Made by a program: the position numbers and the translations under genes. A model generated the notes under the pieces. It did no database searches and was not told the DNA's origin. It saw only the letters and a list, made by a program, of their open reading frames with translations. DNA of 64,000 nucleotides from Thermoplasmata archaeon. Lineage in GTDB: Archaea; Thermoplasmatota; Thermoplasmata; GCA-020350865. Numbering within the stretch: the first letter of the stretch is position 1; every line of letters begins with the position of its first letter. Below, piece by piece: positions 1 through 64,000 of this stretch. Where the stretch lies: the NCBI GenBank assembly GCA_020348445.1, contig CP070751.1:615901-679900 (forward strand), written 5' to 3'.

Positions 1-2703
1 ATCGACACTTGAAGTGGGTAATGTTGAATCTATGATTATTGTTGCATATGTCCCTGGGTCAATATTGTAATTATTATTCTCATCCCAGGCATAGACATAG
101 AGATCGTAACTATCGTCCCCCCATCCCACAGTATTAATTGAAACTGTGACAACTTCGGATGGCGAATCGAACGAACCATCCTCGGGATTTATATTGGTCC
201 CAGGCCAGTTCTGGGAGCCGATAGTGTAGTTGGCACCTGTAATATTCGAACCACCAGTTGCCGAGTCTTCGATTGAGGCCATCAATGTGACCATTATACC
301 AGGTCTTATTGTGATTGAGTCTGTGCCATTAACAGACACATTAGATATTTCTGGTGGATCAGAATCGGCAGGTGCACTGATCGTGATAGTGGCGAATGCT
401 GTGGATGTAGTATTATAGTTGTATTGTTCGTCCCAGCCGTATACATACAGGTCGTGGGACCCCACACTCCATCCTGTTGTGCTCACATCGAAGGTCACAT
501 CTTCGGTTTTTGAGTTGAAGGTTCCATCTATAGGATTCATATTTGTTCCTGGCCAGTTTTGAGAACCGATTGTGTAGTTCGCACCTGCAATAATAGAGCT
601 TCCAGTTGTTAAATCATCGATTGTGGCAGTTAGTGTGACAATTGTGCCTGATGTCACCGAAACGGAAGGTAGACCATCAACAAGTACATTGGATATCTCT
701 GGTGGGGTGGTGTCTATAGGGGGCGTCGTACCCCAAGGATACCTCAATGGATAATAATCAATACTGTCCCCATCGATATCAAACTGAACATCGCATATGC
801 CATCAGGTGAGCCAGTTGTCTGAGGTGTAGTTGATCCATTGTATAAATCTAGGCATGTGGGACTATAGTGAGACCAATAATTGCCTCCAGATGGGTAAGT
901 ATCGTTCCAAAAGTTATCGTTCCCATTATCATAAGCTTGAATTGAATTATCAATGATGTTATTGTGATAAATACTATTGTTTGAACATGAAGAAAAATAG
1001 ATACCATAATTACTGTTAGAATAAATATTGTTATTTGTAATGGTATTTTTATTTGATGATGATGAAAAACGAAAGCCTTCCCCATTGTCTGATATATTAT
1101 TTCCCGATATATTATTGCTTGATGATGAGTCAAACCAAAAGCCCCTTATAAGGTTTGATGTTATATTGTTACCTGTAATATTAATGTTTGATGATGAGTA
1201 TAGATAAAAGCCAATGTAATTGTTTGATATATTGTTGGCAGTGTTATTGATGTATGTTGAATCTTTATGACGGATACCAAACCAATTATTTGATAATATA
1301 TCGTTGCCTATTATTGATATGTTTTGTGAAAATACAACATCTATACCAATATCAGTGTTAGTTACTTGCAGGTTTCTTATTTCAAAATCTGTGCAATTAG
1401 CAATAATTAGTTGCCCAATAGGAATTCCATCGATATTAACTCCGCTGCAATTTTTATAGTAATATAGAGGTTTTCCATTCACTATGTTGTTAGTGGGGAT
1501 ATTATGAGAATTGAAGTAGGAAAGTGAGCCTCCCCAAATGTAAATCCCATTATTGATGAAATTATTGTCTGTTATATTATTATTTATAGATGAATACATG
1601 CTAATGCCAAACATGTCATTCGATGAGTAATTGTTACCAGTCACATTGTTGTTTGACGACTGGTAAAGTTGAAGTCCGCGATTCATGTTTAGTGACATAT
1701 TGTTCCCCGTTACATTATTGACTGATGAATCATGGAGATAGATTCCATCGTAATTGGAAGTGGCATTGTTCCCAACTATTTCACAATTGGTTGATGAATC
1801 GAGAAATATACCTTCATTATTGTTTGATGACACGTTGTTTCCTGTTATAAGGACATTTTTACAGAACGCCACAGTTATTCCCTTATCAGTATCTTTTATC
1901 TCTAAATTTTTTACCTCGAAGTCCATACAATTTGCGATAATTAGTTGCCCGATTGGTGCCCCATCGATTACTAGACTATAGTCATTCTTGTAATAGAATA
2001 AAGGCTTCTCGTTTACAAGGTTGTCTGTGGATATATTGTGTGAGGTATAATGGCTTAATAAATTTCCCCATAAAGATACCCCACAATTGATAAAGATATT
2101 GTTTGTTATGTTGAAGTTTGATGAAGAGGAAAGAAAAATGCCACTCCCGAAATTCGATGAAAGCACATTGTTTGCGATATAGTTATTGGTCGATGACGTT
2201 CGAATATACATAGCAATCCCTCTATTGTCTATAAAATTATTGTCTAATATGTAATTGTCTGATGACACAGATGCTTCGAGGCCATACTTATTTTTCGTTA
2301 TATTGTTATGTGTTATGTTGTTATTTGACGATAAATCGAGAAGAATACCACTGTCGCCATTAGTAATATTGAATCCTGTGATATTAACCCAATCTGCAGT
2401 TACATGGACGACATCTGATTCGCTACCATCAATAATGGTGGTGTCCCTATTCTCACCCGTTAAATTTATTGTTATGTCAACGATAATATTTTCTATATAT
2501 GTCCCGCTATAAACAAATACAGTATCACCATCATTGGCAATATCAATTGCTCCTTGTATTGTGGCGGAATCGTTCCCAACTCCCGAACCCACATACAATG
2601 TATTTCCCGCGTTCACAACATATGTCTCAAATGTGACAAATCCCAAAAATCCCGAAATCACCAACAAGCACACTATTCCTATCGAAATTAACCTGTTTTT
2701 CAT
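1..2703 (-). CDS. Cell-surface right-handed beta-helix (PbH1/NosD-like) adhesin/S-layer-like protein, paralog A; N-terminal 901 codons, C-terminus lies beyond the left edge
   Basis: Absent from the ORF track because it runs off the window. Revcomp of 2703..2641 reads MKNRLISIGIVCLLVISGFLG, near-identical to the N-terminus of the 4280..8095 product. Spot translations in the same frame stay open: from 1440, VNIDGIPIGQLIIANCTDFE; 60..1, DPGTYATIIIDSTLPTSSVD (compare DAFATIIIDTTLPASSVD in paralog B). Asn-rich coils are followed by repeated PPEISNV...GANYTIGSQNWPGT Ig-like modules. Confidence 0.85.
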   Translation of the reverse strand, partial: MKNRLISIGIVCLLVISGFLGFVTFETYVVNAGNTLYVGSGVGNDSATIQGAIDIANDGDTVFVYSGTYIENIIVDITINLTGENRDTTIIDGSESDVVHVTADWVNITGFNITNGDSGILLDLSSNNNITHNNITKNKYGLEASVSSDNYILDNNFIDNRGIAMYIRTSSTNNYIANNVLSSNFGSGIFLSSSSNFNITNNIFINCGVSLWGNLLSHYTSHNISTDNLVNEKPLFYYKNDYSLVIDGAPIGQLIIANCMDFEVKNLEIKDTDKGITVAFCKNVLITGNNVSSNNNEGIFLDSSTNCEIVGNNATSNYDGIYLHDSSVNNVTGNNMSLNMNRGLQLYQSSNNNVTGNNYSSNDMFGISMYSSINNNITDNNFINNGIYIWGGSLSYFNSHNIPTNNIVNGKPLYYYKNCSGVNIDGIPIGQLIIANCTDFEIRNLQVTNTDIGIDVVFSQNISIIGNDILSNNWFGIRHKDSTYINNTANNISNNYIGFYLYSSSNINITGNNITSNLIRGFWFDSSSSNNISGNNISDNGEGFRFSSSSNKNTITNNNIYSNSNYGIYFSSCSNNSIYHNNIIDNSIQAYDNGNDNFWNDTYPSGGNYWSHYSPTCLDLYNGSTTPQTTGSPDGICDVQFDIDGDSIDYYPLRYPWGTTPPIDTTPPEISNVLVDGLPSVSVTSGTIVTLTATIDDLTTGSSIIAGANYTIGSQNWPGTNMNPIDGTFNSKTEDVTFDVSTTGWSVGSHDLYVYGWDEQYNYNTTSTAFATITISAPADSDPPEISNVSVNGTDSITIRPGIMVTLMASIEDSATGGSNITGANYTIGSQNWPGTNINPEDGSFDSPSEVVTVSINTVGWGDDSYDLYVYAWDENNNYNIDPGTYATIIIDSTLPTSSVD

Positions 2704-2754
2704 AACGGCCCCCCTTGAACCCTTGAATGTATTGGGTTATTATTTAGTTTTTGG

Positions 2755-2762
2755 TTATATAA
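2755..2762 (-). promoter_or_regulatory. Candidate TATA box of adhesin paralog A
   Basis: TTATATAA 52 nt upstream of the ATG at 2703, with GGGGGG/SD-like purines just before the ATG. Same box and spacing as 8147..8154. Confidence 0.4.
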
Positions 2763-2805
2763 TTTCTTTTAAAACATACTATAAATGGAGGTAAATCAAT
2801 ATTTC

Positions 2806-2880
2806 TTAGGGAAAAAGCCACTTCCCCTCAAAGCTCTTAACAAGCTTCGCCCATTCCTCATAGTACTCTTTTTTATAGTT
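2806..2880 (-). pseudogene. Relic 1 of the 3' end of an OFOR beta-subunit gene (last ~20 codons; stop TGA changed to TGG)
   Basis: Revcomp reads NYKKEYYEEWAKLVKSFEGKWLFP*, versus ...DIERKEYTTEWAKLVKSFEGK* at the end of the intact gene 8210..9052. There is no coding continuation upstream. Confidence 0.8.
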
Positions 2881-3006
2881 TATCAAAAGTTACAAACAGA
2901 GGTTATACAGATTACTTTTTAAGGTTTCGAATATGGCTATTTCTTATATATAAATGTTTCAAGTTCATCGAAAGATTTATAAATATTATACCTAATATAT
3001 AGAAAC

Positions 3007-3579
3007 ATGAAGAAAAAGGAGCTCATATACAGGCAGTTGCTATTGAATCCCGAGACCACGCAGCTTGAATTATCCAAAACCCTGAGAATATCCTTAAGCA
3101 CCGTGAATAATGCCATACAACCTCTGAGGAGTATGGGTGCTATCCAGGTCAGCTTAAGAAAACTTAGGGTTGTTGACAAAGAAAAGTTGTTGCTTTTCTG
3201 GGCGAGCATAAAAAATCTTCAAAATCACCTTCTTTATAAAACCAGGGTCGAGATGCCCGTAGATCAATTAGAAAAAAACATGCCGCCCAAGATATTATTT
3301 ACCGCCTATACCGGATACAAATTCCGTTATAAGGATGTACCCGCTGATTACAGCGAGGTCTATGTTTATACATATGGCAAAGGTCTCGATTCAATAACGG
3401 CTAGATTTCCGGAAAGCGAGAAGGTACCCAATCTCTTCGTACTGGAAGCAGATAAGCATCTAGTTCAGGTTTCCAAAAATAATATTGTTCCAGATTATCA
3501 AATTTTCGTGGATCTTTGGAACCTCCCGGAGTGGTATGCAAAGGAGTTCATAATAAAATTGAAGGAAAGGATATTATGA
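3007..3579 (+). CDS. AbiEi-like antitoxin / winged-HTH transcriptional regulator (type IV TA, putative)
   Basis: 190 aa. N-terminal wHTH (TTQLELSKTLRISLSTVNNAIQPLRSMGAI) plus a C-terminal domain. Its stop overlaps the downstream start in an ATGA junction at 3576..3579. Confidence 0.6.
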   Translation: MKKKELIYRQLLLNPETTQLELSKTLRISLSTVNNAIQPLRSMGAIQVSLRKLRVVDKEKLLLFWASIKNLQNHLLYKTRVEMPVDQLEKNMPPKILFTAYTGYKFRYKDVPADYSEVYVYTYGKGLDSITARFPESEKVPNLFVLEADKHLVQVSKNNIVPDYQIFVDLWNLPEWYAKEFIIKLKERIL

Positions 3580-4202
3580 CAGAGTTTTGGAATGAGCTGT
3601 TGACAAAGGCAAGCTGGAAAAAACTCCAAGAACTAACCAATGAATTTGAATTCATCCTCATAGGCGGTTGGGCGATATTCATATGGACTAAAAAACACAA
3701 GTCCAAGGACATCGATATTGTCGTTGATTACGAAATCCTCTCCGAAATACAGGAAAGATATCCTTTAACAAAAAATAATAGATTGAAAAAATATGAGGTA
3801 AAATTTGATGAATTTGATATTGATATTTATCTACCATATTATTCAAAATTGGCCATTCCAATTGAGGACTTGAAAGAACTCTCTGTAAAAGTTCAAGGTA
3901 TAAGAACGGTTGCTCTTGAAGCATTGCTTATTCTCAAGCAAGCAGCTGAAATAGAGCGAAGAAATAGTGTTAAGGGTCAGAAGGATAGTATAGATATTTT
4001 AACTATCCTGATACACGGTGGCATTGATTTGAACAAATACAATGAAATGCTTGTTAAGTACGACCTTGGAAATTATGTAAATGAACTTATTTTTGTAATA
4101 CAGAGTTTTGATAAGAAGAATCTGAGATATATTGATTTGAATCTCAAGAAGTTTGCCGACTGGAAAAAAGGATATATTAAAAAACTTAGAAAGCTGAAAT
4201 AG
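3576..4202 (+). CDS. AbiEii/DUF1814-like minimal nucleotidyltransferase toxin (putative)
   Basis: The track ORF 3516..4202 is trimmed to the ATG at 3576, which overlaps the upstream stop by 4 nt. NTase signature ILIGGWAIFIW(x8)SKDIDIVV (GG...DxD), then a second acidic motif DEFDIDIY. Confidence 0.6.
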   Translation: MTEFWNELLTKASWKKLQELTNEFEFILIGGWAIFIWTKKHKSKDIDIVVDYEILSEIQERYPLTKNNRLKKYEVKFDEFDIDIYLPYYSKLAIPIEDLKELSVKVQGIRTVALEALLILKQAAEIERRNSVKGQKDSIDILTILIHGGIDLNKYNEMLVKYDLGNYVNELIFVIQSFDKKNLRYIDLNLKKFADWKKGYIKKLRKLK

Positions 4203-4290
4203 TTATGGATTACCAACATTCCCTTTTAACTTTTTATCAGATTCGCCCACTCTTCAGCGGATTCTTTCCTCTCAATATTCTACAACTCCT
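4203..4290 (-). pseudogene. Relic 2 (older, diverged) of an OFOR beta-subunit 3' end, fused to the stop of adhesin B
   Basis: Revcomp of 4290..4231 reads ..EEL*NIERKESAEEWANLIKS*, versus ..GELQDIERKEYTTEWAKLVKSFEGK*. Nucleotide similarity (ggagttgtagaatattgagagg vs ggaattgcaggacatcgagagg) runs into the last codons and stop of gene B. Confidence 0.7.
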
Positions 4291-7200
4291 CTGATTGATC
4301 CTCAGGTGGCAGTGTTTGTGGTCCCTCTTCAGATATAATTTGGTCTCCTTCAAAATCCTCAGGTATTGTCTGTGTTTCCTCATCAGACACAATCTGATCT
4401 TCTTCAAGATTCTCAGGCGGTGAAGTTGGTGGTCCCTCTTCGGTTACAGGCTCAACCTCTTCCGGTATCACAGGCTCCTTCTTCCAGGGTTTAAGTAAAA
4501 ACATTACCACGACAATAATTATTATGATAACAATAATCAAGATCAGCCACATGTAATTCTCCTCCTCCCCCTCATCTTCCTCCTCCTCTGCAATTTTTAT
4601 CATAATCAAAGAGTCTGTGGTAAGAGTATTATGCTGCCCTGCGGTTACAGGCAAACCTATAATAGTCTTGTCTTGATAACCAGTCTTCTCCGCCTTAAGA
4701 TCATAGGTTCCCGCAGGTATGTTTGATATCGTGAAATCTCCATTTTCGTCAGTTGTAGCAGAATAAGTTATCCCAACCAATGTCACCGTCGCACCCGAGA
4801 TTGGTTCGCCATCCTCATCTTTTACTGTCCCAGATATTGAACCAGTTGTCACAGCTGAGCTGACATTCACCCACATTGTGTCTGAATCTTTGTTCCCTGC
4901 TTCATCTGTGACGTTTAAAGTAACTAAATAATCACCCGGGGCAATGAATCTGTATGTTGAATTCACACCTTCAAGTGTTATCAGATCTCCATCTGTAAAA
5001 GTCCATGTGTATTTTAAATGCTGGAAATTATCAGTTGTGCCGCTTCCATCAAAAGTCACGGTTGTCTCTGGCGGAACTTGTTGATCAAATCCTGCATTTG
5101 CACGTGGTGGAGTTACATCGTAACCGCAAATTGCCTTAGCAGTTGTGGCTGTTTCTTCGTTAGTGGCCTTATCGATTGCGATGGTGTAGAGCTCATAGTA
5201 AGCCTCAGCGTGCGGAAAGTCGAAGATCCACTCCCAGGGAGTCTGTGTATCCACTCCAAAGGTGACATCGGTACTCCAAGTCAAGTTATTATTGCTGTAT
5301 CTGTAGAACAATTCCACACTTACCATTTTACTGTCCAGCTCCTTAACGGCAGCACTTATTATAATTGGTGATGTGGTCTGCCAGTAAGGAATGATTCTGC
5401 TAATCTCTGAATAGGGTATCTGTGTATCATATCCGCATATTGCATCTGTTCCTGTATCTGTTTCAACATTACCTGCGGAATCTGTAGCAATTGATTTGAG
5501 TTCATAATATCTTTCACTCTCGGGGAAATCGAATATCCATTCCCAAGGGCTTGTAGTATCTGTTCCAGCTGTCTCCCATTCACTCCAGGATTGGTTTACA
5601 GGACTGTATCGATACAACAACTCAACACTTTCTACACTGCTTCCTATGTCTGAAGCGGTGGCGGAAATAGTAACTTGCCCAGTATTGTTCCAGTATGGTG
5701 AGATCAGATCAACACTTGAAGCGGGTAATGTGGTATCTATTATTATTGTTGCAAAGGCATCTGATGTGAGGTTGAAATTATAATTCTCATCCCTGGCATA
5801 GACATAGATATCGTAGCTACCATCTCCCCATCCCGCGGTGCTAATAGAAATATTGACAGATTCGGTTGGTGTATCAAGTGCACCATCAGAGGGATCCAAA
5901 TCGGTCCCTGGCCAGTTCTGAGAACCGATAGTATAATTCGCACCAGTAATATTCGCGCCACCGGTTGAGGAATCATCGATGGTTGCGGTCAGTGTAACAG
6001 TTGTCCCCTCTATTACAGTAACAGAAGGCAATCCATCTACAAGTACATTGGTAATCTCTGGTGGTCTTATATCCACGGGATTCACAAGTGGATAACAATC
6101 CTCTGCCCCTGCCGGGCCATTTATGAAATAAGAAACATCAACAATTCCATAAGGTGGATTATCATCTGGTGTCGTCCAATCTGCCCACCAATTGCCTTTG
6201 GTTTCATAATACCAATAGTTATAGTCACCGTCATCGTATGCCTGAACATTCAAGGGGTTATAAACATCCGTGCTTCCCCTATTATAGGCTATGTTGTTAT
6301 GATAGATATTGTTGTAGTAAGAGGATGTAATAAAAACAGCGTAATCGTGGCAATTAAAGATATCGTTTAAGATGATGCTGTTGTTGTTAGAATTGTCGAA
6401 GATATAGATGCCGCGTGCATCAGTGCCGATGGCTTTAATGGTGTTGCCTGTTAGATTGTTATAATTCGAATATGACGTTATCCTAATGCCGTATCCGGAC
6501 GAATTAGTAGTAAATATTGTGTTGCTTGTTAGATTGTTACTCGAAGATGAAGATATCCCAATGCCACGACCATACTCCCCAGAAGTGTTTATTGTGTTAC
6601 CTGTTAGATTGTTGTTATTCGAATAATCAGATAAATCAATACCGTACCCATACTGCCCAGATGTATTTATTGTGTTGTCTGATAGAATGTTTTTCGTAGA
6701 TGAAGATAGATAAATGCCGTCTCCATTCTGCCCAGATGTATTTATTGTGTTGCCTGTTAGAGTGTTATTCGAAGAATAAGATAGCCTAATACCAAAACCA
6801 TACAGCCGAGATGTATTTATTGTGTTGGCTATTAGATTGTTATTATTTGAAGAGAGTTTTATACTAATGCCGTGCCCATACTCCTCAGCAGTATCTATAA
6901 TATTTTCTGTCAAAGTATTATTCGAAGATGTAACAAGATAAATGCCGGACCCAGCATATCCAGAGGTATTTATTGTATTGCTTTTTAGAATATTGTTATT
7001 CGAAGAGTCATTTAGGTAAAAGCCATACCCATCCTGTCCAGATGTATTTATAATGTTTCCTATTATAGTATTATCATTCGAATAAGGAAATAAATAAATG
7101 CCGTAACTGTCTTCTCCAGAGGTATTGATAAAGTTGTTTTTTATATTATTGTCATTTGAGGAATAATACAGATAAATGCCAATTGCCGATTGGTTTTGAG

Positions 7201-8095
7201 TAGTTATGAGGTTCCCTGATAGACTATTATTTACAGAGTCATATAGATAAATACCATGCCCGGACTGATTATAAGTACTTATCGTATTACCTATTAGATT
7301 GTTATCATTCGATATTGATCCAATTTCAATGCCATGCCCATTCAAACCTGAGGTATTTATCTTATTTTCTGTTAGATTGTTATTACAAGATTCATCTAGA
7401 AAAATACCACTTGCTTGTTGACCAAAAGCATCTATTTTATTGTCTGTAACATTATTATTAAATGAGACAGACATCCAAATACCATACCCCCACTGCCCGA
7501 AGGTCTTTATCGTATTGCCTGTTACCATATTATTATTCGTGAAGGCGTATAAACGAATACTAAATCCGTATAGATTGTTAGTAATTATTGTGTTGCCAGT
7601 TATACAGTTGTTTGAGGATTGAACTGCAATCCCATAGCTACTATCTCCTGTAGTGGTAATATAATTGCTAGTAATGGTAGAATTATGCGCTGAGCTACTT
7701 TTAAGATTTATTCCATACGTAAAATTTCCAGAAACGGAAATATTGAACCCAGTGATGTTCACACCGCTTGCCGTAACATTAATCCCGGCTGATTTAATGC
7801 TCCATGTTCCTTCATAATGATATATAATCTTACAGTCTGAACTACTATTGCCAATGAGAGAGATATCTGGTGTGCTTATATTTACAGATTCAACATATGT
7901 TCCATTCGCCACGATGATAGTATCCCCAGGGATTGCGGCATCCACTGCACTCTGTATAGTATCATAAATCAATCCAGGACCCACATACAGAGTGTTACCG
8001 CCACTCACATTCTCAGTCTCAAATGTGACAAATCCCAAAAATCCCGAGATGACCAACATACACACTATTCCCATCGAGATTAACCTGTTTTTCAT
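4280..8095 (-). CDS. Giant cell-surface beta-helix adhesin/S-layer-like protein, paralog B (1271 aa)
   Basis: N-terminal signal/anchor MKNRLISMGIVCMLVISGFLG. About 20 tandem 22-23-aa PbH1 coils (consensus SNNNLTGNTINTSGxYGYGIYL). Ig-like modules, including two ~105-aa repeats (SPWEWIFDFP...YYEL). PKD domain (ANAGFDQQV...YTWTF...YLVTLNVTDEAGN). CarboxypepD_reg-like domain (GTVKDEDGEPISGATVTL...). C-terminal TM helix and an acidic cytoplasmic tail. Confidence 0.9.
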   Translation of the reverse strand: MKNRLISMGIVCMLVISGFLGFVTFETENVSGGNTLYVGPGLIYDTIQSAVDAAIPGDTIIVANGTYVESVNISTPDISLIGNSSSDCKIIYHYEGTWSIKSAGINVTASGVNITGFNISVSGNFTYGINLKSSSAHNSTITSNYITTTGDSSYGIAVQSSNNCITGNTIITNNLYGFSIRLYAFTNNNMVTGNTIKTFGQWGYGIWMSVSFNNNVTDNKIDAFGQQASGIFLDESCNNNLTENKINTSGLNGHGIEIGSISNDNNLIGNTISTYNQSGHGIYLYDSVNNSLSGNLITTQNQSAIGIYLYYSSNDNNIKNNFINTSGEDSYGIYLFPYSNDNTIIGNIINTSGQDGYGFYLNDSSNNNILKSNTINTSGYAGSGIYLVTSSNNTLTENIIDTAEEYGHGISIKLSSNNNNLIANTINTSRLYGFGIRLSYSSNNTLTGNTINTSGQNGDGIYLSSSTKNILSDNTINTSGQYGYGIDLSDYSNNNNLTGNTINTSGEYGRGIGISSSSSNNLTSNTIFTTNSSGYGIRITSYSNYNNLTGNTIKAIGTDARGIYIFDNSNNNSIILNDIFNCHDYAVFITSSYYNNIYHNNIAYNRGSTDVYNPLNVQAYDDGDYNYWYYETKGNWWADWTTPDDNPPYGIVDVSYFINGPAGAEDCYPLVNPVDIRPPEITNVLVDGLPSVTVIEGTTVTLTATIDDSSTGGANITGANYTIGSQNWPGTDLDPSDGALDTPTESVNISISTAGWGDGSYDIYVYARDENYNFNLTSDAFATIIIDTTLPASSVDLISPYWNNTGQVTISATASDIGSSVESVELLYRYSPVNQSWSEWETAGTDTTSPWEWIFDFPESERYYELKSIATDSAGNVETDTGTDAICGYDTQIPYSEISRIIPYWQTTSPIIISAAVKELDSKMVSVELFYRYSNNNLTWSTDVTFGVDTQTPWEWIFDFPHAEAYYELYTIAIDKATNEETATTAKAICGYDVTPPRANAGFDQQVPPETTVTFDGSGTTDNFQHLKYTWTFTDGDLITLEGVNSTYRFIAPGDYLVTLNVTDEAGNKDSDTMWVNVSSAVTTGSISGTVKDEDGEPISGATVTLVGITYSATTDENGDFTISNIPAGTYDLKAEKTGYQDKTIIGLPVTAGQHNTLTTDSLIMIKIAEEEEDEGEEENYMWLILIIVIIIIIVVVMFLLKPWKKEPVIPEEVEPVTEEGPPTSPPENLEEDQIVSDEETQTIPEDFEGDQIISEEGPQTLPPEDQSEEL

Positions 8096-8275
8096 ACCGA
8101 CCCTCCAATGACCCTTGAATGTGTTTGGTTTTAATTTATTTTTTGGTTATATAATTTCTTTTAAGAGATGCCAGAATGGATGGTAAATCCACACTTCTGA
8201 GGGAATAACTCACTTCCCCTCAAAGCTCTTAACAAGCTTCGCCCATTCAGTAGTATATTCCTTCCTCTCGATGTC
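8012..8275 (-). repeat. Duplicated module, copy B (parental): end of intact OFOR-beta gene + promoter/5'UTR + first ~28 codons of adhesin B
   Basis: See 2620..2880; the 38-nt identity covers 8211..8248. Confidence 0.85.
8147..8154 (-). promoter_or_regulatory. Candidate TATA box of adhesin paralog B
   Basis: TTATATAA 52 nt upstream of the ATG at 8095, with GGAGGG SD-like purines before the start. Confidence 0.4.
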
Positions 8276-9052
8276 CTGCAATTCCCCAATCAAAATCTTC
8301 TTGTTCTCACCTTTCTGCTTATCAGACAGAAGCTTCCACTTGCTGTTTACGATGGTATTTGCCTTGTACCAGTCCCAGGCTTCCTTTGCGATCCTCTGCT
8401 TGTTCTTCCTGCCGTAACCAGTTGGGCAGGGTACCAGTGTTTCAATAAATGCAAATCCTTTCTTCTTCAATCCTTTTTTAATGGATCCAACTGTCTCATA
8501 AGGATAACCCATGGGCCACCGTGCAACATATGGTGCACCAGAGATTATGGCAAGCTCGGATAGATCAAAAGGCTCTTCTATGTTTCTGTAGGGCGTCGTG
8601 GTCGTGAAATCTCCCAAAGGAGTTGTGGGCGAAACCTGACCTCCAGTCATGCCATAATTCCAGTTGTTGATCACGATAACTGTCATGTCAACATTCCTTC
8701 TTGCAGCGTGAATAAAATGGTTCCCCCCTATTCCAGCCAAATCCCCATCACCTGTAAATACTATCACATGCAAATCAGGACGGGCAACTTTTACACCTGT
8801 TGCAAATGCAATGGCTCTTCCATGGGTTGTGTGCAATCCGTCTGCATCTATGTAGCCAGGCATTCTTGAAGAGCACCCGATTCCCGAGCTGAAAACAACG
8901 TCATCGATGTTTATTTTGGATTCATCAATTGCACGGAGCGCATAGTTCAGAACATTACCTATCCCGCATCCCTGGCAGAAGATTGAAGGATACATGGTCT
9001 CCTCAAGATATTTTTCCCTAATAACCTTGGCCTTGTTAAACAAACTACACAC
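8210..9052 (-). CDS. 2-oxoacid:ferredoxin oxidoreductase, beta (TPP-binding) subunit, set 1
   Basis: 280 aa. FCQGCGIG near the N-terminus, TPP motif GDGDLAGIGGNH...NN.NYGMTGGQ. Overlaps the alpha gene by 8 nt. Confidence 0.9.
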   Translation of the reverse strand: MCSLFNKAKVIREKYLEETMYPSIFCQGCGIGNVLNYALRAIDESKINIDDVVFSSGIGCSSRMPGYIDADGLHTTHGRAIAFATGVKVARPDLHVIVFTGDGDLAGIGGNHFIHAARRNVDMTVIVINNWNYGMTGGQVSPTTPLGDFTTTTPYRNIEEPFDLSELAIISGAPYVARWPMGYPYETVGSIKKGLKKKGFAFIETLVPCPTGYGRKNKQRIAKEAWDWYKANTIVNSKWKLLSDKQKGENKKILIGELQDIERKEYTTEWAKLVKSFEGK

Positions 9053-10232
9053 CTCCTTTTACTGAATCCACAATCTCAGATGGAGAATGCATTTCACCAC
9101 CAGTCTTTGGAATGGACACGACATCACATTCTCCCCGACAAAATTCAGCAATTGGATGATTTATCTGCCCGAGATTCATCTCAGGAACAAATATAGAATC
9201 AACCTTCTTTGCCATGGCTTGGATTTCTTTAATGGGAAAAGGCCAAATGGTGATGAGCCTTAGAAAGTCGGTTTTTATTCCATCCTTCCTAAGCATTTTA
9301 ACTGCCCGCATCGAGCTTCTTGCAGAGATTCCATAACTTACCAGGCTAACCTTGCTTCCCTTCTGGTATCTCTTTTCCACCATCACGATTTTATCTCTGT
9401 CATCAGCGATTTTCTCGGACAGTCTTTTGATTAGGGCATGGTGTATGTTTTTGTCGTCGGTTGAAGGGAGGCCGTTCTCCTTGTGGGTTAGGCCTGTCAC
9501 GTATGTATGATAACCTGTTCCAAAATTCGCCATCTCAGGGATTTTATCCTTTCCTGCTTTAAAGGGTTTGTATTTCTCCTTGTCTTTTGAGGGTGTCTTC
9601 CTTTCAGTCAATCTCAAATCCTTTCTTTTGGGAATCACAACCTCCTCCCTCATGTGCCCCACATCACCATCAGTTAAAATGATCACTGGATTGCGATATT
9701 TTTCTGCAAGGTTGAAAGCAGTTATCATCAAATCTAGACTTTCCTGTGGAGAGTTGGGTGAAAGAGCAATTATCTCATGATCCCCGTGGGTTCCCCAGCG
9801 GGCTTGCATTACATCGCCCTGGGCAGCCTCTGTGGGCTGGCCTGTGGAAGGCCCCGAGCGCTGGACGTTAACGATCACACATGGAGTCTCTGTCATGCAA
9901 GCATATCCAATATTCTCCTGCATCAGGGAAAATCCGGGTCCAGATGTGGTGGTCATGGCCTTGGCTCCCGCCCAAGCTGCACCTATCACGGCCCCGATAC
10001 TTGCGATCTCATCCTCCATCTGGATACAGGCGCCGCCTATCTTGGGCATGATTCGGGCAAATATCTCTGCTGTCTCTGTTGCAGGTGTGATGGGGTATCC
10101 TGCAAAAAATCTGCAGCCAGCAAGCACGGCACCGTAAGCAACAGCAGTGTCGCCTTGTATGAACTGCTTCTGTTTTCCAAGTGCCTTTGTGACCTTGTTG
10201 TATTCCTCAGCTGATATCTCCTTTGCCTTCAC
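9045..10232 (-). CDS. 2-oxoacid:ferredoxin oxidoreductase, alpha subunit, set 1
   Basis: GDTAVAYGAVLAGCRFFAGYPITPATE, QMEDEIASIGAVIGA, RSGPSTGQPT. Start set to the GTG at 10232 (VKAKEIS), 4 nt after the gamma stop and behind GGGGTGA. The track's longer ATG at 10277 would overlap gamma by 41 nt. Confidence 0.85.
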   Translation of the reverse strand: MKAKEISAEEYNKVTKALGKQKQFIQGDTAVAYGAVLAGCRFFAGYPITPATETAEIFARIMPKIGGACIQMEDEIASIGAVIGAAWAGAKAMTTTSGPGFSLMQENIGYACMTETPCVIVNVQRSGPSTGQPTEAAQGDVMQARWGTHGDHEIIALSPNSPQESLDLMITAFNLAEKYRNPVIILTDGDVGHMREEVVIPKRKDLRLTERKTPSKDKEKYKPFKAGKDKIPEMANFGTGYHTYVTGLTHKENGLPSTDDKNIHHALIKRLSEKIADDRDKIVMVEKRYQKGSKVSLVSYGISARSSMRAVKMLRKDGIKTDFLRLITIWPFPIKEIQAMAKKVDSIFVPEMNLGQINHPIAEFCRGECDVVSIPKTGGEMHSPSEIVDSVKGGV

Positions 10233-10236
10233 TTTA

Positions 10237-10764
10237 TCACCCCTTCCCCTTCTTGCCAAGAGCGTAACCCTTCTCAAAGGCCTTCATATTGATCTTCTCT
10301 GTTCCCTTGGGAATGTTGTTTTTTATGGTCTCAACCATCTTCTTTTTTGGGATCATATCGATAACTGGTGTGAGGTAACCGAGCATCACGATATTGGCCA
10401 CGATCTTGCGACCAAGGGAATCTGCTGTCTTGGTGAATGGAACAAGTTTGGCATTCTTCACAGCTCCTTCAACTAAATCAGCATCCACAATTATCGCGGT
10501 ACTTTTCTTTATATCATCATGATATTTGTCATAGCCAGGTTGTGATAGAGCAACAAGAATATCGGCATCAACGACCCTTGGATAATCGATTTCGGAATCT
10601 GAGATAACAACTTCGGAACGGGCCGCACCTCCCCTTGACTCAGGACCATAGGATTGTGTCTGTACTGCTTTATGACCCGAGTTGATAGCGGCCTCACCAA
10701 GAATTCTTCCTGCAAGCACTATTCCCTGTCCTCCAAAACCGGCGATTCGAATTTCCTTTCTCAT
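10237..10764 (-). CDS. 2-oxoacid:ferredoxin oxidoreductase, gamma subunit, set 1
   Basis: 175 aa. IRIAGFGGQGIVLAG..LG.AA...G..AVQTQSYGPESRGGA is the typical gamma/PorG signature. Confidence 0.9.
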   Translation of the reverse strand: MRKEIRIAGFGGQGIVLAGRILGEAAINSGHKAVQTQSYGPESRGGAARSEVVISDSEIDYPRVVDADILVALSQPGYDKYHDDIKKSTAIIVDADLVEGAVKNAKLVPFTKTADSLGRKIVANIVMLGYLTPVIDMIPKKKMVETIKNNIPKGTEKINMKAFEKGYALGKKGKG

Positions 10765-11297
10765 TTTCTACCCTCCTTCAAGCCCAATTTATATCCTTCT
10801 TCAAAGGCCTTGATATTGAGGTTCTCTGTCCCTTTGGGAACATTATTTTTTATAGATTCCTTTACACCCTTTTTTGTAACGATTTTTGTGATGGCTGTCA
10901 CATAGCCAATCATGACCATGTTGCCGATGATCTTTCTACCGAATTTCTTGTATGCAATATCTGTTGCTGGAATGCCGTAGAATTTGAACTTTTTCACATC
11001 CTCGGGAAAAACCAAGTCAGAGTCGATGATCAAGGTCCCTCCCTTCTTTAACATTGGAATATATTTTTCAAATGCAGAATGTGACATGGACACGAGAACA
11101 TCGATTGCAGGTGGGGACAGTTCGTTTATGTTCTTGTCAGAGATTATGACATCGCTTCTGCAGGCACCACCCCGGGATTCGCTTCCATAGGACTGGGTCT
11201 GAATGGCATTGTTGCCATCCTTTATGGCAGCATTGCCCAATATGAATCCCGAAAGCACTATTCCCTGCCCACCGAATCCCGAGAAACGAATGTTCAT
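10761..11297 (-). CDS. 2-oxoacid:ferredoxin oxidoreductase, gamma subunit, set 2
   Basis: 178 aa. IRFSGFGGQGIVLSG...QTQSYGSESRGGA. 4-nt overlaps with both neighbours. Confidence 0.9.
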   Translation of the reverse strand: MNIRFSGFGGQGIVLSGFILGNAAIKDGNNAIQTQSYGSESRGGACRSDVIISDKNINELSPPAIDVLVSMSHSAFEKYIPMLKKGGTLIIDSDLVFPEDVKKFKFYGIPATDIAYKKFGRKIIGNMVMIGYVTAITKIVTKKGVKESIKNNVPKGTENLNIKAFEEGYKLGLKEGRK

Positions 11298-12097
11298 TTT
11301 CCTATCCTCTCCTGATTCAGTTTTCTGAGGCTCTCTGTGAATTCTGTCCTTTCTCTGTCCACGAATTTTCCGATCACAATCCTATCCTCAAGCTCCTTTT
11401 CACTTAGGTTTTTTACCTTTTCAATCTTTATAGCCTTCTCCTTGAACATGTTCAGGTAATCCTGCCCCTCCCTCATTCCGATTTTTCTTCCATGTGCCAC
11501 AGGGCAGGGGGAGAGTATCTCAATAAAGGAAAATCCTTTCTTTTTAAATGCGTTCTGCATGGATTCCATCAAGGGGAAGACATTATATGTCGTCCACCTG
11601 GCAACATAGCTTGCTCCTGCTGCAGCAACAAGCTCCGCAATTTTCATGGGGTGCTCGATGTTCTTGTAGGGTGTGGTTGTGGTGGGATGTCCCATTGGGG
11701 TTGTTGGAGAAACCTGGCCTCCAGTCATGCCATAGATATAATTGTTAACAAGAAAGACAGAGATATCGAGATTTCTTCGGGCAGAATGTATGAGATGATT
11801 GCCGCCAATGCCTGCAATGTCTCCATCTCCTGCGATAACCACGACATCCATGTCTGGCTTCATTATTTTCACACCAGTTGCAAAGGCAAGGGGTCTTCCA
11901 TGGGTTGTGTGCAGTGTATCGCATTTGAGGTATGGTGAGGGAATCCAGGAAGAGCATCCGATACCAGTTACTGAAACTATGTTCTCTGGGTTCAAGCCAA
12001 GCTCATCTATTGCATGGGCATAGCAGTTGAGGACTGTTCCGCAACCGCAGCCCGAGCAGAATTTTGTGGGAAAGATCTCCTCCCTTAGATACTTCAT
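11294..12097 (-). CDS. 2-oxoacid:ferredoxin oxidoreductase, beta subunit, set 2
   Basis: 267 aa. FCSGCGCG, GDGDIAGIGGNH, NNYIYGMTGGQVSPTTP. Confidence 0.9.
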   Translation of the reverse strand: MKYLREEIFPTKFCSGCGCGTVLNCYAHAIDELGLNPENIVSVTGIGCSSWIPSPYLKCDTLHTTHGRPLAFATGVKIMKPDMDVVVIAGDGDIAGIGGNHLIHSARRNLDISVFLVNNYIYGMTGGQVSPTTPMGHPTTTTPYKNIEHPMKIAELVAAAGASYVARWTTYNVFPLMESMQNAFKKKGFSFIEILSPCPVAHGRKIGMREGQDYLNMFKEKAIKIEKVKNLSEKELEDRIVIGKFVDRERTEFTESLRKLNQERIGK

Positions 12098-12120
12098 GAG
12101 CCTGTGCTTGTGCTTATCCG

Positions 12121-13266
12121 TTAGACCACCTCTTTGATTTTTGCATATATTTCGTCTATGGAATGGACAATGCCCCCGATTTTTGGAACTGAGATTACCT
12201 CACAGTCCACGAACCTCTCAATCTCTCGGGAGATCTGGCCAAGGTTCATCTCTGGGACTAAAATTGTGTCCACCTGTTTTCCCAATTCTGTGATCTGCTT
12301 CCTTGCAAAGGGCCAAATTGTAATGAACCTGAAGAAGCCCACCTTCTTCTTGTTCCTTCGGGCCCTTTCCACTGCTCCCAGGCTGGGCCTTGCAGATGCA
12401 CCATATGAAACCACGGCCACTTTTGCATTCTTCATGTGTTTTTTCTCTATCCTGACTATCTTCTCCCTGTTTGTCTCTATCTTTTTATAAATCCTAGTTA
12501 TTAGCTCCTCGTGAACCTCCTGAGACTCCACGTCCCTCATACCGCTTGTCTTGTGGGTTGAGCCTGTGACATGAATGAAACCTCCCCGTCCGAACTCCAT
12601 CATGGGCGGGATGAGTTGTCCACCAAAAACCGATTTATTATCCTTGGCCTTTGGTCTTTTAACAATTTTAACATCCTTTAGTTTGGGCATTACCATCTTT
12701 TCCCTAAGATGGCCGATTTCACCGTCGGTAAGAAGTATCACGGGAGTGCGGTAAATCTCAGAGAGATTGAAGCAATCTATCATCAAATCAAAGCATTCCT
12801 GAACCGAGGACGGTGCGAGGGCTATAATCTCATGATCCCCGTGGGTTCCCCATCGGGCCTGCATCACATCCCCCTGAGCAGGCTTCGTGGCCTGGCCTGT
12901 GGAGGGTCCTGAGCGCTGCACATCCACGATAACACATGGGGTTTCAGTCATTACAGCGTAGCCGATATTCTCCTGCATCAGAGAGAAGCCAGGGCCTGAT
13001 GTGGCTGTCATGGCCTTTCCCCCTGCCCATGCCGCACCTATCACGGCACCGATACTCGCGATCTCGTCCTCAAACTGGACATAATAACCATTTACATTGG
13101 GAAGCAACCTTGCAATTAACTCGGCAACCTCAGAGGCGGGGGTGATAGGATAACCCCCAAAAAAATTACATCGGGCAAACAAGGCTCCGTAGGCAACAGC
13201 CTCATCTCCAAGTATGAAAAAAGTCTTTCCTTCGAACTTTTTAAGGTAATTTTCGTAATAATCCAT
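12121..13266 (-). CDS. 2-oxoacid:ferredoxin oxidoreductase, alpha subunit, set 2
   Basis: 381 aa. GDEAVAYGALFARCNFFGGYPITPASE, FEDEIASIGAVIGAAWAG, RSGPSTGQATK. Confidence 0.9.
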   Translation of the reverse strand: MDYYENYLKKFEGKTFFILGDEAVAYGALFARCNFFGGYPITPASEVAELIARLLPNVNGYYVQFEDEIASIGAVIGAAWAGGKAMTATSGPGFSLMQENIGYAVMTETPCVIVDVQRSGPSTGQATKPAQGDVMQARWGTHGDHEIIALAPSSVQECFDLMIDCFNLSEIYRTPVILLTDGEIGHLREKMVMPKLKDVKIVKRPKAKDNKSVFGGQLIPPMMEFGRGGFIHVTGSTHKTSGMRDVESQEVHEELITRIYKKIETNREKIVRIEKKHMKNAKVAVVSYGASARPSLGAVERARRNKKKVGFFRFITIWPFARKQITELGKQVDTILVPEMNLGQISREIERFVDCEVISVPKIGGIVHSIDEIYAKIKEVV

Positions 13267-13276
13267 AATTTTCGCC

Positions 13277-13477
13277 CTACTCGTTTATGATGAATATGGC
13301 AAATTCGGGGCATAGAAGCTCGCAGAGCCTGCAGCCCAGACATTCATCCTCTTTTACGGCTTTTGGGGGATAGTAGCCCTTTTTGTTGATCTTATCAGAG
13401 GTCTCCAGCACCTTCATGGGGCAGAAATCTGTACAGATACCGCACCCTTTACAGAGTTCTTCGTCGATTTCTATCAT
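13277..13477 (-). CDS. 2-oxoacid:ferredoxin oxidoreductase, delta subunit (2x[4Fe-4S] ferredoxin)
   Basis: 66 aa with two CxxCxxCxxxCP motifs (CKGCGICTDFCP, CLGCRLCELLCP). First gene of the operon. Confidence 0.85.
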   Translation of the reverse strand: MIEIDEELCKGCGICTDFCPMKVLETSDKINKKGYYPPKAVKEDECLGCRLCELLCPEFAIFIINE

Positions 13478-13516
13478 TTATATGCCCAGCCTATTAGGGG
13501 ATTTGGTTATATCAGA

Positions 13517-13539
13517 GGAAGGTAAAAAGTTTATGGTTG
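13517..13539 (-). promoter_or_regulatory. Candidate promoter element of the OFOR operon (shared 23-nt motif)
   Basis: The plus strand reads GGAAGGTAAAAAGTTTATGGTTG. The minus strand reads CAACCATAAACTTTTTACCTTCC with a TATA-like AAACTTTTTA, 40-60 nt upstream of the ATG at 13477. A near-identical copy lies at 14822..14844. Confidence 0.35.
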
Positions 13540-13672
13540 GGATATCTTATAGATTATTCGAATATTCAATAATAATCTCTCTTGATATAAGAGCGCAAGC
13601 CAAAGGAAATAAGAATGGAGAACTGGGGGTAATATGGTCTAAAAGTAACGTAGTCAATACCGTTTTACCATT

Positions 13673-14749
13673 TCAAATTTGGACCTCGATAATTATCGAG
13701 TGTGTATCTACTTCATCGTGTGCATCTTTAACTGTAAGAGAAATACCATAATAACCTATATTTGAAAATGTATAAGTCATTTGCTCGTCTTCGTCAGTGT
13801 GTACAATTGCTCCTGGCTCATCTGGTTCGGTACTGTACGTAATAGTCCAATGGTAAACTAAATCACCATCATCAATAGAAATCCCTCCATCGAAATCCAC
13901 TTCCTCCCCCGTAGATACAGTATTATCTCCATCCTCATCTTCCCACGTAAATTTTGAATCAGGAGCAGCATTGATGAGCTTCTTATCATCGGCACTATAA
14001 CTTGCATAAGATGAAGAATCCTTGACCTCATTATTTTTTATATCAATAGTTATAGTATAATTGCCACTTACATCATAATTTATTATTTGTTCATACTCGG
14101 GATTTCCTTCCACTGGAATCCATGTTCCGATTCCAGATGTGATCGAGTGAATCCCATCCTCATGCTCTATGCTTGCTATTCTTATTTCGGAATCTCCTGG
14201 CAGTGCACTGTTCGCCCCACTTACCTCGATTTTGAGATTGAATTGTGGTTGTTCATCAACGATAATATTGTCAGAAATGGTTATGGACACATTCTTTAAA
14301 ACGAAATCGATGCTATGTGTTATCTCATCTGAGGCTCCTTTGAATTCTACATTGATGTTATAATCACCGTTATCTACCACGAATTGATTGTAAGGTATCG
14401 TTATAGTTGCAGTGTTATCTTCTATATCCCAGTTATTGTTCGTATAAACAGTTGAACCGCTTTGTGTTATTGTTATTTTTGCCTGGCCAGAAATCTTGGA
14501 AGGCTTATCAGCACTTATAAAAGCCGTCAATTTCAATCCATCTGGGGTTTCTTGGGAATTTATCGTTATACCTTTGATGATGACTTCATCCTCATTAGAG
14601 GACTTAGACCCGTCATCCCCAAGAAAAATTATCGAAACAATAGCGATAATAACAATGGCAGCTATAATAATCCCAATAATAATTGGTAATTTTAAATTAC
14701 CACTTGACGAGGATGAAGTATGTGGATCCAGAGCAGAATATTGTTGCAT
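13673..14749 (-). CDS. Membrane-anchored extracellular protein with C-terminal PKD-like domain
   Basis: 358 aa. N-terminal TM helix (LPIIIGIIIAAIVIIAIVSIIFL). C-terminal FTWEDEDGD...YHWTI...YYGISLTVKDAHDE resembles PKD. Confidence 0.7.
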   Translation of the reverse strand: MQQYSALDPHTSSSSSGNLKLPIIIGIIIAAIVIIAIVSIIFLGDDGSKSSNEDEVIIKGITINSQETPDGLKLTAFISADKPSKISGQAKITITQSGSTVYTNNNWDIEDNTATITIPYNQFVVDNGDYNINVEFKGASDEITHSIDFVLKNVSITISDNIIVDEQPQFNLKIEVSGANSALPGDSEIRIASIEHEDGIHSITSGIGTWIPVEGNPEYEQIINYDVSGNYTITIDIKNNEVKDSSSYASYSADDKKLINAAPDSKFTWEDEDGDNTVSTGEEVDFDGGISIDDGDLVYHWTITYSTEPDEPGAIVHTDEDEQMTYTFSNIGYYGISLTVKDAHDEVDTHSIIIEVQI

Positions 14750-14821
14750 TCTTACCCCCTCCTTTATCCTGATTTATTTTTCAAGGGTGATTGGTGCCCT
14801 ATTGCTCTATAAAATGACATT

Positions 14822-14844
14822 GGAAGGTAAAAGGTTTATGGTTG
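14822..14844 (-). promoter_or_regulatory. Candidate promoter element (second copy of the 23-nt motif)
   Basis: GGAAGGTAAAAGGTTTATGGTTG matches 13517..13539 at 22/23 positions. It lies upstream of the ATG at 14749. Confidence 0.3.
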
Positions 14845-14913
14845 TTAAAATGCATACATTAGAAATAGTAATTAAAAATAAAAAAAAGGAAGAAGGTTTT
14901 TGAGGAAGCTCTA

Positions 14914-17900
14914 TCATCCAATGGTGATGGAATCCGAAGATCCCGCCGTTGACAGTCGAAAGTTATCATCGTCCTTTACTGTCAGTGTTAAAGTTCCTGA
15001 GCCTTCGTAGATAAGGGTCGTGGTGTCAGATAAAACCACAGGATTCACTTCTGGGCTTGGATACGGATCCGGTGTGTTGGTTGGAGCATTGTTGTAGTAT
15101 TTCTTTGATACTGTCTGTGTTCCATATGTGTAGGTGATAGTTTCATCATCACTGCCTGGGTCTGAGACATCACTGGTTACTTCAAATGGATGGCCGATAA
15201 GAAGTGCACTGATATCCACTTCCCAGGGCTCTACATGGTTCCAGTGGTCACTGTCTCTGATCATGGACTGCTGTGTATTGAACGTGTGATGCACTTTTTC
15301 CTCGGAGCCGTTGGGGAACTTTATTATCACCCAAACCGGGTTTCCTGCGTTGTCCTTTTTATCTTTGCCGTTATTGCCCTGGTCTCCATTTATCTCGTCA
15401 CCGCTGTCCGGATATGGATCATATGTCACCACCGCCCTGTAGGTCTTAGTCATATCGAGTGTGGTTGGAAGCGCTGGATTTACGTAAGTGGGATTGTTGT
15501 CTGGATTGCCAGGCCATCTTTCAACCTCGAGATAGCCTACTGAACTGTTGCCTTCGTACAATGTCAGGCCCACATTGCTCCACTTGGAGCCTGCGACTCT
15601 TAGTTTGATTTCCACGTCCATAGTCGCTGACTCAATGCTTACATCTGGATCGACATTTAGAACCGTTATTACGCAGGTGTCTGTGTCTGTTAGACCGCTG
15701 AAATCCATTACTGTCAATGTCACGGTGTAGTTACCATCTGTGCCGTCGCCGTCGTCACCATAGACATGGGTTGGCATTGGACCTGTTGCGTCAACATCAT
15801 TGGTTGGGTTCCCATCAGAATCGGAATCCACATTGGCGTCAAAGTCCCAAGTATAGGTGAGAATCGAGTCCTTGATAAGTTGAGTTACGTCATCTATGAA
15901 GCTCTCTTCGTCGTCTATTTCGTACGCTGTTCCATTGGTCTGTGCACCAAGAGATATGAACAGATCCTGAATCGGGCCTGTTGCAGAACCATTGGGTCCG
16001 TCAGGATCGCAGGCCTCGTCGTACATTGGGAACATGAGCACTTTGTTCTCATTGGCAATTATGGCAGTTCCGTTGATTGTATCCCAATCCTGTGGCCAGA
16101 CATAGGGATCACTTGAAGGTCCAGAGCCCGACACACCATCTCTGTGTTGATGCCATGGGGCCGAATCACCTATGGGCGATACTATCCTAAGAGCACCGGC
16201 ACGCCAGTAATGATGAACAGCTACATATGCGGCGCCCTGTGCCCAGCCTTCAGATACATGTGTGGAATGACTGTCGCAAGTCTGGTTGGGAATCAAAAGA
16301 CATGGAGAAGGATTGGCTGTGTTAACATTATGTCCATGTGGATTGCTGATCAGGGGATTTCTCAGGCAGTCAGTTAGTCTGGTACTACCATTAGGTTGAA
16401 TCCGGATACCGTAATCCATCCAGCCATCCATAATGGAAGAGTTGTAGGTGTTGCCGTGGTCCAGGCCATAAACTCTGAACCTAAGGTCAAATCCCTCATC
16501 CTCCAAAGATTGCTCGATTGCCGGAAGCGTTCTCGATAATATGTTCCACTCGTCAGGCATGCTGGGTGATGTATCAACCACGAACACCATATCCACCTTT
16601 GGATCGGGATCATAAGATCCTGTGCCGTTGAATTGAACTGTGTCCCCCTCGTACACAGTTTGATCTGGACCGGCATTTGCTACAGGTGGATCGTTGAACT
16701 CGGGAAGCTGTGTTCTCCAGGTATTGTGGGTCTTCCATGGCTGGTAGTCGTTGGTTATGGAAAGATCTGATCTCACGTTCGTGAAGTAGTAGGCCATCTG
16801 ATTCCAAACAGGTCTGCACTCCACCCATGTGTCGTCGTTTCCGAGAATCAACAATTCTCTGTTGTAGTCTGCGCCTCCACCTGAGTAACCGTTTCCGCTG
16901 GGCACTACAATTTCGGCATGGTCATCTAGGTCGACATCTGCAATGACTGGTGAATGCTCGTTTTCATCGATGTCTATGTTGCTGTTCCAGGTTACATTAC
17001 CAGTCATTCCATCCAGAACCAAAGCAGCAATGTCGTCTGAGATAACGGTAACCTCTGGCGATCCGTCACCATTTAGGTCGGTATTTGTGAGATCCGGATT
17101 GTCCCACTCCCCAACCCCGAGATAACCACTGTTCCAAAGAACAGAACCATCGCCATTGAGTGCAAGAACCCGGCCATTTAAACCCCCTGAAACTGATTCT
17201 CTTGTTCCAACTGCAATCTCCGGGTAGCCGTCGAGATCAAGGTCTGAGACAGCTGGGCCTGAGTTGAATACACTCAGGTTGTACATCCATTTGAGAGTTC
17301 CATTATAACGGTATACAAATACCCCATTACTAGCAGATCTAAATCCCTGTACTGTGATTATCTCAGGATATCCGTCTAGTTCCAAATCAGCAACAGCGAA
17401 GTCGGTTCCGGTTCCTGTCCACCACAATGTTCCATTGTTACGATAGACAGAAAGTCTTCCACTTCTGGAGCCTCCAAAGGCACAAATGACCTCATTGTTC
17501 GCATCGTCATCGAGATCCAATACAGACACTTTATTATAGCCAGCGCCATCATCACCTCCAGCTGGTTTTTCCCAGATGAGAGAACCATCAAGTCCGCTTA
17601 ATACCTTCAAATTGTTGGTAGTAGTTGACCTGCTTAGAGCGACAACGACATCGGGATAGGAATCGTCGTTCACCTTCCCAATTGCAGGAGCATGGTTTGT
17701 CCAATATTCATAACTGTACCTTGCGTTGACAATTCTAACCCAAAGTATGCTCCCGTTGGGTTCAATGGCGTAAACCCGTCCTGTTCCGTCCCAAACAAAC
17801 ACCACTATCTCAGCGATACCGTCATTGTTTAGATCTCCAATGGCAGGTGCATATGGTGCTCCTCCCAAATCTTTTGACCATACCAACTCCACAGTGTCAT

Positions 17901-18171
17901 TTGCGTGCTTGCGGATCACGTTGAGTCTACCGCTCCCGCCAGAGCTGGACAGTGTTTGGGGATTGACGCTGCTGAATATAATCTCAGGGAGCTCATCACC
18001 GCTAATGTTGCCAACTACTGGTGTGGATGGGTATCCGTTGTTGATGGGTCCATAATGTGCTTCCAAAGCATCAGGTTCTGCTGGTGGCCCAACACTTGTT
18101 ACAAATAGTGCTGCAAAAGCCACTGAAAACATAATGGCACAAAGTGCTATGGCTGTTGTTTTGGTCTTCAT
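14914..18171 (-). CDS. Secreted FG-GAP/VCBS beta-propeller protein with a PKD domain interrupted by a vWA-like (MIDAS) insert
   Basis: 1085 aa with a signal peptide. Repeated integrin-alpha-like Ca-binding loops (DLNNDGIAEIVV, DLDLDGYPEI, TDLNGDGSPEV, DVDLDDHAEIVV). PKD halves ANAGPDQTVYEGDTVQFNGTGSYDPD and YTWDFD...YTVTLTVMDFSGLTDTD are separated by ~245 aa starting VDMVFVVDTSPSM. Confidence 0.85.
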   Translation of the reverse strand: MKTKTTAIALCAIMFSVAFAALFVTSVGPPAEPDALEAHYGPINNGYPSTPVVGNISGDELPEIIFSSVNPQTLSSSGGSGRLNVIRKHANDTVELVWSKDLGGAPYAPAIGDLNNDGIAEIVVFVWDGTGRVYAIEPNGSILWVRIVNARYSYEYWTNHAPAIGKVNDDSYPDVVVALSRSTTTNNLKVLSGLDGSLIWEKPAGGDDGAGYNKVSVLDLDDDANNEVICAFGGSRSGRLSVYRNNGTLWWTGTGTDFAVADLELDGYPEIITVQGFRSASNGVFVYRYNGTLKWMYNLSVFNSGPAVSDLDLDGYPEIAVGTRESVSGGLNGRVLALNGDGSVLWNSGYLGVGEWDNPDLTNTDLNGDGSPEVTVISDDIAALVLDGMTGNVTWNSNIDIDENEHSPVIADVDLDDHAEIVVPSGNGYSGGGADYNRELLILGNDDTWVECRPVWNQMAYYFTNVRSDLSITNDYQPWKTHNTWRTQLPEFNDPPVANAGPDQTVYEGDTVQFNGTGSYDPDPKVDMVFVVDTSPSMPDEWNILSRTLPAIEQSLEDEGFDLRFRVYGLDHGNTYNSSIMDGWMDYGIRIQPNGSTRLTDCLRNPLISNPHGHNVNTANPSPCLLIPNQTCDSHSTHVSEGWAQGAAYVAVHHYWRAGALRIVSPIGDSAPWHQHRDGVSGSGPSSDPYVWPQDWDTINGTAIIANENKVLMFPMYDEACDPDGPNGSATGPIQDLFISLGAQTNGTAYEIDDEESFIDDVTQLIKDSILTYTWDFDANVDSDSDGNPTNDVDATGPMPTHVYGDDGDGTDGNYTVTLTVMDFSGLTDTDTCVITVLNVDPDVSIESATMDVEIKLRVAGSKWSNVGLTLYEGNSSVGYLEVERWPGNPDNNPTYVNPALPTTLDMTKTYRAVVTYDPYPDSGDEINGDQGNNGKDKKDNAGNPVWVIIKFPNGSEEKVHHTFNTQQSMIRDSDHWNHVEPWEVDISALLIGHPFEVTSDVSDPGSDDETITYTYGTQTVSKKYYNNAPTNTPDPYPSPEVNPVVLSDTTTLIYEGSGTLTLTVKDDDNFRLSTAGSSDSITIG

Positions 18172-18442
18172 TTCCTATTACCTCCCTCCTGAGGCTTATT
18201 GGTATTTATGTCATAGCGCCCCACCTCGGCGCTAATAGTCACTTTGGGAAAAGGGATTGTGCCGATTTTAATGGTTGCTTATCCCCTCTCCCCAATGCGG
18301 TATTAAATTGAATTTAGAGTATTTAAATATTGTTATTTTCAGTTGTGGCTTATCGTCCAAGGGACTGTGACAATATCGTTTTTGTGAAATTCTCTTGGAT
18401 TTAGCCGTCTTAACTTGGCTTAAAATCAACCCGGGGATTCCA

Positions 18443-18460
18443 AATCTCAACTTTTATATA
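18443..18460 (+). promoter_or_regulatory. Candidate BRE/TATA promoter
   Basis: AATCTCAACTTTTATATA ~55 nt upstream of the start at 18514. It shares the 14-mer AATCTCAACTTTTA with 19403..19420. Confidence 0.4.
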
Positions 18461-18513
18461 TATATTCGCATATTTTATACGTATTACTGAAATAGAATCT
18501 TGGACGTGAAACC

Positions 18514-19356
18514 TTGAGAAGATCTTTCGTGTTAGTACTTGCCATAATTTGCGTCTTTTCTCTTTTAACAATCTGGACACCCATATCCAATGCAGAGGTC
18601 CAAAAGCCTGAATGGAAAGTTGGAGACAAATGGTATTATGAAACTCCCGATCCCGGCATTAACGCTAATCTCACTGTTAAGGTGATTGATATTACCACGA
18701 TAAATGTGAACGAAACCGATTATGATGTATATGTTGTTAACAGCACATTCCTGATGTCCATGTCGGGGGATAATTCAACTGAATATTGGGACAAATATAT
18801 TTCGACAGATAATTTTGCAACTGTAAAAGAAAATATCTTTCGCATAGGATTTGCTCGAGAAATCATTCGAAGGGTGGTGACATATAAACCCCCCAGAATG
18901 GATTATGATTTTCCGCTCTCTGTTGGGAAGGCATGGAAATCAATTTACACTGAGTATGTGGATGTTGAAGGTCAAGGCGTTTTTAGTTTTTCCACAATTC
19001 ATAACTATACAGTTCTCGGAGAGGAAAAAATAACTACCCTCGCAGGAACATTTGAATGCTATAAAATTGAAAGAGATCATGGCTCAGGGATCAAGAATTA
19101 TTTATGGTATTCAAAAGACGTTAAAAACATTGTGAATACAACTGGTGGAACAGAAGAAATGCCCTGGAATATGGAGCTTGTCTCCTATAATATCTCATCT
19201 GAAGATGGAGATGGAGACAACGATGGAGGCAAGAATGACAAAAAAGATGGAGAATTTGATCTATTTGCCATGCCCTATCTTCTGATTCTCATACTGGTTC
19301 CCATAATTATTGTTATAATTATTATATTGTGGATTGTAATAAGGAGGAGAAAGTAA
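18514..19356 (+). CDS. Secreted protein with C-terminal TM anchor (hypothetical)
   Basis: 280 aa, TTG start. Signal peptide RRSFVLVLAIICVFSLLTIWTPISNA. Acidic linker, then C-terminal helix plus RRRK. Confidence 0.65.
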   Translation: MRRSFVLVLAIICVFSLLTIWTPISNAEVQKPEWKVGDKWYYETPDPGINANLTVKVIDITTINVNETDYDVYVVNSTFLMSMSGDNSTEYWDKYISTDNFATVKENIFRIGFAREIIRRVVTYKPPRMDYDFPLSVGKAWKSIYTEYVDVEGQGVFSFSTIHNYTVLGEEKITTLAGTFECYKIERDHGSGIKNYLWYSKDVKNIVNTTGGTEEMPWNMELVSYNISSEDGDGDNDGGKNDKKDGEFDLFAMPYLLILILVPIIIVIIIILWIVIRRRK

Positions 19357-19402
19357 GGAAAAGGTGGTGGGAGTGTAACCTAACACCTTAGTAATAAAAG
19401 AT

Positions 19403-19420
19403 AATCTCAACTTTTAAATA
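19403..19420 (+). promoter_or_regulatory. Candidate BRE/TATA promoter (likely leaderless or very short-leader transcript)
   Basis: AATCTCAACTTTTAAATA ends 25 nt before the ATG at 19445. Confidence 0.45.
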
Positions 19421-19444
19421 GCAACCCATGTATTTTCTTTTTCA

Positions 19445-20263
19445 ATGATCGTGGATTTTCACATTCATATCGGTAAAAGAGAGCATTGGCATCCCTGGGT
19501 GAATCAGCATTTCAAAAAAACAAACCCCACCCTGTACGAGAACTTCGATGACATCATGGTTCCCGAGGGGTTAGAAACCTATTTAAAAAACCAGGGTGTG
19601 GATTATGCGGTAATCCTGGCCGAGAATTCACCTATCACCACCGGTGTTGTTTCCAATGCCTTTGTGTATGATTTTTGCAAAGACAAAGACATGTTCGTTC
19701 CTTTCGCATCCATAGATCCCAAGACCGAGGATGAACCTGCACAGAAGCTCAGGGAGTTGGTTAAGGATAAAGGTTTCAAGGGCCTGAAGCTCTACCCCTC
19801 ATATCAACAATTTTATCCCAATGATGATCTTGCTCACCCGTTATACGAAGAGGCCCAAGCATTGAATATCCCTGTTCTTGTCCACACCGGCTCCTCCATA
19901 TTCAAAGGCTCAAGGCTGAAGTACGCAAATCCACTTCTTTTAGATGATGTGGCAGTTGATTTTCCAGATCTGAAAATAATAATGGCACATTCTGGGAGAG
20001 GATTGTGGTACAAGGAAGCTTTCTTCTTATCCAGACTTCATAAAAATGTTTATATGGAGATATCAGGTCTTCCGCCTAAGAAACTGCTCTCCTATTTCCC
20101 AAATCTAGAAGAAAATAAAGATAAGGTGATATTTGGCAGCGATTGGCCAGGAGTTGCCAGCATAAAAGATAATATAGACGCAGTCAATGCACTCCCCCTT
20201 TATAACTCTACAAAAGAGAAGATACTTAGTATAAATGCAAAAATAGTATTAGGACTGAAGTGA
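19445..20263 (+). CDS. Amidohydrolase-2 family TIM-barrel metal-dependent hydrolase/decarboxylase
   Basis: 272 aa. MIVDFHIHIG (HxH metal ligands), later HTG, MAHSG, GSDWP. Confidence 0.75.
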   Translation: MIVDFHIHIGKREHWHPWVNQHFKKTNPTLYENFDDIMVPEGLETYLKNQGVDYAVILAENSPITTGVVSNAFVYDFCKDKDMFVPFASIDPKTEDEPAQKLRELVKDKGFKGLKLYPSYQQFYPNDDLAHPLYEEAQALNIPVLVHTGSSIFKGSRLKYANPLLLDDVAVDFPDLKIIMAHSGRGLWYKEAFFLSRLHKNVYMEISGLPPKKLLSYFPNLEENKDKVIFGSDWPGVASIKDNIDAVNALPLYNSTKEKILSINAKIVLGLK

Positions 20264-20273
20264 GGTACCAAAG

Positions 20274-20552
20274 ATGAGAATCAAGGTAAAACTCCTAAAA
20301 CCCTTCTCAGATATCGCAGGAAAAGATGAGATGGATTTGGATTTCGAAGGGGAAAACATACAAAATGCTTTGGATGGTCTATGTGAACTATATCCCAACC
20401 TGAGAAAGGAGCTATTTAATGAAAAAGGGGACGTTGACTTCAATATCAACATCTTCATAAACGACAAGCCAATGACAGCCGAAGATGATACTACAACGAA
20501 CCTTTCAGAAGGTGACATTCTTCTGATTTTCATGCCTGTTGCAGGCGGTTGA
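20274..20552 (+). CDS. MoaD/ThiS-family ubiquitin-like small protein (SAMP-like), C-terminal GG
   Basis: 92 aa ending ...IFMPVAGG*. Sits immediately upstream of the AOR gene. Confidence 0.75.
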   Translation: MRIKVKLLKPFSDIAGKDEMDLDFEGENIQNALDGLCELYPNLRKELFNEKGDVDFNINIFINDKPMTAEDDTTTNLSEGDILLIFMPVAGG

Positions 20553-20637
20553 TTTTTTTAATTCCGCAAAACTTAAAAACAGCGCGTATATATCCTGTGG
20601 CACTAAGTATAACCTTGCTTTCGTTGAGGTTGATACC

Positions 20638-22470
20638 ATGCTTAACAGGAAACTCGGTGTTGTGGATCTTTCTAAGGGAAAGATCGAAATCCAGGAAGTT
20701 TCAGAATCCCTAAGAAAAGCACTTTTGGGAGGTAGGGGTTTTAACTCGTACTATCTTTGGAATATGGTTCCTGAGGGAATTGACCCCCTCTCCCCAGAAA
20801 ATGTTCTTATCTTTGGTGCAGGTTTTCTTACAGGCACACTTGCTCCATCATCGGGAAGGTTCAACGTATCTGCTAAATCCCCTGAAACCGGATTTCTTGG
20901 CGACACCAATTGCGGTGGATTCTTTGCACCTGAACTTAGGTACGCTGGTTTTGACAGATTGATTTTAAAGGGCAAGGCCGAAAAACCAAGTTACATATAT
21001 GTGGAGGATGGAGCAATCGAAATAAGGGATGCCCAAGATTACTGGGGCCTGGACACATTGGATGTGCAGAAGGCTTTTCGAAAAGACCTTGGTCAGGTGG
21101 AGATGGCGGTATGCGGTGTGGCAGGAGAGAATTTAGTAAGGTATGCGTGCATCCGAACCGGTATTAAAAATGCAGGGGGTAGGACTGGTATGGGCTGTGT
21201 CATGGGCTCCAAGAATATCAAGGCTATCGTGGCCCAAGGTACAATAGGGATAGAGATCGCCCATCCTGAGGAGATGCTGAAGACTGTAGAGGAATTAAAA
21301 GACTACATCATGAAGTCCAAGATCACGCCTATCCTCGGGTCCGTGGGCACACCACTTCTGTATGAAGTGTCCAACGCCTTCGGAGGAATAAGAACAAAAA
21401 ACAGCCAACTCAACGCATGGTCCGATGATTTCAATGCATCAGAAGTTGAAAAATTCGTAGAAAAGATGATTTCATGCTCATCATGTTTTGTTCATTGTAG
21501 GCACAGAAATACATTGGGAGGAGAGGGGCCCGAGTACACTGCATTGGGCCTTTTGGGCTCCAATATAGGAATGGAGAAACTTGAGGACTGCATCAAAATG
21601 CAGAACCAGGTAAATGATCTTGGACTGGACGTCTCCTCAACTGGAACATATCTTGCTTGGGCAACTGAACTATTTGAAAAAGGCCTGATTGATGAGAAGG
21701 TGACTGGTGGAATAGACCTGAGCTTCAATGATTTCGAAACCTACACTAAATTAATTGATATGATATCACGCAGGGAAGGTTTTGGTGACATCCTTGCCGA
21801 GGGGCAGTGGGCGGCAGAGAAACTAAATGATCCAAATAGAGATTACCTCATCGCAGTAAAAGGGCTTCCACAATCTGACCCGCATGACGTGAGGTACATG
21901 AAGGCTTTTGCATTGGGCATAGCGACGTCTTCCAGGGGAGCAGATCACTTAAGGAGCAGGCCAACATTGGAGATATTCTTCAAATTACCTCCGGATGTGA
22001 GAAACAAAATCTATGGAGCAGAAATAGCAAACAACCCCATTACACTGGATACCAAGGAGCATGTTGTGTCTTGGTCGGAAAATATCTTTGCGACAATCGA
22101 TTGTTTGGGAATGTGCAAGTTCATTTGCCATGGATTCAACAGCCCACATTTCGTGGATTATGACTGGATGCTGAGATTGATCAATGCAGCTTCGGGCTGG
22201 GACTATACCGATGCTCAACTTAGAGCAGTAGGTCCGAGAGTAATAGATATCGAAAGGCTGTTTAACATGAAGCACGGACTCACAAAGGCCCATGATACTC
22301 TTCCCAAAAAGTACTTTGACGATCCAAGCCCGCTGAAGGTGGCAAAGGGACATCATATAGACAGGGAAGAATTTGCCAAGGCTCTTGATAGGTTCTATGA
22401 GGTGAAGGGTTGGACGCCCCAGGGGAAGGTAAAAGACGACCGCATTGCAGAGCTGGAGGCGATAGCGTGA
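20638..22470 (+). CDS. aor: Aldehyde:ferredoxin oxidoreductase family (tungstopterin) enzyme
   Basis: The track ORF is trimmed to the ATG at 20638, behind GAGGT. MLNRKLGVVDLSKGKIE..., GGRGFNSYYLW, SPETGF.GDTNCGG, and a ~610-aa length typical of AOR. Confidence 0.85.
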   Translation: MLNRKLGVVDLSKGKIEIQEVSESLRKALLGGRGFNSYYLWNMVPEGIDPLSPENVLIFGAGFLTGTLAPSSGRFNVSAKSPETGFLGDTNCGGFFAPELRYAGFDRLILKGKAEKPSYIYVEDGAIEIRDAQDYWGLDTLDVQKAFRKDLGQVEMAVCGVAGENLVRYACIRTGIKNAGGRTGMGCVMGSKNIKAIVAQGTIGIEIAHPEEMLKTVEELKDYIMKSKITPILGSVGTPLLYEVSNAFGGIRTKNSQLNAWSDDFNASEVEKFVEKMISCSSCFVHCRHRNTLGGEGPEYTALGLLGSNIGMEKLEDCIKMQNQVNDLGLDVSSTGTYLAWATELFEKGLIDEKVTGGIDLSFNDFETYTKLIDMISRREGFGDILAEGQWAAEKLNDPNRDYLIAVKGLPQSDPHDVRYMKAFALGIATSSRGADHLRSRPTLEIFFKLPPDVRNKIYGAEIANNPITLDTKEHVVSWSENIFATIDCLGMCKFICHGFNSPHFVDYDWMLRLINAASGWDYTDAQLRAVGPRVIDIERLFNMKHGLTKAHDTLPKKYFDDPSPLKVAKGHHIDREEFAKALDRFYEVKGWTPQGKVKDDRIAELEAIA

Positions 22471-22922
22471 AATATCTATTCACCTACCCAGAGAAATGCA
22501 CAGGATGTAGGCAGTGCTCAATATCATGTGCCCTCAATAAACTTGGGGAATGCAATCCAAAAAAAGGTGCAATCAATGTTCTTAGGGATGAATTTGAGCG
22601 CTACGAAATCCAGTTCGTTTGCCTTCATTGCGAGGATCCCGAATGTGTTTTGGTATGTATGAAGAGTGCCATAACAAAGGGGGAGGATGGTATAGTCAGG
22701 GTAGACAAAGAAAAATGCATTGGCTGCAGAATGTGCGTGGTAGCCTGTCCCTATGGGGCCATAACATCCTTTGAGGGGGATATCATCAAATGCGACCTGT
22801 GTGACGGGGAACCTGTATGTATAAAATACTGTTCCACTGAAGCTGTGGTATACGAGGAGGAGAACGAGGAGCTAATGGATAGAAGAAAGGAACTGGCAAA
22901 GGTTATTCTGAAGAAAGAATAG
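22467..22922 (+). CDS. 4Fe-4S dicluster electron-transfer protein (AOR partner, AorA-like)
   Basis: The GTG at 22467 overlaps the AOR stop (GTGA). Cys clusters CTGCRQCSISC, CLHCEDPEC, CIGCRMCVVACP, CDLCDGEPVC. Confidence 0.8.
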   Translation: MKYLFTYPEKCTGCRQCSISCALNKLGECNPKKGAINVLRDEFERYEIQFVCLHCEDPECVLVCMKSAITKGEDGIVRVDKEKCIGCRMCVVACPYGAITSFEGDIIKCDLCDGEPVCIKYCSTEAVVYEEENEELMDRRKELAKVILKKE

Positions 22923-23028
22923 GGTCGAAATTTCTTATTCCCAAAACCTGCTCACAAACTCATATCCAAGCTTTTTCACTTTTTGAAAAACAAAATAATT
23001 AAATCAATAACAAAGCTATCCCCAGAAT

Positions 23029-23712
23029 ATGAGAAAGCCAAGCAAAGTCTGGGAGAAGGTGTATCAAATAGGAGGGCCAAGTATGTCCCATGCCCAGGAC
23101 TGCATGATTTTTCTTGTGGATATCGGATTCGGCGAGAGCATTTTAATTGACTGCGGAGCAGGCAACAGTTTTGAAACGCTGTTAAAAAATATCAGATCAG
23201 TTGGACTTGAGCCTCAAAGGTTAAAGGCCCTGATTTTAACCCACTGCCACATAGACCATATCGGAGGAACATGGGAATTCAAAGACAAATTTAAAATTAA
23301 AATAGTGGCACACAAAGAAGATGCAGATGCAATCGAGGGCAAAAACACAAAAAAAACCGCAGCTCTATGGTACGGGGTGGACTATAAACCTGTGTCCGTG
23401 GATCATATTCTATCTGAAGATCTTGAAACCCTCACATTCGGGGATGTGGATTTTAACTGTCTCCATACACCAGGGCACACTCCAGGTTCGATTTCAGTTT
23501 ACTGCGACATAGAAGGTAAAAGAATACTTTTTGGGCAGGATATTCACGGTCCATTCGACGCCAGCTTCCAATCAAATATCGAGGATTGGAGAAAATCCAT
23601 GAAGAAATTGTTGGATTTACAGGCCGATATTCTATGCGAAGGCCATTTTGGTATCTATCGTTCAAAAGAGGATGTAAGAAAATACATCGAAAGTTATCTC
23701 AGAAGGTATTGA
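23029..23712 (+). CDS. MBL-fold metallo-hydrolase
   Basis: 227 aa with the THCHIDHIGG (HxHxDH) motif, later HTPGHTPG. Confidence 0.85.
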   Translation: MRKPSKVWEKVYQIGGPSMSHAQDCMIFLVDIGFGESILIDCGAGNSFETLLKNIRSVGLEPQRLKALILTHCHIDHIGGTWEFKDKFKIKIVAHKEDADAIEGKNTKKTAALWYGVDYKPVSVDHILSEDLETLTFGDVDFNCLHTPGHTPGSISVYCDIEGKRILFGQDIHGPFDASFQSNIEDWRKSMKKLLDLQADILCEGHFGIYRSKEDVRKYIESYLRRY

Positions 23713-23911
23713 ATTCAAATTTTAAACCATTGGCCTCAAATGAGTTCATAGAATATGTAATGAAAGCGACATTATTAAAATTATTTTTGACATAAAACGC
23801 CGAAATATGTTCCGATATAGTATATATCAGCGAAATATTCAACGAATATCAACAATAGATTTAAATGGTAAAATAATCATACCCAAAGCTAAATCGTAGC
23901 GGTGAGCAACC

Positions 23912-24430
23912 ATGGTAAAACGTAAGTCGAGCAGAGAAAAATCAGAGTTGGCTAGGCGGTGGGAGGGCCTTGATTTGGACCTTCTTCCCATTGATTCGTT
24001 GGATGTAAACATTCTGGATATTTTGCGTGAAAACTCCAGAACAAGCAACGCCGTGATTGCAAGAATGTTGGGCACAAGTGAAGCCACTATAAGACGCAGG
24101 ATCAAGAACATGATGGACAAGGGAATCATTGTAGGTTTTTCCACTTATATCAATTACTCACTCATAGAGAATCCTGTCAAGGCCTACATACACATAAAGG
24201 TCAGAACAGAAAAAATGGAATCAGTAGTTGATAAGATAAAGTCCCATGATATGCTGTTGGCTTTATACCGTGTTGCAGGGGAGTACGATATACTCTGTGT
24301 GACAATGTTTTCCTCCATGAATGGCCTGCATGAATTTATCGATTACTTTTTAGGGATCGATGGGATAATAGAGACGAATACGCAGATTGTGATGAAAGCC
24401 CACAAGGGAGTGCCCTGGACTGGGATTTAA
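23912..24430 (+). CDS. Lrp/AsnC-family transcriptional regulator
   Basis: 172 aa. HTH LDILRENSRTSNAVIARMLGTSEATIRRRIKNMMDKGII followed by a RAM-like domain. It has a ~30-aa basic N-terminal extension. Confidence 0.85.
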   Translation: MVKRKSSREKSELARRWEGLDLDLLPIDSLDVNILDILRENSRTSNAVIARMLGTSEATIRRRIKNMMDKGIIVGFSTYINYSLIENPVKAYIHIKVRTEKMESVVDKIKSHDMLLALYRVAGEYDILCVTMFSSMNGLHEFIDYFLGIDGIIETNTQIVMKAHKGVPWTGI

Positions 24431-24532
24431 GTAAAATTGCTTTATGTTTTCCCTCTATTTAGTGATTGTATTACTAGCTGGATATTTCCTTTTTTATCGG
24501 TTATTATCGAAAACTTTCAAACAGTCAAAATT

Positions 24533-25567
24533 TTATACCCTTTTTTTCCTCTTTTTTATAACAAATATATAAATCAAGACCAGTATAATAATTCCTATAC
24601 TTGATAGAACATATAGGTAAGGAGAAATTTCAATAATCCCATCATTGGATAAATCATATTCAAATACTTCAATCTCCTCCCATTTATTGTTATTATTGTC
24701 GACCACTTTTACAATAAAAGAATAATTACCACTTCCATCCTCTGATTTATCCCATATAACTCGTAGAATTAAAATACCCTGATCTTGATATTCATACTCA
24801 ATAATCTCAAAATCTACGATATTTTTTCCTGATGGTCCATTAATCAGGACATTATAATCAGCAATATCATATATACCGAATGCATCTGTAATCATCAAAT
24901 CTACCACAGCCTTATTTTTCGTAGTTGTATGATTAAAAATATCGATAGAAATTGGTTTTGTATTAATTGTAAAACGAGAGGGATGATTTGTGCTATTATA
25001 GAGGATTCTCGCTTCTGCTGGTGACTGAGATCCTATAATTCCTACATCTATCCCCATACCAATACAATCTCCTGTATTGAAATATTTTAAATCATCTGGA
25101 AGAACCTCTTCAGAAAGCACACCACTAAACTCCACAGGTTCGTCGAAAACTAAGTTACTACCTATAGTTAGTCCATAGGTTTGTCCCTCTCCACTAGACT
25201 TATGAATGTTTAGAGAGGCCTGTATAGTAAGATATCTGGGGGAATTGCATACTGCCCATACAGTGATATGAACATCCCCAAAAATTGAGAAACTCGCCTT
25301 CAACGGATCAGAAAACCAATAATAATAATCCGAAGATTGTAGGGGGTCATTCAGATAATAAATCTGATATTCGTCCGATAATGAAGAAGGAATTGAGGTA
25401 GAAATATTACCTGGAGGATTGGATGGCATGGTTGGATGTAAGCTTCCTCCCTCCCCATAGATATATAAGTTGATATCTTGGGAACCTTCTGAATATTCAT
25501 CGGCAATAACTAGAGGAATATTTAATAATATTATTAAACCCAGTCCAAGCACGGTAAGTATTCTCAT
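24533..25567 (-). CDS. Secreted protein with C-terminal TM anchor (hypothetical)
   Basis: 344 aa. Signal peptide MRILTVLGLGLIILLNIPLVIA. C-terminal helix plus KKRKKRV. Confidence 0.65.
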   Translation of the reverse strand: MRILTVLGLGLIILLNIPLVIADEYSEGSQDINLYIYGEGGSLHPTMPSNPPGNISTSIPSSLSDEYQIYYLNDPLQSSDYYYWFSDPLKASFSIFGDVHITVWAVCNSPRYLTIQASLNIHKSSGEGQTYGLTIGSNLVFDEPVEFSGVLSEEVLPDDLKYFNTGDCIGMGIDVGIIGSQSPAEARILYNSTNHPSRFTINTKPISIDIFNHTTTKNKAVVDLMITDAFGIYDIADYNVLINGPSGKNIVDFEIIEYEYQDQGILILRVIWDKSEDGSGNYSFIVKVVDNNNNKWEEIEVFEYDLSNDGIIEISPYLYVLSSIGIIILVLIYIFVIKKRKKRV

Positions 25568-25855
25568 ATCAACACCGCTTAAATCACTCGCACGTTCTTT
25601 AATGAATTTACAAATTTAAATAACTTTTTCCAATATTTGGGTATTTGTGCCCTCCTGCAACATTATCTTCTCTGAAATGATTTTTAGTTCGTGATTATTA
25701 ACTTCTAAATCTCCCCACTCTAACAAATAAGAATACGTTTTCTTTAAGGGATTTATTTCTTACCTTTAGAGTTATTCATGAATTAAGAGAAACAAACCCA
25801 CCCAAAACCTTTTAATTTTTGTAGAACATGCCCGCTTGATTTATGCGGTGATTTC

Positions 25856-27226
25856 TTGGAGCAGGCAATTTTAGAAGAAGGGATAAAGTCTGGTGCTACA
25901 TATTGTGATGTGCGGATCGGGAATATTAAAGGTACATCCATTGAGGTTAAGGATGGCGATTTAAAGAAATCCTCCTCTGGAGAAGAGATGGGTGCGGGCA
26001 TAAGGGTACTATACAAGGGTGTATGGGGTTTCTTCTCTACGAACGAGGTATCCAAAGAAAGTTTGAAAAAGGCACTTTATGATGCACTTGAGATGGCAAA
26101 AAGCGGAAGCAGGGTGGCCAAAGAAAGGGTCGAACTTTCCGAGGTAAAAGTCATCCAAAACAAAGTGGTTTGGAAGCCGAAAAATAATCCCCATGATGTA
26201 CCGATTGCAGATAAATATAAAATATTGGCTGAGATGGACCGCACAATTCACAAAATCGAAGGCATCCATACTGTAACAACATCATACTCGGACAGCACAA
26301 TAGGGACGCACTTCATCAGTTCTGAGGGTGCAGATATATATACCGAGATTACCAGGATCGTAACCCAGGTCAATCTGGTTGCAAGGGAAGGTGCAAAGGT
26401 CGTTGGCTACCGGGGTAGGATAGGGGGAACATGTGGTTTTGAGCTCTTCGATATGCACGATCCTGTGGAGAAAGGTGTTAAGCTTGGAGAATCAGCTGTA
26501 AGGGTTCTTAAAGCAAAGCGCTCTCCCTCTGGTAGGTATCCAGTTGTTGCGGATCATGATCTTACAGGTGTCTTTGTGCATGAAGCTCTCGGACATACAA
26601 CAGAAGCTGATCTTGTCACTTCGGGGGATTCAATTCTTGAAGGCCAGATAGGTAATAAGATAGCCCAAGATAATATCACCATTGTAGACGACTCCACCAT
26701 AGAACACGCATTCGGTTCATTTCCCTACGATGATGAAGGCACCAAAGGTGAGAGAAAGATTCTCATAAAAGATGGGGTGTTAAAAGGATATATCTTAAAC
26801 AGGGAGACAGCGCATAAGCTGGGCATGCGAAGCAACGGCGGTGCAAGAGCAGAATCCTACGCCTCAAGACCTCTTGTAAGGATGAGCAACACCTTCATTG
26901 AGAAGGGAGATTATAGCTTCGAGGAAATACTAAAGGACATAGAATACGGTATCTACGCAAAAGGTACCCGCGGCGGGCAGGTTGATACAGCCAAAGGATC
27001 ATTTCAGTTCAGTGCCCAGGAGGCTTTTTTGATTGAGAAGGGAGAGGTAACCACCCCCCTAAAAGATGTGTCACTTTCTGGCAAGACCCTTCAAACCTTG
27101 ATGAACATAGATGCCGTGGGCAAGGACCTTGCTTTGGGTGATCCTGGTTTCTGCGGGAAGGGGCAACTTGTGCCTGTTGGTGATGGTGGCCCTCATATAA
27201 GGATTAAGGAAGCAGTTGTGGGATGA
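25856..27226 (+). CDS. tldD: TldD-family metalloprotease
   Basis: 456 aa, TTG start. HEALGHTTEAD zinc motif and C-terminal GGPHIRI. Confidence 0.85.
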   Translation: MEQAILEEGIKSGATYCDVRIGNIKGTSIEVKDGDLKKSSSGEEMGAGIRVLYKGVWGFFSTNEVSKESLKKALYDALEMAKSGSRVAKERVELSEVKVIQNKVVWKPKNNPHDVPIADKYKILAEMDRTIHKIEGIHTVTTSYSDSTIGTHFISSEGADIYTEITRIVTQVNLVAREGAKVVGYRGRIGGTCGFELFDMHDPVEKGVKLGESAVRVLKAKRSPSGRYPVVADHDLTGVFVHEALGHTTEADLVTSGDSILEGQIGNKIAQDNITIVDDSTIEHAFGSFPYDDEGTKGERKILIKDGVLKGYILNRETAHKLGMRSNGGARAESYASRPLVRMSNTFIEKGDYSFEEILKDIEYGIYAKGTRGGQVDTAKGSFQFSAQEAFLIEKGEVTTPLKDVSLSGKTLQTLMNIDAVGKDLALGDPGFCGKGQLVPVGDGGPHIRIKEAVVG

Positions 27227-27230
27227 GGAG

Positions 27231-28586
27231 ATGATGGATACAGCTAAAAAAATAGCGGATCGCGCCCTTGAATTTGGGGCAGACGAGGCCGAGGTTTTTA
27301 TAATCGAAAGTCATTGCCGAGGATTCACAATAGAGAAGAATTCCGTATCCTCCATATCTGGTGGGGTTGATAGAGGAATCGGTATCAGGATTTTAAAGGA
27401 CAAGAAACTGGGATTTGCTTACTGCACAGAGGAGAAAGATAATGAAGAAGCCATAAAAAGAGCGTTATCCCTTTCCAAGCTCGGGAAGGAATCTGAGTTC
27501 ACTTTTCCTGAGCCTAAAGATATTAAAAAGATCCATAACTTGTTCGACCAAAGAATTGTTGAGTATCCCACGAAAGAGGCCCTGGAAGGGGCAGTTAATC
27601 TTGTGAAATCCGGACTCGAGGTGGATAAGGATGTTATTGTAACGAGAGGAGGCCTCAGTTACGGTTATGAAAGCTTTGTTGTCGTAAATTCAAAGGGTCT
27701 TGCTGTGGAGGATAAAGGTACAGAGATACATGCCGGTGTCAGCATGGTGCTAAAAAAAGATGGTATCTCCACAGGATTTGAGGATTATTCTTCGAGGATT
27801 CTTGAAATCGATTTCTGTGACTTGGGAAAAAAGTGTGCCGAACTTACAGTAAAAGGCCAGAACGCCAAAAAGATCGAGGACAAGAAGATGACAGTTGTTT
27901 TAACACCACATGCCTTTGCCAACCTATTGGAGTTTATAACCGCCCCTGCACTTTTGGGCGAGGCAGCCCATAAAAACGAATCAGTATATTCTGGTAAAAC
28001 GGGAGAGCAAGTGGCAAGCGAAAAGCTCACTGCAATCGATGACGGCTCCTTTGCTGGGGGGCTCAATTCCGCAATTGTGGATGATGAGGGAGTCCCTTCA
28101 AAAAGGACAGTTCTCATAGACAAGGGGATTTTACAGGGATTCTTGTATTCCCAGGGCAGCGCAATTGAATTCGACAAAGACACAACAGCCAATGCCATGA
28201 GAGCCGAGAGATTTGCCTCGGCAAGGAACTATAAATCACCGCCTGTGGTTAAAGCGAGAAACATCATCGTAGAGGGAGAATGCGAGAAAGTGGATGCCCT
28301 AATTTCAGAGGTTGACGAGGGTGTTCTGGTGTACGAAGTTCTAGGTGCCCATACTTCCAATCCCGCAAGCGGGGATTTTTCAGTGGAAAGCCCAATACTG
28401 TTTAAGATCGAGCGCGGAGAGATCGTTCATCCCATAAAAAGCGCCATGCTCTCGGGGAACTTCCCAGAGTGTCTGAAGGATGTGCGGGGAATAGGTGACG
28501 ATCATAAATTGGTTTCAGGGGGTCTTACACCTGTAAGTTTCTCTATTCCCACCGTAAGCCTGGGTGGTATGAGGGTTACAGGTTGA
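27231..28586 (+). CDS. pmbA: PmbA/TldE-family protease partner
   Basis: The track ORF is trimmed to the ATG at 27231, behind GGATGAGGAG. It is a TldD paralog lacking HExxxH and directly follows tldD. Confidence 0.8.
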   Translation: MMDTAKKIADRALEFGADEAEVFIIESHCRGFTIEKNSVSSISGGVDRGIGIRILKDKKLGFAYCTEEKDNEEAIKRALSLSKLGKESEFTFPEPKDIKKIHNLFDQRIVEYPTKEALEGAVNLVKSGLEVDKDVIVTRGGLSYGYESFVVVNSKGLAVEDKGTEIHAGVSMVLKKDGISTGFEDYSSRILEIDFCDLGKKCAELTVKGQNAKKIEDKKMTVVLTPHAFANLLEFITAPALLGEAAHKNESVYSGKTGEQVASEKLTAIDDGSFAGGLNSAIVDDEGVPSKRTVLIDKGILQGFLYSQGSAIEFDKDTTANAMRAERFASARNYKSPPVVKARNIIVEGECEKVDALISEVDEGVLVYEVLGAHTSNPASGDFSVESPILFKIERGEIVHPIKSAMLSGNFPECLKDVRGIGDDHKLVSGGLTPVSFSIPTVSLGGMRVTG

Positions 28587-28658
28587 AAATAGAGATATCT
28601 CCATCCATAATTTTAATAATAGGAATACCGTTTCGGTTTCGAATATCCTGTTTCAATT

Positions 28659-28732
28659 GGGCCTATAGCTTAGACTGGTGGAGCGCCCGGCTGATAACCG
28701 GGAGGTCGAGAGTTCAAATCTCTCTAGGCCCA
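28659..28732 (+). tRNA. tRNA-Ile (anticodon GAU), no intron, CCA not encoded
   Basis: GGGCCTA TA GCTT AGACTGGTGG AGCG C CCGGC TGATAAC CGGGA GGTC GAGAG TTCAAAT CTCTC TAGGCCC A gives a clean cloverleaf. Confidence 0.95.
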
Positions 28733-28757
28733 CTTACCTTTTATATTAAATTGATTC

Positions 28758-28823
28758 GTGGGCCTATTGATGTTCGAGTTATGCTAGAGATCGCTAAGTC
28801 TTAAGCTCGAACATCTCTAGGCC
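28758..28823. repeat. Foldback element A1 (tRNA-acceptor-mimic hairpin)
   Basis: GTGGGCCTA TT GATGTTCGAG [27-nt loop TTATGCTAGAGATCGCTAAGTCTTAAG] CTCGAACATC TC TAGGCC. The 10-bp inner stem is perfect, and the outer 6 bp equal the tRNA-Ile acceptor stem. Confidence 0.85.
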
Positions 28824-28888
28824 ATAAATTAAGGATGGTGTTCTGAGCATCTCTAGGCCTCTGGTTATCAATTCAATCAAATTAATAC

Positions 28889-28956
28889 GTGGGCCTATTG
28901 ACGCTCAGGTTATGCTAGAGGTTGCTATTTCTTAAACCTGAGCATCTCTAGGCCCA
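28889..28956. repeat. Foldback element A2
   Basis: GTGGGCCTA TT GACGCTCAGG [TTATGCTAGAGGTTGCTATTTCTTAAA] CCTGAGCATC TC TAGGCCCA. Three inner-stem base pairs differ from A1 on both arms in a compensated way. Confidence 0.85.
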
Positions 28957-29293
28957 CAAGAATTAAGAATGGTGTGCTGAGCATCTCTAGGCCCCCAAGA
29001 ATTAAGAATGGCGTGCTGAGCATCTCTAGGCCCTTGGTTATCTAAAGACATGAATAAGCCCCCTCCGAAAAATATATAAAGGGGGAGCAGATATATAATA
29101 GGGACAGCCGAAAAAGCATAACAACACTACTTTCAGAGAGGCAGTGTGAGATAGCCTGCCAAACTGTTTAGGGGCGGAGCTACAAGGATTATCGAATATC
29201 TATTCGAGTTGTTAAATCACTGCTCTCATGTTGAGTACATAGGGTTTCTGATTTAAATCAGAAAGCGAATTCGTGCTAAAAGGAGGTTAAAAT

Positions 29294-29482
29294 ATGTCAA
29301 TATTAGCTCCAGCAAAGATGAGGCTATGGATTGAACTGTGGAAGGAGGAAGTGATGGCCTCGATTCCAAAAGAAGAATTACAGCAAAAATTTCAAGGTAA
29401 GCAGATTAAAAAAGGACGAATGCCCACTAAGCCACCCGAGAAGATCCAAGCTAAACTCGAGGGAGGAGGCCAAGTTTTGTAG
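29294..29482 (+). CDS. Small Lys-rich hypothetical protein (62 aa)
   Basis: Strong SD AAAGGAGGT 7 nt upstream of the ATG. No recognisable domain. Lies upstream of the KamA-family gene. Confidence 0.45.
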   Translation: MSILAPAKMRLWIELWKEEVMASIPKEELQQKFQGKQIKKGRMPTKPPEKIQAKLEGGGQVL

Positions 29483-29594
29483 TTGGGCTATTATCGCCAA
29501 TCCTTGGTTGGCTTTGTTTCCAAGGCAATCGTAGAATAGACAACAGTATCGATAAATGCAATACGATTTAAATCCGTGGGGGGAGTGAATCGTT

Positions 29595-31391
29595 ATGGTA
29601 AATAGATGGCAAAATTGCTGGGATGCAAGTGCAGAGATATATACACTTTTAAAGGAAAGTGACACCGTTGACGGTGCAAGGGAGAAACTGATACACCAAC
29701 TTGAAGCCTTGGAATGGTCGTATCGCAGGGACTTTGTGCAGATAAAGTCGTGGGATTACATTGTCCTGAAAGAGGCTGTTAGATGCTTCAAGAATATAAT
29801 ATCACCCAGAAATGAGCGTCTGGCAGATACCTCCGCACTGGAACATTTATGGAAAGCAGCAGTTGAGGGCGACTCCGATGTGAGCGACGACTTCATTATC
29901 GAATTCGAGCATTTATTCAAGGCGATAAAGGGTCATGCAGATATATATCCCTCAACACTTATGAACGGCATAGAGTACCCAGATTTCGAACAATACAAGG
30001 GCAGAGAAGCAGGGAAAATGCGTTCCGACTTCTTGGATATCATGGGTCAAGAAATGGAGAAGTTTATAAAGAGATATCCAAGTGGTTTAGATCCAGAGAT
30101 TTTAAAGAAACGGGAAGAAAACAAAGAGCGTATTTTGGACCTTTTTTCCGCGACACAGGAGAACTGGGACGACTGGAAATGGCAGTTTAGGCATGTATTT
30201 AAAAAGAAAGATGATATAGAAAATTTAAAAAAAGTAATAAAATTGACAGAAGATGAAGAAACTGCCATGAAGCTTGCTTGCGAAAATGGAGTTCCTTTTG
30301 GAGTGACTCCCCACTATCTTCACCTAATGGATTTCGAACCCAATGGCAACGATTATGCGGTGAGGAGGCAGGTGTTTCCACCTTTAAGCTATGTAGAGAA
30401 CATGATAGCCCATAAAGAGGACAGGGAACACGCATTTGACTTCATGCGCGAGCATGACACCTCACCCTTAAATTTGATTACAAGACGCTATCCAAAAGTG
30501 GCCATAATAAAGCCCTATGACTCCTGCCCGCAGATTTGCGTTTACTGTCAGCGCAACTGGGAGATCACAGAACCACTTATGGATTCTGCAGAGGCTCCCA
30601 AGGGTTCACTTGATGATGCCCTGGATTGGTTTGCAGAGCACGAGCAAATGATGGATGTATTGGTCACTGGAGGAGATCCACTAGTCATGAACGATAATAA
30701 GGTGGAGTACATAGTGCGAAGATTGTCAGAAGAGCCCCATCTACGCAGCATAAGAATAGCCACCCGGATTCCCATCACAGTTCCCCAAAGAATTACCCTT
30801 GAGCTTTGCGAAATTTTCGGAAGTTACTATGAAGTTGGTAAACAAACGATCTGCATGGTTACACATTTTTCCCACCCCTACGAGATGACCATGGAAACAG
30901 CAGTGGCCATTCAAAGGATTAAGAAACAAGGAATACATGTGTACAATCAACATGTTTATTCCTTTGCAGGGAGCAGGCGCTTTGAGTCAGTTGCATTGAG
31001 AATAGCAATGAAACAAATCGGAGTGGATCCTTACTACACATTCAACATGAAAGGTAAGACCGAGATCGAAGATTATGCCGTGCCTGTTGCTAGGGTATTA
31101 CAGGAGCGAAAAGAAGAGGCGCGATTGTTACCAGGGGTGTTCCGCTCTGATGAACCTGTTTTCAATGTTCCATTTCTCGGAAAAAATCACCTTAGGGCCT
31201 GGCAGGACCATGAGCTGATATCTATACTGCCCGAAGGGGGGAGGGTATATTCGTTCCATCCATGGGAAAAGAACATCAACAGGGTTAAACCCTATCTTTA
31301 TGTGGATGTTCCAATAAAAACATATTTAGAGAAATTAGAAAAGAGAGGGGAGAATCCCAGGGATTATAGAAGCATCTGGTATTATTACTAA
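29595..31391 (+). CDS. KamA-family radical SAM aminomutase (lysine/glutamate 2,3-aminomutase-like) with ~190-aa N-terminal extension
   Basis: 598 aa. The CPQICVYCQRNW radical-SAM CxxxCxxC cluster is preceded by the KamA-type WKWQFRHVF...VTPHYLHLMD segment, followed by VLVTGGDPLV. Confidence 0.8.
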   Translation: MVNRWQNCWDASAEIYTLLKESDTVDGAREKLIHQLEALEWSYRRDFVQIKSWDYIVLKEAVRCFKNIISPRNERLADTSALEHLWKAAVEGDSDVSDDFIIEFEHLFKAIKGHADIYPSTLMNGIEYPDFEQYKGREAGKMRSDFLDIMGQEMEKFIKRYPSGLDPEILKKREENKERILDLFSATQENWDDWKWQFRHVFKKKDDIENLKKVIKLTEDEETAMKLACENGVPFGVTPHYLHLMDFEPNGNDYAVRRQVFPPLSYVENMIAHKEDREHAFDFMREHDTSPLNLITRRYPKVAIIKPYDSCPQICVYCQRNWEITEPLMDSAEAPKGSLDDALDWFAEHEQMMDVLVTGGDPLVMNDNKVEYIVRRLSEEPHLRSIRIATRIPITVPQRITLELCEIFGSYYEVGKQTICMVTHFSHPYEMTMETAVAIQRIKKQGIHVYNQHVYSFAGSRRFESVALRIAMKQIGVDPYYTFNMKGKTEIEDYAVPVARVLQERKEEARLLPGVFRSDEPVFNVPFLGKNHLRAWQDHELISILPEGGRVYSFHPWEKNINRVKPYLYVDVPIKTYLEKLEKRGENPRDYRSIWYYY

Positions 31392-31402
31392 TTTAAAATG
31401 TT

Positions 31403-33631
31403 CTAGAGCCTCATCTCCCGCTTTTGCAGTCTCACAGCCCTTTCTTTTGCTTTGTTTGCATAATTTATTGCTTCTCGAAAATCTCCTTCTGCAAACAGAG
31501 AATCGGCCTTAACCAGGAAATTTTCAACAATTGTCATGTCCGCGGTACCTCTCATTCCAGAAAGAACTTCCTTTGCCTCCTTAATCGCTTTTAGTGCCTC
31601 ATCGCGTTTTGACATTAGATTATCAATGCGTTCATTTGCATAACCCAGGTATTGCTTTGCCTTGTTGACATCCCCATCGCTCAGGCTCCTTTTTGCTGTG
31701 GAAAGCAGCTGATCTATGTTCGCTGTATCCACGCCCAGAGATTTTGTTTTGTCCAGTTTATCCTGGGCTTTTGATATTTCTTCTCTTGCCTCGCTTTCTT
31801 TTCTTAAAGTTTCGGGATCCTTTACCGGGGCTATCACCCTTTCTGGTGGCTTTTCCCTCCTTGGGGGTGGTTCTCTTCTTTCCCTTGGTGGGATTCTAGC
31901 AGCTCTTTCTCTTCTAGGTTCATATGGTAACGGCTTCTCGATGCTTTCTTTTGGTTCGGCTGTGGGGCCATATGTACCAAAAGGCCTCATTGGCTCTTCA
32001 CCCTCTTCTGGGAAATCACCTTCTTCTGGAAATTCCTCATAAGGCTCTTCCCCCGTAGCCTCACCGTAATGGTTCAGATGCGGGACACCTCCGTAATACT
32101 TTAATGAGACCATGCATGAAATGACGGCTATACCAAGGATTATCACAATAATGACATATATGGCAAGATAGTAGGGTTGCCAGTTGATTCTTACATTAAC
32201 ATTGAGCATCTTCTCTGCAATATCGGTCCCATGTTCTGTGAAGTTGCCCACACCTTCCACATCTATCGCTATTCTTATGCTTCGGTTGCCATATTCAGAG
32301 GGTGCCCATTTTATTTTCACGGTGGCCACTGGATCATTTACTGAGAGGTTATCGAGGTATGTACTCGCAGCCTTTTTGGAGCCATCATAGAGTATAACTG
32401 TGATGTTCGTGGCATCTACAAAACCTATGTTTTCTATGGTAACCGACACAGTGGTGGTTTTGTATTGCATTGGCTCCTCATCTGACATCGAGATGTTGGT
32501 GATGTTTAATACAGGTACGATGATATAATAGAATTCCATTCCGGCAATTAATTCTCCTGTAGAGTTATCCACACAGGAGACGTTGATCGTGTAATTACCA
32601 AGCTGAGTATCAGAGGCGGTTCTGACTCTCAAGGTGTTTCTTTCTAGATCATTTACCCTCACAACCATCTGATCGTGAACAAGATCGATTATTAAAATAT
32701 CAGGCCACTCCATTACGAGGTCCAATTTTAAGTCCATGTTTCCCGTGTTTTCCAATGTAAAGTTGAAAAGGGTATCGCGAAAACCTACAAATCCATCGAA
32801 TATGTCCGGATAGAATACAACACTCCGTCTGGGTTGTACAATTGTGGTAATAGTTATGTTGTCCTGGTGTTTATAAGAATACCAGTTTCTATCCGATTTC
32901 TCCCCCCATATCGTGAGATTCATGACTGCATGTGGAGGGGCATCTTGCGGGGCAGTGACCGTGACATTCACGGCTTTTATACCAGCTGTAAAAAGGTCAG
33001 CCTTAGGCACATTCACATCTGGGTATCTCGAGAAGTCGATTCTCCAGGAATTATTGTCGGAAATATTATGTAAAGTAATTATTACATCCTCATTTACCAT
33101 ATTTCTCAGGATAAGGGTATAATTGACATAATCTAGGTTATTTACAGCCGAGGTCCATGAGGTTCCTCCTTCGATTTCCAATTCCACAACGACCCCTTCA
33201 TCTACGGTGGTGATAACACCAGTTTTGTTAAATTCAGTGGAAACGGTATTTGAAGTTGCGGTTAGATTCAGGATGTCAGTATCGTACGCAGGCCAGCCCA
33301 TTGGAATTGTAACATTTGCAAAAACAATGATACTCTCGTCCACATTCAATGGTCCCACAAAAGATTGACTTAATTCTATTTCCCATTCGTTACTGGAATC
33401 TGCAGATAAAATGAAATTATCTGTTTCATCTCCTGTATTTTTGATTGTGAATTCATATGAAATAGTTTTGGTGGGTAGCCCATTTTGAGCCAAAGGAAAG
33501 GCCGTGACTTCAACTCCAGCGTCGGGATTTCTTGTTCCGTGAGGTTCGTCCGCACTAATCATTGAGCTGATATTCAATGCAAAGAAAGAAAGCAACAGCA
33601 TCCCTATTAAAATAAAATATCTTTTTCTCAT
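31403..33631 (-). CDS. Type I membrane protein with NEW3/CARDB-like (COG1470-type) extracellular domains and a Pro/Arg/Glu-rich + helical-repeat cytoplasmic tail
   Basis: The track ORF is trimmed to the ATG at 33631, behind GGAGGG. Signal peptide MRKRYFILIGMLLLSFFALN. Repeated FTIKNTGDETDNF / FTLENTGNMD / VTIENIGFVDA motifs. TM helix YLAIYVIIVIILGIAVISCMV. Tail contains PPRERREPPPRREKPPER. Confidence 0.75.
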   Translation of the reverse strand: MRKRYFILIGMLLLSFFALNISSMISADEPHGTRNPDAGVEVTAFPLAQNGLPTKTISYEFTIKNTGDETDNFILSADSSNEWEIELSQSFVGPLNVDESIIVFANVTIPMGWPAYDTDILNLTATSNTVSTEFNKTGVITTVDEGVVVELEIEGGTSWTSAVNNLDYVNYTLILRNMVNEDVIITLHNISDNNSWRIDFSRYPDVNVPKADLFTAGIKAVNVTVTAPQDAPPHAVMNLTIWGEKSDRNWYSYKHQDNITITTIVQPRRSVVFYPDIFDGFVGFRDTLFNFTLENTGNMDLKLDLVMEWPDILIIDLVHDQMVVRVNDLERNTLRVRTASDTQLGNYTINVSCVDNSTGELIAGMEFYYIIVPVLNITNISMSDEEPMQYKTTTVSVTIENIGFVDATNITVILYDGSKKAASTYLDNLSVNDPVATVKIKWAPSEYGNRSIRIAIDVEGVGNFTEHGTDIAEKMLNVNVRINWQPYYLAIYVIIVIILGIAVISCMVSLKYYGGVPHLNHYGEATGEEPYEEFPEEGDFPEEGEEPMRPFGTYGPTAEPKESIEKPLPYEPRRERAARIPPRERREPPPRREKPPERVIAPVKDPETLRKESEAREEISKAQDKLDKTKSLGVDTANIDQLLSTAKRSLSDGDVNKAKQYLGYANERIDNLMSKRDEALKAIKEAKEVLSGMRGTADMTIVENFLVKADSLFAEGDFREAINYANKAKERAVRLQKREMRL

Positions 33632-33812
33632 TGCGGAAACCCTCCAAACGGGGGCAGTAAGAGTAAAAGAATGTGACAATATAAATTTAACTATTCCTAT
33701 TTATTATACGAAAAAGGAATCGAAACATTGAATAAGTGGAAGACATTAATCATCGAAGACTTTAAGTCATTTAGAAATGGGCCAACTTGAGCTTGGGAAA
33801 AAGTGGTTAGAT

Positions 33813-35060
33813 ATGAAGTTGACCATGGTGCTGGGAAATGATTTCTTATATCCTTATCTGGACGATAGGGTTTATAGAGAAGCTGCCACATTAAAAGAGG
33901 AGGGCTGGGATGTACGCGTAGTGTGCTGGGCTAGGACAATTACGAACAAATCCTTGGATCATCTTCCCCAAAATGCTGAGTATAAAGGAATAAAAGTAAT
34001 AAGGATTTATCAGAACATTTCTCCCAAAAAGAGCATTTTAATCAAAAGAATTATCCAGCACAGAAGAGCCATGCGAAAAATGGCAAAGAAGATCGAAGAA
34101 ACAGATCCAGATGTCATTCACTACAATGATTTTAACACCCTTTATTCCCTTAGATTTGGTGGAAAAAAGGGTAATGCAAAAGCTTTGTACGATTCCCATG
34201 AAGATTACCCTCTGATGTTAAAAAGCGCAGTTTCTCCCTTTTTCGTGAAAATGGCCACAAGACTTGAAAAACGAATTGTAAAAAAGTACGTGGACGCTGT
34301 AATCACCGTCAGTCCACCGATTCTAAAGAGACTTAATGAGGTGGGTCCTAAAATAAATGAACTTATCATGAATTGCAAGATTCTAAAGGACTACGATATT
34401 CCCGAGACAAAGGTCAGGGAAGCAAGAAATATATTCACCCAGAAACTTAAAAATAGGGATAATATAGGATTTGAAGAATCAAATAATAAGTTCATCCTGC
34501 TGTACATTGGTTCTCTTGGCGAGGACCGGGGGTTGAGGGAGGTAATTTCCGTATTTCAAACAGTAAAAAAGGAAGACAACTTGATTTTAGTAATTGGTGG
34601 CCATGGTGCCATAGAGAATGAAGTGAAAGCTATGGTTGAAAAAATCCAATGTGCTATTTATATTGGTGAGGTGAAAAGCGAACTTGTACCTCTTTATACA
34701 AAGGCCTGTGATGCAGTGAATATGATGATGAATCCAAAGGAGGAGTGGCATAAAATCGCCATGCCTAACAAGCTGTTCGAAGCAATGGCTGCTAAAAAAT
34801 CCATCATAGCAAGTGCAGATACGATTTACGGAGACGTGGTAAAAAAGGAGGAATGCGGGATTGTGATACCATATGGTGATGTAAAAAAATTGAAGGAGGT
34901 TATTACTGAGCTTGCAGAGAATCCCACTCTGAGGATGAAGCTAGGGAAAAACGGATTCAACGCTGCCGTAAGGGAGTACAATTGGGAAAAGCAGGGCAAG
35001 AAACTAAAGGCTCTCTACAAAAGGTTGGCAGGTGATGGTCCGAAAAAAAGAAATTCTTGA
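33813..35060 (+). CDS. Glycosyltransferase family 4 (GT-B)
   Basis: Start set to MKLTMVLGNDF by analogy with the next gene's MKILMVLSDNTF. C-terminal motif NKLFEAMAA. Confidence 0.8.
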   Translation: MKLTMVLGNDFLYPYLDDRVYREAATLKEEGWDVRVVCWARTITNKSLDHLPQNAEYKGIKVIRIYQNISPKKSILIKRIIQHRRAMRKMAKKIEETDPDVIHYNDFNTLYSLRFGGKKGNAKALYDSHEDYPLMLKSAVSPFFVKMATRLEKRIVKKYVDAVITVSPPILKRLNEVGPKINELIMNCKILKDYDIPETKVREARNIFTQKLKNRDNIGFEESNNKFILLYIGSLGEDRGLREVISVFQTVKKEDNLILVIGGHGAIENEVKAMVEKIQCAIYIGEVKSELVPLYTKACDAVNMMMNPKEEWHKIAMPNKLFEAMAAKKSIIASADTIYGDVVKKEECGIVIPYGDVKKLKEVITELAENPTLRMKLGKNGFNAAVREYNWEKQGKKLKALYKRLAGDGPKKRNS

Positions 35061-35110
35061 GGTTACTGCATATGTTCGGGGATAAGAAAAATCCATATCA
35101 AGGGATTTAA

Positions 35111-36304
35111 ATGAAAATTCTTATGGTACTTTCAGATAATACGTTTCCTCCAGACATCAGGGTCGAGAAGGAGGCCAGATCTTTGATTTCTTCTGGCCAC
35201 AAGGTTCATTTACTGGTAAGGGGCTCATCAAACCAGAAAAAGGAAGAGATTGTCAACAACATCCATGTCCACAGATTTTTCGTCCCAACTTATGACATGC
35301 CTTTTTTAGGTTATTCCACTTATTTCTTTATACACAGGTATAAATTAACATATAGGATAATAAGAACGATCAGAAAATATGGTATACAGGCGCTTCACGT
35401 TCATGATCTGCCCTATGGTATGGCCGCTGCAATGGCGGGAAAGATATACAATTTACCTGTGATATTTGACATGCATGAGCATTATGTGGATTTGATGAAA
35501 TCAAATTTTGAGGTGCAGGGAATGAACGTGCCCCTTCTACCAAGCCTGCTTTCATATGAGGAGAGATTGGTATGCAGCAATGCGAAGAAGGTCGTGGTTG
35601 TGGCAGAGGAGGGTATTAACAGAGTCGCACAGCAGCACAAAATTTCCAAGGATAAGATCGTTTTGGTGTCCAACACGGCGGACATCCAACTGCTAAGTAG
35701 ATTCGAAGAAGATCATAAGAAACACAAACATGAAAAAGAAAAGGATGATATCATCCTATCCTATATCGGGATTTTTTCCAAGGATAGGGGAATCGATGTG
35801 CTGCTAAAGGCCATGCCACTTATACTCGATAAGCATGAGAATGTGAAGTTACTTTTGGTAGGGGTGGATCCTTATGTCGAGGAATTAACTGATCTTATTA
35901 AGGATCTGGGCATTCAAAACAAGGTCAAGTTCACAGGTTGGGTTCCAATTTCCAAGGCAATGGAGTATGTTATAGAAAGTGATTTATGTACAGTTCCCCA
36001 TCAAAGCACACCGCAAAGGAAAACAACGCTTCCCCATAAGATATTTCAATACATGTATTTTAAAAAGCCTGTTGTGGTAAGTGATATCCCCCCATTAAAG
36101 AGAATCGTTACCGAGGCCAAGTGCGGGCTCGTTTTCAAGGCAGATGATCACACGGATTGCGCCCAAAAGGTGAATGAAATTCTCGACAATCCAAAAATAC
36201 TCTTTGAAATGGGTGAAAATGGAAGAAAAGCAGTCCAAAGAATATACAACTGGAACGAGGATGCCAAGAAACTGTTGAAACTCTATGAGGAGCTATCAGG
36301 TTAA
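35111..36304 (+). CDS. Glycosyltransferase family 4 (GT-B)
   Basis: 397 aa, paralog of the upstream gene. HKIFQYMYFKKPVVVSD corresponds to the E-x7-E region. Confidence 0.8.
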   Translation: MKILMVLSDNTFPPDIRVEKEARSLISSGHKVHLLVRGSSNQKKEEIVNNIHVHRFFVPTYDMPFLGYSTYFFIHRYKLTYRIIRTIRKYGIQALHVHDLPYGMAAAMAGKIYNLPVIFDMHEHYVDLMKSNFEVQGMNVPLLPSLLSYEERLVCSNAKKVVVVAEEGINRVAQQHKISKDKIVLVSNTADIQLLSRFEEDHKKHKHEKEKDDIILSYIGIFSKDRGIDVLLKAMPLILDKHENVKLLLVGVDPYVEELTDLIKDLGIQNKVKFTGWVPISKAMEYVIESDLCTVPHQSTPQRKTTLPHKIFQYMYFKKPVVVSDIPPLKRIVTEAKCGLVFKADDHTDCAQKVNEILDNPKILFEMGENGRKAVQRIYNWNEDAKKLLKLYEELSG

Positions 36305-37873
36305 TGGCTCATCATCCTCGCCTTTTAGCTCATCTTTAATGTATTTCCCCATCTTCCCTGGGTGAAGAAGATCGAGGAAGAATCGTAGATCGTTTCGTTT
36401 GAATTCCTTGAGCACTATCAATATGGCCAAATAAATAATCATCACTATGAAACCCAATATCAAAAGAAGACCAAGATGATAGGGTATTTGTAGATTTTGT
36501 GATGTCCTGATGGTTGTCCAAACATTATATTCATCCAACAGATAATTTAAACCGATTAAAGATAGCCCAGCGATTAAGGCCGCAACAAGATGCTTTGTTA
36601 TGCATGAACCTGGTCTAATCCCAGTCAATCTATTTGCTGCAATATAGTAGAGTATCAGGAGTATTAAGGTGGAAATTATCGTGGCAAATGCGGCACCAAA
36701 AGCACCCAATCCCAACAACCTAATACCAACAATTTGCTTGGGTATGAAAATAAGGTTGAGAACGATATTGATAAGTGCCGCTGAAACAGCGATTCTAGCT
36801 ATGATCTTGGGTCTATCAAGACCACTTATCAGAGAAAAGTAAGGTTTGGCCAATGTTGATATTAAGATAAATACCGCTAAAGCGGCCAAAACGGGTGCTC
36901 CGATATCCACAAAGGAACTACCCAGTATCAATTCCACGATCTCTTTTCTTTGTATGATGATGAAAGCCGAGATAGGAAAAACGATCATTGAAAGGTACCG
37001 CTCTGCTTTTCTCATAACCTCGCCGATCTCTGCAAGACGATTTTTGGAGGCATAGTAAGAGATAGTGGGAAACAAAATTAGGCCCAGTGAAGCAGAAAGG
37101 TGCCTCAGAATATCGATTATTCGTTGCGAGCCAAAATAATATCCCACATGATCATCGCCCCAGAAGAATCCGATCATAACTCGATCGATATTCAGTGAAA
37201 TTGTGCCCATTATAGCAGCGAGAAAGACAGGGAGGGCAAAACGTGTGTAGCTTTTGAACATCTCTTTCTTTGGCCGGGCAATGGGATATCCTCGAATCAA
37301 TAGTAAAGCCACCACAAAACTCGCAAAAGCACCGATGACATAGGCTCCTGCCAACCAAGTTAGGCCAAGAGGAATCGTAATTGCTATTGCTATAACCAGA
37401 GGACCTCTTGTAACATGTTCTGTCATGTTGGAAATCTGACTTTTGGCAATTTCCCTTCGGGCATTGAATGTATGACCCATCATTTGAACGAGGGTAAGGA
37501 TTATATAGTAAACCAGGATGATGAACAAGACAAATTCCTTTTCTGATTTTCCCTCCTCATTGGAAAATATTCTCCACGCCAGAATTCCGATTAAGGCAAG
37601 CATGGACATAATTGCGATTAAGACGAGCTTAATGGATATGTAAGTTCCAAGACATGTTCCAAGATCTTTTTCTTCTGATATCCTTTTTATATGGGCTGAA
37701 TCGTATCCAAGGCTAGTAATAAAGGAGAACAGGCCAATGAATGATAGTGCAAAACCTATCACACCCAGGATGGTTTCACCCATGTACTGGGCTACAAAAT
37801 AAAGGGAGAAGAAACCGATTACTGCCCCTATGATACTGTTAACCATTATCAGTAACGACTTTCTCGCGATCAA
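36296..37873 (-). CDS. Oligosaccharide/polysaccharide flippase (MOP/Wzx family)
   Basis: 525 aa with ~14 predicted TM helices and typical Wzx-like hydrophobic periodicity. Convergent with the GT genes. Confidence 0.7.
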   Translation of the reverse strand: MIARKSLLIMVNSIIGAVIGFFSLYFVAQYMGETILGVIGFALSFIGLFSFITSLGYDSAHIKRISEEKDLGTCLGTYISIKLVLIAIMSMLALIGILAWRIFSNEEGKSEKEFVLFIILVYYIILTLVQMMGHTFNARREIAKSQISNMTEHVTRGPLVIAIAITIPLGLTWLAGAYVIGAFASFVVALLLIRGYPIARPKKEMFKSYTRFALPVFLAAIMGTISLNIDRVMIGFFWGDDHVGYYFGSQRIIDILRHLSASLGLILFPTISYYASKNRLAEIGEVMRKAERYLSMIVFPISAFIIIQRKEIVELILGSSFVDIGAPVLAALAVFILISTLAKPYFSLISGLDRPKIIARIAVSAALINIVLNLIFIPKQIVGIRLLGLGAFGAAFATIISTLILLILYYIAANRLTGIRPGSCITKHLVAALIAGLSLIGLNYLLDEYNVWTTIRTSQNLQIPYHLGLLLILGFIVMIIYLAILIVLKEFKRNDLRFFLDLLHPGKMGKYIKDELKGEDDEPLT

Positions 37874-38232
37874 TAGCAGGTTCCTCCGATCACATTGGAT
37901 TTGGGCGGACTTTCCATAACATGTGGAAAGGTATACCCATCATATTTCCAATTTCTCTCTCTATTATATATGGGCGATAATTTAGGGGTTTAAGTAACTA
38001 ACTGTTTTTCAATGGAGCCTTTCTTTATTGGATATTACTATAAATCTAAAGTTAGAATGAACAGTAAACTTCTTTTATTGTTTTGGAGATGTTCATATAC
38101 ACACACTCCATATCCTCCAACGCAGAAATAAGGAATCTGTCACAAGGTATAACAAACAATCTTTATATAGAAGAACTTATATATCTGCAAAGAACCCCTG
38201 AAAAAATATGAATATGTATTGGGTGAGGAGAA

Positions 38233-38820
38233 ATGAGCAAGAAGAGAAAAAGAAGAGAATCTGATGACGACGATTACTGGCGGGACCATGATTCGTTTTT
38301 CGACGATTTCTTTGAATTTGGAGATATTGACAGGGAATTTACGCGCATGAGGGAATTTATGGATAAGATCACCAAACGCGCAATGCGTGGTGAGTTGGGC
38401 ACTCAGGAGCAGGGACCCTATGTTTACGGTTTTTCCATGCGCCTTGGACCTGACGGAAAACCCCATATTGAGGAGTTCGGTAACACAAAACCTCCAAGGA
38501 GGCTTGAGGGTGGTGAGGGTGAACAGTTCGAAGTTGCCGAGAGGGAGCCTTTAACTGATGTCATCGAATCCAAGGATTCCATTTCCATAACCCTTGAGAT
38601 ACCAGGCGTGGACAAAGATGAGATTGAGCTTACAGTCGAGGAAGATAAGGTTTCCATAAACGTCGATACCTCCCAGCGCAAATATTTCAAGGAGATACCG
38701 CTAAAGTCCAGGGTGGATCCTAAGACATCCAAGGCAACATACAAGAACGGAGTTCTGGATATCATACTAAAGAAACTGCAGACCAAGGGTCAAAAAGGTA
38801 AAAAGGTGAAGATCGATTGA
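38233..38820 (+). CDS. hsp20: Hsp20/alpha-crystallin small heat-shock protein
   Basis: 195 aa. ACD motifs ISITLEIPGVDKDEIELTVEEDKVSI ... ATYKNGVLDIILKK. Confidence 0.85.
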   Translation: MSKKRKRRESDDDDYWRDHDSFFDDFFEFGDIDREFTRMREFMDKITKRAMRGELGTQEQGPYVYGFSMRLGPDGKPHIEEFGNTKPPRRLEGGEGEQFEVAEREPLTDVIESKDSISITLEIPGVDKDEIELTVEEDKVSINVDTSQRKYFKEIPLKSRVDPKTSKATYKNGVLDIILKKLQTKGQKGKKVKID

Positions 38821-38876
38821 ACATCGATTCAAGCAAAATTTTAATAGAATAATCATACTTTTCCGTGGGATTAAAT

Positions 38877-39602
38877 ATGGAGCAAAGAAAGGAAGAAAAG
38901 AAAACGCAAAAAGAAACAGAAGAAAAAATCAACAATGAACTGGTAAAGAAGGATAAAGTGGAAATCAAAACCATACCAAAGGATCCACTAATGGCCATCG
39001 AGAGTGAAGTAAAGGCAACAGGATTAAAGGATGATGAACCCACCTCCAAACAAGAGGATAAAGGATTTGATATAGAAGCCTTGAAAGTCTCCTTGGATGA
39101 CAAGACAAAGCTCGCCGATGATTACTATGATAGACTCATGAGAATCCAGGCCGAATTCGACAACTATCAAAAGAGGGCAGAGAAAGAAAAGGAGGATTTC
39201 AGAAACTATGCCAATGCCCAATTGATAAAGGATCTTTTAGGGATTCTGGATGATTTTCAAAATGCGTTATCAATTAAGGAAGAAGGGTCAAACAGGGAGT
39301 TTCTAAGGGGCTTTGAGATGATTTATGAGAACCTATTGGGGATGCTAAAAAAGGAGGGCCTTTGCATAATCAAGGCAGAATCTGAAAAATTCGATCCTTG
39401 GAAGCATGAAGCAGTGGAGATGGTACCCACAAAGGAGCATCCCGATCATACTGTTTTGAGTGTTATTCAACCCGGTTATATGTTCAAGGATAAGATTTTA
39501 AGACCTGCAAAGGTCAGGGTCGCGATAGGCCCAAGTGTAGAAGAAAATAAGGAAGATAATGGTGATAAGGATTCTGAATCCGGGGAGAATGAGGAAGATT
39601 AA
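38877..39602 (+). CDS. grpE: Nucleotide exchange factor GrpE
   Basis: The track ORF is trimmed to the ATG at 38877. RIQAEFDNYQKRAEKE motif and C-terminal RPAKVRV. Confidence 0.9.
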   Translation: MEQRKEEKKTQKETEEKINNELVKKDKVEIKTIPKDPLMAIESEVKATGLKDDEPTSKQEDKGFDIEALKVSLDDKTKLADDYYDRLMRIQAEFDNYQKRAEKEKEDFRNYANAQLIKDLLGILDDFQNALSIKEEGSNREFLRGFEMIYENLLGMLKKEGLCIIKAESEKFDPWKHEAVEMVPTKEHPDHTVLSVIQPGYMFKDKILRPAKVRVAIGPSVEENKEDNGDKDSESGENEED

Positions 39603-39620
39603 TAATGGAGGTGAAGTAAC

Positions 39621-41489
39621 ATGGCGAAGATAATTGGAATAGATCTTGGGACAACGAACTCGGAAGCGGCGCATATGGAAGGAGGCAGAGCTGTGATAAT
39701 TCCCAGCGCAGAGGGTAGCACGTTCGGCGGAAAGATGTTTCCTTCGGTTATAGCCTTTACAAAGGAAGGGGAGAGACTGGTTGGCGAGCCTGCAAAAAGA
39801 CAGGCGGTCCTCAATCCTGAAAGAACGATAACCAGGATAAAGCGGAAGATGGGTACAGACTACAAGGTAACAATCGATGATAGAACCTACACACCTCCTG
39901 AGATATCTGCAATGATTCTGCAGAAGATAAAAAGGGATGCAGAATCCTATCTTGGTCAGGAGGTAAAGCAGGCTGTAATCACGGTTCCGGCATATTTTAA
40001 CGATAATCAGCGCCAGGCCACCAAAGACGCGGGTACGATTGCAGGCCTGGAGGTTCTCAGGATAATAAACGAGCCAACTACGGCTGCACTGGCCTATGGT
40101 CTTGATAAAAGCGAGGACCAGAAGATAGTGGTTTTGGATTTGGGTGGAGGAACATTCGATGTCACGATAATGGATATTGGTGAGGGTGTGTTCGAGGTAT
40201 CCTCCACGGCAGGTGATACTCAGCTTGGCGGAACAGACATGGATGATAAGATCATCGAATACATGATTTTGGAGTTCAAAAGCAAGGAGGGAATCGACCT
40301 TTCTGACGACAGGTCAGTGCTTCAGAGGTTGAGGGATGCTGCCGAGAAGGCAAAAATCGAGCTTTCAAGTACAGTTACCACCACAATTAACTTACCCTTC
40401 ATAGCCTCCGATTCCTCTGGTCCAAAGCATCTTGAAATGAAACTGAGTCGGGCAAAGATGGAGGACCTAGTGGGACCGGTTCTTGCAAGATGTGAGGGGC
40501 CCATAAAAAGAGCTTTTTCGGATGCGAAACTGGATTTTAAAGATATCGACAAGGTTATCCTGGTTGGTGGTCCAACAAGAATGCCCATTGTTAGGGAAAA
40601 GTTCGAAAAGATAATCGGGAAGAAGGCCGAAAGAGGAGTTGATCCCATGCAGTGCGTGGCAATGGGAGCAGCGATTCAGGGGGGTGTTCTGGCTGGCGAG
40701 GTAAAGGACCTCTTACTACTTGATGTCACACCACTTTCCTTGGGAGTGGAGACTTTAGGCGGGATAGCCACAAGGTTGATAGACAGGAATACGACGATAC
40801 CCACTAGAAGAAGTCAGATATTTTCCACAGCTGCTGATTTCCAGACTAACGTAGAGATTCACGTGTTTCAGGGTGAGAGGCAGATGGCCACAGACAATAT
40901 CAGCCTTGGGAGATTCCATTTGACAGGTATACCGCCAGCACCAAGAGGTATTCCACAGGTGGAGGTCACTTTTGATATAGATGCCAACGGTATCGTGAAT
41001 GTTTCGGCCAAGGATCTGGGTACAGGAAAGGAGCAGAGCATCACGATATCTGGCAGTACAAATCTCAGTCAGGATGAGATAGAAAAGAAGATCAAGGACG
41101 CCGAGAAGTACGCCGAGGAAGATAAAAAATATAAAGAGGCAATTGAAATAAAAAATCAGGCTGAAAGTCTGGTCTACAATGCCGAGAAGACCATAAAGGA
41201 ACACGGGGACAAGGTAATTACCGAGGATAAAAAGGCAATGGAAAAGGCCATAGAGGAATTGAAGGAATCCATGAAGGGTGATGATGTCGCAAAGATCAAA
41301 TCGGACATAGATAAGGTCCAGGAGGAGGTTCAGAAGATCGGGACCGCCATCTATCAAAAGGTGGCCCAGGAACAAGCAGAGAAGCAGGCAAAGGAGCAGG
41401 CGAGTGCCCCAGAGGAAGGTAAAAGTGAGGAAAAGGAGTACGTGGATGCCGATTATACCATTGAGGATGAGGACGAGGAGAAAAAGTAA
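39621..41489 (+). CDS. dnaK: Chaperone DnaK (Hsp70)
   Basis: 622 aa. [30 protein letters not shown]. Confidence 0.97.
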
Positions 41490-41604
41490 TAGACTCTTAC
41501 ACCACAACTTTTTTTTAATGGTATTCTTTAACACCATTACATTGAGCAAATAAGTCGCTCGAATATGACCGGAATCTGAAAGGAGGTCACTCGGAGGTCC
41601 AAAA

Positions 41605-42729
41605 GTGACAAAGCGGGACTATTATGAAATTCTGGGTGTGGACAAGAACGCCACAAAAGATGCCATAAAAAAGGCCTACCGCAAACTCGCAAAGAAGTAT
41701 CACCCTGACATGAACAAGGAAAATCCAAAGCAAGCAGAGGAGAAGTTCAAGGAAATCTCAGAAGCCTATGGCGTTCTGGGTGATGAAACGAAGCGAAAAC
41801 AATATGATATGTACGGCCACGCAGGAATTGACAGTAGATACTCCCAAGAAGATATTTTCAGGACCATCAATTTCGAGGATATCTTCGGGGAGATGGGCTT
41901 TGGATTCGGTGGATTTGATAGTATATTTGACACTTTTTTTGGGGGGGCAAGATCCAGAAGGCGGGGCCCTGCAAGGGGTGAGCACATATTCTTCGATCTG
42001 GAGATCGATTTAAAGGAGGCGGCCTTCGGCACTAAAAAAACCATAAAGGTTCCAAGGTTAGAGAGCTGCAAAACCTGCAAGGGTAGCGGTGCCAAACCCG
42101 GCACAAAACCTAAGCAATGTTCCTCCTGCAAGGGAACAGGCCAGATAAGGGATGTGAGAAGCAGCGGATTTGGCCAATTTGTAAGAATCATGCCATGCAG
42201 AAGTTGCAGAGGCTCGGGTGAGAAGATAGAGTATCCCTGCCCAGATTGCATGGGTAAGGGAATGAAACGAAAATACAGGAAGATAACGGTGGAAGTCCCA
42301 AAAGGTGTGGACGCAGGCAACAGGATAAGACTACCTGGAGAAGGGGAGGCCAGTGGGAGCGGAGGGCCACCTGGTGATCTGTTCGTTGTAATCCATATAA
42401 ACCCCGATGACATCTTTCAGAGGGAAGGAAACCATATTCTTTATGATGCAGAGATAACAATCGGCCAGGCAACACTAGGTGATGAGATAGAGGTCCCCAC
42501 ATTGAAAGGAAAAGCCCAGTTGAAAATTCCAAAGGGTACCCAAACACATACAGTCTTCCGCCTTAAAGGCGAAGGAATCCCAGATGTTCACGGCAGGGGA
42601 AAAGGGGATGAGTACGTTAGGGTCATAGTAAAAACACCCACTAAACTCACAGAAAAACAGAGGCAGCTACTTTTGGAGTTCGAAGGCCTGGAAAAAGGCC
42701 CGAAAAAGAAGAAAGGACGGTTTTTTTAA
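41605..42729 (+). CDS. dnaJ: Co-chaperone DnaJ (Hsp40, type I)
   Basis: 374 aa, GTG start. J-domain DYYEILGV...KYHPD, G/F region, four CxxCxGxG zinc motifs. Confidence 0.95.
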
Positions 42730-42754
42730 TCGGTATTAAAGGGTAAGATGGACC

Positions 42755-43180
42755 CTATTCGACCAATATCACGGATTTCAGGGCCCTTCCCTCAGGGCAT
42801 TTTAACTCATCCTTTACTATTGATATTTTGTATTTCTTGTTGCTTTTATGGCCCAGTGAAAAGCAGATCTTGCGATGTTCACAACCCATGTTCAGGCACT
42901 CTTCTTTTTCGATGTTCACCATGGAACCTTCTATTGCATAATTGGAGTCAACAGTGGTTTCGATGGGTGCTTTCTTCAATTCTACGACCCTCACTCCACC
43001 TTCATGCATATTACATTCATGGTGTTTGTCCCTCACACTCACGATCTCGTATAGGGTCCCCTCCTCGAGATTGAAGCAAACAGTCTTTCTCTTGCAGTCC
43101 CTACATTCCGGGATAGGACCGCGAAAGACGAAAGTAATGCCAACCTTGGCCTGGGTTTCTCCCACTAAGGTAACTACCAT
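42755..43180 (-). CDS. UPF0179-family conserved archaeal protein
   Basis: Trimmed to the ATG at 43180, behind GGAGGTG. MVVTLVGE..., Cys-rich (CRDCKRKTVC, HECNMHEGG, CLNMGCEHRKIC). My family assignment is from memory of the UPF0179 pattern. Confidence 0.6.
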   Translation of the reverse strand: MVVTLVGETQAKVGITFVFRGPIPECRDCKRKTVCFNLEEGTLYEIVSVRDKHHECNMHEGGVRVVELKKAPIETTVDSNYAIEGSMVNIEKEECLNMGCEHRKICFSLGHKSNKKYKISIVKDELKCPEGRALKSVILVE

Positions 43181-43200
43181 GAAATTCACCTCCGTATCTA

Positions 43201-44265
43201 TTAGATAACTTGTGTGATTCTCGCTAAATTTTCAGCTGCTTCATGGCTTAAGCCATTGTCTCCCAATATGGTGTACCTGTCCGGGCTGATCTTATGAGCA
43301 TATGTTAAAGCACGGACCACCTCGTCATCCCCCACTCCCAACCTCTTAGCAGTTGTTGGCGCGCCGATGTTAATTAACGCTTCCCTTATCTTCATCCAAT
43401 CCCCGCCGTGAAGATACATCATCATAATCGCCCCAACACCGCACTGCTCTCCATGTAGAGCAGGTTTTTCGGCAATTTCATCCAAAGCATGTGAAAACTT
43501 ATGTTCTGAGCCACTTGCCGGTCGAGAGGAGCCAGCTATGCTCATTGCCACTCCTGAGGAAACAAGGGCCTTGGCCACATACCATGCAGAATCCTCAATA
43601 CCTGGTTTTATCATATCTGAGTTGTCCAGCATGAACCTACCTGTGAGATCTGCCAGCATGGAGGCCGAGCTGGAGAATTCCTCGTTTTTAAGCCTCTGGG
43701 CCAGCTTCCAGTCCATGACAGCCGTTATATTTGCCACCACATCACCACAGCCGGCGGCAAGTAATCTATAGGGTGATTGTGCGATAATATTGGTATCAGC
43801 CACAACTGCAAGGGGTGTTTGGGCTGTAAGAGATTTTCTCTTTCCATCCACGGAAATAGATGCTCTTCCCGAGACTATGCCATCATGTGATGCCGCTGTT
43901 GGGATGCTTAAAAACGGTATGTTACTCTCATGCGAAGCACATTTTGCAACATCGATGGGCCTTCCCCCTCCCACACCTAAAACGAAGTTTGCCTTCAATT
44001 CCTTGATTTGATCCTTCACTTGGGATATATTGTCGGAATTGGCATCAGTGATCATCATTTGATGAACATCGAGTCCATTGTCTGATAGAATCTGCTCCAC
44101 CTTTTCACCGGCGATCTTTTTCGTTATCTCATCAGAGATAATTAACCCAGGTTTTTCCAAATGGAGCCGTATGCAAACATTACCCACCTCATTTATTACC
44201 TCATGTCCTACCATGATTATTCTGGGTAACTCGGTGGTTTTTGACTTCGTGAAAGTCTCGTTCAT
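43201..44265 (-). CDS. egsA: sn-Glycerol-1-phosphate dehydrogenase (archaeal lipid backbone)
   Basis: 354 aa, iron-ADH/DHQS-like fold. VLGVGGGRPIDVAK, SIPTAASHDG, GSEHKFSHAL...HGEQCG. Confidence 0.85.
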   Translation of the reverse strand: MNETFTKSKTTELPRIIMVGHEVINEVGNVCIRLHLEKPGLIISDEITKKIAGEKVEQILSDNGLDVHQMMITDANSDNISQVKDQIKELKANFVLGVGGGRPIDVAKCASHESNIPFLSIPTAASHDGIVSGRASISVDGKRKSLTAQTPLAVVADTNIIAQSPYRLLAAGCGDVVANITAVMDWKLAQRLKNEEFSSSASMLADLTGRFMLDNSDMIKPGIEDSAWYVAKALVSSGVAMSIAGSSRPASGSEHKFSHALDEIAEKPALHGEQCGVGAIMMMYLHGGDWMKIREALINIGAPTTAKRLGVGDDEVVRALTYAHKISPDRYTILGDNGLSHEAAENLARITQVI

Positions 44266-44344
44266 TACAATTCGCCCCCAAACGAACAGAGAGGTTAATA
44301 TAGGCCTTTTCCCTTTTCAAATTATCGGTTGACAAGGAGCGGAT

Positions 44345-45592
44345 ATGACTTTGGGGGATTTTAAAGCATTCTATAGGCGTTACGCCGGGAAATTAGGGCT
44401 TTTGGTGATTTTTGTCATTCTTATCATTCTCGTTCTTGGTTGCATTTTCGCACCCGAGATCTTCTGGGACAAATTCATATACAGGTACTATTGGGGTCCA
44501 GTTGAGGTGGATGCAAAAGAATCTGGTCCGATAATTCAATCAGACGGTTATGAGATAAACCAGGGTTACACCTTGGTTTCGGAGATCACCTATGGAATCG
44601 TGCTTATTTTGGCGTTATACGCCATCTATTGGCTTTTAAATCGCTTTAAGATACAAATCGATGTGAGGTTCGTTTTATCGGTCATGCCATATTTTTTCCT
44701 TGGGGGGACGCTACGTGTTTTGGAGGATGCAGAACTGTATAAAGAGCCCTATGTGTACCTTTTCATCTCACCTTTGATATACTTTGTAATTGCAATTGTT
44801 ATTCTCGTGCAACTATTTTCATCAGTTTATATCGCAAGAAAAAAGGAATATTCCCCCAAAATAAAATTGATATTTTCAGCTTTAATTTGGGTTATATTCG
44901 ATGTCATTTACGTTTTCATATATTTCTTTCATGAGGATGCTTTCAACTATGTGGTTCATCCCATAATGCCCATAATTCTTTCAGTTGTTGTATTCTCATA
45001 TCTGGTTCTTCATACCAGAAGGAACCAGACATTTGATCCCTACTTATCCCTATTTCTATTTGGGTTATTCCTCTTGACTTTTTCAATATTCTTGATAATG
45101 CTATGGCCTGAGATAGATTCTTGGAGATTGGCCTATCTTCAAGCTCAAGGGCGAGCAGAGGTTACCACCAATCCTTTCGGGGGTTTGTTGGTCGTCATCT
45201 TGTCTGTGGCTATCACATTCTGCATATACATCGTGTCCAAGCTCATTCAAAACAAGCGTAAGATAATTGGGATATATACCAATCCCATCAACCTGCTCAT
45301 TATCTTCGGCCAGATGTTCGATGCCACTGCCACCTTCATAGGAGTTGATTTCTATAGATACTCAGAAAAGCACCCGATACCTGATTTCTTCTTCCAAACA
45401 TTCGGCACATCTGCGGTATTTTTACCTATTAAGATGATTCTGGCATTGATGATAATTTACGTCATTGATGTGTCTTTTAAAGAAGAGCTTAAGAAATATC
45501 CCATTCTCATTGGATTGATTAAGATCATTGTCATTGTGCTTGGCCTGGGCCCTGGGACAAGGGATTGCCTAAGACTTGGTATGGGAGTGTGA
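44345..45592 (+). CDS. DUF63-family polytopic membrane protein
   Basis: 415 aa, ~10 TM helices. Conserved-looking GQMFDATATFIGVDFYRYSEKHPIP near the C-terminal third. Confidence 0.55.
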   Translation: MTLGDFKAFYRRYAGKLGLLVIFVILIILVLGCIFAPEIFWDKFIYRYYWGPVEVDAKESGPIIQSDGYEINQGYTLVSEITYGIVLILALYAIYWLLNRFKIQIDVRFVLSVMPYFFLGGTLRVLEDAELYKEPYVYLFISPLIYFVIAIVILVQLFSSVYIARKKEYSPKIKLIFSALIWVIFDVIYVFIYFFHEDAFNYVVHPIMPIILSVVVFSYLVLHTRRNQTFDPYLSLFLFGLFLLTFSIFLIMLWPEIDSWRLAYLQAQGRAEVTTNPFGGLLVVILSVAITFCIYIVSKLIQNKRKIIGIYTNPINLLIIFGQMFDATATFIGVDFYRYSEKHPIPDFFFQTFGTSAVFLPIKMILALMIIYVIDVSFKEELKKYPILIGLIKIIVIVLGLGPGTRDCLRLGMGV

Positions 45593-45602
45593 GGGAAAGA
45601 TA

Positions 45603-46082
45603 ATGAGTGCAAACTATTTTAACAACCTAAATAGAATCGTTGAATTACTACTGAAGGACGAGATCGTTTTAAATAACATAGAAAACCTAAAAACTGAAAT
45701 ACAACGGTCCAAGGAGCCCTTTCTTTGGGAGGTAATCAATTTGGATGTCTATAAACAAGATTTACCTCCAATCATTGAATCGGGTTGGATATTTGTCCTT
45801 AAAAAGAACACACCATCTGTGGCTCATTATCATCCCAATAGTATCCAGCACACAGTGATGATTGAAGGAAAAGGAAAGGTGAATGTATCGGACCAATTGA
45901 GGGACTTAAAATCCTTTAATCCATCAAATGAAGACATATGGATTGTGATCGATAAAGATGTTCCACATGAGTTCTTTCCATATGACCAGGATATGGTTGT
46001 AGTATCCTTTCATACCTGTATACCAGAGGACCTGGTTGAGATAAAATGTGAAGGTCATGAACATCGGATTTATGAAAAATAA
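45603..46082 (+). CDS. Cupin-fold protein (hypothetical)
   Basis: The track ORF is trimmed to the ATG at 45603. AHYHPNSIQHTVMIEGKG ... VPHEF resembles the two cupin motifs. Confidence 0.5.
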   Translation: MSANYFNNLNRIVELLLKDEIVLNNIENLKTEIQRSKEPFLWEVINLDVYKQDLPPIIESGWIFVLKKNTPSVAHYHPNSIQHTVMIEGKGKVNVSDQLRDLKSFNPSNEDIWIVIDKDVPHEFFPYDQDMVVVSFHTCIPEDLVEIKCEGHEHRIYEK

Positions 46083-46126
46083 CGGGATTACCATATAAAA
46101 TATGGTTTAAGGATAGGAGAAATACC

Positions 46127-46579
46127 ATGAACGATATAAAAATCAGAAAAGCAAAGGAATCGGATTTGCAGGTAATCAAAAAACTGCTTACTGAGCTTTT
46201 GGAATCCATGGATGATACAGAGGGAATTGACAAGGATTTGGCCCTTGAAAATTGTAAAGATATCCTTAATGAAACCAATACTCATCTTTTTGTTGCCGAA
46301 ATCGGGGGTATCGTCATAGGATTTATTAATTTCACAATCCGTCAAACACTCGTACATCCTGGTTTATCAGGACTTATCGACGAACTTGTGGTCACAAGAA
46401 AATATCGCGAAATGGGAGTTGGAAAGAAATTGATCGAGGCAGCTGCAAAGAATTGTAAACAACTGGGATGCTGTGAGTTGGAGGTGAGCACTGAAATTAC
46501 TAATGAAATTGCACAAAAATTCTATAAAAGTCTTGGTTTTACGGAAAGGGGAGTAATACTTGAAAAAGAGCTTATTTGA
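46127..46579 (+). CDS. GNAT-family N-acetyltransferase
   Basis: 150 aa. ELVVTRKYREMGVGKKLIEAA is the acetyl-CoA-binding Q/RxxGxG/A motif. Confidence 0.85.
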   Translation: MNDIKIRKAKESDLQVIKKLLTELLESMDDTEGIDKDLALENCKDILNETNTHLFVAEIGGIVIGFINFTIRQTLVHPGLSGLIDELVVTRKYREMGVGKKLIEAAAKNCKQLGCCELEVSTEITNEIAQKFYKSLGFTERGVILEKELI

Positions 46580-46629
46580 GACGATAATCTACTTATAGGG
46601 ACATCAAAATAGAGGTTCAGGGGAAATTT

Positions 46630-47415
46630 ATGATCAAGAGGATTTTGATTATCGGTATTATAGCGATTCTTGTATTGGCAGGATACTTTATCATGCGGGA
46701 TTTTAGTCCTTCATCTGATGAGACATTTGATGTGTCTGAGATAATCGACGGTGATACCATTAGGTTATCAAACGATAAAAGGGTCAGGTTGATTGGTATC
46801 AACGCGCCCGAGAAAGATCAACCCTATTACGATGATGCTACCGAGAAATTAAAAGAATTGATAGGTGATGGCCCAGTGAAATTAAAAAAAGATGTGGATG
46901 ATGAAGACCAATATGGTAGATGGCTAAGATATATTTATGTTAACAAAACCTTTGTGAATCTTGAAATGGTAAAAGAGGGGTGTGCTATCGCCTATGAATT
47001 CCAACCAAATGTAAAGTATTCAGAAGAATTCAAAGAGGCCGAAGGGGAGGCAAGAGAAGCTGGGATTGGAATTTGGGTTCCATCTTCTTTTTCCATCACG
47101 ATCTCTATCTTAAATGCGGATGCAGAAGGAGACGACACAAAAAATCTCAATGATGAGTATGTGGTATTTGCTAATGAAGGCACAACATCCCTAAACATGA
47201 CCCACTGGTTGGTACTGGATCAGGCCAATAATCATTATAGATTTCAGGAATTTGAACTGGAAGCAGGCTCTTTCGTCACTCTCCACTCAGGATCGGGAGT
47301 AGACACCGAAGTAGACATCTACTGGGCAAGCCCAAAACCGATATGGAACAACGATGGCGACACGTTGTATTTGAGAGATGCCGAGGACCTTTTTGTCACC
47401 CATTACAGTTATTAA
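46630..47415 (+). CDS. Membrane-anchored/secreted thermonuclease (SNase) fused to a lamin-tail domain (LTD)
   Basis: 261 aa with an N-terminal TM helix. SNase motifs DGDTIRL...VRLIGINAPE...GRWLRYIY. C-terminal LTD pattern NDEYVVFANEG...LNMTHWLVLD...WNNDGDTLYLRD. Confidence 0.8.
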   Translation: MIKRILIIGIIAILVLAGYFIMRDFSPSSDETFDVSEIIDGDTIRLSNDKRVRLIGINAPEKDQPYYDDATEKLKELIGDGPVKLKKDVDDEDQYGRWLRYIYVNKTFVNLEMVKEGCAIAYEFQPNVKYSEEFKEAEGEAREAGIGIWVPSSFSITISILNADAEGDDTKNLNDEYVVFANEGTTSLNMTHWLVLDQANNHYRFQEFELEAGSFVTLHSGSGVDTEVDIYWASPKPIWNNDGDTLYLRDAEDLFVTHYSY

Positions 47416-47581
47416 CCGCTAAAGAAAAATACAATGAGTTAAAGATTCACGAACAGATTTCCAAAGCTATCAATAGGGGCTATTTATTATTCACTTCATG
47501 CTTTTTACAATAATGTTATATACCATTATTTTGATGCACTTGACACATTTGTTTATCGTTAATAATAGGGAGGTTTTAATT

Positions 47582-48691
47582 ATGGCAGTACCTGAGAAGA
47601 TTAAAACATGGCAGATGGTCTCGCCATGGACTAAGGATAAGGAGACAGGTGAGGTAAGTGAAGGCAAGTTGGAGCTGACAGAGATTCCAGTTCCTGAACT
47701 TAAAGAGGGGGAAGTCTTGGTTAAGGTGGCAGGATGCGGTGTATGCCACACCGATTTGGGATATTTTTATCACGGTGTACCAACTGTGACAAAGCCCCCA
47801 CTGACCCTTGGCCATGAAGTTTCTGGAGTCATTGTGGCTGGAGGGGAGAATTACATTGGTAAGGAAGTAATTGTACCAGCAGTGATGCCTTGTAATGGAT
47901 GCCCCATTTGTGACGAAGGTCGCGGAAACAGATGCCTGATACAGAAGATGCCTGGAAACAGCATGGAGATGTACGGTGGTTTCTCAAGCCACATTCCTGT
48001 TCCAGTGGGAGATCTATGTTTTGTGGAAAACCGCGGAGACTTCAAACTGGAGGAACTGGCTGTGATCGCTGATGCAGCTACGACACCCTATCAGGCCTGT
48101 GTTCGGGGAGATGTAAAAGAAGGAGACAACGTAATCATAATCGGAGTCACAGGGGGAGTGGGTGTTTACATGGCCCAGATGGCAAAGGCCTTTGGAGCCA
48201 AGACAGTAATTGGAATTGCAAGAAATCCTGAGAAACTTGAGCGTGCCCTGAAATATGGGGCAGATTTTGTTATCAACTCCACTGACAAAGATGCCAAGAC
48301 CGTCAAGAACGAGTTCAAAGCCATTTGTAAGGAGAATGGACTACCCCACAATTACGGGTGGAAGATATTCGAGGTCACAGGAACCAAGGCAGGCCAGGAT
48401 ATGGCCCTAACACTCCTTTCGTTCACAGGTAAATTGATAGTTGTGGGCTTTGGGATGCAGAAGAACGAGTACTCGATCTCCAGATTGATGGCCTTCGACG
48501 CCGACATCATTGGAACCTGGGGCTGTCTTCCTAAGTACTACAACAATGTCCTAAAATGGGTGTTGGATGGTACCATCCAGATCAAGCCTTTTGTCGAAAC
48601 AAAGCCCATGAGCCAGATCAAGGAGGCCTTTGAGGAAGCCAAAGCAGGAAAACTCATGAAGAGAATCGTATTGACCCCTGATTTCGAGTAA
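47582..48691 (+). CDS. had: Zn-dependent MDR dehydrogenase, 6-hydroxycyclohex-1-ene-1-carbonyl-CoA dehydrogenase (Had)-like
   Basis: The track ORF is trimmed to the ATG at 47582, behind GGGAGG. VAGCGVCHTDL, LGHEVSG, structural-Zn Cys cluster CNGCPICDEGRGNRC, GVTGGVG Rossmann motif. The Had call rests on genomic pairing with oah; substrate is not proven. Confidence 0.6.
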   Translation: MAVPEKIKTWQMVSPWTKDKETGEVSEGKLELTEIPVPELKEGEVLVKVAGCGVCHTDLGYFYHGVPTVTKPPLTLGHEVSGVIVAGGENYIGKEVIVPAVMPCNGCPICDEGRGNRCLIQKMPGNSMEMYGGFSSHIPVPVGDLCFVENRGDFKLEELAVIADAATTPYQACVRGDVKEGDNVIIIGVTGGVGVYMAQMAKAFGAKTVIGIARNPEKLERALKYGADFVINSTDKDAKTVKNEFKAICKENGLPHNYGWKIFEVTGTKAGQDMALTLLSFTGKLIVVGFGMQKNEYSISRLMAFDADIIGTWGCLPKYYNNVLKWVLDGTIQIKPFVETKPMSQIKEAFEEAKAGKLMKRIVLTPDFE

Positions 48692-48700
48692 GTGGTAAAT

Positions 48701-49105
48701 TCACTCTTCGTTCTCTAACCTCTTGAACATATCAGCGTAGTGACTGGGCATACTGATTGCCTTTCTATTCTTATCAATAAAAACATGGGTGGTGTAGCCT
48801 TCTGCCACTGGCACCAAATCGCTTCCCTCTTTAATCTTGAATATCCTGCTCTCAATTTTAAAGCTCTTCTCTTTTATGTCAGCAAAATTTGTATGGACTT
48901 CAAGGAGGTCATCGAAATACACGGGAGACAGGTATTTGCAGTAGGTGTCCACTATTGGGATGTCCCATTGGTACGGTATGCCTATCTCCCTGTACATCTC
49001 GATTTTACCAACTTCGAAATACAAGAAAAAGCTACCGTAGTATACGACCTCTGCTGCATCAGTTTCCGCATATCTTACCCGAAGCTGGGTCTTGAAGGTC
49101 TTCAT
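48701..49105 (-). CDS. 4HBT/YbgC-type hotdog acyl-CoA thioesterase
   Basis: Trimmed to MKTFKTQLRVRYAETDAAEVVYYGSFFLYFE, which carries the catalytic Asp context typical of the 4HBT family. Confidence 0.8.
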   Translation of the reverse strand: MKTFKTQLRVRYAETDAAEVVYYGSFFLYFEVGKIEMYREIGIPYQWDIPIVDTYCKYLSPVYFDDLLEVHTNFADIKEKSFKIESRIFKIKEGSDLVPVAEGYTTHVFIDKNRKAISMPSHYADMFKRLENEE

Positions 49106-49170
49106 TCTCTCCCCCAATACCATGGTATATCTTTAATTTTCAGTTATCCAAAGCACCGATGTAGTAAATG

Positions 49171-49191
49171 AAAAAAGGGGGAAATTCCCCC
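49171..49191 (-). terminator. Hairpin + oligo-T terminator candidate downstream of oah
   Basis: The minus strand reads GGGGGAATTTCCCCC followed by TTTTTT, 14 nt after the oah stop. Confidence 0.4.
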
Positions 49192-49204
49192 AAATGCTCT
49201 CTAT

Positions 49205-50347
49205 CTACTCCTCTTTTGGTTTCGGTTTAGCAAGCACTGCCTCGAACAACTCGTCGTCCTGGTAAGCTCCCTTGGCAATAAGCTGGCGGTACTTGACAAA
49301 ATCTATGACATCCTTGCCTGTTATCTTCTTAGTATTGAATGCATGGAATCCTAGGAAAGCTTCCCCTGACATGTTTGTTGCAAGCCAGTGTCTGTTGTAG
49401 TTCTTTGAATAATCCCAGAAGAATTTTTTCTTGGCTCTGATGCTGTCTATTGTTTTTATCAGGCAGCCTGGAAAGAGGTTGGTGAATCTCCAAATTATTT
49501 CATTAACGGTATTGTCTAGGAGAGTGAAATCTGTTTGAGCATTTTTCACGTACGCCTTGGCCTCTTTGAATGCATCTCCGGTCTTGAATTCACCGTACAC
49601 TATCTCTCCATCCTCCACCCACTTGTCAGTTATCACCTGGGGATTTTTTATCCATTTATCTCCTTCCTTTATGGCAGGCACTACCCTTGTAAGGTACCCC
49701 AGCCTATTCATCTTATAGGCGGACCATGTCTCGCATGATATGCAGTTCCACATGGCGTCCTCCATTCCCAGATACCATGGCAGAAAATCACTTGAGCCGC
49801 CATCAGGAGCAGAGCCGTGTCTTGGACCTGCCTGGCCGTACACCGCAAGATCCGAACTGACTGCTATATCGGTGGCCATACCTATTTCCTGGCCCCCTGC
49901 AATCCGCATTCCATTGACTCTGCAGATCACAGGTTTCTTGCAAAAGAGTATGGAGTCAACCATATGGTTGAACAGCTCCATGTACTCTCCGTACTCGTTT
50001 GGTCTCTTGCTGTAATATTCTGCATATTCTTTGGTGTTGCCGCCGGTGCAAAATGCCTTGTCTCCAGCTCCTGTGAATATCGCAGCCACGACACTCCTGT
50101 CAAGGGATGCATTGTGAAAACCTGCGATAACTCCCTTTACCATCTCAGTGGTATATGAATTGTACTGCCTGGGATTGTTGAGGGTGATCCATGCAGAGTA
50201 TAGTCCCTCCACTTCATTACCCTCAGGGTCCAAAACAGGTTTCTTTTCATATACTGTGCAAGGGGGTTCCGTTCCAAAGTAATCCTTCCCTTTAAACAGT
50301 TCATGGTTCTTTATCTCATCTTCTCTTGGTAGCCAATCTAAACTCAT
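49205..50347 (-). CDS. bamA: 6-oxocyclohex-1-ene-1-carbonyl-CoA hydrolase (ring-opening crotonase, BamA/Oah)
   Basis: 380 aa. It contains both peptide motifs targeted by the widely used bamA marker primers as I recall them (QYNSYTT and GQEIGM), plus FCTGGNTKEYAEYY, ICRVNGMRIAGGQEIGMA and GSAPDGGSSDFLP. Confidence 0.8.
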   Translation of the reverse strand: MSLDWLPREDEIKNHELFKGKDYFGTEPPCTVYEKKPVLDPEGNEVEGLYSAWITLNNPRQYNSYTTEMVKGVIAGFHNASLDRSVVAAIFTGAGDKAFCTGGNTKEYAEYYSKRPNEYGEYMELFNHMVDSILFCKKPVICRVNGMRIAGGQEIGMATDIAVSSDLAVYGQAGPRHGSAPDGGSSDFLPWYLGMEDAMWNCISCETWSAYKMNRLGYLTRVVPAIKEGDKWIKNPQVITDKWVEDGEIVYGEFKTGDAFKEAKAYVKNAQTDFTLLDNTVNEIIWRFTNLFPGCLIKTIDSIRAKKKFFWDYSKNYNRHWLATNMSGEAFLGFHAFNTKKITGKDVIDFVKYRQLIAKGAYQDDELFEAVLAKPKPKEE

Positions 50348-50576
50348 ACTATACCTCCAATTAATTTATCTTCTGTAACCTCCCCCAATGGCACGCCTAA
50401 AAATTTTGGTCATACGATTGGGCACGGCCGAAATAGGATTGATTGTTTATAACATTTATTATGCTCTAAAAAATTGGAATTCCCATGGATAAATTCATGC
50501 CAAAAATGATATAATGAACAAAAGTATTATATACCCAAGAACTTAGTTTCAAAAACTCAAAAAGTTGGTACTGGGT

Positions 50577-51743
50577 ATGGCAAAAAGACGAAGCACAATC
50601 GGAAAAAAAGGCAAGCATGGGAGAGAAGGTGTGGATATATCTCTTGCCGAGACAATGAAAAGACGGAAAAGGAAGATATTAAGCGTGGTATTGGTGATCG
50701 TGATAGTGGTGGCGATTTTAGCGTCAGTTTATTACTTCTTCTTTTTAAGCAAGGAATCTGACGATGATGTTGATGTTCTAACCTCATCATCCAAACACTT
50801 GCAAGGTTATCCTAATGATACCATAAGCTATACTTACACGATTCACAATCCCAGTAGTAAATCTGACGTTTTTTCCCCTATGCTATTTGGTCTACCCTCC
50901 GATTGGACAATTATCATGCCAAACACCATTTCTGTGAAGGGAAAAGAATCCAAACAGGAACAATTCTCTGTAATACCAAAACTCGAAACAGCCGTGAATA
51001 ATACATATCCATTTAAGCTCAATGTCACATCAGCCAATACCCAAAAGACTTCTTCCGTCGACTTCGAAATAACTGTATATAGATTAAATTACGGTGTTGA
51101 GCTTGTATGCTACAATACCACTCATGATGCAGACCCTGGGAGAAATGTCCTCTACGGGATATTGGTTCGGAACACAGGTAATGGAGAGGATTCTTTCTCC
51201 TTCTCCTACAAACACCTTCCACCAAATTGGACCATTTCATTTGAATTTGATCAAATAGTGATTCCTGGTTATGGCTCCAAGTCGGTGATTGTCAACATCT
51301 CCACCCACATCAATACCTCTAAAGGTCGATACGATATGGATATCATGACCACATCCAGCGGTGGCCCCACAGCCTCAATCTGGTTGAACACTTCAACTGT
51401 TAAAGATTTCGATGCTAGAACCATAAAGGAAGGGGACAGAATACAGGTGAATTATATCGGTTATTTCCCAGATGGCGTGGTCTTTGACACATCGTATGCT
51501 TATGTGGCCAATAACACCAATTGGTCAAAAACTCCAGGTTTTACTCGTACTGAATTTTCTCCATTGAAGGTAGCTACAACCACTAGAGAAGGCGATTACA
51601 CAACTGTTGTTATTGGATTCAAGGAAGGGCTTATGGGATTGAAAGTTGGCGAATCAAATGTGGTCCGAGTTCCTCCTGAAAAAGCCTATGGTGATGGTCT
51701 ATGGCGCATTTTTGAAATCGACATAGTCAGCATAGACAACTGA
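50577..51743 (+). CDS. Membrane-anchored protein: NEW3/CARDB-like domains + C-terminal FKBP-type peptidyl-prolyl isomerase
   Basis: Trimmed to the ATG at 50577. Basic N-terminus, TM helix VVLVIVIVVAILASVYYFFFL. YTIHNPSSKSD / ILVRNTGNGEDSF motifs. FKBP motifs GDRIQVNYIGYFPDGVVFDTS...GFKEGLMGLKVGES..V.VPPEKAYG. Confidence 0.75.
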   Translation: MAKRRSTIGKKGKHGREGVDISLAETMKRRKRKILSVVLVIVIVVAILASVYYFFFLSKESDDDVDVLTSSSKHLQGYPNDTISYTYTIHNPSSKSDVFSPMLFGLPSDWTIIMPNTISVKGKESKQEQFSVIPKLETAVNNTYPFKLNVTSANTQKTSSVDFEITVYRLNYGVELVCYNTTHDADPGRNVLYGILVRNTGNGEDSFSFSYKHLPPNWTISFEFDQIVIPGYGSKSVIVNISTHINTSKGRYDMDIMTTSSGGPTASIWLNTSTVKDFDARTIKEGDRIQVNYIGYFPDGVVFDTSYAYVANNTNWSKTPGFTRTEFSPLKVATTTREGDYTTVVIGFKEGLMGLKVGESNVVRVPPEKAYGDGLWRIFEIDIVSIDN

Positions 51744-51973
51744 CATCTCGATTTGTGAGGAATAATGTAAATTCCACTGAGAGCCGGGTTAGGAAAAAAC
51801 AGTTGATAAGGCTGTTGGGCTCTCAGTGGTATAGGGCGTTGAGGTAAGGGATTCGGAAAAACGGCTTTTGTTAATAAATGTTTTGTGCTGTAGTTATCAG
51901 ATTTGATACTGTTCACAACTAATTTATCTAATACGATTTACAATAATCATATCAGAACCTTTCTTTAGAAAGC

Positions 51974-52213
51974 ATGGTTTCTAATCTGGAGTATGATGAC
52001 ATGGATACCACAGCATTACTCGGTATGTTCTCGATAACTGCAGGTCTGGTTTTCTTCTTCACAAGCGGTGCATTCTCGATAATCAGCTCTTCCCTGGGAA
52101 TGTTATTCCAGGGAATTGGGATAGCTCTGATTTACCTGGGGATCGCATTTATTTTATGGAATGTCCTGAGCTCGCTGAACATCTTTTTAGAAAGGTTCGT
52201 GAAAAGAAGTTGA
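51974..52213 (+). CDS. Small 2-TM membrane protein (hypothetical)
   Basis: 79 aa with two hydrophobic helices and no clear SD. Confidence 0.35.
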   Translation: MVSNLEYDDMDTTALLGMFSITAGLVFFFTSGAFSIISSSLGMLFQGIGIALIYLGIAFILWNVLSSLNIFLERFVKRS

Positions 52214-52249
52214 GTGGAGGGCACCCCGTCCAGATTTATTTTGATCTAT

Positions 52250-52316
52250 CGTCTTAGTGTTCGAGTTATAATTTTTCATCAATTGTTTCTTAAGCTCGAA
52301 CACTAGACGGGAGCAC
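52250..52316. repeat. Foldback element G1, same family as 28758..28823, adjacent to tRNA-Glu
   Basis: CGTCTTAGTGTTCGAG [TTATAATTTTTCATCAATTGTTTCTTAAG] CTCGAACACTAGACGGGAGCAC. The core TGTTCGAG-TTAT...CTTAAG-CTCGAACA is shared with A1. The terminal GACGGGAGCAC is identical to the 3' end of tRNA-Glu, in inverted orientation. Confidence 0.8.
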
Positions 52317-52340
52317 GAATCAAATAAAAAATAATATAAG

Positions 52341-52489
52341 TGCTCCCGTCGGGATTTCCGAGCCGTGGGAGGAAATGGAGTGGTGAGTCCCTCACCACGG
52401 GCATTCGAACCCGAGTCGTCGGCTGTCCTTGGCAATTTTAGGAAAGCCTCGAAAGGCCGAAATGATTGGCCGGTCTACACTACGGGAGC
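52341..52489 (-). tRNA. tRNA-Glu (anticodon UUC) with two inferred introns (canonical 37/38 and T-loop)
   Basis: Revcomp reads GCTCCCG TA GTGT AGACCGGCCAA TCAT T TCGGC CTTTCG [25 nt: AGGCTTTCCTAAAATTGCCAAGGAC] A GCCGA CGAC TCGGG TTCGAAT-[49-nt insert within a 56-nt loop region] CCCGA CGGGAGC A. The exon parts match the canonical archaeal tRNA-Glu layout. Confidence 0.8.
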
Positions 52490-52815
52490 ATGTTTGTGGA
52501 TGTCGCATATTACTTCAGATCAAACATGCGACTAAGTGGCGGCTATGCCGCCACGGTAGGACACATTTGCGAATGCCGCGCATCTGAACTAAGCAAATGT
52601 GCGATTAAGTGGTGCGAGCATTGCGAGCACCACGAAAGGTGCAAAATGCGCCAGCATTTTGCATTATTTGCGAATGGATTTATACCCAAGTGCTCCGAAG
52701 GAACACGATTTCATCCAAGGATGGATTTCGGGTGAGTATGATATAATGTATATTTTAATATTGCCTTCAAGGACGATCATCCCTGGTCAGGAAAAGAATG
52801 CTGCCCTGAGCAGAT

Positions 52816-54108
52816 TCAACTCTTCTTTTTTATTTTGACCGTTATCATGCGTACAACTACGAGCAGCAGGATAAATAACCATATTCCCCAGATAACCATT
52901 CTACCCCAGTAGGGCAATTCGGTTTTCGGCCTACTGCTTGCAGGTTGCGAATCGAGGATGAGCGTTATGGGCTTTTTATCACTTATATCAACGGTTGTAT
53001 AGTTGCTCATAAATCCCTTAGCTGTTCTGAATATAAAAGGAGTATAGATTATCTCAGTATTGCTGCTGTCGATTTCATATTCCCTGAGTCTTACGACTCG
53101 AAAATTATTTAATGTCTCATTACTCCAAACCATTTTTCCATGTTGATCCCAGATCGTCAGATTCACGCCATCCACAGGATCATTTTTTGAGTTGTATATC
53201 TGGATGAAAATCTCCCATTCCAAAAGGACATTTCCAGCCCCATTTCTCCTCCCGTCTTTCTCGAATATATTGTCGTTGTGATCTGCCCGGATGTCAAGGG
53301 AATAGATTCCCCATTTCGAGTTGCCGTATATTTGGTTGTTGGTTGCATTGATTTTTGCTCCGTGCCCCCATATCCCAAATCCATCATTCGAGGCAATTGT
53401 ATTGTTGCGAACATCCATGTATACCCATTCTCCTATGATACCGCTTGAGGTATTGTTAGATATTTCGTTTCCTATTAATGTGACATAACCACCCCAGAGG
53501 CAGGACACGCCGATTTCATTCTTGGTTATCGTGTTATTGTATAGCAACGGTGATCCAGAGAAGCTTACAACACCACCATAATTGGAATGAATTGTATTGT
53601 TAAAGATAACGGCTGTCCCATAACATATAATACCATACTCGGTGCTATCAAACACGGTGCTGTTTGCGATGTAGACATCACCAAAGTAAGTGAAGATTCC
53701 TCCTGCGATACGGCTAATTGTGGAGCGCTCCATGGTCATATTTCCCCATACTGCAAAGTAATATGCATGGCGGTTTGCAGTGATGTTGGAGTCATAGATG
53801 TTCAGTCTCGATCCTCCATCCACCTCAATTCCTGTGATCCCACCCCTAGAGGAGTTCATAATAAGAACAACATTGTCCAAAGTTAGGGTGGCATTTTCTA
53901 CTACAGTCAAATTGCCGTTTATTATGATGATTTCGTCGGATACATATGTATCGTTTGCGATAATCCAATCACCTTGGATTGGGGCAGGATAATCTCCTGT
54001 ACCGTCGGCTATGCTGTTTGATAAGAAAGAACTGAGTGTGTTAAAAAGGCATATGAAAATGATAATTGGATATACAGATTGTTTTAATGTACTGGCCCTG
54101 CGATTCAT
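52816..54108 (-). CDS. Secreted right-handed beta-helix (PbH1/NosD-like) protein with C-terminal TM anchor
   Basis: The start could be 54108 (MNRRASTLKQSVYPIIIFICLF, a signal-like sequence) or the track's 54165. Repeated coils ..N.I..N..GI.. follow, then C-terminal helix WGIWLFILLLVVV plus KIKKKS. Confidence 0.7.
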   Translation of the reverse strand: MNRRASTLKQSVYPIIIFICLFNTLSSFLSNSIADGTGDYPAPIQGDWIIANDTYVSDEIIIINGNLTVVENATLTLDNVVLIMNSSRGGITGIEVDGGSRLNIYDSNITANRHAYYFAVWGNMTMERSTISRIAGGIFTYFGDVYIANSTVFDSTEYGIICYGTAVIFNNTIHSNYGGVVSFSGSPLLYNNTITKNEIGVSCLWGGYVTLIGNEISNNTSSGIIGEWVYMDVRNNTIASNDGFGIWGHGAKINATNNQIYGNSKWGIYSLDIRADHNDNIFEKDGRRNGAGNVLLEWEIFIQIYNSKNDPVDGVNLTIWDQHGKMVWSNETLNNFRVVRLREYEIDSSNTEIIYTPFIFRTAKGFMSNYTTVDISDKKPITLILDSQPASSRPKTELPYWGRMVIWGIWLFILLLVVVRMITVKIKKKS

Positions 54109-54171
54109 AACAAATGAGCAAATTTCTACCAAGTACTTTAATCTTATGGTGGCCAGTTGGGTCATCTCATA

Positions 54172-54948
54172 TCAGGCTGCACCTGCCAAGACCAATAGCA
54201 TCAGACCTTGTCTAAGAACCAATATGAATCCCATGGTAATCAGGGCAATGGCCATGATACCTGCAAAGGAATTTATTTTCTGAGGTGTAAATTTTGAGGA
54301 GGCATGACCGGCTGAAGCGTTGAAGACAATAATTGGAATGGCGGAGCCAATTCCGAATATGAACATTGTAAGTGCACCTGTTAAGGCTGTTGCTATTCCT
54401 AATGAAGCACCGAATAAGGCCGAGGCCGTGCCAAGTATCACCGCATCCAAAAGGATTATCTCAAAAAGGCAAGCAACTCCCATTATTAGCCCGAGTATCA
54501 TAAGGGCTACAGTCTCATTTGCAAAGAGCCTGGGGTATTTCTTTCGCAACTTTTCTATTGTGGCAAAGTGGGATTTACAATCACAGTTTGGATCAAGTTG
54601 TCTTTTTCTAACTCTCCTGTATAGTACCAATCCCAGAATCAAGGAGTACACCCCAATCAATACATATCCTACTAACTGCATGGACATTAATGTCATATCA
54701 AAACCGCCTGAGACCAGGATCCCTGCAAAGTAACCCACAACTGCTCCTACAGCTGTTATCAGGGCGATTCTTCCGATATTGAACTTAATTGCAAAAATTG
54801 CACCTGCCTTCCAATGCCTCCCCTCACTTAGGGTGTAACTCAGAAGGCTAGGTCCACACAAGAAGGTGCATATTGTAGTGCCTCTTAAAAGACCTAATAT
54901 GAAGGCTGTGCCAATCAGCACTCCTAACGCCCCAACAAATTCACTCAT
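54172..54948 (-). CDS. DsbD_2/CcdA-like polytopic membrane protein (thiol-disulfide or metal-related transporter)
   Basis: 258 aa, ~6-7 TM helices. Cys pair in TM1 (TICTFLCGP) and a cytoplasmic CDC loop. Sits next to the ArsR-CDF module. The assignment is tentative. Confidence 0.45.
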   Translation of the reverse strand: MSEFVGALGVLIGTAFILGLLRGTTICTFLCGPSLLSYTLSEGRHWKAGAIFAIKFNIGRIALITAVGAVVGYFAGILVSGGFDMTLMSMQLVGYVLIGVYSLILGLVLYRRVRKRQLDPNCDCKSHFATIEKLRKKYPRLFANETVALMILGLIMGVACLFEIILLDAVILGTASALFGASLGIATALTGALTMFIFGIGSAIPIIVFNASAGHASSKFTPQKINSFAGIMAIALITMGFILVLRQGLMLLVLAGAA

Positions 54949-55062
54949 TTTAATCCCCTATTTTAAGGGTCTATTTCATTATTTTAAGTAAAAGATATGA
55001 TAACGTTTTTACTATCTAAACTCTTCCCTTCCACATTAGAGCTAAAATGAAAAGGGCCATTT

Positions 55063-55989
55063 TTAATGTAAATCATTATTTCGGTTTGATTCACCGATTC
55101 CACCCACCCCGCATTCATTACATTCAAACTGAATAGTGGTGTGGGTGATTCCGTACCCATCAAGCAGCCGTTTGTTCATCTCGGAGGTAATCTTTTCGGT
55201 TTCCTTTACACTCATGGCTTCCACGATCACATGCGCGCTTAATGCATGAACATTGGAGCAGATGCTCCAAACATGAAGGTCATGGATGCTTTTCACCCCT
55301 TCAAGTTCAAGGATATCATCCTGTAATCTATCTATATCGATATGTTTTGGCACCCTCTCCATCAAAATATCCACAGATTCCTTCAATAGACGAAGAGAGC
55401 TGTAGATGATGATAATAGCAATCAGAACGCTGAGTATGGGATCTACGATGTGATTCCCAGTAAGGATTATCACCACACCCCCAATTATAACTGCAAAGGA
55501 GGAGAGCGTATCGCCTAAGACATGAAGATAGGCACCTCTGATATTGAGGTCATGATGTCCCCGTAAGGTCAATGTAACAAATAGGTTAACAGCCAAACCA
55601 AAAGTGGCAACTCCCAGCATCTCAAAGGTCTTTATTTCTGGTGGAGATGACAGGCGCTCAATAGCCTCTCGCAAGATGAAAATGACAACTATCACCAAAA
55701 GCACGCCATTTATCAGAGCTGCAAATATCTCTGCCCGATGATATCCAAAGGTGGCCTTCTCATCCAACGGCTTGCATGCTATGGTTATTGCAGAAAAGCT
55801 GAGGCCCAGGGCGAGGGCGTCCATAAAAACGTGGGCTGCATCAGTAAGAAGCGCCAGGCTATTGGATATCAAGCCCCCTATAACCTCTACGACTATGATG
55901 GTAGAGGTCAATATGATGGCGAGTTTCAGTTTTCCTCTCGATTCAGTTCCGCAGGCTTCTTGCACAGATTCACTCCTTATTTGGCTCAC
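55063..55989 (-). CDS. czcD: Cation diffusion facilitator (CDF) metal efflux transporter
   Basis: 308 aa. SLALLTDAAHVFMDAL, HVLGDTLSS, and the C-terminal cytoplasmic domain HDLHVWS. Confidence 0.9.
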   Translation of the reverse strand: MSQIRSESVQEACGTESRGKLKLAIILTSTIIVVEVIGGLISNSLALLTDAAHVFMDALALGLSFSAITIACKPLDEKATFGYHRAEIFAALINGVLLVIVVIFILREAIERLSSPPEIKTFEMLGVATFGLAVNLFVTLTLRGHHDLNIRGAYLHVLGDTLSSFAVIIGGVVIILTGNHIVDPILSVLIAIIIIYSSLRLLKESVDILMERVPKHIDIDRLQDDILELEGVKSIHDLHVWSICSNVHALSAHVIVEAMSVKETEKITSEMNKRLLDGYGITHTTIQFECNECGVGGIGESNRNNDLH

Positions 55990-56332
55990 TTACATGCTCT
56001 ACGCATTTTTCGAACATGCTCATTATATGCTCATCATCCAACGAATAATAGACGCTTTTCCCCCTCTTTTTGAACTTCACGAGCTTGAGATTCCTCAGGA
56101 TCCTAAGCTGATGGGATACCGCAGATTGGGACATGCCCAGGGTTGCTGAGATGTCACAAACACAGAGCTCTTTCTTGGAAAGGGCGTATATGATTCTGAT
56201 TCTGGTTGGATCTCCCAGGGCCTTGAATGTTTCCGAGAGTCTCTCTGCCGTTTCGTGCCTGACCATGGCCTTTTTTATGGCCTCTACGCTTTTTTTATCG
56301 ATTATTGTTGTATCGCAAATATCATCTTTCAT
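55970..56332 (-). CDS. ArsR/SmtB-family metalloregulator
   Basis: 120 aa. ELCVCDISATLGMSQSAVSHQLRILRNLKLV. Overlaps the CDF gene by 20 nt. Confidence 0.9.
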   Translation of the reverse strand: MKDDICDTTIIDKKSVEAIKKAMVRHETAERLSETFKALGDPTRIRIIYALSKKELCVCDISATLGMSQSAVSHQLRILRNLKLVKFKKRGKSVYYSLDDEHIMSMFEKCVEHVSEPNKE

Positions 56333-56411
56333 GGTATCATCTTATATGAACAAGTGTTCATATGTTCACCTAATTATATAATAGTTATGGTCTAAAAATC
56401 CTAAATGGATA

Positions 56412-56819
56412 TTAAAAAATAACATTTTCAAGGATTATCCTTTTAACCTCACCATGCATGGGTAAGCCATCTATTTCAGCCTTTGAGAACCATTGGATGC
56501 TCTCGTGTTCCCTGGGATTCTTATTTTCAGGTGTCCCTTCCCATGAATGCACAATGTAAATATGATGAATATAATCGATACCAAAGGTCGGATCCTTGTC
56601 CTGATAGCTTTCAAGAAACTCGTGGTCTTTTACCTCTATCCCAATTTCCTCCTTCAATTCCCTAAATAACGTCTCTTCCTTCGTTTCTGAGGATTCTATA
56701 TGCCCTCCAAATATATCCCAGATATCGGGATAGAGCCTATCAGATTTTCTTTTACCCAACAATATCTTGTTATTTTTAATAAGTATTCCACCACAGGTAT
56801 TCCTTGATCCATTACTCAT
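56412..56819 (-). CDS. NUDIX hydrolase
   Basis: Trimmed to MSNGSRN at 56819. Nudix box GGHIESSETKEETLFRELKEEIGIEV. Confidence 0.85.
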   Translation of the reverse strand: MSNGSRNTCGGILIKNNKILLGKRKSDRLYPDIWDIFGGHIESSETKEETLFRELKEEIGIEVKDHEFLESYQDKDPTFGIDYIHHIYIVHSWEGTPENKNPREHESIQWFSKAEIDGLPMHGEVKRIILENVIF

Positions 56820-56972
56820 GGTGTGGTGATGATTTTCGAAGTATAAGTTTTTGGTCCAGCCAAAAATGATATTGCACCAATTGTACACTCACATCTTGTG
56901 ATGCAAAAAGAAACCACCTGGTAACCTTTATATCAGAAAACTTTTATATCGGTGCGCACAGGGGGAGATGAC

Positions 56973-58154
56973 ATGAAGGAAATTGTTATAATTGGCGCGG
57001 CAAGAACAGCAATTGGAAAGTTCAATGGGACGCTTGCTAACTTTCCTGCACCGAAGTTGGGGGCCATTGCCATAAAGGAAGCAGTCAGTCGAGCTGGCAT
57101 AGATGTCAATTCTGTGGATGAGGTTATGATGGGAAATGTGGTTGCAGCCGGCCTTGGGCAGAATCCTGCGAGGCAGGCCTCAATTCATGCTGGTTTGCCT
57201 GTAGGTATCGGTGCTGTGACAGTAAACAAGGTATGCGGCTCAGGTCTGAAGACTGTGATGATGGCAGCATCCTCTATTAAAGCGGGAGATAATGATCTCA
57301 TCGTGACAGGCGGGATGGAGAATATGAATTTAGGGCCTTATCTTTTAAGAAAGGCTAGATCCGGATACCGCCTTGGCAATGGAGACCTTGTGGATGCCAT
57401 GGTTTATGATGGCCTCTGGGATGTGTACAACGATTTTCATATGGGCAATACAGGGGAAATAATTGCCGAAAAATTCAACGTTACCAGGGAGCAGGCAGAT
57501 GAACTCGCCCTAGCAAGTCATCAGAAGGCAGCAGAAGCCATAAAAGAAGGCAAGTTCAAGGATGAGATTGTGCCAGTTGAGGTTCCGCAGAGAAAAGGCG
57601 AGCCCATTATATTTGATACAGATGAGGGTGTCAGGGGGGACTCATCTCTTGAGAAATTGGCAAAGCTCAAACCCGTGTTCAAGAAGGATGGTTTGGTTAC
57701 AGCTGGAAACGCATCCCAGATCAGTGACGGCGGAGCTGCTTGTGTGGTGGCTTCAAGGGAAAAGGCCCAAGAACTGGGGTGCAAACCCATGGCCAGGATC
57801 ATCGATTATCACACAGGCGGTCTGGCCCCGGAGCTTGTCATGGAAGCCCCGATACCCACATGCAGGACACTTATGGAAAAGACAGGTTTCGGAATCGATG
57901 ATATCGATTTATTTGAGCACAACGAGGCCTTTGCCTCGGCATCGGTGGCCGTGAAAAAGGAGCTCGGCATACCGGATGAGAAGTTCAATGTTCACGGAGG
58001 AGCGGTAGCGCTGGGTCATCCCATAGGTTGTAGCGGAACAAGGGTGTTGATCACGCTGCTTTATGCTTTAAAACAAAGGGATTTAAAAAGAGGTCTGGCA
58101 ACTCTTTGCCTTGGCGGGGGAAACGCAGTTGCCATGATAGTTGAAATGGAATAA
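56973..58154 (+). CDS. Acetyl-CoA C-acetyltransferase (thiolase II)
   Basis: Trimmed to [17 protein letters not shown]. Active-site contexts [29 protein letters not shown]. Confidence 0.92.
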
Positions 58155-58168
58155 TTGGAGGATTTTAG

Positions 58169-59017
58169 ATGGAGATTTCTAAGGTAGGAGTACTTGGAGC
58201 AGGAGTTATGGGCAATGGTATTGCCCAAGTCTTTGCACAGGCAGGATATGAAGTCGTGATGAGGGACATAGAGGACAGATTCGTTGAAGGCGGAATGTCA
58301 AATATAACCAAGAATCTTCACAGAAGTGTGGAGAAAGGAAGAATCAAGGCCGAGGAAAAGGATGCCGTGCTTTCGCGTATTACAGGTACCACAAAGATGG
58401 AAGACCTAAAGGATGTTGATTTCTTAGTCGAGGCTGTGATAGAAAATCTGGACATCAAAAAGAAGGTATTTGAGGAATTGGAAAATCTGTGTAAAAAGGA
58501 TGTGATATTCGCCTCTAACACATCCTCCATCTCAATAACTAAACTCGCGGCCACCACATCAAAACCTGATAAGTTCATAGGAATGCACTTTTTCAACCCT
58601 GTGCCGGTGATGAAACTGGTGGAGGTCATAAGGGGAATCGCAACAACCAATGAAACGACCCAGGCAACGATAGAGCTTGCAACTAAACTCGATAAAACAC
58701 CTGTGGAGGTGAACGATTACCCAGGCTTCGTGTCCAATAGGGTCCTAATGCCCATGATAAACGAGGCCATATATTGCCTCATGGAAGGTGTAGGAACAAA
58801 GGAGGCAATAGACGATGTCATGAAGCTTGGAATGAACCATCCCATGGGACCCTTGGCCTTAGCCGATCTCATAGGACTTGACACATGCCTTCACATCATG
58901 GATGTACTTCACGAGGGTTTCGGCGATCCCAAGTACAGGCCCTGCCCACTTCTAAAGAAAATGGTGGATGCAGGTTATCTGGGAAGAAAATCTGGTAAAG
59001 GCTTCTATGATTATTGA
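58169..59017 (+). CDS. hbd: 3-hydroxybutyryl-CoA dehydrogenase
   Basis: 282 aa. [16 protein letters not shown] Rossmann motif, [18 protein letters not shown]. Confidence 0.92.
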
Positions 59018-59147
59018 TATATTCTTTAAAAGGTCATTAAGACTAAACCATTGCCCTCCATCCAAAACCCCCTCCTCCCACCCAATAAAAGAGATTTTAA
59101 AAATGGGATGACTATCTATTGGATGAAATTAAAATCCCACAAGAAGT

Positions 59148-59270
59148 GGCTGACGGCGATCCCTGCTTCCCATGGGCTCGCGCACCATAGTACAACAGGG
59201 AACGCTGGTGGACTTAACTTCTGGGTTCGGAATGAGACCAGGTGTAGCCCCACCGCTATGGCCGTCATAC
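59148..59270 (-). rRNA. rrf: 5S ribosomal RNA (unlinked to 16S/23S in this window)
   Basis: Revcomp reads ..ATGACGGCCATAGCGGTGGGGCTACACCTGGTCTCATTCCGAACCCAGAAGTTAAGTCCACCAGCGTTCC...GGGAAGCAGGGATCGCCGTCAG.., with helix I TGACGGC/GCCGTCA. TATA-like CTATAAATAAA lies ~35 nt upstream. Ends are +/- 3 nt. Confidence 0.9.
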
Positions 59271-59450
59271 CTCTTGTAAACCGGGTTATATCCGAGCCTT
59301 TATTTATAGCTTTCTTTTACTGTAAAAACCCATAAAATCCCATTCTTTTCCGTTAATTTAGCCTTTTTTTCACACCATAAATTCTATATATAGAATAGGA
59401 TATAACCGCACAAAACCAAGATTTCTTATTCAATAACTGGGGTACATGGC

Positions 59451-61490
59451 ATGATAGGGGAGTCTCTCGTTATATTCTCGCTTCTTGCAGCTCTAATCGC
59501 ATTACTGGCGGCTATCTTTCTCTCACGAAAGATTTTGAAAGCCGATGCTGGATCATCCGAGATGCAGAAGATATCAAATGCAACCAGGCGAGGCGCCATG
59601 GCATACCTGAAAAGACAGGACATGGCCATACTTTACTTTATGGTCTTCATGATTATCGCTCTAAGTCTCTTAATTGGGCTCTTAACAACCATCGCCTTCG
59701 TGCTGGGCGCAACGTTGTCAGCCTTGGCGGGATTCATTGGAATGAACATAGCCACCAAAGCCAATGTGAGGACAACAGAGGGTGCAAGACAGGGACTCAA
59801 CAAAGGCCTGAGGATAGCATTTTCCAGCGGCACGGTGATGGGGCTCTCTGTCGTGGGGCTGGGCCTATTGGGCCTGATAATAATGTACATGTTTTTCTCT
59901 GTGGTCCTTAGCAATGATTTGGGTACCATCACCACCGTGATAGCTGGTTTCGGTCTGGGAGCCAGCTCAATCGCCCTGTTTGCCAGGGTGGGAGGCGGGA
60001 TCTTCACCAAGGCCGCTGATGTAGGGGCTGATTTGGTAGGAAAGGTGGAGGCAGGCATTCCTGAGGATGATCCAAGAAACCCAGCGACAATAGCCGATAA
60101 TGTGGGAGACAATGTGGGCGATGTAGCAGGCATGGGCGCTGATTTATACGAATCCTATGTCGGCTCGATAATAGCTACCATGGCCTTGGGCTGGGTGGCT
60201 TATAAACATGGAGAATTGCCGATTTACTGTGTTGTACTGCCTCTCGTAATTGCAGGAGTTGGAATATTTTCCTCGGTGATCGGGACCTTTTTTGTAAGGA
60301 CAGGTGAGAAAGCCGAGCAGCGCCTTCTTCTACTGGCCTTGAGAAAAGGCATATACATTTCCGCAATACTTGTTACATTTTTCTCATTTATTGCAGTATA
60401 TTTTATTCTGGGATTTGAGAATATATCTGTATTCGGGGCGATTCTCGCAGGCCTTATGGCAGGTGTGATAATAGGCCTATCCACCGAGTACTTCACCTCG
60501 GACAGCTACCAGCCAACAAGGGACCTTGCCAAATCCTCGAAAACGGGAGCAGGTCCCACGATAATCAATGGCCTTGCAATTGGCATGAAAAGCACACTAT
60601 TTCCTGTAATCACTGTAGGAGCCGCCATAATGCTTTCATATTCTTTTGCTGGATTGTACGGCATAGCCATATCCGCTGTGGGGATGTTATCCACCCTGGG
60701 AATCACCCTGGCAACGGACGCGTACGGGCCTGTGGCAGACAATGCCGGGGGCATCGCCGAGATGGCCCATCTTGGTGAGAATGTGAGAAAGAGAACAGAT
60801 GCACTGGACGCCTTGGGAAACACAACCGCGGCCACAGGCAAGGGATTTGCAATAGGCTCTGCTGCCTTGACGGCATTGGGCTTGACAGTAGCCTATGCAG
60901 ATGCTGCTGGAATAACAGATATATCCTTAATGGATCCCAGTGTGGTGGTTGGTCTGTTCATAGGGGGTATGCTACCTTTTATCTTCAGTGCCATGACCAT
61001 GCAGGCCGTGGGACGAGCAGCCTCGCAGATAGTGGAGGAAGTGAGAAGACAGTTTCGAGAAATTACAGGTCTTATGGAGGGCAAGGCAGAACCTGACTAC
61101 GAATCATGCGTGGACATCAGCACTAGGACCGCGTTAAGAGAGATGGTTCTCCCGGGTTTAACGGCCGTTATCGTACCCATAGTGGTGGGCTTACTTCTTG
61201 GTCCCTACGCCCTGGGAGGTTTGCTCATCGGTGCCCTGGTATCTGGGTTTTTGCTGGCCGTGATGATGGCCAATGCAGGAGGTGCGTGGGATAATGCCAA
61301 GAAGTACATCGAGGCTGGACACTTTGGAGGCAAGGGCTCGCAACCCCATAAGGCCGCTGTCGTGGGGGATACAGTGGGTGACCCGTTTAAGGATACCTCC
61401 GGTCCCTCGATAAACATACTCCTTAAGCTCATGTCGATAGTTTCTTTAGTGTTCGCATCCTTTATAGTTCAGTGGAGCATTGCAGGTTAA
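59451..61490 (+). CDS. hppA: Membrane-bound ion-translocating pyrophosphatase
   Basis: 679 aa, ~16 TM helices. [39 protein letters not shown]. Confidence 0.95.
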
Positions 61491-61531
61491 GGATTAAAAA
61501 GACATAATGTATTAGGATATCATGGAAGTGA

Positions 61532-62158
61532 ATGAAAATGTACCTTATTGTCACAAGAGAAGAGGTCGTGAGAATACCGCCCGAGCAGCTCACAGAGAAT
61601 GTGGATGAGGTAGTGGAGATGCTCACGCAGCAGAACTTCGAGGGGAAAATCGGGAGGAATGGAGGATTGACGGTTCTCACAACCAATATCGAAAGATTGG
61701 GTGAGGGAAGAATAGTCCACGGCGATGGAGCTGTGTATCAGGGCGTGAAGTACGATGCCTTGATATTTATTCCAGAGCTACAGGAGATAGTCCACGGGAC
61801 CGTATGTGAGATGCTGCGGTTCGGAGCCTTTGTGCGTTTCGGACCCCTGGATGGACTTTTACATATCAGCCAGGTCATGGACGATAGAATCGATGTTGAT
61901 GTTTCAAACTCAAGACTCATGGGGAAGGATTCAAAACGAGACCTCAAGGTAGGAGACGATGCCCGGGCAAGAGTCGTGGCGGTCAGCATCAACGAACGCA
62001 GTCCAAGGGAGAGCAAGATAGGTCTTACGATGAGGCAACCTTCCCTTGGTAAATTTGAATGGATAGAAGAGGATATCAGAGGAGAAGGTCCTAAGAAGCC
62101 GAAAAAGAAAAAGAAGGGAAAGAAAGGAAAGAAAAAGGGTAAAAAGCCAGGGCCTTAA
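61532..62158 (+). CDS. rpoE: DNA-directed RNA polymerase subunit Rpo7 (E'), S1 domain, with poly-Lys C-terminal tail
   Basis: 208 aa; the start may be the second ATG at 61538. MYLIVTREEVVRIPPEQL, and the S1 domain GTVCEMLRFGAFVRFGPLDGLLHISQV. Tail is PKKPKKKKKGKKGKKKGKKPGP. Confidence 0.88.
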   Translation: MKMYLIVTREEVVRIPPEQLTENVDEVVEMLTQQNFEGKIGRNGGLTVLTTNIERLGEGRIVHGDGAVYQGVKYDALIFIPELQEIVHGTVCEMLRFGAFVRFGPLDGLLHISQVMDDRIDVDVSNSRLMGKDSKRDLKVGDDARARVVAVSINERSPRESKIGLTMRQPSLGKFEWIEEDIRGEGPKKPKKKKKGKKGKKKGKKPGP

Positions 62159-62172
62159 AACGAGGGTGAATT

Positions 62173-62358
62173 ATGTCAACTATAAAAGCTTGCAAGATTT
62201 GTAGACTCATAACTGATGAGGATAAATGTCCAAGATGCGGTGAAAAAACATCAAGGGAATGGCAAGGATATCTGATTATGGTGAACCATTCCCGCTCCGA
62301 AATCGCAAAGAAAGTGGGTATCGATGCAAATGGTAAGTACGCGCTCAAGGTCAGATGA
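62173..62358 (+). CDS. spt4: Transcription elongation factor Spt4 (RpoE'')
   Basis: 61 aa with the zinc ribbon CKICRLITDEDKCPRCG. Conserved position after rpo7. Confidence 0.88.
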   Translation: MSTIKACKICRLITDEDKCPRCGEKTSREWQGYLIMVNHSRSEIAKKVGIDANGKYALKVR

Positions 62359-62875
62359 TGATTTTTTTGGGTCCAGAAAAACGTTAAAATTGCCAGATGA
62401 TCTGCGAGATGAACTGAAAAATCCTTTGGGGGAGGTTGTTTTGGAGAGGGAACTTTCAGGGATCTTAAGACATTTTAAAAAAGTGGTGAGTGTTGGTGAT
62501 CAATGTTCATTTACCCTTTTTAAAATGGGTTTTACACCCGACATTGCAGTGGTGGATTACATGGTTCAGAGAAACGATGTCGGAACCATGAGGGAGCAGA
62601 TTGAGAAAATCGGGCAAATCGTTATTAATGTAAAGAACCCTCCAGGGGTGTTAACCAAGGACCTATGGAACGCGGTAAAATCCGCCTATCAGAGAGAAGA
62701 AAAGGTGAGAATAGAGGTTGATGGTGAGGAGGACCTCGCAACCCTACCGGGTGTCTGGCTTGCACCTGAAAAAACTGCAGTTGTTTATGGTCTTCCCAAC
62801 ATTGGCCTTGTTCTGGTGAAGGATGAGGATGATGCTAAGATGAAGGTTAAAAATGTACTTACTCACATGAATTGA
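62324..62875 (+). CDS. DUF359 protein (GTP-dependent dephospho-CoA kinase family)
   Basis: LKLPDDLRDELKNPLG...VSVGD..S......G..PDIAVVD is the family pattern. The start is uncertain: the track ATG overlaps spt4 by 35 nt, and an internal TTG near LKLP is possible. Confidence 0.75.
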   Translation: MQMVSTRSRSDDDFFGSRKTLKLPDDLRDELKNPLGEVVLERELSGILRHFKKVVSVGDQCSFTLFKMGFTPDIAVVDYMVQRNDVGTMREQIEKIGQIVINVKNPPGVLTKDLWNAVKSAYQREEKVRIEVDGEEDLATLPGVWLAPEKTAVVYGLPNIGLVLVKDEDDAKMKVKNVLTHMN

Positions 62876-62890
62876 AAAAGAGGTAGTAAA

Positions 62891-63217
62891 ATGGAAGTTG
62901 AGATAATATCTAAAAAGGAAAATCCAGTGATTGAAAGGCTGGAGGTGAATTTCAAGGTTTCACATCCAAAGGAAGTCACGCCAAAACGCAAGGAGGTCAG
63001 GGACGAGATTGCAGCACAACTAAAGGTTCCAAAGGATAGGATAGTCATAGACAACATGCAACCTGAGTTCGGAAAGCCAGAGACACTGGGCTATGCAAAA
63101 GTTTACAAGAATAAGAATGATGCCCTCAAAACCGAATCAGAAGCTGTCCTGAAAAGGAACAATCTTTTCGAGGAGAAAAAGGAGAAGGGTGAAGAGAAGA
63201 AGGAAGGGGGCAAGTGA
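62891..63217 (+). CDS. rps24e: 30S ribosomal protein eS24 (S24e)
   Basis: 108 aa. [16 protein letters not shown]....[12 protein letters not shown]....P.DRIVID. Confidence 0.9.
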
Positions 63218-63444
63218 TGTCGAAGGTGGAACATTACGAGGTTTCGGATGACAAACTCGTTAGAAAGAAGCAGACCTGTCCTAAGTGCGGGGATGGTGTG
63301 TTTTTGGCAGAGCATTCAAACAGGGTTTCCTGCGGAAAGTGCGGGTATACAGAGTTTAAGAAGAAGGAGAAGCCCAAGAAGGAGAAGAAGGTGGAGGAAG
63401 CTCCTGTTCCCGAAACTGGGGCACCCAGCCTATTTGACGAGTAA
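63214..63444 (+). CDS. rps27ae: 30S ribosomal protein eS31 (S27ae), zinc ribbon, with K/E-rich C-terminal extension
   Basis: 76 aa. [24 protein letters not shown]. 4-nt overlap with rps24e. Confidence 0.88.
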
Positions 63445-63452
63445 ATTCTTGT

Positions 63453-63601
63453 GGGCCTGTGGTGTAGCAATCCAGGCAGGAAACTGCTTGGACTGCAGTG
63501 GATATCACTGGGGCCTCCGGAATCCCTTTTTATGGATGGGGTGAGCCCCAATCCCGGGTTCAAATTGTGTCATTGGGCACATGAAAATCCCGGCAGGCCC
63601 G
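63453..63601 (+). tRNA. tRNA-Arg (anticodon CCG) with three inferred introns (D-loop, 37/38, T-loop)
   Basis: GGGCCTG TG GTGT AGC[30 nt: AATCCAGGCAGGAAACTGCTTGGACTGCAG]TGGATA TCAC T GGGGC CTCCGG[23 nt: AATCCCTTTTTATGGATGGGGTG]A GCCCC AATC CCGGG TTCAAAT[23 nt] CCCGG CAGGCCC G. The exons give a 73-nt cloverleaf. Exact splice points are ambiguous by a few nt. Confidence 0.72.
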
Positions 63602-63617
63602 CTTCTTGTTATTTGTT

Positions 63618-64000
63618 TTACAGAGGGACCACCCACTCACATTTGGTTTTGGCGTGGATGTAGTATCCTCTTCCTATTTCGAAATTGTCTGTTGAGCCCA
63701 TCTTTTCCCATTTTTGAATCATGGAGTTAAATGTCCATATTGCATCCACATGCGTGTCGAAGGTGAGGTTGTTCAATCCTTCGGTTCTATTGTGTCTAGT
63801 TAGAGAGGGGTAACCAACCATGTTCCAGCCAGAATGAAGGGTAATTGTTTTGTTTTCAGAAGGTTGGGTGCCGTTGTAGAGGAAAATCGTGTCTCCAGGT
63901 TGGGTGATGTGAATCCAGAAGCCCATGGATTCGTTTAACTTGAAGAGATCATTTCCATAAGGTTTCCCCACTTTGTAATGCTTCCAGGGATCATTATTGT
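63618..64000 (-). CDS. C-terminal part of a secreted protein (hypothetical); N-terminus beyond the right edge
   Basis: The frame stays open from the stop at 63618 to nt 64000 (..NNDPWKHYKVGKPYGND..). The track M at 63971 is an internal GTG. A GWNMVGYP motif is present. Confidence 0.6.
   Translation of the reverse strand, partial: NNDPWKHYKVGKPYGNDLFKLNESMGFWIHITQPGDTIFLYNGTQPSENKTITLHSGWNMVGYPSLTRHNRTEGLNNLTFDTHVDAIWTFNSMIQKWEKMGSTDNFEIGRGYYIHAKTKCEWVVPL

Follow-up and report, generated by a model that had tools for sequence, protein, structure and literature searches.

The 64,000-nucleotide stretch of Thermoplasmata DNA analysed here (the window) contains genes for tRNA-Ile(GAU) and tRNA-Glu(UUC), and both of its tRNAs carry a short palindromic module (Table 1). 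Each module consists of a 25-27-nt AT-rich spacer followed by a foldback with a constant inner hairpin and two tRNA-specific outer arms. The inner hairpin has 8-10 covarying base pairs and a loop of ~27 nt with fixed ends, TTAT...TCTTAAG. The 3' arm repeats, in direct orientation, the last 12-13 nt of the tRNA gene plus the first trailer base, and the 5' arm carries the same stretch inverted, so that the order at a locus is core>, spacer, core<, inner hairpin, core>. For tRNA-Ile, the copied core is the last 13 nt of the gene (CTCTCTAGGCCCA) and the next base, C.

Table 1. Positions of the features at the two tRNA loci of the window
Feature	Position	Strand	Evidence
tRNA-Ile(GAU) gene, intronless here	28659-28733	+	ARAGORN; Rfam tRNA 70.7 bits
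Spacer 1, AT-rich, with T-run/TATA-like TTTTATAT and TTCGT at its end	28734-28759	+	sequence
Foldback 1, stem type 'a'	28760-28823	+	fold z-scores; covariance model (CM) 81.8 bits
Partial unit U1, AAATTAAGGATGGTGTT then 3'-arm copy CTGAGCATCTCTAGGCC	28824-28859	+	repeat family D1
Spacer 2 (TCTGGTTATCAATTCAATCAAATTAATACGT), diverged copy of spacer 1	28860-28890	+	direct repeat D2
Foldback 2, stem type 'b' (CGCTCAGG/CCTGAGCA)	about 28891-28956	+	RNA fold; CM 84 bits
Partial units U2 and U3, tandem, 38-39 nt, ending CTGAGCATCTCTAGGCCC	28957-28994; 28995-29033	+	D1; motif count
84-nt element	29141-29224		
Foldback at tRNA-Glu	52250-52315	+	CM 29.6 bits (+) versus 10.7 (-); exact-stem search; DNA fold z -5.0
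Spacer between tRNA-Glu and foldback	52316-52340	-	sequence
tRNA-Glu(UUC), two introns; exons 52489-52450, 52424-52403, 52353-52341	52341-52489	-	manual splicing to a 75-nt cloverleaf, ARAGORN tRNA-Glu(ttc)

The arrays at tRNA-Ile and tRNA-Glu

The tRNA-Ile gene is followed by two foldbacks of 64-66 nt and three partial units of 36-39 nt. The GT that closes spacer 1 complements AC, the discriminator and first trailer base of the gene. Foldback 1 combines an outer stem, GGCCTA/TAGGCC, with a 10-bp inner stem, GATGTTCGAG/CTCGAACATC, and a 27-nt loop; as stem type 'a' it is characterized by the inner stem TGTTCGAG/CTCGAACA and the loop TTATG...GTCTTAAG. Foldback 2 has GACGCTCAGG/CCTGAGCATC as its inner stem, in which the uncompensated change is a C.A, and its outer stem extends to 9 bp when the flanking GT...AC is counted. 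These observations bear out an earlier note on this DNA, which had described tRNA-Ile followed by foldbacks with an acceptor-like outer stem, a 10-bp inner stem and a 27-nt loop, the three partial units at their tabulated positions, and three compensated changes plus one uncompensated change in the inner stem of foldback 2.

The fivefold occurrence of a motif resembling the tRNA 3' end was likewise correctly reported: GARCATCTCTAGGCC is present in five copies on the + strand, all at the tRNA-Ile locus, against 0.11 expected. The 2-nt deletion that had been placed in this motif is unneeded, because an ungapped alignment matches the 3' arm to the end of the tRNA at 16/20 positions (repeat D3). 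Tandem repeats of period 39 and 131 are found in the array, and a 90-nt direct repeat (D2) relates 28734-28823 to 28865-28954 at 78% identity. RNA folding yields -30.8 and -37.3 kcal/mol for foldbacks 1 and 2 (z -5.3 and -8.0) and no fold for the partial units alone, and DNA folding of foldback 1 gives z -5.4. The foldback arms form terminal inverted repeats of 18-23 nt that are 87-89% complementary (repeats I2 and I4), as in a MITE. The outer stem, GTGGGCCTA..TAGGCCCAC, is identical to the end of the tRNA gene on both strands and includes a 2x2 bubble, and the outer stem of Glu copies likewise equals the duplex tRNA gene end with a bubble.

A separate 84-nt element, conserved in 8 loci, lies at 29141-29224. 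The decayed arm pair that had been described at ~29189-29215 is part of this element and not a remnant of a foldback. Nor is the region clearly the largest non-coding gap of the window, as had been stated, since 51743-52816 exceeds it in length, provided that a 79-aa ORF in that interval is not real.

The third foldback of the window, beside tRNA-Glu, was found with a covariance model built from relatives. Its inner stem and loop ends are those of foldback 1 (TGTTCGAG TTAT...TTCTTAAG CTCGAACA), and its 3' end, CTAGACGGGAGCA, is the 3' end of tRNA-Glu in place of that of tRNA-Ile. This foldback is tail-to-tail with its tRNA and inverted relative to the orthologous copies in loci L016 and L019. 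Read in the direction of the tRNA, the spacer is CTTATATTATTTTTTATTTGATTCG, with TTGATTCGTG in common with spacer 1, and an inverted repeat at this spacer, GACGGGAGCAC/GTGCTCCCGTC, forms an 11-bp hairpin with a 23-nt loop (DNA fold z -6.8). Exon 3 of the tRNA is exactly the 13-nt core, CCCGACGGGAGCA. The unspliced gene was missed by both ARAGORN and Rfam, and was noticed only because the module flagged its position; one-intron orthologues in L016 and L019 were detected by Rfam. A GTGG...CCAC mini-palindrome family, considered as a common frame, is confined to the tRNA-Glu leader and intron.

Conservation, covariation and tracking of the adjacent tRNA

The modules form a lineage-specific family of ~90-nt palindromic units at tRNA gene 3' ends in a Thermoplasmata clade. 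A tRNA-only pattern scan and neighbour-gene look-ups in this clade recovered 11 tRNA-Ile loci (organisms or contigs) and three tRNA-Glu loci, and every one has 1-3 foldbacks beginning 25-27 nt after the tRNA; spacer length stays within this range at all loci, and no empty tRNA-Ile or tRNA-Glu site was seen among the 14. (L018 is too short to reach the Glu foldback.) In the 64 kb of the window the covariance model finds three copies, each adjacent to a tRNA, and no others. A contig scan with a loop-plus-TAGGCC pattern returned CP070739.1 and one chance match only; the pattern is Ile-specific and therefore silent on other tRNAs. A metagenome scan with the PmbA protein gave no match, and a weak model match at L016:9025-9090 (13.9 bits) was dismissed on inspection. 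According to the earlier note, foldbacks with neither further copies in the genome nor a transcript would be reduced to a local duplication scar; as to copies, the foldback survives this test, with one beside the second tRNA of the window and others at orthologous loci in related organisms.

Pairwise identities average 0.76 in the foldback, 0.69 in the spacer and 0.50 in the following 66 nt, the last equal to a shuffled control (0.49), and the module is conserved between species in which the flanking protein is only 63-75% identical. Copy number, stem-type order and orientation vary between species. For example, the order is a,b in the window, c,b in L012 and b,c,a in L020, type 'b' of foldback 2 thus recurring in both of the latter. 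The core and spacer junctions of L020 are near-identical, yet its inner hairpins are of three types. In L014, a tRNA 3' fragment, spacer and foldback have been duplicated. A U1-like unit also follows the foldback in L001, and decayed versions are found in L015 and L014.

An alignment of 19 copies has 89.9% of its stem cells paired, and seven of the 12 pairs change on both sides (29 cells). The covariation score of the inner stem was reached by none of 500 shuffles. The view that compensated changes maintain the hairpin, drawn from two copies in the earlier note, is much stronger with these 19. Mismatches in the stems are G.T in 10 cases and A.C in 9, and a U.G occupies the loop-closing position in 12 of the 19 copies.

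The outer arms track the last 12-13 nt of the tRNA gene and its first trailer base, which is absent from mature tRNA. Ile and Glu foldbacks have the inner stem and loop ends in common (e.g., ..GCTATCGTCTTAAG in the Glu copy of L016 and the Ile copies of L006 and L009) and switch to the sequence of their own tRNA exactly at T-stem position 61/62. The tRNA-specific part is CCCGACGGGAGCA for Glu, matching at 13/13 positions in L016, and TCTCTAGGCCCA for Ile. Even an unpaired bubble position is tracked: a tRNA T-stem CTCCC (L001, L007 and L014) goes with ..CCCTAGG in the foldback, and CTCTC with ..CTCTAGG. Similarly, where the first trailer base is T and not C (L006 and L009 for Ile, L019 for Glu), AT and not GT precedes the foldback. 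The foldbacks had been called acceptor mimics; the copying of the tRNA end stands, and the mimicry is better described as that of the duplex 3' end of the gene, spanning the T-stem 3' strand, the acceptor 3' strand, the discriminator and one trailer base.

Several established classes fail to accommodate the foldback. It is not a tRNA or tRNA pseudogene, having no cloverleaf and folding as a single extended hairpin; ARAGORN detects only tRNA-Ile, and Rfam only 28659-28732, even at E<=10. No Rfam 15 family matches at the gathering threshold, and at E<=10 there are only chance-level miRNA or snoRNA matches. A C/D-box guide was rejected (UUGAUGU lacks a matching 3' CUGA in foldback 1), as was an H/ACA guide: ACA follows some copies, but the internal loop is merely 2x2 and thus provides no pseudouridylation pocket. 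A CRISPR array is contradicted by the diverged, irregular repeats (periods 39 and 131) and by intervening sequence that is itself repeated. A bulge-helix-bulge was rejected on sequence, and a pC194-type nick motif (CTTGATA) in the 5' arm is not conserved. The loop also contains a seven-codon ORF (ATG..TAA, MLE[DIV]A[MKI]S). Of 16 Ile copies, ~12 retain it intact; no Glu copy has it, and it is interrupted in L007 and L001. Fixed loop ends and a loop length of 27 nt probably produce it incidentally.

Recombining DNA or structured RNA as possible readings

Of the three candidate explanations in the earlier note, a palindromic element that copies its target fits best. We tentatively prefer a DNA module, a small non-autonomous palindrome that duplicates the tRNA end it targets and is turned over through recombination at the 13-nt core. 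Such a miniature element would act and evolve mainly at the DNA level. It probably originated from the 3' part of tRNA-Ile, and may have passed to one or more further tRNAs through exchange at the T-loop/T-stem junction. Gain, loss, tandem multiplication and inversion would all proceed by recombination between 13-nt cores, with a tRNA-targeting integrase or Xer-like recombinase acting in trans as the candidate enzyme. The mismatch counts given above carry no RNA signature and are counted in favour of a DNA module.

There is precedent for parts of this scheme. Archaeal mobile elements leave partial tRNA copies, and their integrases invert DNA between att sites (PMC9897764, PMC5495485, PMC3293823). 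As in SSV-type and pNOB8/pTN3-type integrative elements, the intact tRNA is followed by a direct repeat of its 3' end, and there is tandem accretion and inversion between sites (PMC9897764, PMC5495485). Here, the 12-14-nt core is directly repeated after ~80 nt, five times in the window. However, the att repeats of archaeal integrases are ~44 bp (PMC9897764), much longer than this core, and the modules differ further from integrative elements in their gene-less interior of ~80 nt, inverted core copy and covarying hairpin, and in the lack of an integrase nearby.

The short core is one of several points against the DNA module. Full occupancy at both tRNAs in the relatives seen would rarely be met with in a selfish element and agrees with a function for the host. 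Domain scans and neighbour gene tables revealed no recombinase, transposase or Rep gene in the window or beside any locus: integrase domains are lacking in ~45 ORFs of the window and among the genes tabulated for neighbouring loci, and none of the window ORFs scanned has a RAYT-like or Y1 transposase domain. The hairpin is also absent from the viruses and plasmids searched, with no match in IMG/VR (loop pattern, tRNA-Ile 3' half, two stem variants and two hairpin-core junctions) or in a BLAST search of the array against phages and plasmids. Finally, the T-run/TATA-like box of the spacer and the T5-T7 run downstream would also fit small transcription units.

The DNA module resembles REP/BIME and MITE-like palindromes (REP-RAYT, Correia, RPE), which are likewise short, imperfect, intergenic, clustered and of alternating orientation, with maintained structure. 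REP/BIME-type repeats number tens to hundreds of dispersed copies, show no specificity for tRNA genes and do not copy their flanks, whereas all copies seen here are tRNA-adjacent and bear the tRNA's own end.

The main alternative, though a less probable one, is a structured RNA that serves the host, acting either as a stable small RNA or in processing or termination of the transcript that includes the tRNA. The foldback could be co-transcribed with the tRNA and cut out as a tRNA-like minihelix by RNase P and tRNase Z, or it could be transcribed from the TATA-like box of the spacer and ended at the following T-run. Strong covariation and conserved loop ends are expected of a functional RNA hairpin, and the occupancy of orthologous loci, conservation far above that of adjacent DNA and the frequent loop-closing U.G point the same way. 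A TTTTATA-like sequence is present in every spacer at a fixed distance from the foldback, and most loci have T5-T7 runs after the foldback or array and mostly only T4 between tRNA and foldback. The spacer of L014, alone among the loci, aligns significantly to the tRNA-Ile promoter (0/500 shuffles), but the similarity is not significant for the window spacer (458/500), and the box is just ~13 nt before the foldback, so that standard archaeal promoter geometry would put the start site ~10 nt inside it.

Other observations also sit poorly with an RNA function. The arms copy one base past the discriminator and track an unpaired position and a trailer base, neither of which RNA mimicry needs. The match to the neighbouring tRNA is left unexplained, as processing enzymes would accept any acceptor-like stem. 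G.U is not in excess over A.C, no Rfam family matches, and the Glu copy of the window is still a perfect hairpin although inverted relative to its tRNA and spacer. It is these features (mimicry beyond the discriminator, equal frequency of G.T and A.C, one inverted copy) that weaken the co-transcribed minihelix suggested in the earlier note.

RNA parallels do exist. The tRNA-like 't-elements' of Haloferax, such as that upstream of 5S rRNA, are processing signals, mascRNA-type minihelices are tRNA-like processing elements as well, and in E. coli the 3' external transcribed spacers of tRNAs function as RNAs. Like the t-element and mascRNA, the foldback has an acceptor-like stem and discriminator, potentially cut by RNase P and tRNase Z. 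Unlike them, it shows no trace of a T-arm or cloverleaf, gets no score from tRNA models and mimics the DNA of the neighbouring gene, trailer base included. The 3' repeats of the E. coli tyrT operon, which include rtT RNA, are in tandem after the tRNA and each contain its last ~19 nt; they are thought to be products of unequal crossing-over and are transcribed with the tRNA. They are known from a single tRNA locus. The modules are similarly in tandem, directly after a tRNA gene and inclusive of its 3' end, but the tyrT repeats are 178 bp long, lack a foldback with an inverted copy and are unrelated in sequence (no Rfam match).

Improbable is a variant at the DNA level in which miniature archaeal elements integrate through a folded hairpin att site that imitates the duplex 3' end of the tRNA gene. 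In CTXphi attP(+) and integron attC, the stem of a folded hairpin imitates the duplex target, with unpaired bases, and structure is conserved over sequence; both belong to bacteria, with dif or attI as the target and genes or cassettes as the load. The stem of the module reproduces its duplex target, unpaired bases included. Tandem arrays at the target are a further shared feature. On this variant, tRNA genes of Archaea would have their own equivalent of the recombination at CTXphi attP or integron attC. A CTX-type event is expected to leave core>, hairpin loop, core<, rest of element, core>, as is seen here, and core>, spacer, core<, hairpin, core> would be the exact product of one single-strand exchange and replication. 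The inner hairpin would then be the sole 'cargo', perhaps an origin or recombinase-loading site, and the same process may also insert introns at the T-loop/T-stem junction, as in the tRNA-Glu of the window, whose exon 3 coincides with the core. The modules differ from attP and attC in lying at an archaeal tRNA gene end and in their ~90-nt unit, and no candidate recombinase or single-stranded replicon for them turned up in the window or in the viral, plasmid and phage collections.

Passive att scars of repeated integration and excision by integrase-bearing elements, with no maintained structure, are disfavoured and quite improbable. Tandem direct repeats of the tRNA 3' end and the displaced tRNA 3' fragment in L014 would be expected of such scars, and integration-derived partial tRNA copies are common in Archaea (PMC9897764). 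This much of the att-scar proposal in the earlier note stands; the inverted copy of the tRNA end, the inner hairpin and the missing element and integrase do not fit. Neutral debris would lose seven covarying pairs and 0.76 identity while adjacent DNA was randomised. The repeats are 12-14 nt rather than ~44 bp, with no ~40-50 bp repeat, no ORFs between repeats, no integrase gene or halves, and no integrase or cargo at the 14 loci.

The least probable reading, that of a decaying, functionless tandem tRNA duplicate formed by slippage or unequal crossing-over and made symmetrical only by arm-to-arm gene conversion, would account for the similarity of the foldback 3' half to the 3' part of tRNA-Ile (16/20 to 19/26 identical), the tandem repeat periods and the weak score (15 bits) of tRNA-Ile with the foldback model, but it is contradicted by conservation across species with diverged flanking proteins and by the same constant hairpin beside tRNA-Glu, whose T-arm differs from it, so that copies are not each derived from their own neighbour.

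Significance of a gene-less module at tRNA genes

The ends of tRNA genes are favourite landing sites of archaeal and bacterial mobile elements, and the footprint usually seen is that of a large, integrase-bearing element together with an att repeat of some length. The footprint described here is a gene-less module of ~90 nt that reproduces both strands of its target, has a covarying hairpin and is present at the same tRNAs across the clade. A practical consequence is that the module revealed a two-intron tRNA-Glu that both standard tRNA finders had overlooked. On either reading, the element is concrete and testable. If it is a recombination module, it would represent an undescribed way of targeting archaeal tRNA genes and possibly a route by which tRNAs gain introns. 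If it is instead an RNA, this uncultivated lineage, whose genomes are unusually large, would have a new class of conserved small RNA linked to individual tRNAs.

The tRNA-Ile array and its inner hairpin

The layout claimed in the earlier note, foldbacks and short units strung out 3' of tRNA-Ile(GAU), is borne out by the sequence. The + strand contains five copies of the 15-mer GARCATCTCTAGGCC, none of them outside the tRNA-Ile locus, against an expected 0.11. Foldbacks 1 and 2 greatly exceed shuffled controls in stability, with z scores of -5.3 and -8.0 as RNA and -5.4 and -6.4 as DNA; RNA folding of the short units alone gives no fold. As had been noted, four changes separate the inner stems of foldbacks 1 and 2, three of them compensated and one uncompensated. 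The 3' arm, in contrast, can be aligned to the end of the tRNA with no need for the 2-nt deletion previously proposed, and the supposed decayed arm pair at 29189-29215 is part of another conserved element.

Features of the tRNA-Ile and tRNA-Glu loci (window positions)
Feature	Position	Strand	Description
tRNA-Ile(GAU)	28659-28733		ARAGORN, Rfam
Spacer		 	26 nt, AT-rich, directly after tRNA-Ile(GAU)
Foldback 1	28760-28823		After first spacer
Partial unit			36 nt, after foldback 1; then second spacer
Foldback 2	28891-28955		After second spacer
Two tandem units			38-39 nt, after foldback 2; array ends at 29033
84-nt element	29141-29224	+	Closing stem GCAGTG/CACTGC invariant; internal TCGAAT..ATTCGA palindrome
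Conserved 62-aa ORF	29294-29482		Begins MSILAPAKMRLWIE
Glu foldback	52249-52311		Found by covariance model
tRNA-Glu(UUC)	52341-52489	-	Unannotated, two introns; 25 bases from foldback, opposite strand
tRNA-Glu intron 1	52449-52425	-	Anticodon loop
tRNA-Glu intron 2	52402-52354	-	T-loop
Hairpin chain	52490-52775	-	~270 nt, z -5.3; between conserved promoter-like AATATTAAAATATA box and tRNA-Glu

Among 12 full foldbacks, 87.6% of cells are paired and five pairs carry changes on both sides; among 19 inner hairpins, 89.9% of cells are paired, with both-side changes in 7 of 12 pairs (29 cells). The covariation score of these 19 is reached by 0 of 500 shuffles, and slid controls all score far lower. 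Four inner-stem types recur: a (TGTTCGAG/CTCGAACA), b (CGCTCAGG/CCTGAGCA), c (TGCTCGAG/CTCGAGCA), and d (TGTTTGCG/CGCAAACA). TTAT and TCTTAA(G), at the two ends of the loop, are almost invariant. The foldback loop at 28782-28805 can also be read as a 7-codon ORF (ATG CTA GAG ATC GCT AAG TCT TAA, MLEIAKS), present at homologous positions in most Ile copies with CTA, CTT, or TTG as the Leu codon, broken in L007 (a metagenome contig) and L001 (CP070739.1), and found in none of the Glu copies.

A constant hairpin with tRNA-specific arms

A covariance model derived from the Ile foldbacks, run on the window with filters off, detects one further copy (29.6 bits on the + strand, E ~1e-5, versus 10.7 bits on the - strand) and no others in the 64 kb. 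This copy has a type-a stem, Ile-type loop ends, and the 3' end CTAGACGGGAGCA. It lies beside a tRNA-Glu that, unspliced, neither ARAGORN (intron options included) nor Rfam at the gathering threshold detects. Spliced by hand, the 75-mer forms a clean cloverleaf ending in ...CCCGACGGGAGCA, which ARAGORN calls tRNA-Glu, and the intervening spacer has TTGATTCGTG in common with the Ile spacer. At the orthologous tRNA-Glu loci of two other organisms, L016 and L019, the foldback 3' arms read CCCGACGGGAGCA (13/13) and CCCGACGGGAGC. Both lie in direct orientation, so the window copy is inverted with respect to these orthologues.

Ile and Glu foldbacks have the inner hairpin and loop in common (for example, GCTATCGTCTTAAG in the Glu copy of L016 and the Ile copies of L006 and L009), and their divergence starts exactly at the 3' strand of the tRNA T-stem. 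The 5' arm is an inverted copy of the tRNA end and extends to the complement of the discriminator and first trailer base: the dinucleotide GT accompanies ...A C in the gene, and AT accompanies ...A T, as in L006 and L009 (Ile) and L019 (Glu). The dinucleotide has thus changed together with the trailer base twice, independently. Similarly, a T-stem difference, CTCCC in L001, L007, and L014 versus CTCTC elsewhere, is mirrored in the 3' arm of the foldback, where the base concerned is unpaired. In our own alignment, the part of the loop adjoining the 3' arm resembles tRNA-Ile (GTCTTAAG versus GGTCGAGAG) and not tRNA-Glu, which suggests that the module arose from the 3' part of tRNA-Ile and later spread to tRNA-Glu.

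Exon 3 of the window tRNA-Glu is exactly the 13-nt core, CCCGACGGGAGCA, copied by the foldbacks. Intron 2, absent from L016 and L019, ends in a degenerate T-stem and T-loop copy (GCTCGGAAAT), holds a perfect mini-palindrome (GTGGTGAG gga CTCACCAC), and looks like an insertion at the junction where foldbacks switch to tRNA sequence. The hairpin chain ahead of this tRNA includes two GTGG...CCAC mini-palindromes. Since the promoter-like box of L019 is just ~45 nt from its tRNA-Glu, the hairpin modules in the window and L016 look inserted.

Conservation and turnover among relatives

A metagenome scan using only the 3' half of tRNA-Ile, and hence unbiased as to the foldback, returned seven contigs. 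Five (L006, L007 = L008, L009, L010) carry a foldback 26-27 nt past the tRNA; none is present in L011, a tRNA-Ile of a different lineage, or in L005, an unrelated tRNA cluster. The seven further loci retrieved through PmbA homologues carry foldbacks in all six cases that reach the tRNA (L001, L002, L012, L014, L015, L020); L013 ends before it. A foldback follows every tRNA detected in loci of the clade. Across 10 Ile loci the foldback has a mean pairwise identity of 0.76 and the spacer one of 0.69, whereas the next 66 nt, at 0.50, are level with a shuffled control (0.49).

Array composition varies. The window has foldback a, a unit, foldback b, and two units; L012, a decayed foldback c and foldback b; L020, foldbacks b, c, and a, the three spacers being near-identical; L014, two foldbacks of type c separated by debris and then a copied tRNA 3' fragment with spacer; L001, one foldback and one unit; L015, one foldback and decayed units. 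Other Ile loci have a single foldback. Stem types follow no conserved order, which argues against static inheritance and for arrays shaped by gain, loss, and rearrangement. Runs of ~100 N, either masking or gaps in the deposited assemblies, occur at L001 7687-7785 and L002 6249-6347; the former begins 11 nt past the partial unit, so part of that array's downstream flank is hidden.

Other features vary at these loci. An anticodon-loop intron of ~21 nt is present in tRNA-Ile(GAU) of L001, L002, L007/L008, and L014 and absent from the window, L009, L012, L015, and L020, a distribution that does not track stem types. In L001 (5366-7404 and 7536-7578), the tRNA-Ile promoter-like box is still beside PmbA, with the tRNA 2 kb farther and two genes, one hypothetical and one encoding an FRG domain, between them; the foldback of this genome has an extra 10-bp hairpin inserted in the 5' arm.

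The tRNA-Ile locus lies between the gene pair TldD/PmbA upstream and the 62-aa ORF and a KamA-like radical-SAM gene downstream. The window PmbA is 100% identical to a protein of a 'Thermoplasmata archaeon' MAG, and closed Thermoplasmata or Methanomassiliicoccales MAGs are among its relatives at 63-75% identity. The 84-nt element, kept in eight loci immediately 5' of the 62-aa ORF and accompanied by a promoter-like CCGAAAAATATATAAA (~29066-29081), has no Rfam match and is a candidate leader or small RNA.

DNA module or structured RNA

A DNA-level, recombination-driven module is tentatively favoured, at somewhat less than even confidence, over a functional RNA because of several points against the latter; the two readings are not mutually exclusive. 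That the foldback acts as an RNA, the less likely of the two readings, would fit the covariation and fixed loop ends, the T5-T7 runs past most foldbacks or arrays, the TATA-like box in every spacer, and the 100% occupancy. However, G.T mismatches occur as often as A.C mismatches (10 versus 9), the mimicry tracks an unpaired position and takes in a base that the mature tRNA lacks, processing does not need specificity for the neighbouring tRNA, and one copy, though intact, is inverted with respect to its tRNA. Moreover, spacer-promoter similarity is significant in L014 only, and by standard archaeal promoter geometry the box would be too near for transcription to start at the 5' end of the foldback.

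The module is akin to known tRNA-end-associated repeats or palindromic elements. Like integrase att scars, it shows a direct repeat and tandem accretion (PMC9897764), but it differs in repeat length and lacks integrase and cargo; ~45 ORFs of the window scanned against Pfam are housekeeping genes, with no integrase, transposase, or Rep among them. For such att systems, inversions (PMC5495485) and intron gain by integration (PMC3293823) are described. REP/BIME or MITE-type palindromes are similar, yet the module is bound to tRNAs and carries a copy of its flank. On purely descriptive grounds, the closest parallel is offered by the E. coli tyrT 3' repeats. CTXphi-type folded-att integration would leave the order core (direct), loop, core (inverted), rest, core (direct), which is the module's order; that the module is a new kind of folded-att integration system is improbable. 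It is neither a tRNA nor a cloverleaf pseudogene.

No Rfam family matches the foldback module, and no description of such modules was found in the literature searched. The foldback finding is real and non-random. The modules are a conserved family, without match in the libraries searched, that is linked to two or more tRNAs within a Thermoplasmata clade and whose mechanism we infer to be DNA-level recombination.

Follow-up and report, generated by a model that had tools for sequence, protein, structure and literature searches.

Twin-hairpin units behind tRNA genes of Thermoplasmata: a possible non-autonomous, site-specific mobile element

The foldback sequence behind the tRNA-Glu gene of the window, that is, of the whole 64-kb stretch of DNA that was analysed, is one of about 50 units of the same architecture, which were found in several metagenomes and in no fewer than six Thermoplasmata/Methanomassiliicoccales genomes and always stand either immediately downstream of a tRNA gene or within a tandem array that follows such a gene. 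The observation is confirmed as real and far beyond chance. We give a probability of roughly 45% to the reading that the family is a non-autonomous, site-specific twin-hairpin mobile element of a clade of large-genome Thermoplasmata, with the window copy as one of its members.

As the window tRNA-Glu gene was missed by both ARAGORN and Rfam, it was read by eye and aligned with its orthologues at L002, L011 and L014, which are poorer in introns and lack the T-loop intron. One intron of the window gene follows the anticodon loop, while the other, of about 49 nt, lies in the T-loop at about 52402-52354; the T-stem 3' strand occupies 52353-52349, the acceptor 3' strand 52348-52342 and A73 position 52341. 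The features of the locus are the following:

52341..52489, minus strand: tRNA-Glu(TTC), 149 nt, with two introns
52341..52353, minus strand: X, the last 13 nt of the gene, from the T-stem 3' strand through the acceptor 3' strand to the discriminator
52317..52340, minus strand: AT-rich 24-nt trailer CTTATATTATTTTTTATTTGATTC with a T6 run, the loop of the left hairpin
52306..52316, minus strand: left arm GTGCTCCCGTC, reverse complement of the tRNA 3' end extended by one base into the trailer
52255..52305, minus strand: conserved core hairpin with stems TAGTGTTCGAG / CTCGAACACTA
52243..52254, minus strand: X'', the distal copy AGACGATAGATC at the canonical spot just past the hairpin, badly decayed
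52220..52231, minus strand: second degenerate copy of the tRNA-Glu 3' end, GACGGGGTGCC over this span and GACGGGGTGC at 52230-52221

The left arm (52316-52306) and GACGGGAGCAC (52350-52340), which comprises the acceptor 3' strand, A73 and the first trailer base, form an inverted-repeat pair that is 100% complementary over 11 nt, thus confirming the original prediction that the arm complements the tRNA 3' end. The core stems pair at 11/11 positions and enclose a loop of 29 nt (52266-52294) with the ends TTAT and TCTTAAG. The loop had also been described as inverted relative to tRNA-Glu, and the covariance model agreed, returning 65.5 bits on the plus strand versus 20.6 on the tRNA strand (minus); in nearly all the remaining loci, unlike the window Glu locus, loop and tRNA are co-oriented. 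The degenerate direct copy that had been noticed beyond the hairpin does exist at 52230-52221, the canonical X'' site being however at 52254-52243, where the sequence is decayed at window Glu and intact in L002, L011 and L014. By analogy with the tRNA-Ile array and L021, the copy at 52220..52231 probably closes a partial unit that has decayed. The trailer is a probable replacement transcription terminator, and the copy as a whole is probably inactive, because its loop is flipped and its distal arm decayed.

A sister array was found behind tRNA-Ile in the same window:

28659..28732, plus strand: tRNA-Ile(GAT), the host gene, called by ARAGORN/Rfam
28733..28823, plus strand: unit 1 (covariance model, 50.5 bits)
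28861..28957, plus strand: unit 2, with its core at 28901-28945 (covariance model, 43.2 bits)
28824..29033, plus strand: span of three interleaved partial units (28824-28860, 28958-28994 and 28995-29033)

Unit 1 has a 25-nt trailer, the left arm GTGGGCCTA (28758-28766), the core hairpin (28770-28814) and the direct copy ATCTCTAGGCC, and the stem of unit 2 has diverged from it by three compensatory changes (GCTCAGG/CCTGAGC). Every partial unit of this array terminates in ..CTGAGC ATCTCTAGGCC(C), and a comparable one is kept at the tRNA-Ile of CP070739 (L030).

The core GTTCGAG..CTCGAAC, whose stems directly flank the loop, occurs exactly twice in the 64-kb window (28772-28812 and 52259-52301) versus 0 expected from 100 shuffles, which bears out the claims that the Glu and Ile elements are one family and share the same hairpin core with its TTAT loop end. 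The covariance model gave three matches in the window, the Glu hairpin and the two Ile hairpins, and no further copy; tRNA-Arg (63453-63601), which had been reported to have no such element, carries none by either window inspection or the covariance model. Homology of the two trailers had been proposed through TTGATTCGTG. This motif is indeed exact at both loci, but it is short and by itself not significant: with one mismatch it gave 4 matches in the window versus 5.1 expected, and its GTG is merely the complement of C72-A73 and the first trailer base.

Outside the window, loci were examined as sequence pieces of up to 10 kb. Exact matches to the core pattern numbered 27 beyond those of the window, all at tRNA ends, and with the core-only pattern 14/14 genome loci and 13/13 metagenome loci were at tRNA 3' ends; the covariance model returned 47 matches in 211 kb of loci, all inside tRNA-3' arrays. 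The original prediction had named copies away from tRNAs, or with flanks not matching the neighbouring tRNA, as evidence against it; all of the about 50 copies are behind tRNAs, with matching flanks. Eleven isoacceptors were identified among the hosts (Ile, Glu-TTC, Glu-CTC, Trp, Ala, Gly-TCC, Gly-CCC, Pro-TGG, Pro-GGG, His and Tyr). One core design occupies no fewer than 14 distinct tRNA 3' ends. A single fixed attP cannot account for the pattern, as had been argued. Besides the window tRNA-Arg, the first tRNA-Gly in L004 has no element.

The unit measures about 100 nt, contains no ORF and has a constant order, namely X, trailer, reverse complement of X plus 1-4 trailer bases, hairpin and direct copy X'', with a spacer of 2-5 nt between left arm and hairpin. 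Trailers are AT-rich and mostly 24-25 nt long (range about 18-30), and most of them carry a T4-T7 run, as would be expected of a replacement archaeal terminator. The conserved hairpin has a stem of 9-11 bp and a loop of 27-29 nt with TTAT at one end and TCTTAAG at the other; neither TTAT nor TCTTAA varies among the 43 cores, orthologues recognised by synteny only being included. The proposal that a conserved core and trailer layout is joined to arms fitting the adjacent tRNA was upheld by arm-match scores at 22 loci, the mean local alignment score being 8.7 against the own tRNA and 3.9 against other tRNAs for the left arm, and 10.5 versus 4.3 for the right arm. In L002, L005, L006, L012, L015 and L018 the left arm pairs with X and 1-4 bases of the trailer rather than with the sequence flanking X'', which makes X, trailer and left arm a single co-evolving hairpin. 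As the left arm tracks the genomic bases 1-4 nt past A73 and no CCA, it is not tuned to the mature tRNA.

In the core stem, 97.5% of the cells are paired and 9/11 pairs have changed on both sides, with G-U intermediates almost absent, a pattern of covariation that suits a DNA palindrome better than an RNA helix. Two adjacent hairpins were predicted in 3/3 cognate modules tested (z = -4.6 to -6.9), and the non-cognate L008 module gave the same fold weakly (z = -2.6; 3/200 shuffles equally good).

The element had been said to copy whichever tRNA it follows. This holds in that the arms usually fit their host, and fails at three informative loci (L004, L005 and L008, from two metagenome-assembled genomes only), where they misfit the tRNA body ahead. 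Both L005 and L008 carry a foreign 3' end on a tRNA-Pro body exactly past the T-loop, with the gene's own 3' end beyond the hairpin. At L008 a module of the Trp type, which over X, trailer and left arm agrees with the tRNA-Trp unit of L001 at 44/49 positions, follows a tRNA-Pro-like body immediately past ..TTCAAAT, and the own tRNA-Pro end CTCGGCGGCCCA, which has lost one base, stands after ..CTCGAACA; L005 has the same arrangement with a perfect tRNA-Pro end CTGGGCGGCCCCA past the hairpin. Each of these two loci has an intact second tRNA-Pro a short way downstream, and L004 shows a nested arrangement. The L005 and L008 junctions thus indicate that both the 3' end and the terminator come with the unit, and that the exchange falls at tRNA position 60|61. 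Insertion always follows ..TTCRAAT, read on the sense strand of the tRNA, at exact junctions that show no duplication. Since the flanking tRNA-end copies differ in L005, L008 and L004, the repeats represent donor and target and not a target-site duplication of the MITE or casposon type, and a casposon-derived MITE was ruled out by the same mismatched loci. Off-target choice through partial arm-target pairing was also considered and rejected, as L005 pairs at 6/11 positions by eye and L008 gave no clear match. The mismatched loci may instead reflect ectopic gene conversion between element copies.

Unit number varies at the orthologous tRNA-Ile locus, where 1, 2, 3 or 2+3 units are present depending on the genome. 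Arrays of 2-5 units were seen, trailers are near-identical inside single arrays (L032 and L008), and the loop has flipped independently three times (window Glu, L017 and L026), in agreement with the suggestion that it can flip between the inverted arms. On sequence grounds, variable unit number, near-identical trailers and loop flips suggest ongoing recombination. The tRNA-Ile units share a common 27-nt loop type across four or five genomes, and units at one tRNA are closer across genera than to units at other tRNAs, which indicates long residence and mostly vertical descent, so that host-level selection could also explain this conservation, a point against the mobile-element reading. With X, trailer and inverted copy evolving jointly, the tailoring shows as old tRNA-specific sublineages.

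As a mobile element, the module would run from its own 3' end X_e (13 nt) through a trailer of about 24 nt with a T run, the reverse complement of X_e plus 1-4 trailer bases and a spacer to the hairpin, and joining of the module ends would give a rod or dumbbell. We infer that the module moves as a unit through a single-stranded or folded intermediate, with a trans-acting enzyme and with the left arm as a guide. Entry would be a precise, duplication-free exchange between tRNA 60|61 (T-loop | T-stem 3' strand) and the element junction ...GAACA | X_e; as the T-loop and the ..GAACA junction are not identical, a classical double-strand overlap region of a tyrosine recombinase is argued against. 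After entry, the tRNA body would run into X_e and the terminator of the element, and the resident end would be pushed past the hairpin as X''. At the window Glu locus, X would be the first part of the inserted module, with 60|61 taken as the exchange point on the strength of L005 and L008. Where X_e equals the resident end, the tRNA would stay intact and the insertion harmless; where it differs, the gene would be broken and the insertion would persist solely where the tRNA copy is redundant. Tandem arrays would arise by repeated exchange at junctions of one kind, and exchange between inverted stem halves would flip the loop. By analogy, HUH/Y1 'peel-and-paste' transposition has a matching topology, and so has tyrosine recombination on folded ssDNA of the CTX/attC type. 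Against the mobile-element reading, it gives no account of how a lineage moves to a new tRNA.

A further point against mobility is that no recombinase or transposase gene was found near any copy and none could be linked with the family; up to 8 kb from the units, no recombinase family recurs. When 395 ORFs from 27 loci were clustered in search of a recombinase by association, syntenic housekeeping families alone were returned; the neighbours of the units are housekeeping genes that differ from locus to locus, and twenty window proteins examined are all metabolic or chaperone genes. The Pfam tables of the genes around four tRNA-Ile loci and the window contained no tyrosine or serine integrase. 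A viral master copy was rejected with 0 matches in viral contigs, and among the loci examined we saw no empty site, excised form or autonomous master copy.

Several features of the units recur in known systems. SSV-type and pNOB8-type archaeal integrases and P4-like islands likewise insert in the 3' part of tRNA genes, carry a spare 3' segment that leaves the gene intact, keep the displaced end as a direct repeat and stack serially; a replacement 3' end with the displaced original as a direct repeat is found here at the L005 and L008 junctions and as X/X'' at cognate loci. Such integrative elements, however, span kilobases and have their own integrase and one fixed attP per tRNA, whereas the present units have about 100 nt, no gene, an inverted att copy, a conserved hairpin and at least 14 tRNA ends for one design. 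IS200/IS605 elements and their PATEs, which are non-autonomous, carry a hairpin at each end, insert on a fixed strand 3' of a brief conserved target without duplicating it, close their right end in a short conserved motif and pair a hairpin-foot sequence with the target or cleavage site; imperfect palindromes at both ends and strand-specific, duplication-free insertion were likewise found here. Their guide pairing involves 4-5 nt and is partly Watson-Crick, compared with a Watson-Crick complement of 11-15 nt in our units, which moreover have their target inside a tRNA gene mended by the 3' end of the element; no TnpA could be tied to them in the loci examined, of up to 10 kb each. CTX attP(+) and integron attC resemble the units in a folded hairpin site that mimics the target duplex, in conserved structure with variable sequence and in tandem arrays, as seen here in the covarying stems and in the 2-5 units at one site. 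They differ in that the units lack an Xer/dif or IntI context, their arms copy the tRNA end, and exchange takes place at the border of two helices and not inside an overlap region of 6-8 bp; the stems, GTTCGAG/CTCGAAC, fit neither the consensus nor the position of the attC core (R''/R', RYYYAAC / GTTRRRY).

Casposons are reportedly Cas1-driven transposons at tRNA 3' ends in relatives of the Thermoplasmata, and the units share with them the host group, the tRNA 3'-end target and a repeated segment of about 14 nt. Casposons have true target-site duplications, terminal inverted repeats and a casposase. In the units, the flanking copies can differ (L005, L008) and the ends are not mutual inverted repeats: the left end X_e (CCCAGTG..) and the right end ..CTCGAACA do not form the terminal inverted repeats of a MITE, the inverted repeats of the unit being internal. 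No Cas1-like casposase or family B polymerase was found, as the units have no ORF and their neighbours are housekeeping genes. Non-canonical archaeal T-loop introns, finally, are alike in inserting at about 60|61 in the same genomes and in a 3' end resembling the T-loop; unlike them, the units show no bulge-helix-bulge by inspection and place a full spare 3' exon with terminator first, so that the gene works without splicing.

Base-pairing-programmed insertion is a speculative proposal, which we consider unlikely: a left-arm guide of 11-15 nt would choose the target, the hairpin would recruit a trans-acting single-strand nuclease/ligase or recombinase, and the spare 3' exon with terminator would be the price of entry. 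Swapping the two arms would retarget the element, thus placing one design on at least 14 tRNA ends, and decayed copies would seed T-loop introns. We also regard as unlikely a host-selected cis-element of tRNA loci acting at the RNA level, in which read-through transcripts would fold in one of two ways: the left arm would pair with the acceptor 3' strand and so hide the RNase Z site, or it would pair with X'' and form a long hairpin whose base mimics the cognate acceptor stem. Its role could be in processing, quality control or regulation, or it could be a tRNA-acceptor-mimic small RNA. The element is indeed kept at orthologous tRNA-Ile, Glu, Trp and His loci where the neighbouring PmbA is only 63-75% identical and trailers and flanks have diverged, TTAT/TCTTAA is invariant in the 43 cores, both alternative folds are predicted to be stable, and the hairpin base equals the acceptor stem of the neighbouring tRNA. 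However, the T4-T7 runs should stop archaeal transcription ahead of the hairpin, stem changes are nearly all from Watson-Crick to Watson-Crick, and the left arm pairs genomic bases beyond A73, not the processed end. Moreover, loop flips, varying unit number, partial units and arm-mismatched units fit poorly with a tuned RNA, some tRNAs do without the element, and Rfam 15 gave just weak, chance-level miRNA/snoRNA matches (E >= 0.08). Other candidates were rejected: a trailer promoter driving a hairpin small RNA, as only about 15 nt separate the centre of the TATA-like run from the arm downstream, too little for an archaeal promoter; a C/D-box guide RNA, suggested by CTGA and TGATG-like strings of the Ile array, as the tRNA match is on the wrong side of the putative D box and Rfam gave no support; and a T-loop-mimicking left stem serving as second guide, as variants such as GCTCAGG are unlike the T-loop of their own tRNA.

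An intron-like or proto-intron element moving through RNA is quite improbable in our judgement. In read-through pre-tRNA the splicing endonuclease would cut at 60|61 and before X'', the product would circularise, reverse-splice into other tRNAs and be copied back into DNA, and decayed copies would turn into the T-loop introns that this lineage commonly has. Position 60|61 is the site of bona fide T-loop introns in the window tRNA-Glu, the window tRNA-Arg and the L009 tRNA; that of tRNA-Glu is missing in its orthologues, its end GCTCGGAAAT resembles the right stem of the element, and its start, judged by eye only, weakly resembles the 3' exon. Removal of the unit from the L005 transcript would restore a perfect tRNA-Pro, and a published model ties integration of mobile genetic elements to the gain of archaeal tRNA introns (PMC3293823). 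Nevertheless, manual inspection allowed no bulge-helix-bulge across the two junctions: the 3' junction permits the T-stem, a bulge of 2-3 nt and a helix of 3-4 bp (TTCG/CGAA), and past the 5' junction no helix forms, X_e being taken up by the left arm, the strand due to pair with the start of X_e being the TCTTAAG loop end. The Arg and L009 introns are unlike the element, a reverse transcription step would be required that has no support, and the displaced end of L008 is short of one base, so that splicing would give an abnormal acceptor stem. Leftover att sites from integration, excision and deletion cycles of integrative viruses or plasmids are very improbable as well; direct 3'-end repeats, 3'-end replacement and serial arrays are the classic signature of tRNA integrases, but ordinary scars show neither a fixed size of about 100 nt nor a twin hairpin with an inverted att copy, the same core is found at no fewer than 14 tRNA ends in several genera, and neither an integrase or element body beside the about 50 units nor a match in viral contigs was found. 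Chance likeness of AT-rich trailers with fortuitous palindromes, which the original prediction had itself raised, has a negligible probability: the 10-mer TTGATTCGTG alone is not significant, but the shuffles, the 27 further matches at tRNA ends, the strong covariation and the arm specificity exclude such an origin.

A full-text literature search found no account of such an element, which is not proof that it is undescribed, and standard annotation (ARAGORN, Rfam) misses both the units and the adjoining multi-intron tRNAs. Should the role instead be one for the host, the units would represent a new class of tRNA-linked cis-element or acceptor-stem mimic. If the mobile-element reading is true, the family would be the smallest known element targeting tRNA genes, with its specificity in two short arms and not in a protein-bound attP, and would exemplify natural nucleic-acid-guided, retargetable insertion, a principle known from IS608 guides and IS110 bridge RNAs. 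Insertion inside an essential gene would be free of cost through the replacement 3' end and terminator. The family would also offer a testable route for two old puzzles of archaeal tRNA biology, namely why mobile DNA prefers tRNA genes as landing sites and how introns at non-canonical positions such as the T-loop are gained.

A foldback behind tRNA-Glu, with arms matching that tRNA, had been described in the original prediction, and every detail of it was confirmed in the sequence. Only tRNA-Ile and the 5S rRNA were called in the window by ARAGORN and Rfam, and tRNA-Glu and tRNA-Arg were missed by both. The features of the locus, of which A73, the trailer and the two end copies were located by sequence reading, are as follows, together with tRNA-Ile:

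28659-28732, plus strand: tRNA-Ile, called by ARAGORN and Rfam
52489-52341, minus strand: tRNA-Glu(TTC) with two introns, read from the minus-strand sequence
52341, minus strand: A73 of tRNA-Glu
52340-52317, minus strand: AT-rich trailer of 24 nt with a T6 run
52316-52306, minus strand: left arm GTGCTCCCGTC, fully complementary to the final 10 nt of tRNA-Glu plus the first trailer base
52305-52255, minus strand: hairpin TAGTGTTCGAG / CTCGAACACTA, an inverted-repeat pair with a loop of 29 nt
52254-52243, minus strand: decayed copy of the tRNA-Glu end
52230-52221, minus strand: second, degenerate copy of the tRNA-Glu end

The core GTTCGAG..CTCGAAC occurred in the window only behind tRNA-Glu and tRNA-Ile, with 0 occurrences expected from shuffles. 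The TTGATTC-GTG junction, proposed as an identical element of the two trailers, is indeed present but loses its special status, as C72, A73 and the first trailer base together simply have GTG as their complement and, taken alone, the 10-mer does not reach significance. The T-loop intron of tRNA-Glu measures about 49 nt (52354-52402, minus strand) and is absent from the orthologous tRNA-Glu of three other genomes (L002, L011 and L014). T-loop introns were also observed in the tRNA-Arg gene (63453-63601, plus strand) and at locus L009, all at about the border between T-loop and T-stem 3' strand (60|61), which is also the exchange site of the hairpin element. The 5S rRNA gene (59148-59269, minus strand, 99.8 bits) is solitary: in the window, neither a 16S nor a 23S rRNA gene adjoins it.

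A pattern search based on the core and loop ends only returned 14 loci in four Thermoplasmata/Methanomassiliicoccales MAGs and a further 13 in metagenome contigs, with no match in viral contigs. All loci shared one layout: first the 3' end of the tRNA (X), then a trailer usually 24-25 nt long (about 18-30 overall), a left arm that is the reverse complement of X, a hairpin, AC or AT, and X'', a direct copy of the T-stem 3' strand and acceptor 3' strand. The host tRNAs identified were Trp, Glu-TTC, Glu-CTC, Ala, Gly-TCC, Gly-CCC, Pro-TGG, Pro-GGG, His, Tyr and Ile, several intron-rich neighbouring tRNAs standing outside this list, and at least 14 different tRNA 3' ends are served by the family. 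Both arms matched their own tRNA much better than other tRNAs (mean local alignment score, left 8.7 vs 3.9; right 10.5 vs 4.3). A covariance model trained on 43 cores was run alongside a relaxed search, and units with other stems (GCTCAGG, GTTCAAG, CTTCAAG, CCTCAGG) were recovered. With filters off, the model gave three matches in the 64 kb window, all already-known copies; in 211 kb of loci it gave 47 matches, every one within a tRNA-3' array. A sequence-independent test for X / rc(X) / X triples recovered tRNA-linked units, including two with divergent cores, together with a few scattered non-tRNA matches. The tRNA-copying claim had been staked on copies lying next to tRNAs with flanks that match them, and it withstood this check, because all model matches fell in tRNA-3' arrays and the non-tRNA triples were few and chance-like in appearance.

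The core stem was 97.5% paired, exceeding all controls, and both sides had changed in 9 of the 11 pairs. Of the 11 pairs, 7 were partly pre-selected by the search, which biases the result at those positions. Since these changes were nearly all from Watson-Crick to Watson-Crick pairs, with G-U very rare, a DNA palindrome fits the core stem better than an RNA helix. The loop (27-29 nt) has invariant ends, TTAT and TCTTAA, and a moderately conserved apical ACAT(C/T)AAT. Folding of the module, X through right stem, predicted two adjacent hairpins, the former made of X and the left arm with the trailer as loop, the latter being the core hairpin, with z of -4.6 to -6.9 in the three cognate modules tested and the same fold, weakly (z -2.6), in the non-cognate module of L008. 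The left arm pairs with X and 1-4 trailer bases: a trailer starting with T faces an arm starting with A (L002, L005, L006), TC is matched by GA in L012 and L018, four trailer bases are matched in L015, and no complementarity to the flank of X'' was found. X, trailer and left arm thus co-evolve as a single module that is copied at genome level and is not tuned to the mature CCA end. Between left arm and core hairpin, the tRNA-Ile unit of L030 (CP070739.1, 7527-7578) carries an extra palindrome, GTGCTCTTC..GAAGAGCAC, which may be a second small palindromic insertion within the element.

Loci at which unit and tRNA disagree proved decisive. At L005 the T-loop of a tRNA-Pro(TGG) body leads straight into a foreign end, CTCGGCGCTCGCA, complemented by the left arm, and a perfect tRNA-Pro end, CTGGGCGGCCCCA, comes directly after ..CTCGAACA. 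At L008 a tRNA-Pro(GGG)-like body continues, beyond ..TTCAAAT, into a Trp-type module. Compared with the tRNA-Trp unit of another genome, this module shows identities of 44/49 over X, trailer and left arm and of 37/39 over the hairpin; the gene's own 3' end sits after the hairpin. L004 is nested, hairpin 1 being followed by a foreign end and hairpin 2 by the tRNA's own. These three loci show that a tRNA end, a trailer and an inverted copy belong to the unit itself. The exchange, read from junctions in two MAGs only, appears to be reciprocal and to leave no duplication, with exact joins at tRNA 60|61 and at ..GAACA|X_e, the junction of the element, X_e being the end brought by the element. Misassembly is unlikely because the sequence shared at the junctions (about 10-16 nt) is shorter than assembly k-mers. 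About 100-200 nt downstream, L005 and L008 each have a second tRNA-Pro that is intact and has a cognate unit of its own, and mismatched insertions last only where the tRNA is redundant. The tRNA-Pro genes are tandem duplicates (L005 5960-6290; L008 4770-5145), and every copy has a promoter-like AAAAAGGTATAA box of its own. The upstream gene is a chimera ending in a foreign 3' end; the downstream one is intact and carries a cognate element array. Odd tRNA-like segments (GGGATTTGAACCTTAGAGGAAAGG ... CCTTTCC ... GGTCGAATCCC..) after an element or another tRNA, at L004 (about 3610-3760, minus strand) and L006 (about 6290-6440, minus strand), may represent tRNA genes that are permuted, split or heavily interrupted by introns.

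The loop was inverted relative to the tRNA at three independent loci (tRNA-Glu in the window, L017 and L026; L025 is identical in sequence to L017), the outcome that recombination between inverted stem halves would be expected to give. One arm was degraded in 3/3 flipped copies, so the tRNA-Glu copy of the window is probably dead.

The best-supported reading of the observed architecture, tRNA linkage, junctions, arrays and flips, with a probability of roughly 0.45, is that the family is a non-autonomous site-specific mobile element. Joining of the element ends would give a rod or dumbbell whose ..GAACA|X_e mimics the T-loop|X junction of a tRNA, and exchange there would produce exactly the integrated order seen; each X'' preceded by a right stem would be a new target, generating arrays, and the flips would be explained as well. 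Cognate insertions would be harmless because the element brings along a spare 3' end together with a T-run terminator. The unit would move as a whole through a single-stranded intermediate guided by the left arm, and hairpin-templated conversion may re-tailor it. No recombinase was found among the neighbouring genes of the loci examined.

The main rival, a host RNA function through pairing with the acceptor 3' strand or mimicry of the acceptor stem, is supported by the deep conservation but sits poorly with the trailer terminators, the near-absence of G-U pairs, the loop flips, the varying copy number and the mismatched units, and we regard it as unlikely. True T-loop introns at the same tRNA position in these genomes lend something to an intron-like mobile unit acting at the RNA level; no bulge-helix-bulge motif could be drawn, and this reading appears improbable. 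Ordinary att scars fit poorly and are less probable still, and chance similarity, also a poor fit, can be practically dismissed.

In the mobile element reading the topology is the one known from IS200/IS605 "peel-and-paste": each end has a hairpin, insertion takes place 3' of a short motif without duplication and on one strand only, and a foot-of-hairpin sequence pairs with the target. The IS200/IS605 PATEs share structure and topology with the family. Folded single-strand recombination (CTX phage, integron attC) matches the topology equally well. The family falls outside the definitions of MITEs, casposons, integrase-bearing elements, tRNA introns and attC sites, no Rfam family matched it and no description of such an element was found in the literature searched, the closest published idea being that archaeal tRNA genes are broken up, and introns created, when mobile elements integrate (PMC3293823). 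We rated its kind as site-specific, tRNA-targeting mobile DNA; that it represents a truly new base-pairing-programmed insertion system is doubtful.

Elsewhere in the window, a non-coding leader of about 190 nt (29095-29296, plus strand) precedes a conserved 62-aa ORF (29294-29482), which stands with a radical-SAM/KamA-like 598-aa gene downstream of it. Three other genomes share its conserved blocks CACTACTTT.., GCAGTGT, ..GCCT.. and ..CACTGCT.., with the strongest conservation in L028 and L032 and only a partial one in L031; in L028 the terminal hairpin of the leader is swapped for a different one. The leader, a candidate cis-regulatory RNA, had no Rfam match. At 8210-13266 (minus strand), alpha-like and beta-like genes of 2-oxoacid:ferredoxin oxidoreductase (POR_N/PFOR_II, TPP_enzyme_C) form two tandem pairs.

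Finally, orthologous tRNA-Ile loci were fetched via the neighbouring protein PmbA, independently of the element. The apparent source chromosome, a Thermoplasmata MAG of 5.16 Mb (100% PmbA match, P0001), is unusually large for its class, and relatives carrying the element have large genomes too (3.2 and 4.2 Mb). The window holds two full and three partial units at this locus, L028 two units, L031 (CP070672) one, L032 three with near-identical trailers, and L030 (CP070739) one diverged and one partial unit. Partial units, composed of a loop-like segment, right stem and tRNA end with neither trailer nor left arm, were observed at 28824-28860 and 28958-29033 of the window, at L030 7630-7670 and at L021 2510-2590. 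The window genome and CP070739 share a conserved Ile-type partial unit (..AATTAAGAATGGTGTGCTGAGC..), which may therefore be a module of its own. Arms, stems and loop ends are kept at tRNA-Ile across these genomes despite a PmbA identity of 63-75% and unalignable intergenic flanks, and the Ile units have their own 27-nt loop type. The elements have therefore long resided at each tRNA, undergoing local expansion and contraction, and switching between tRNAs is rare.
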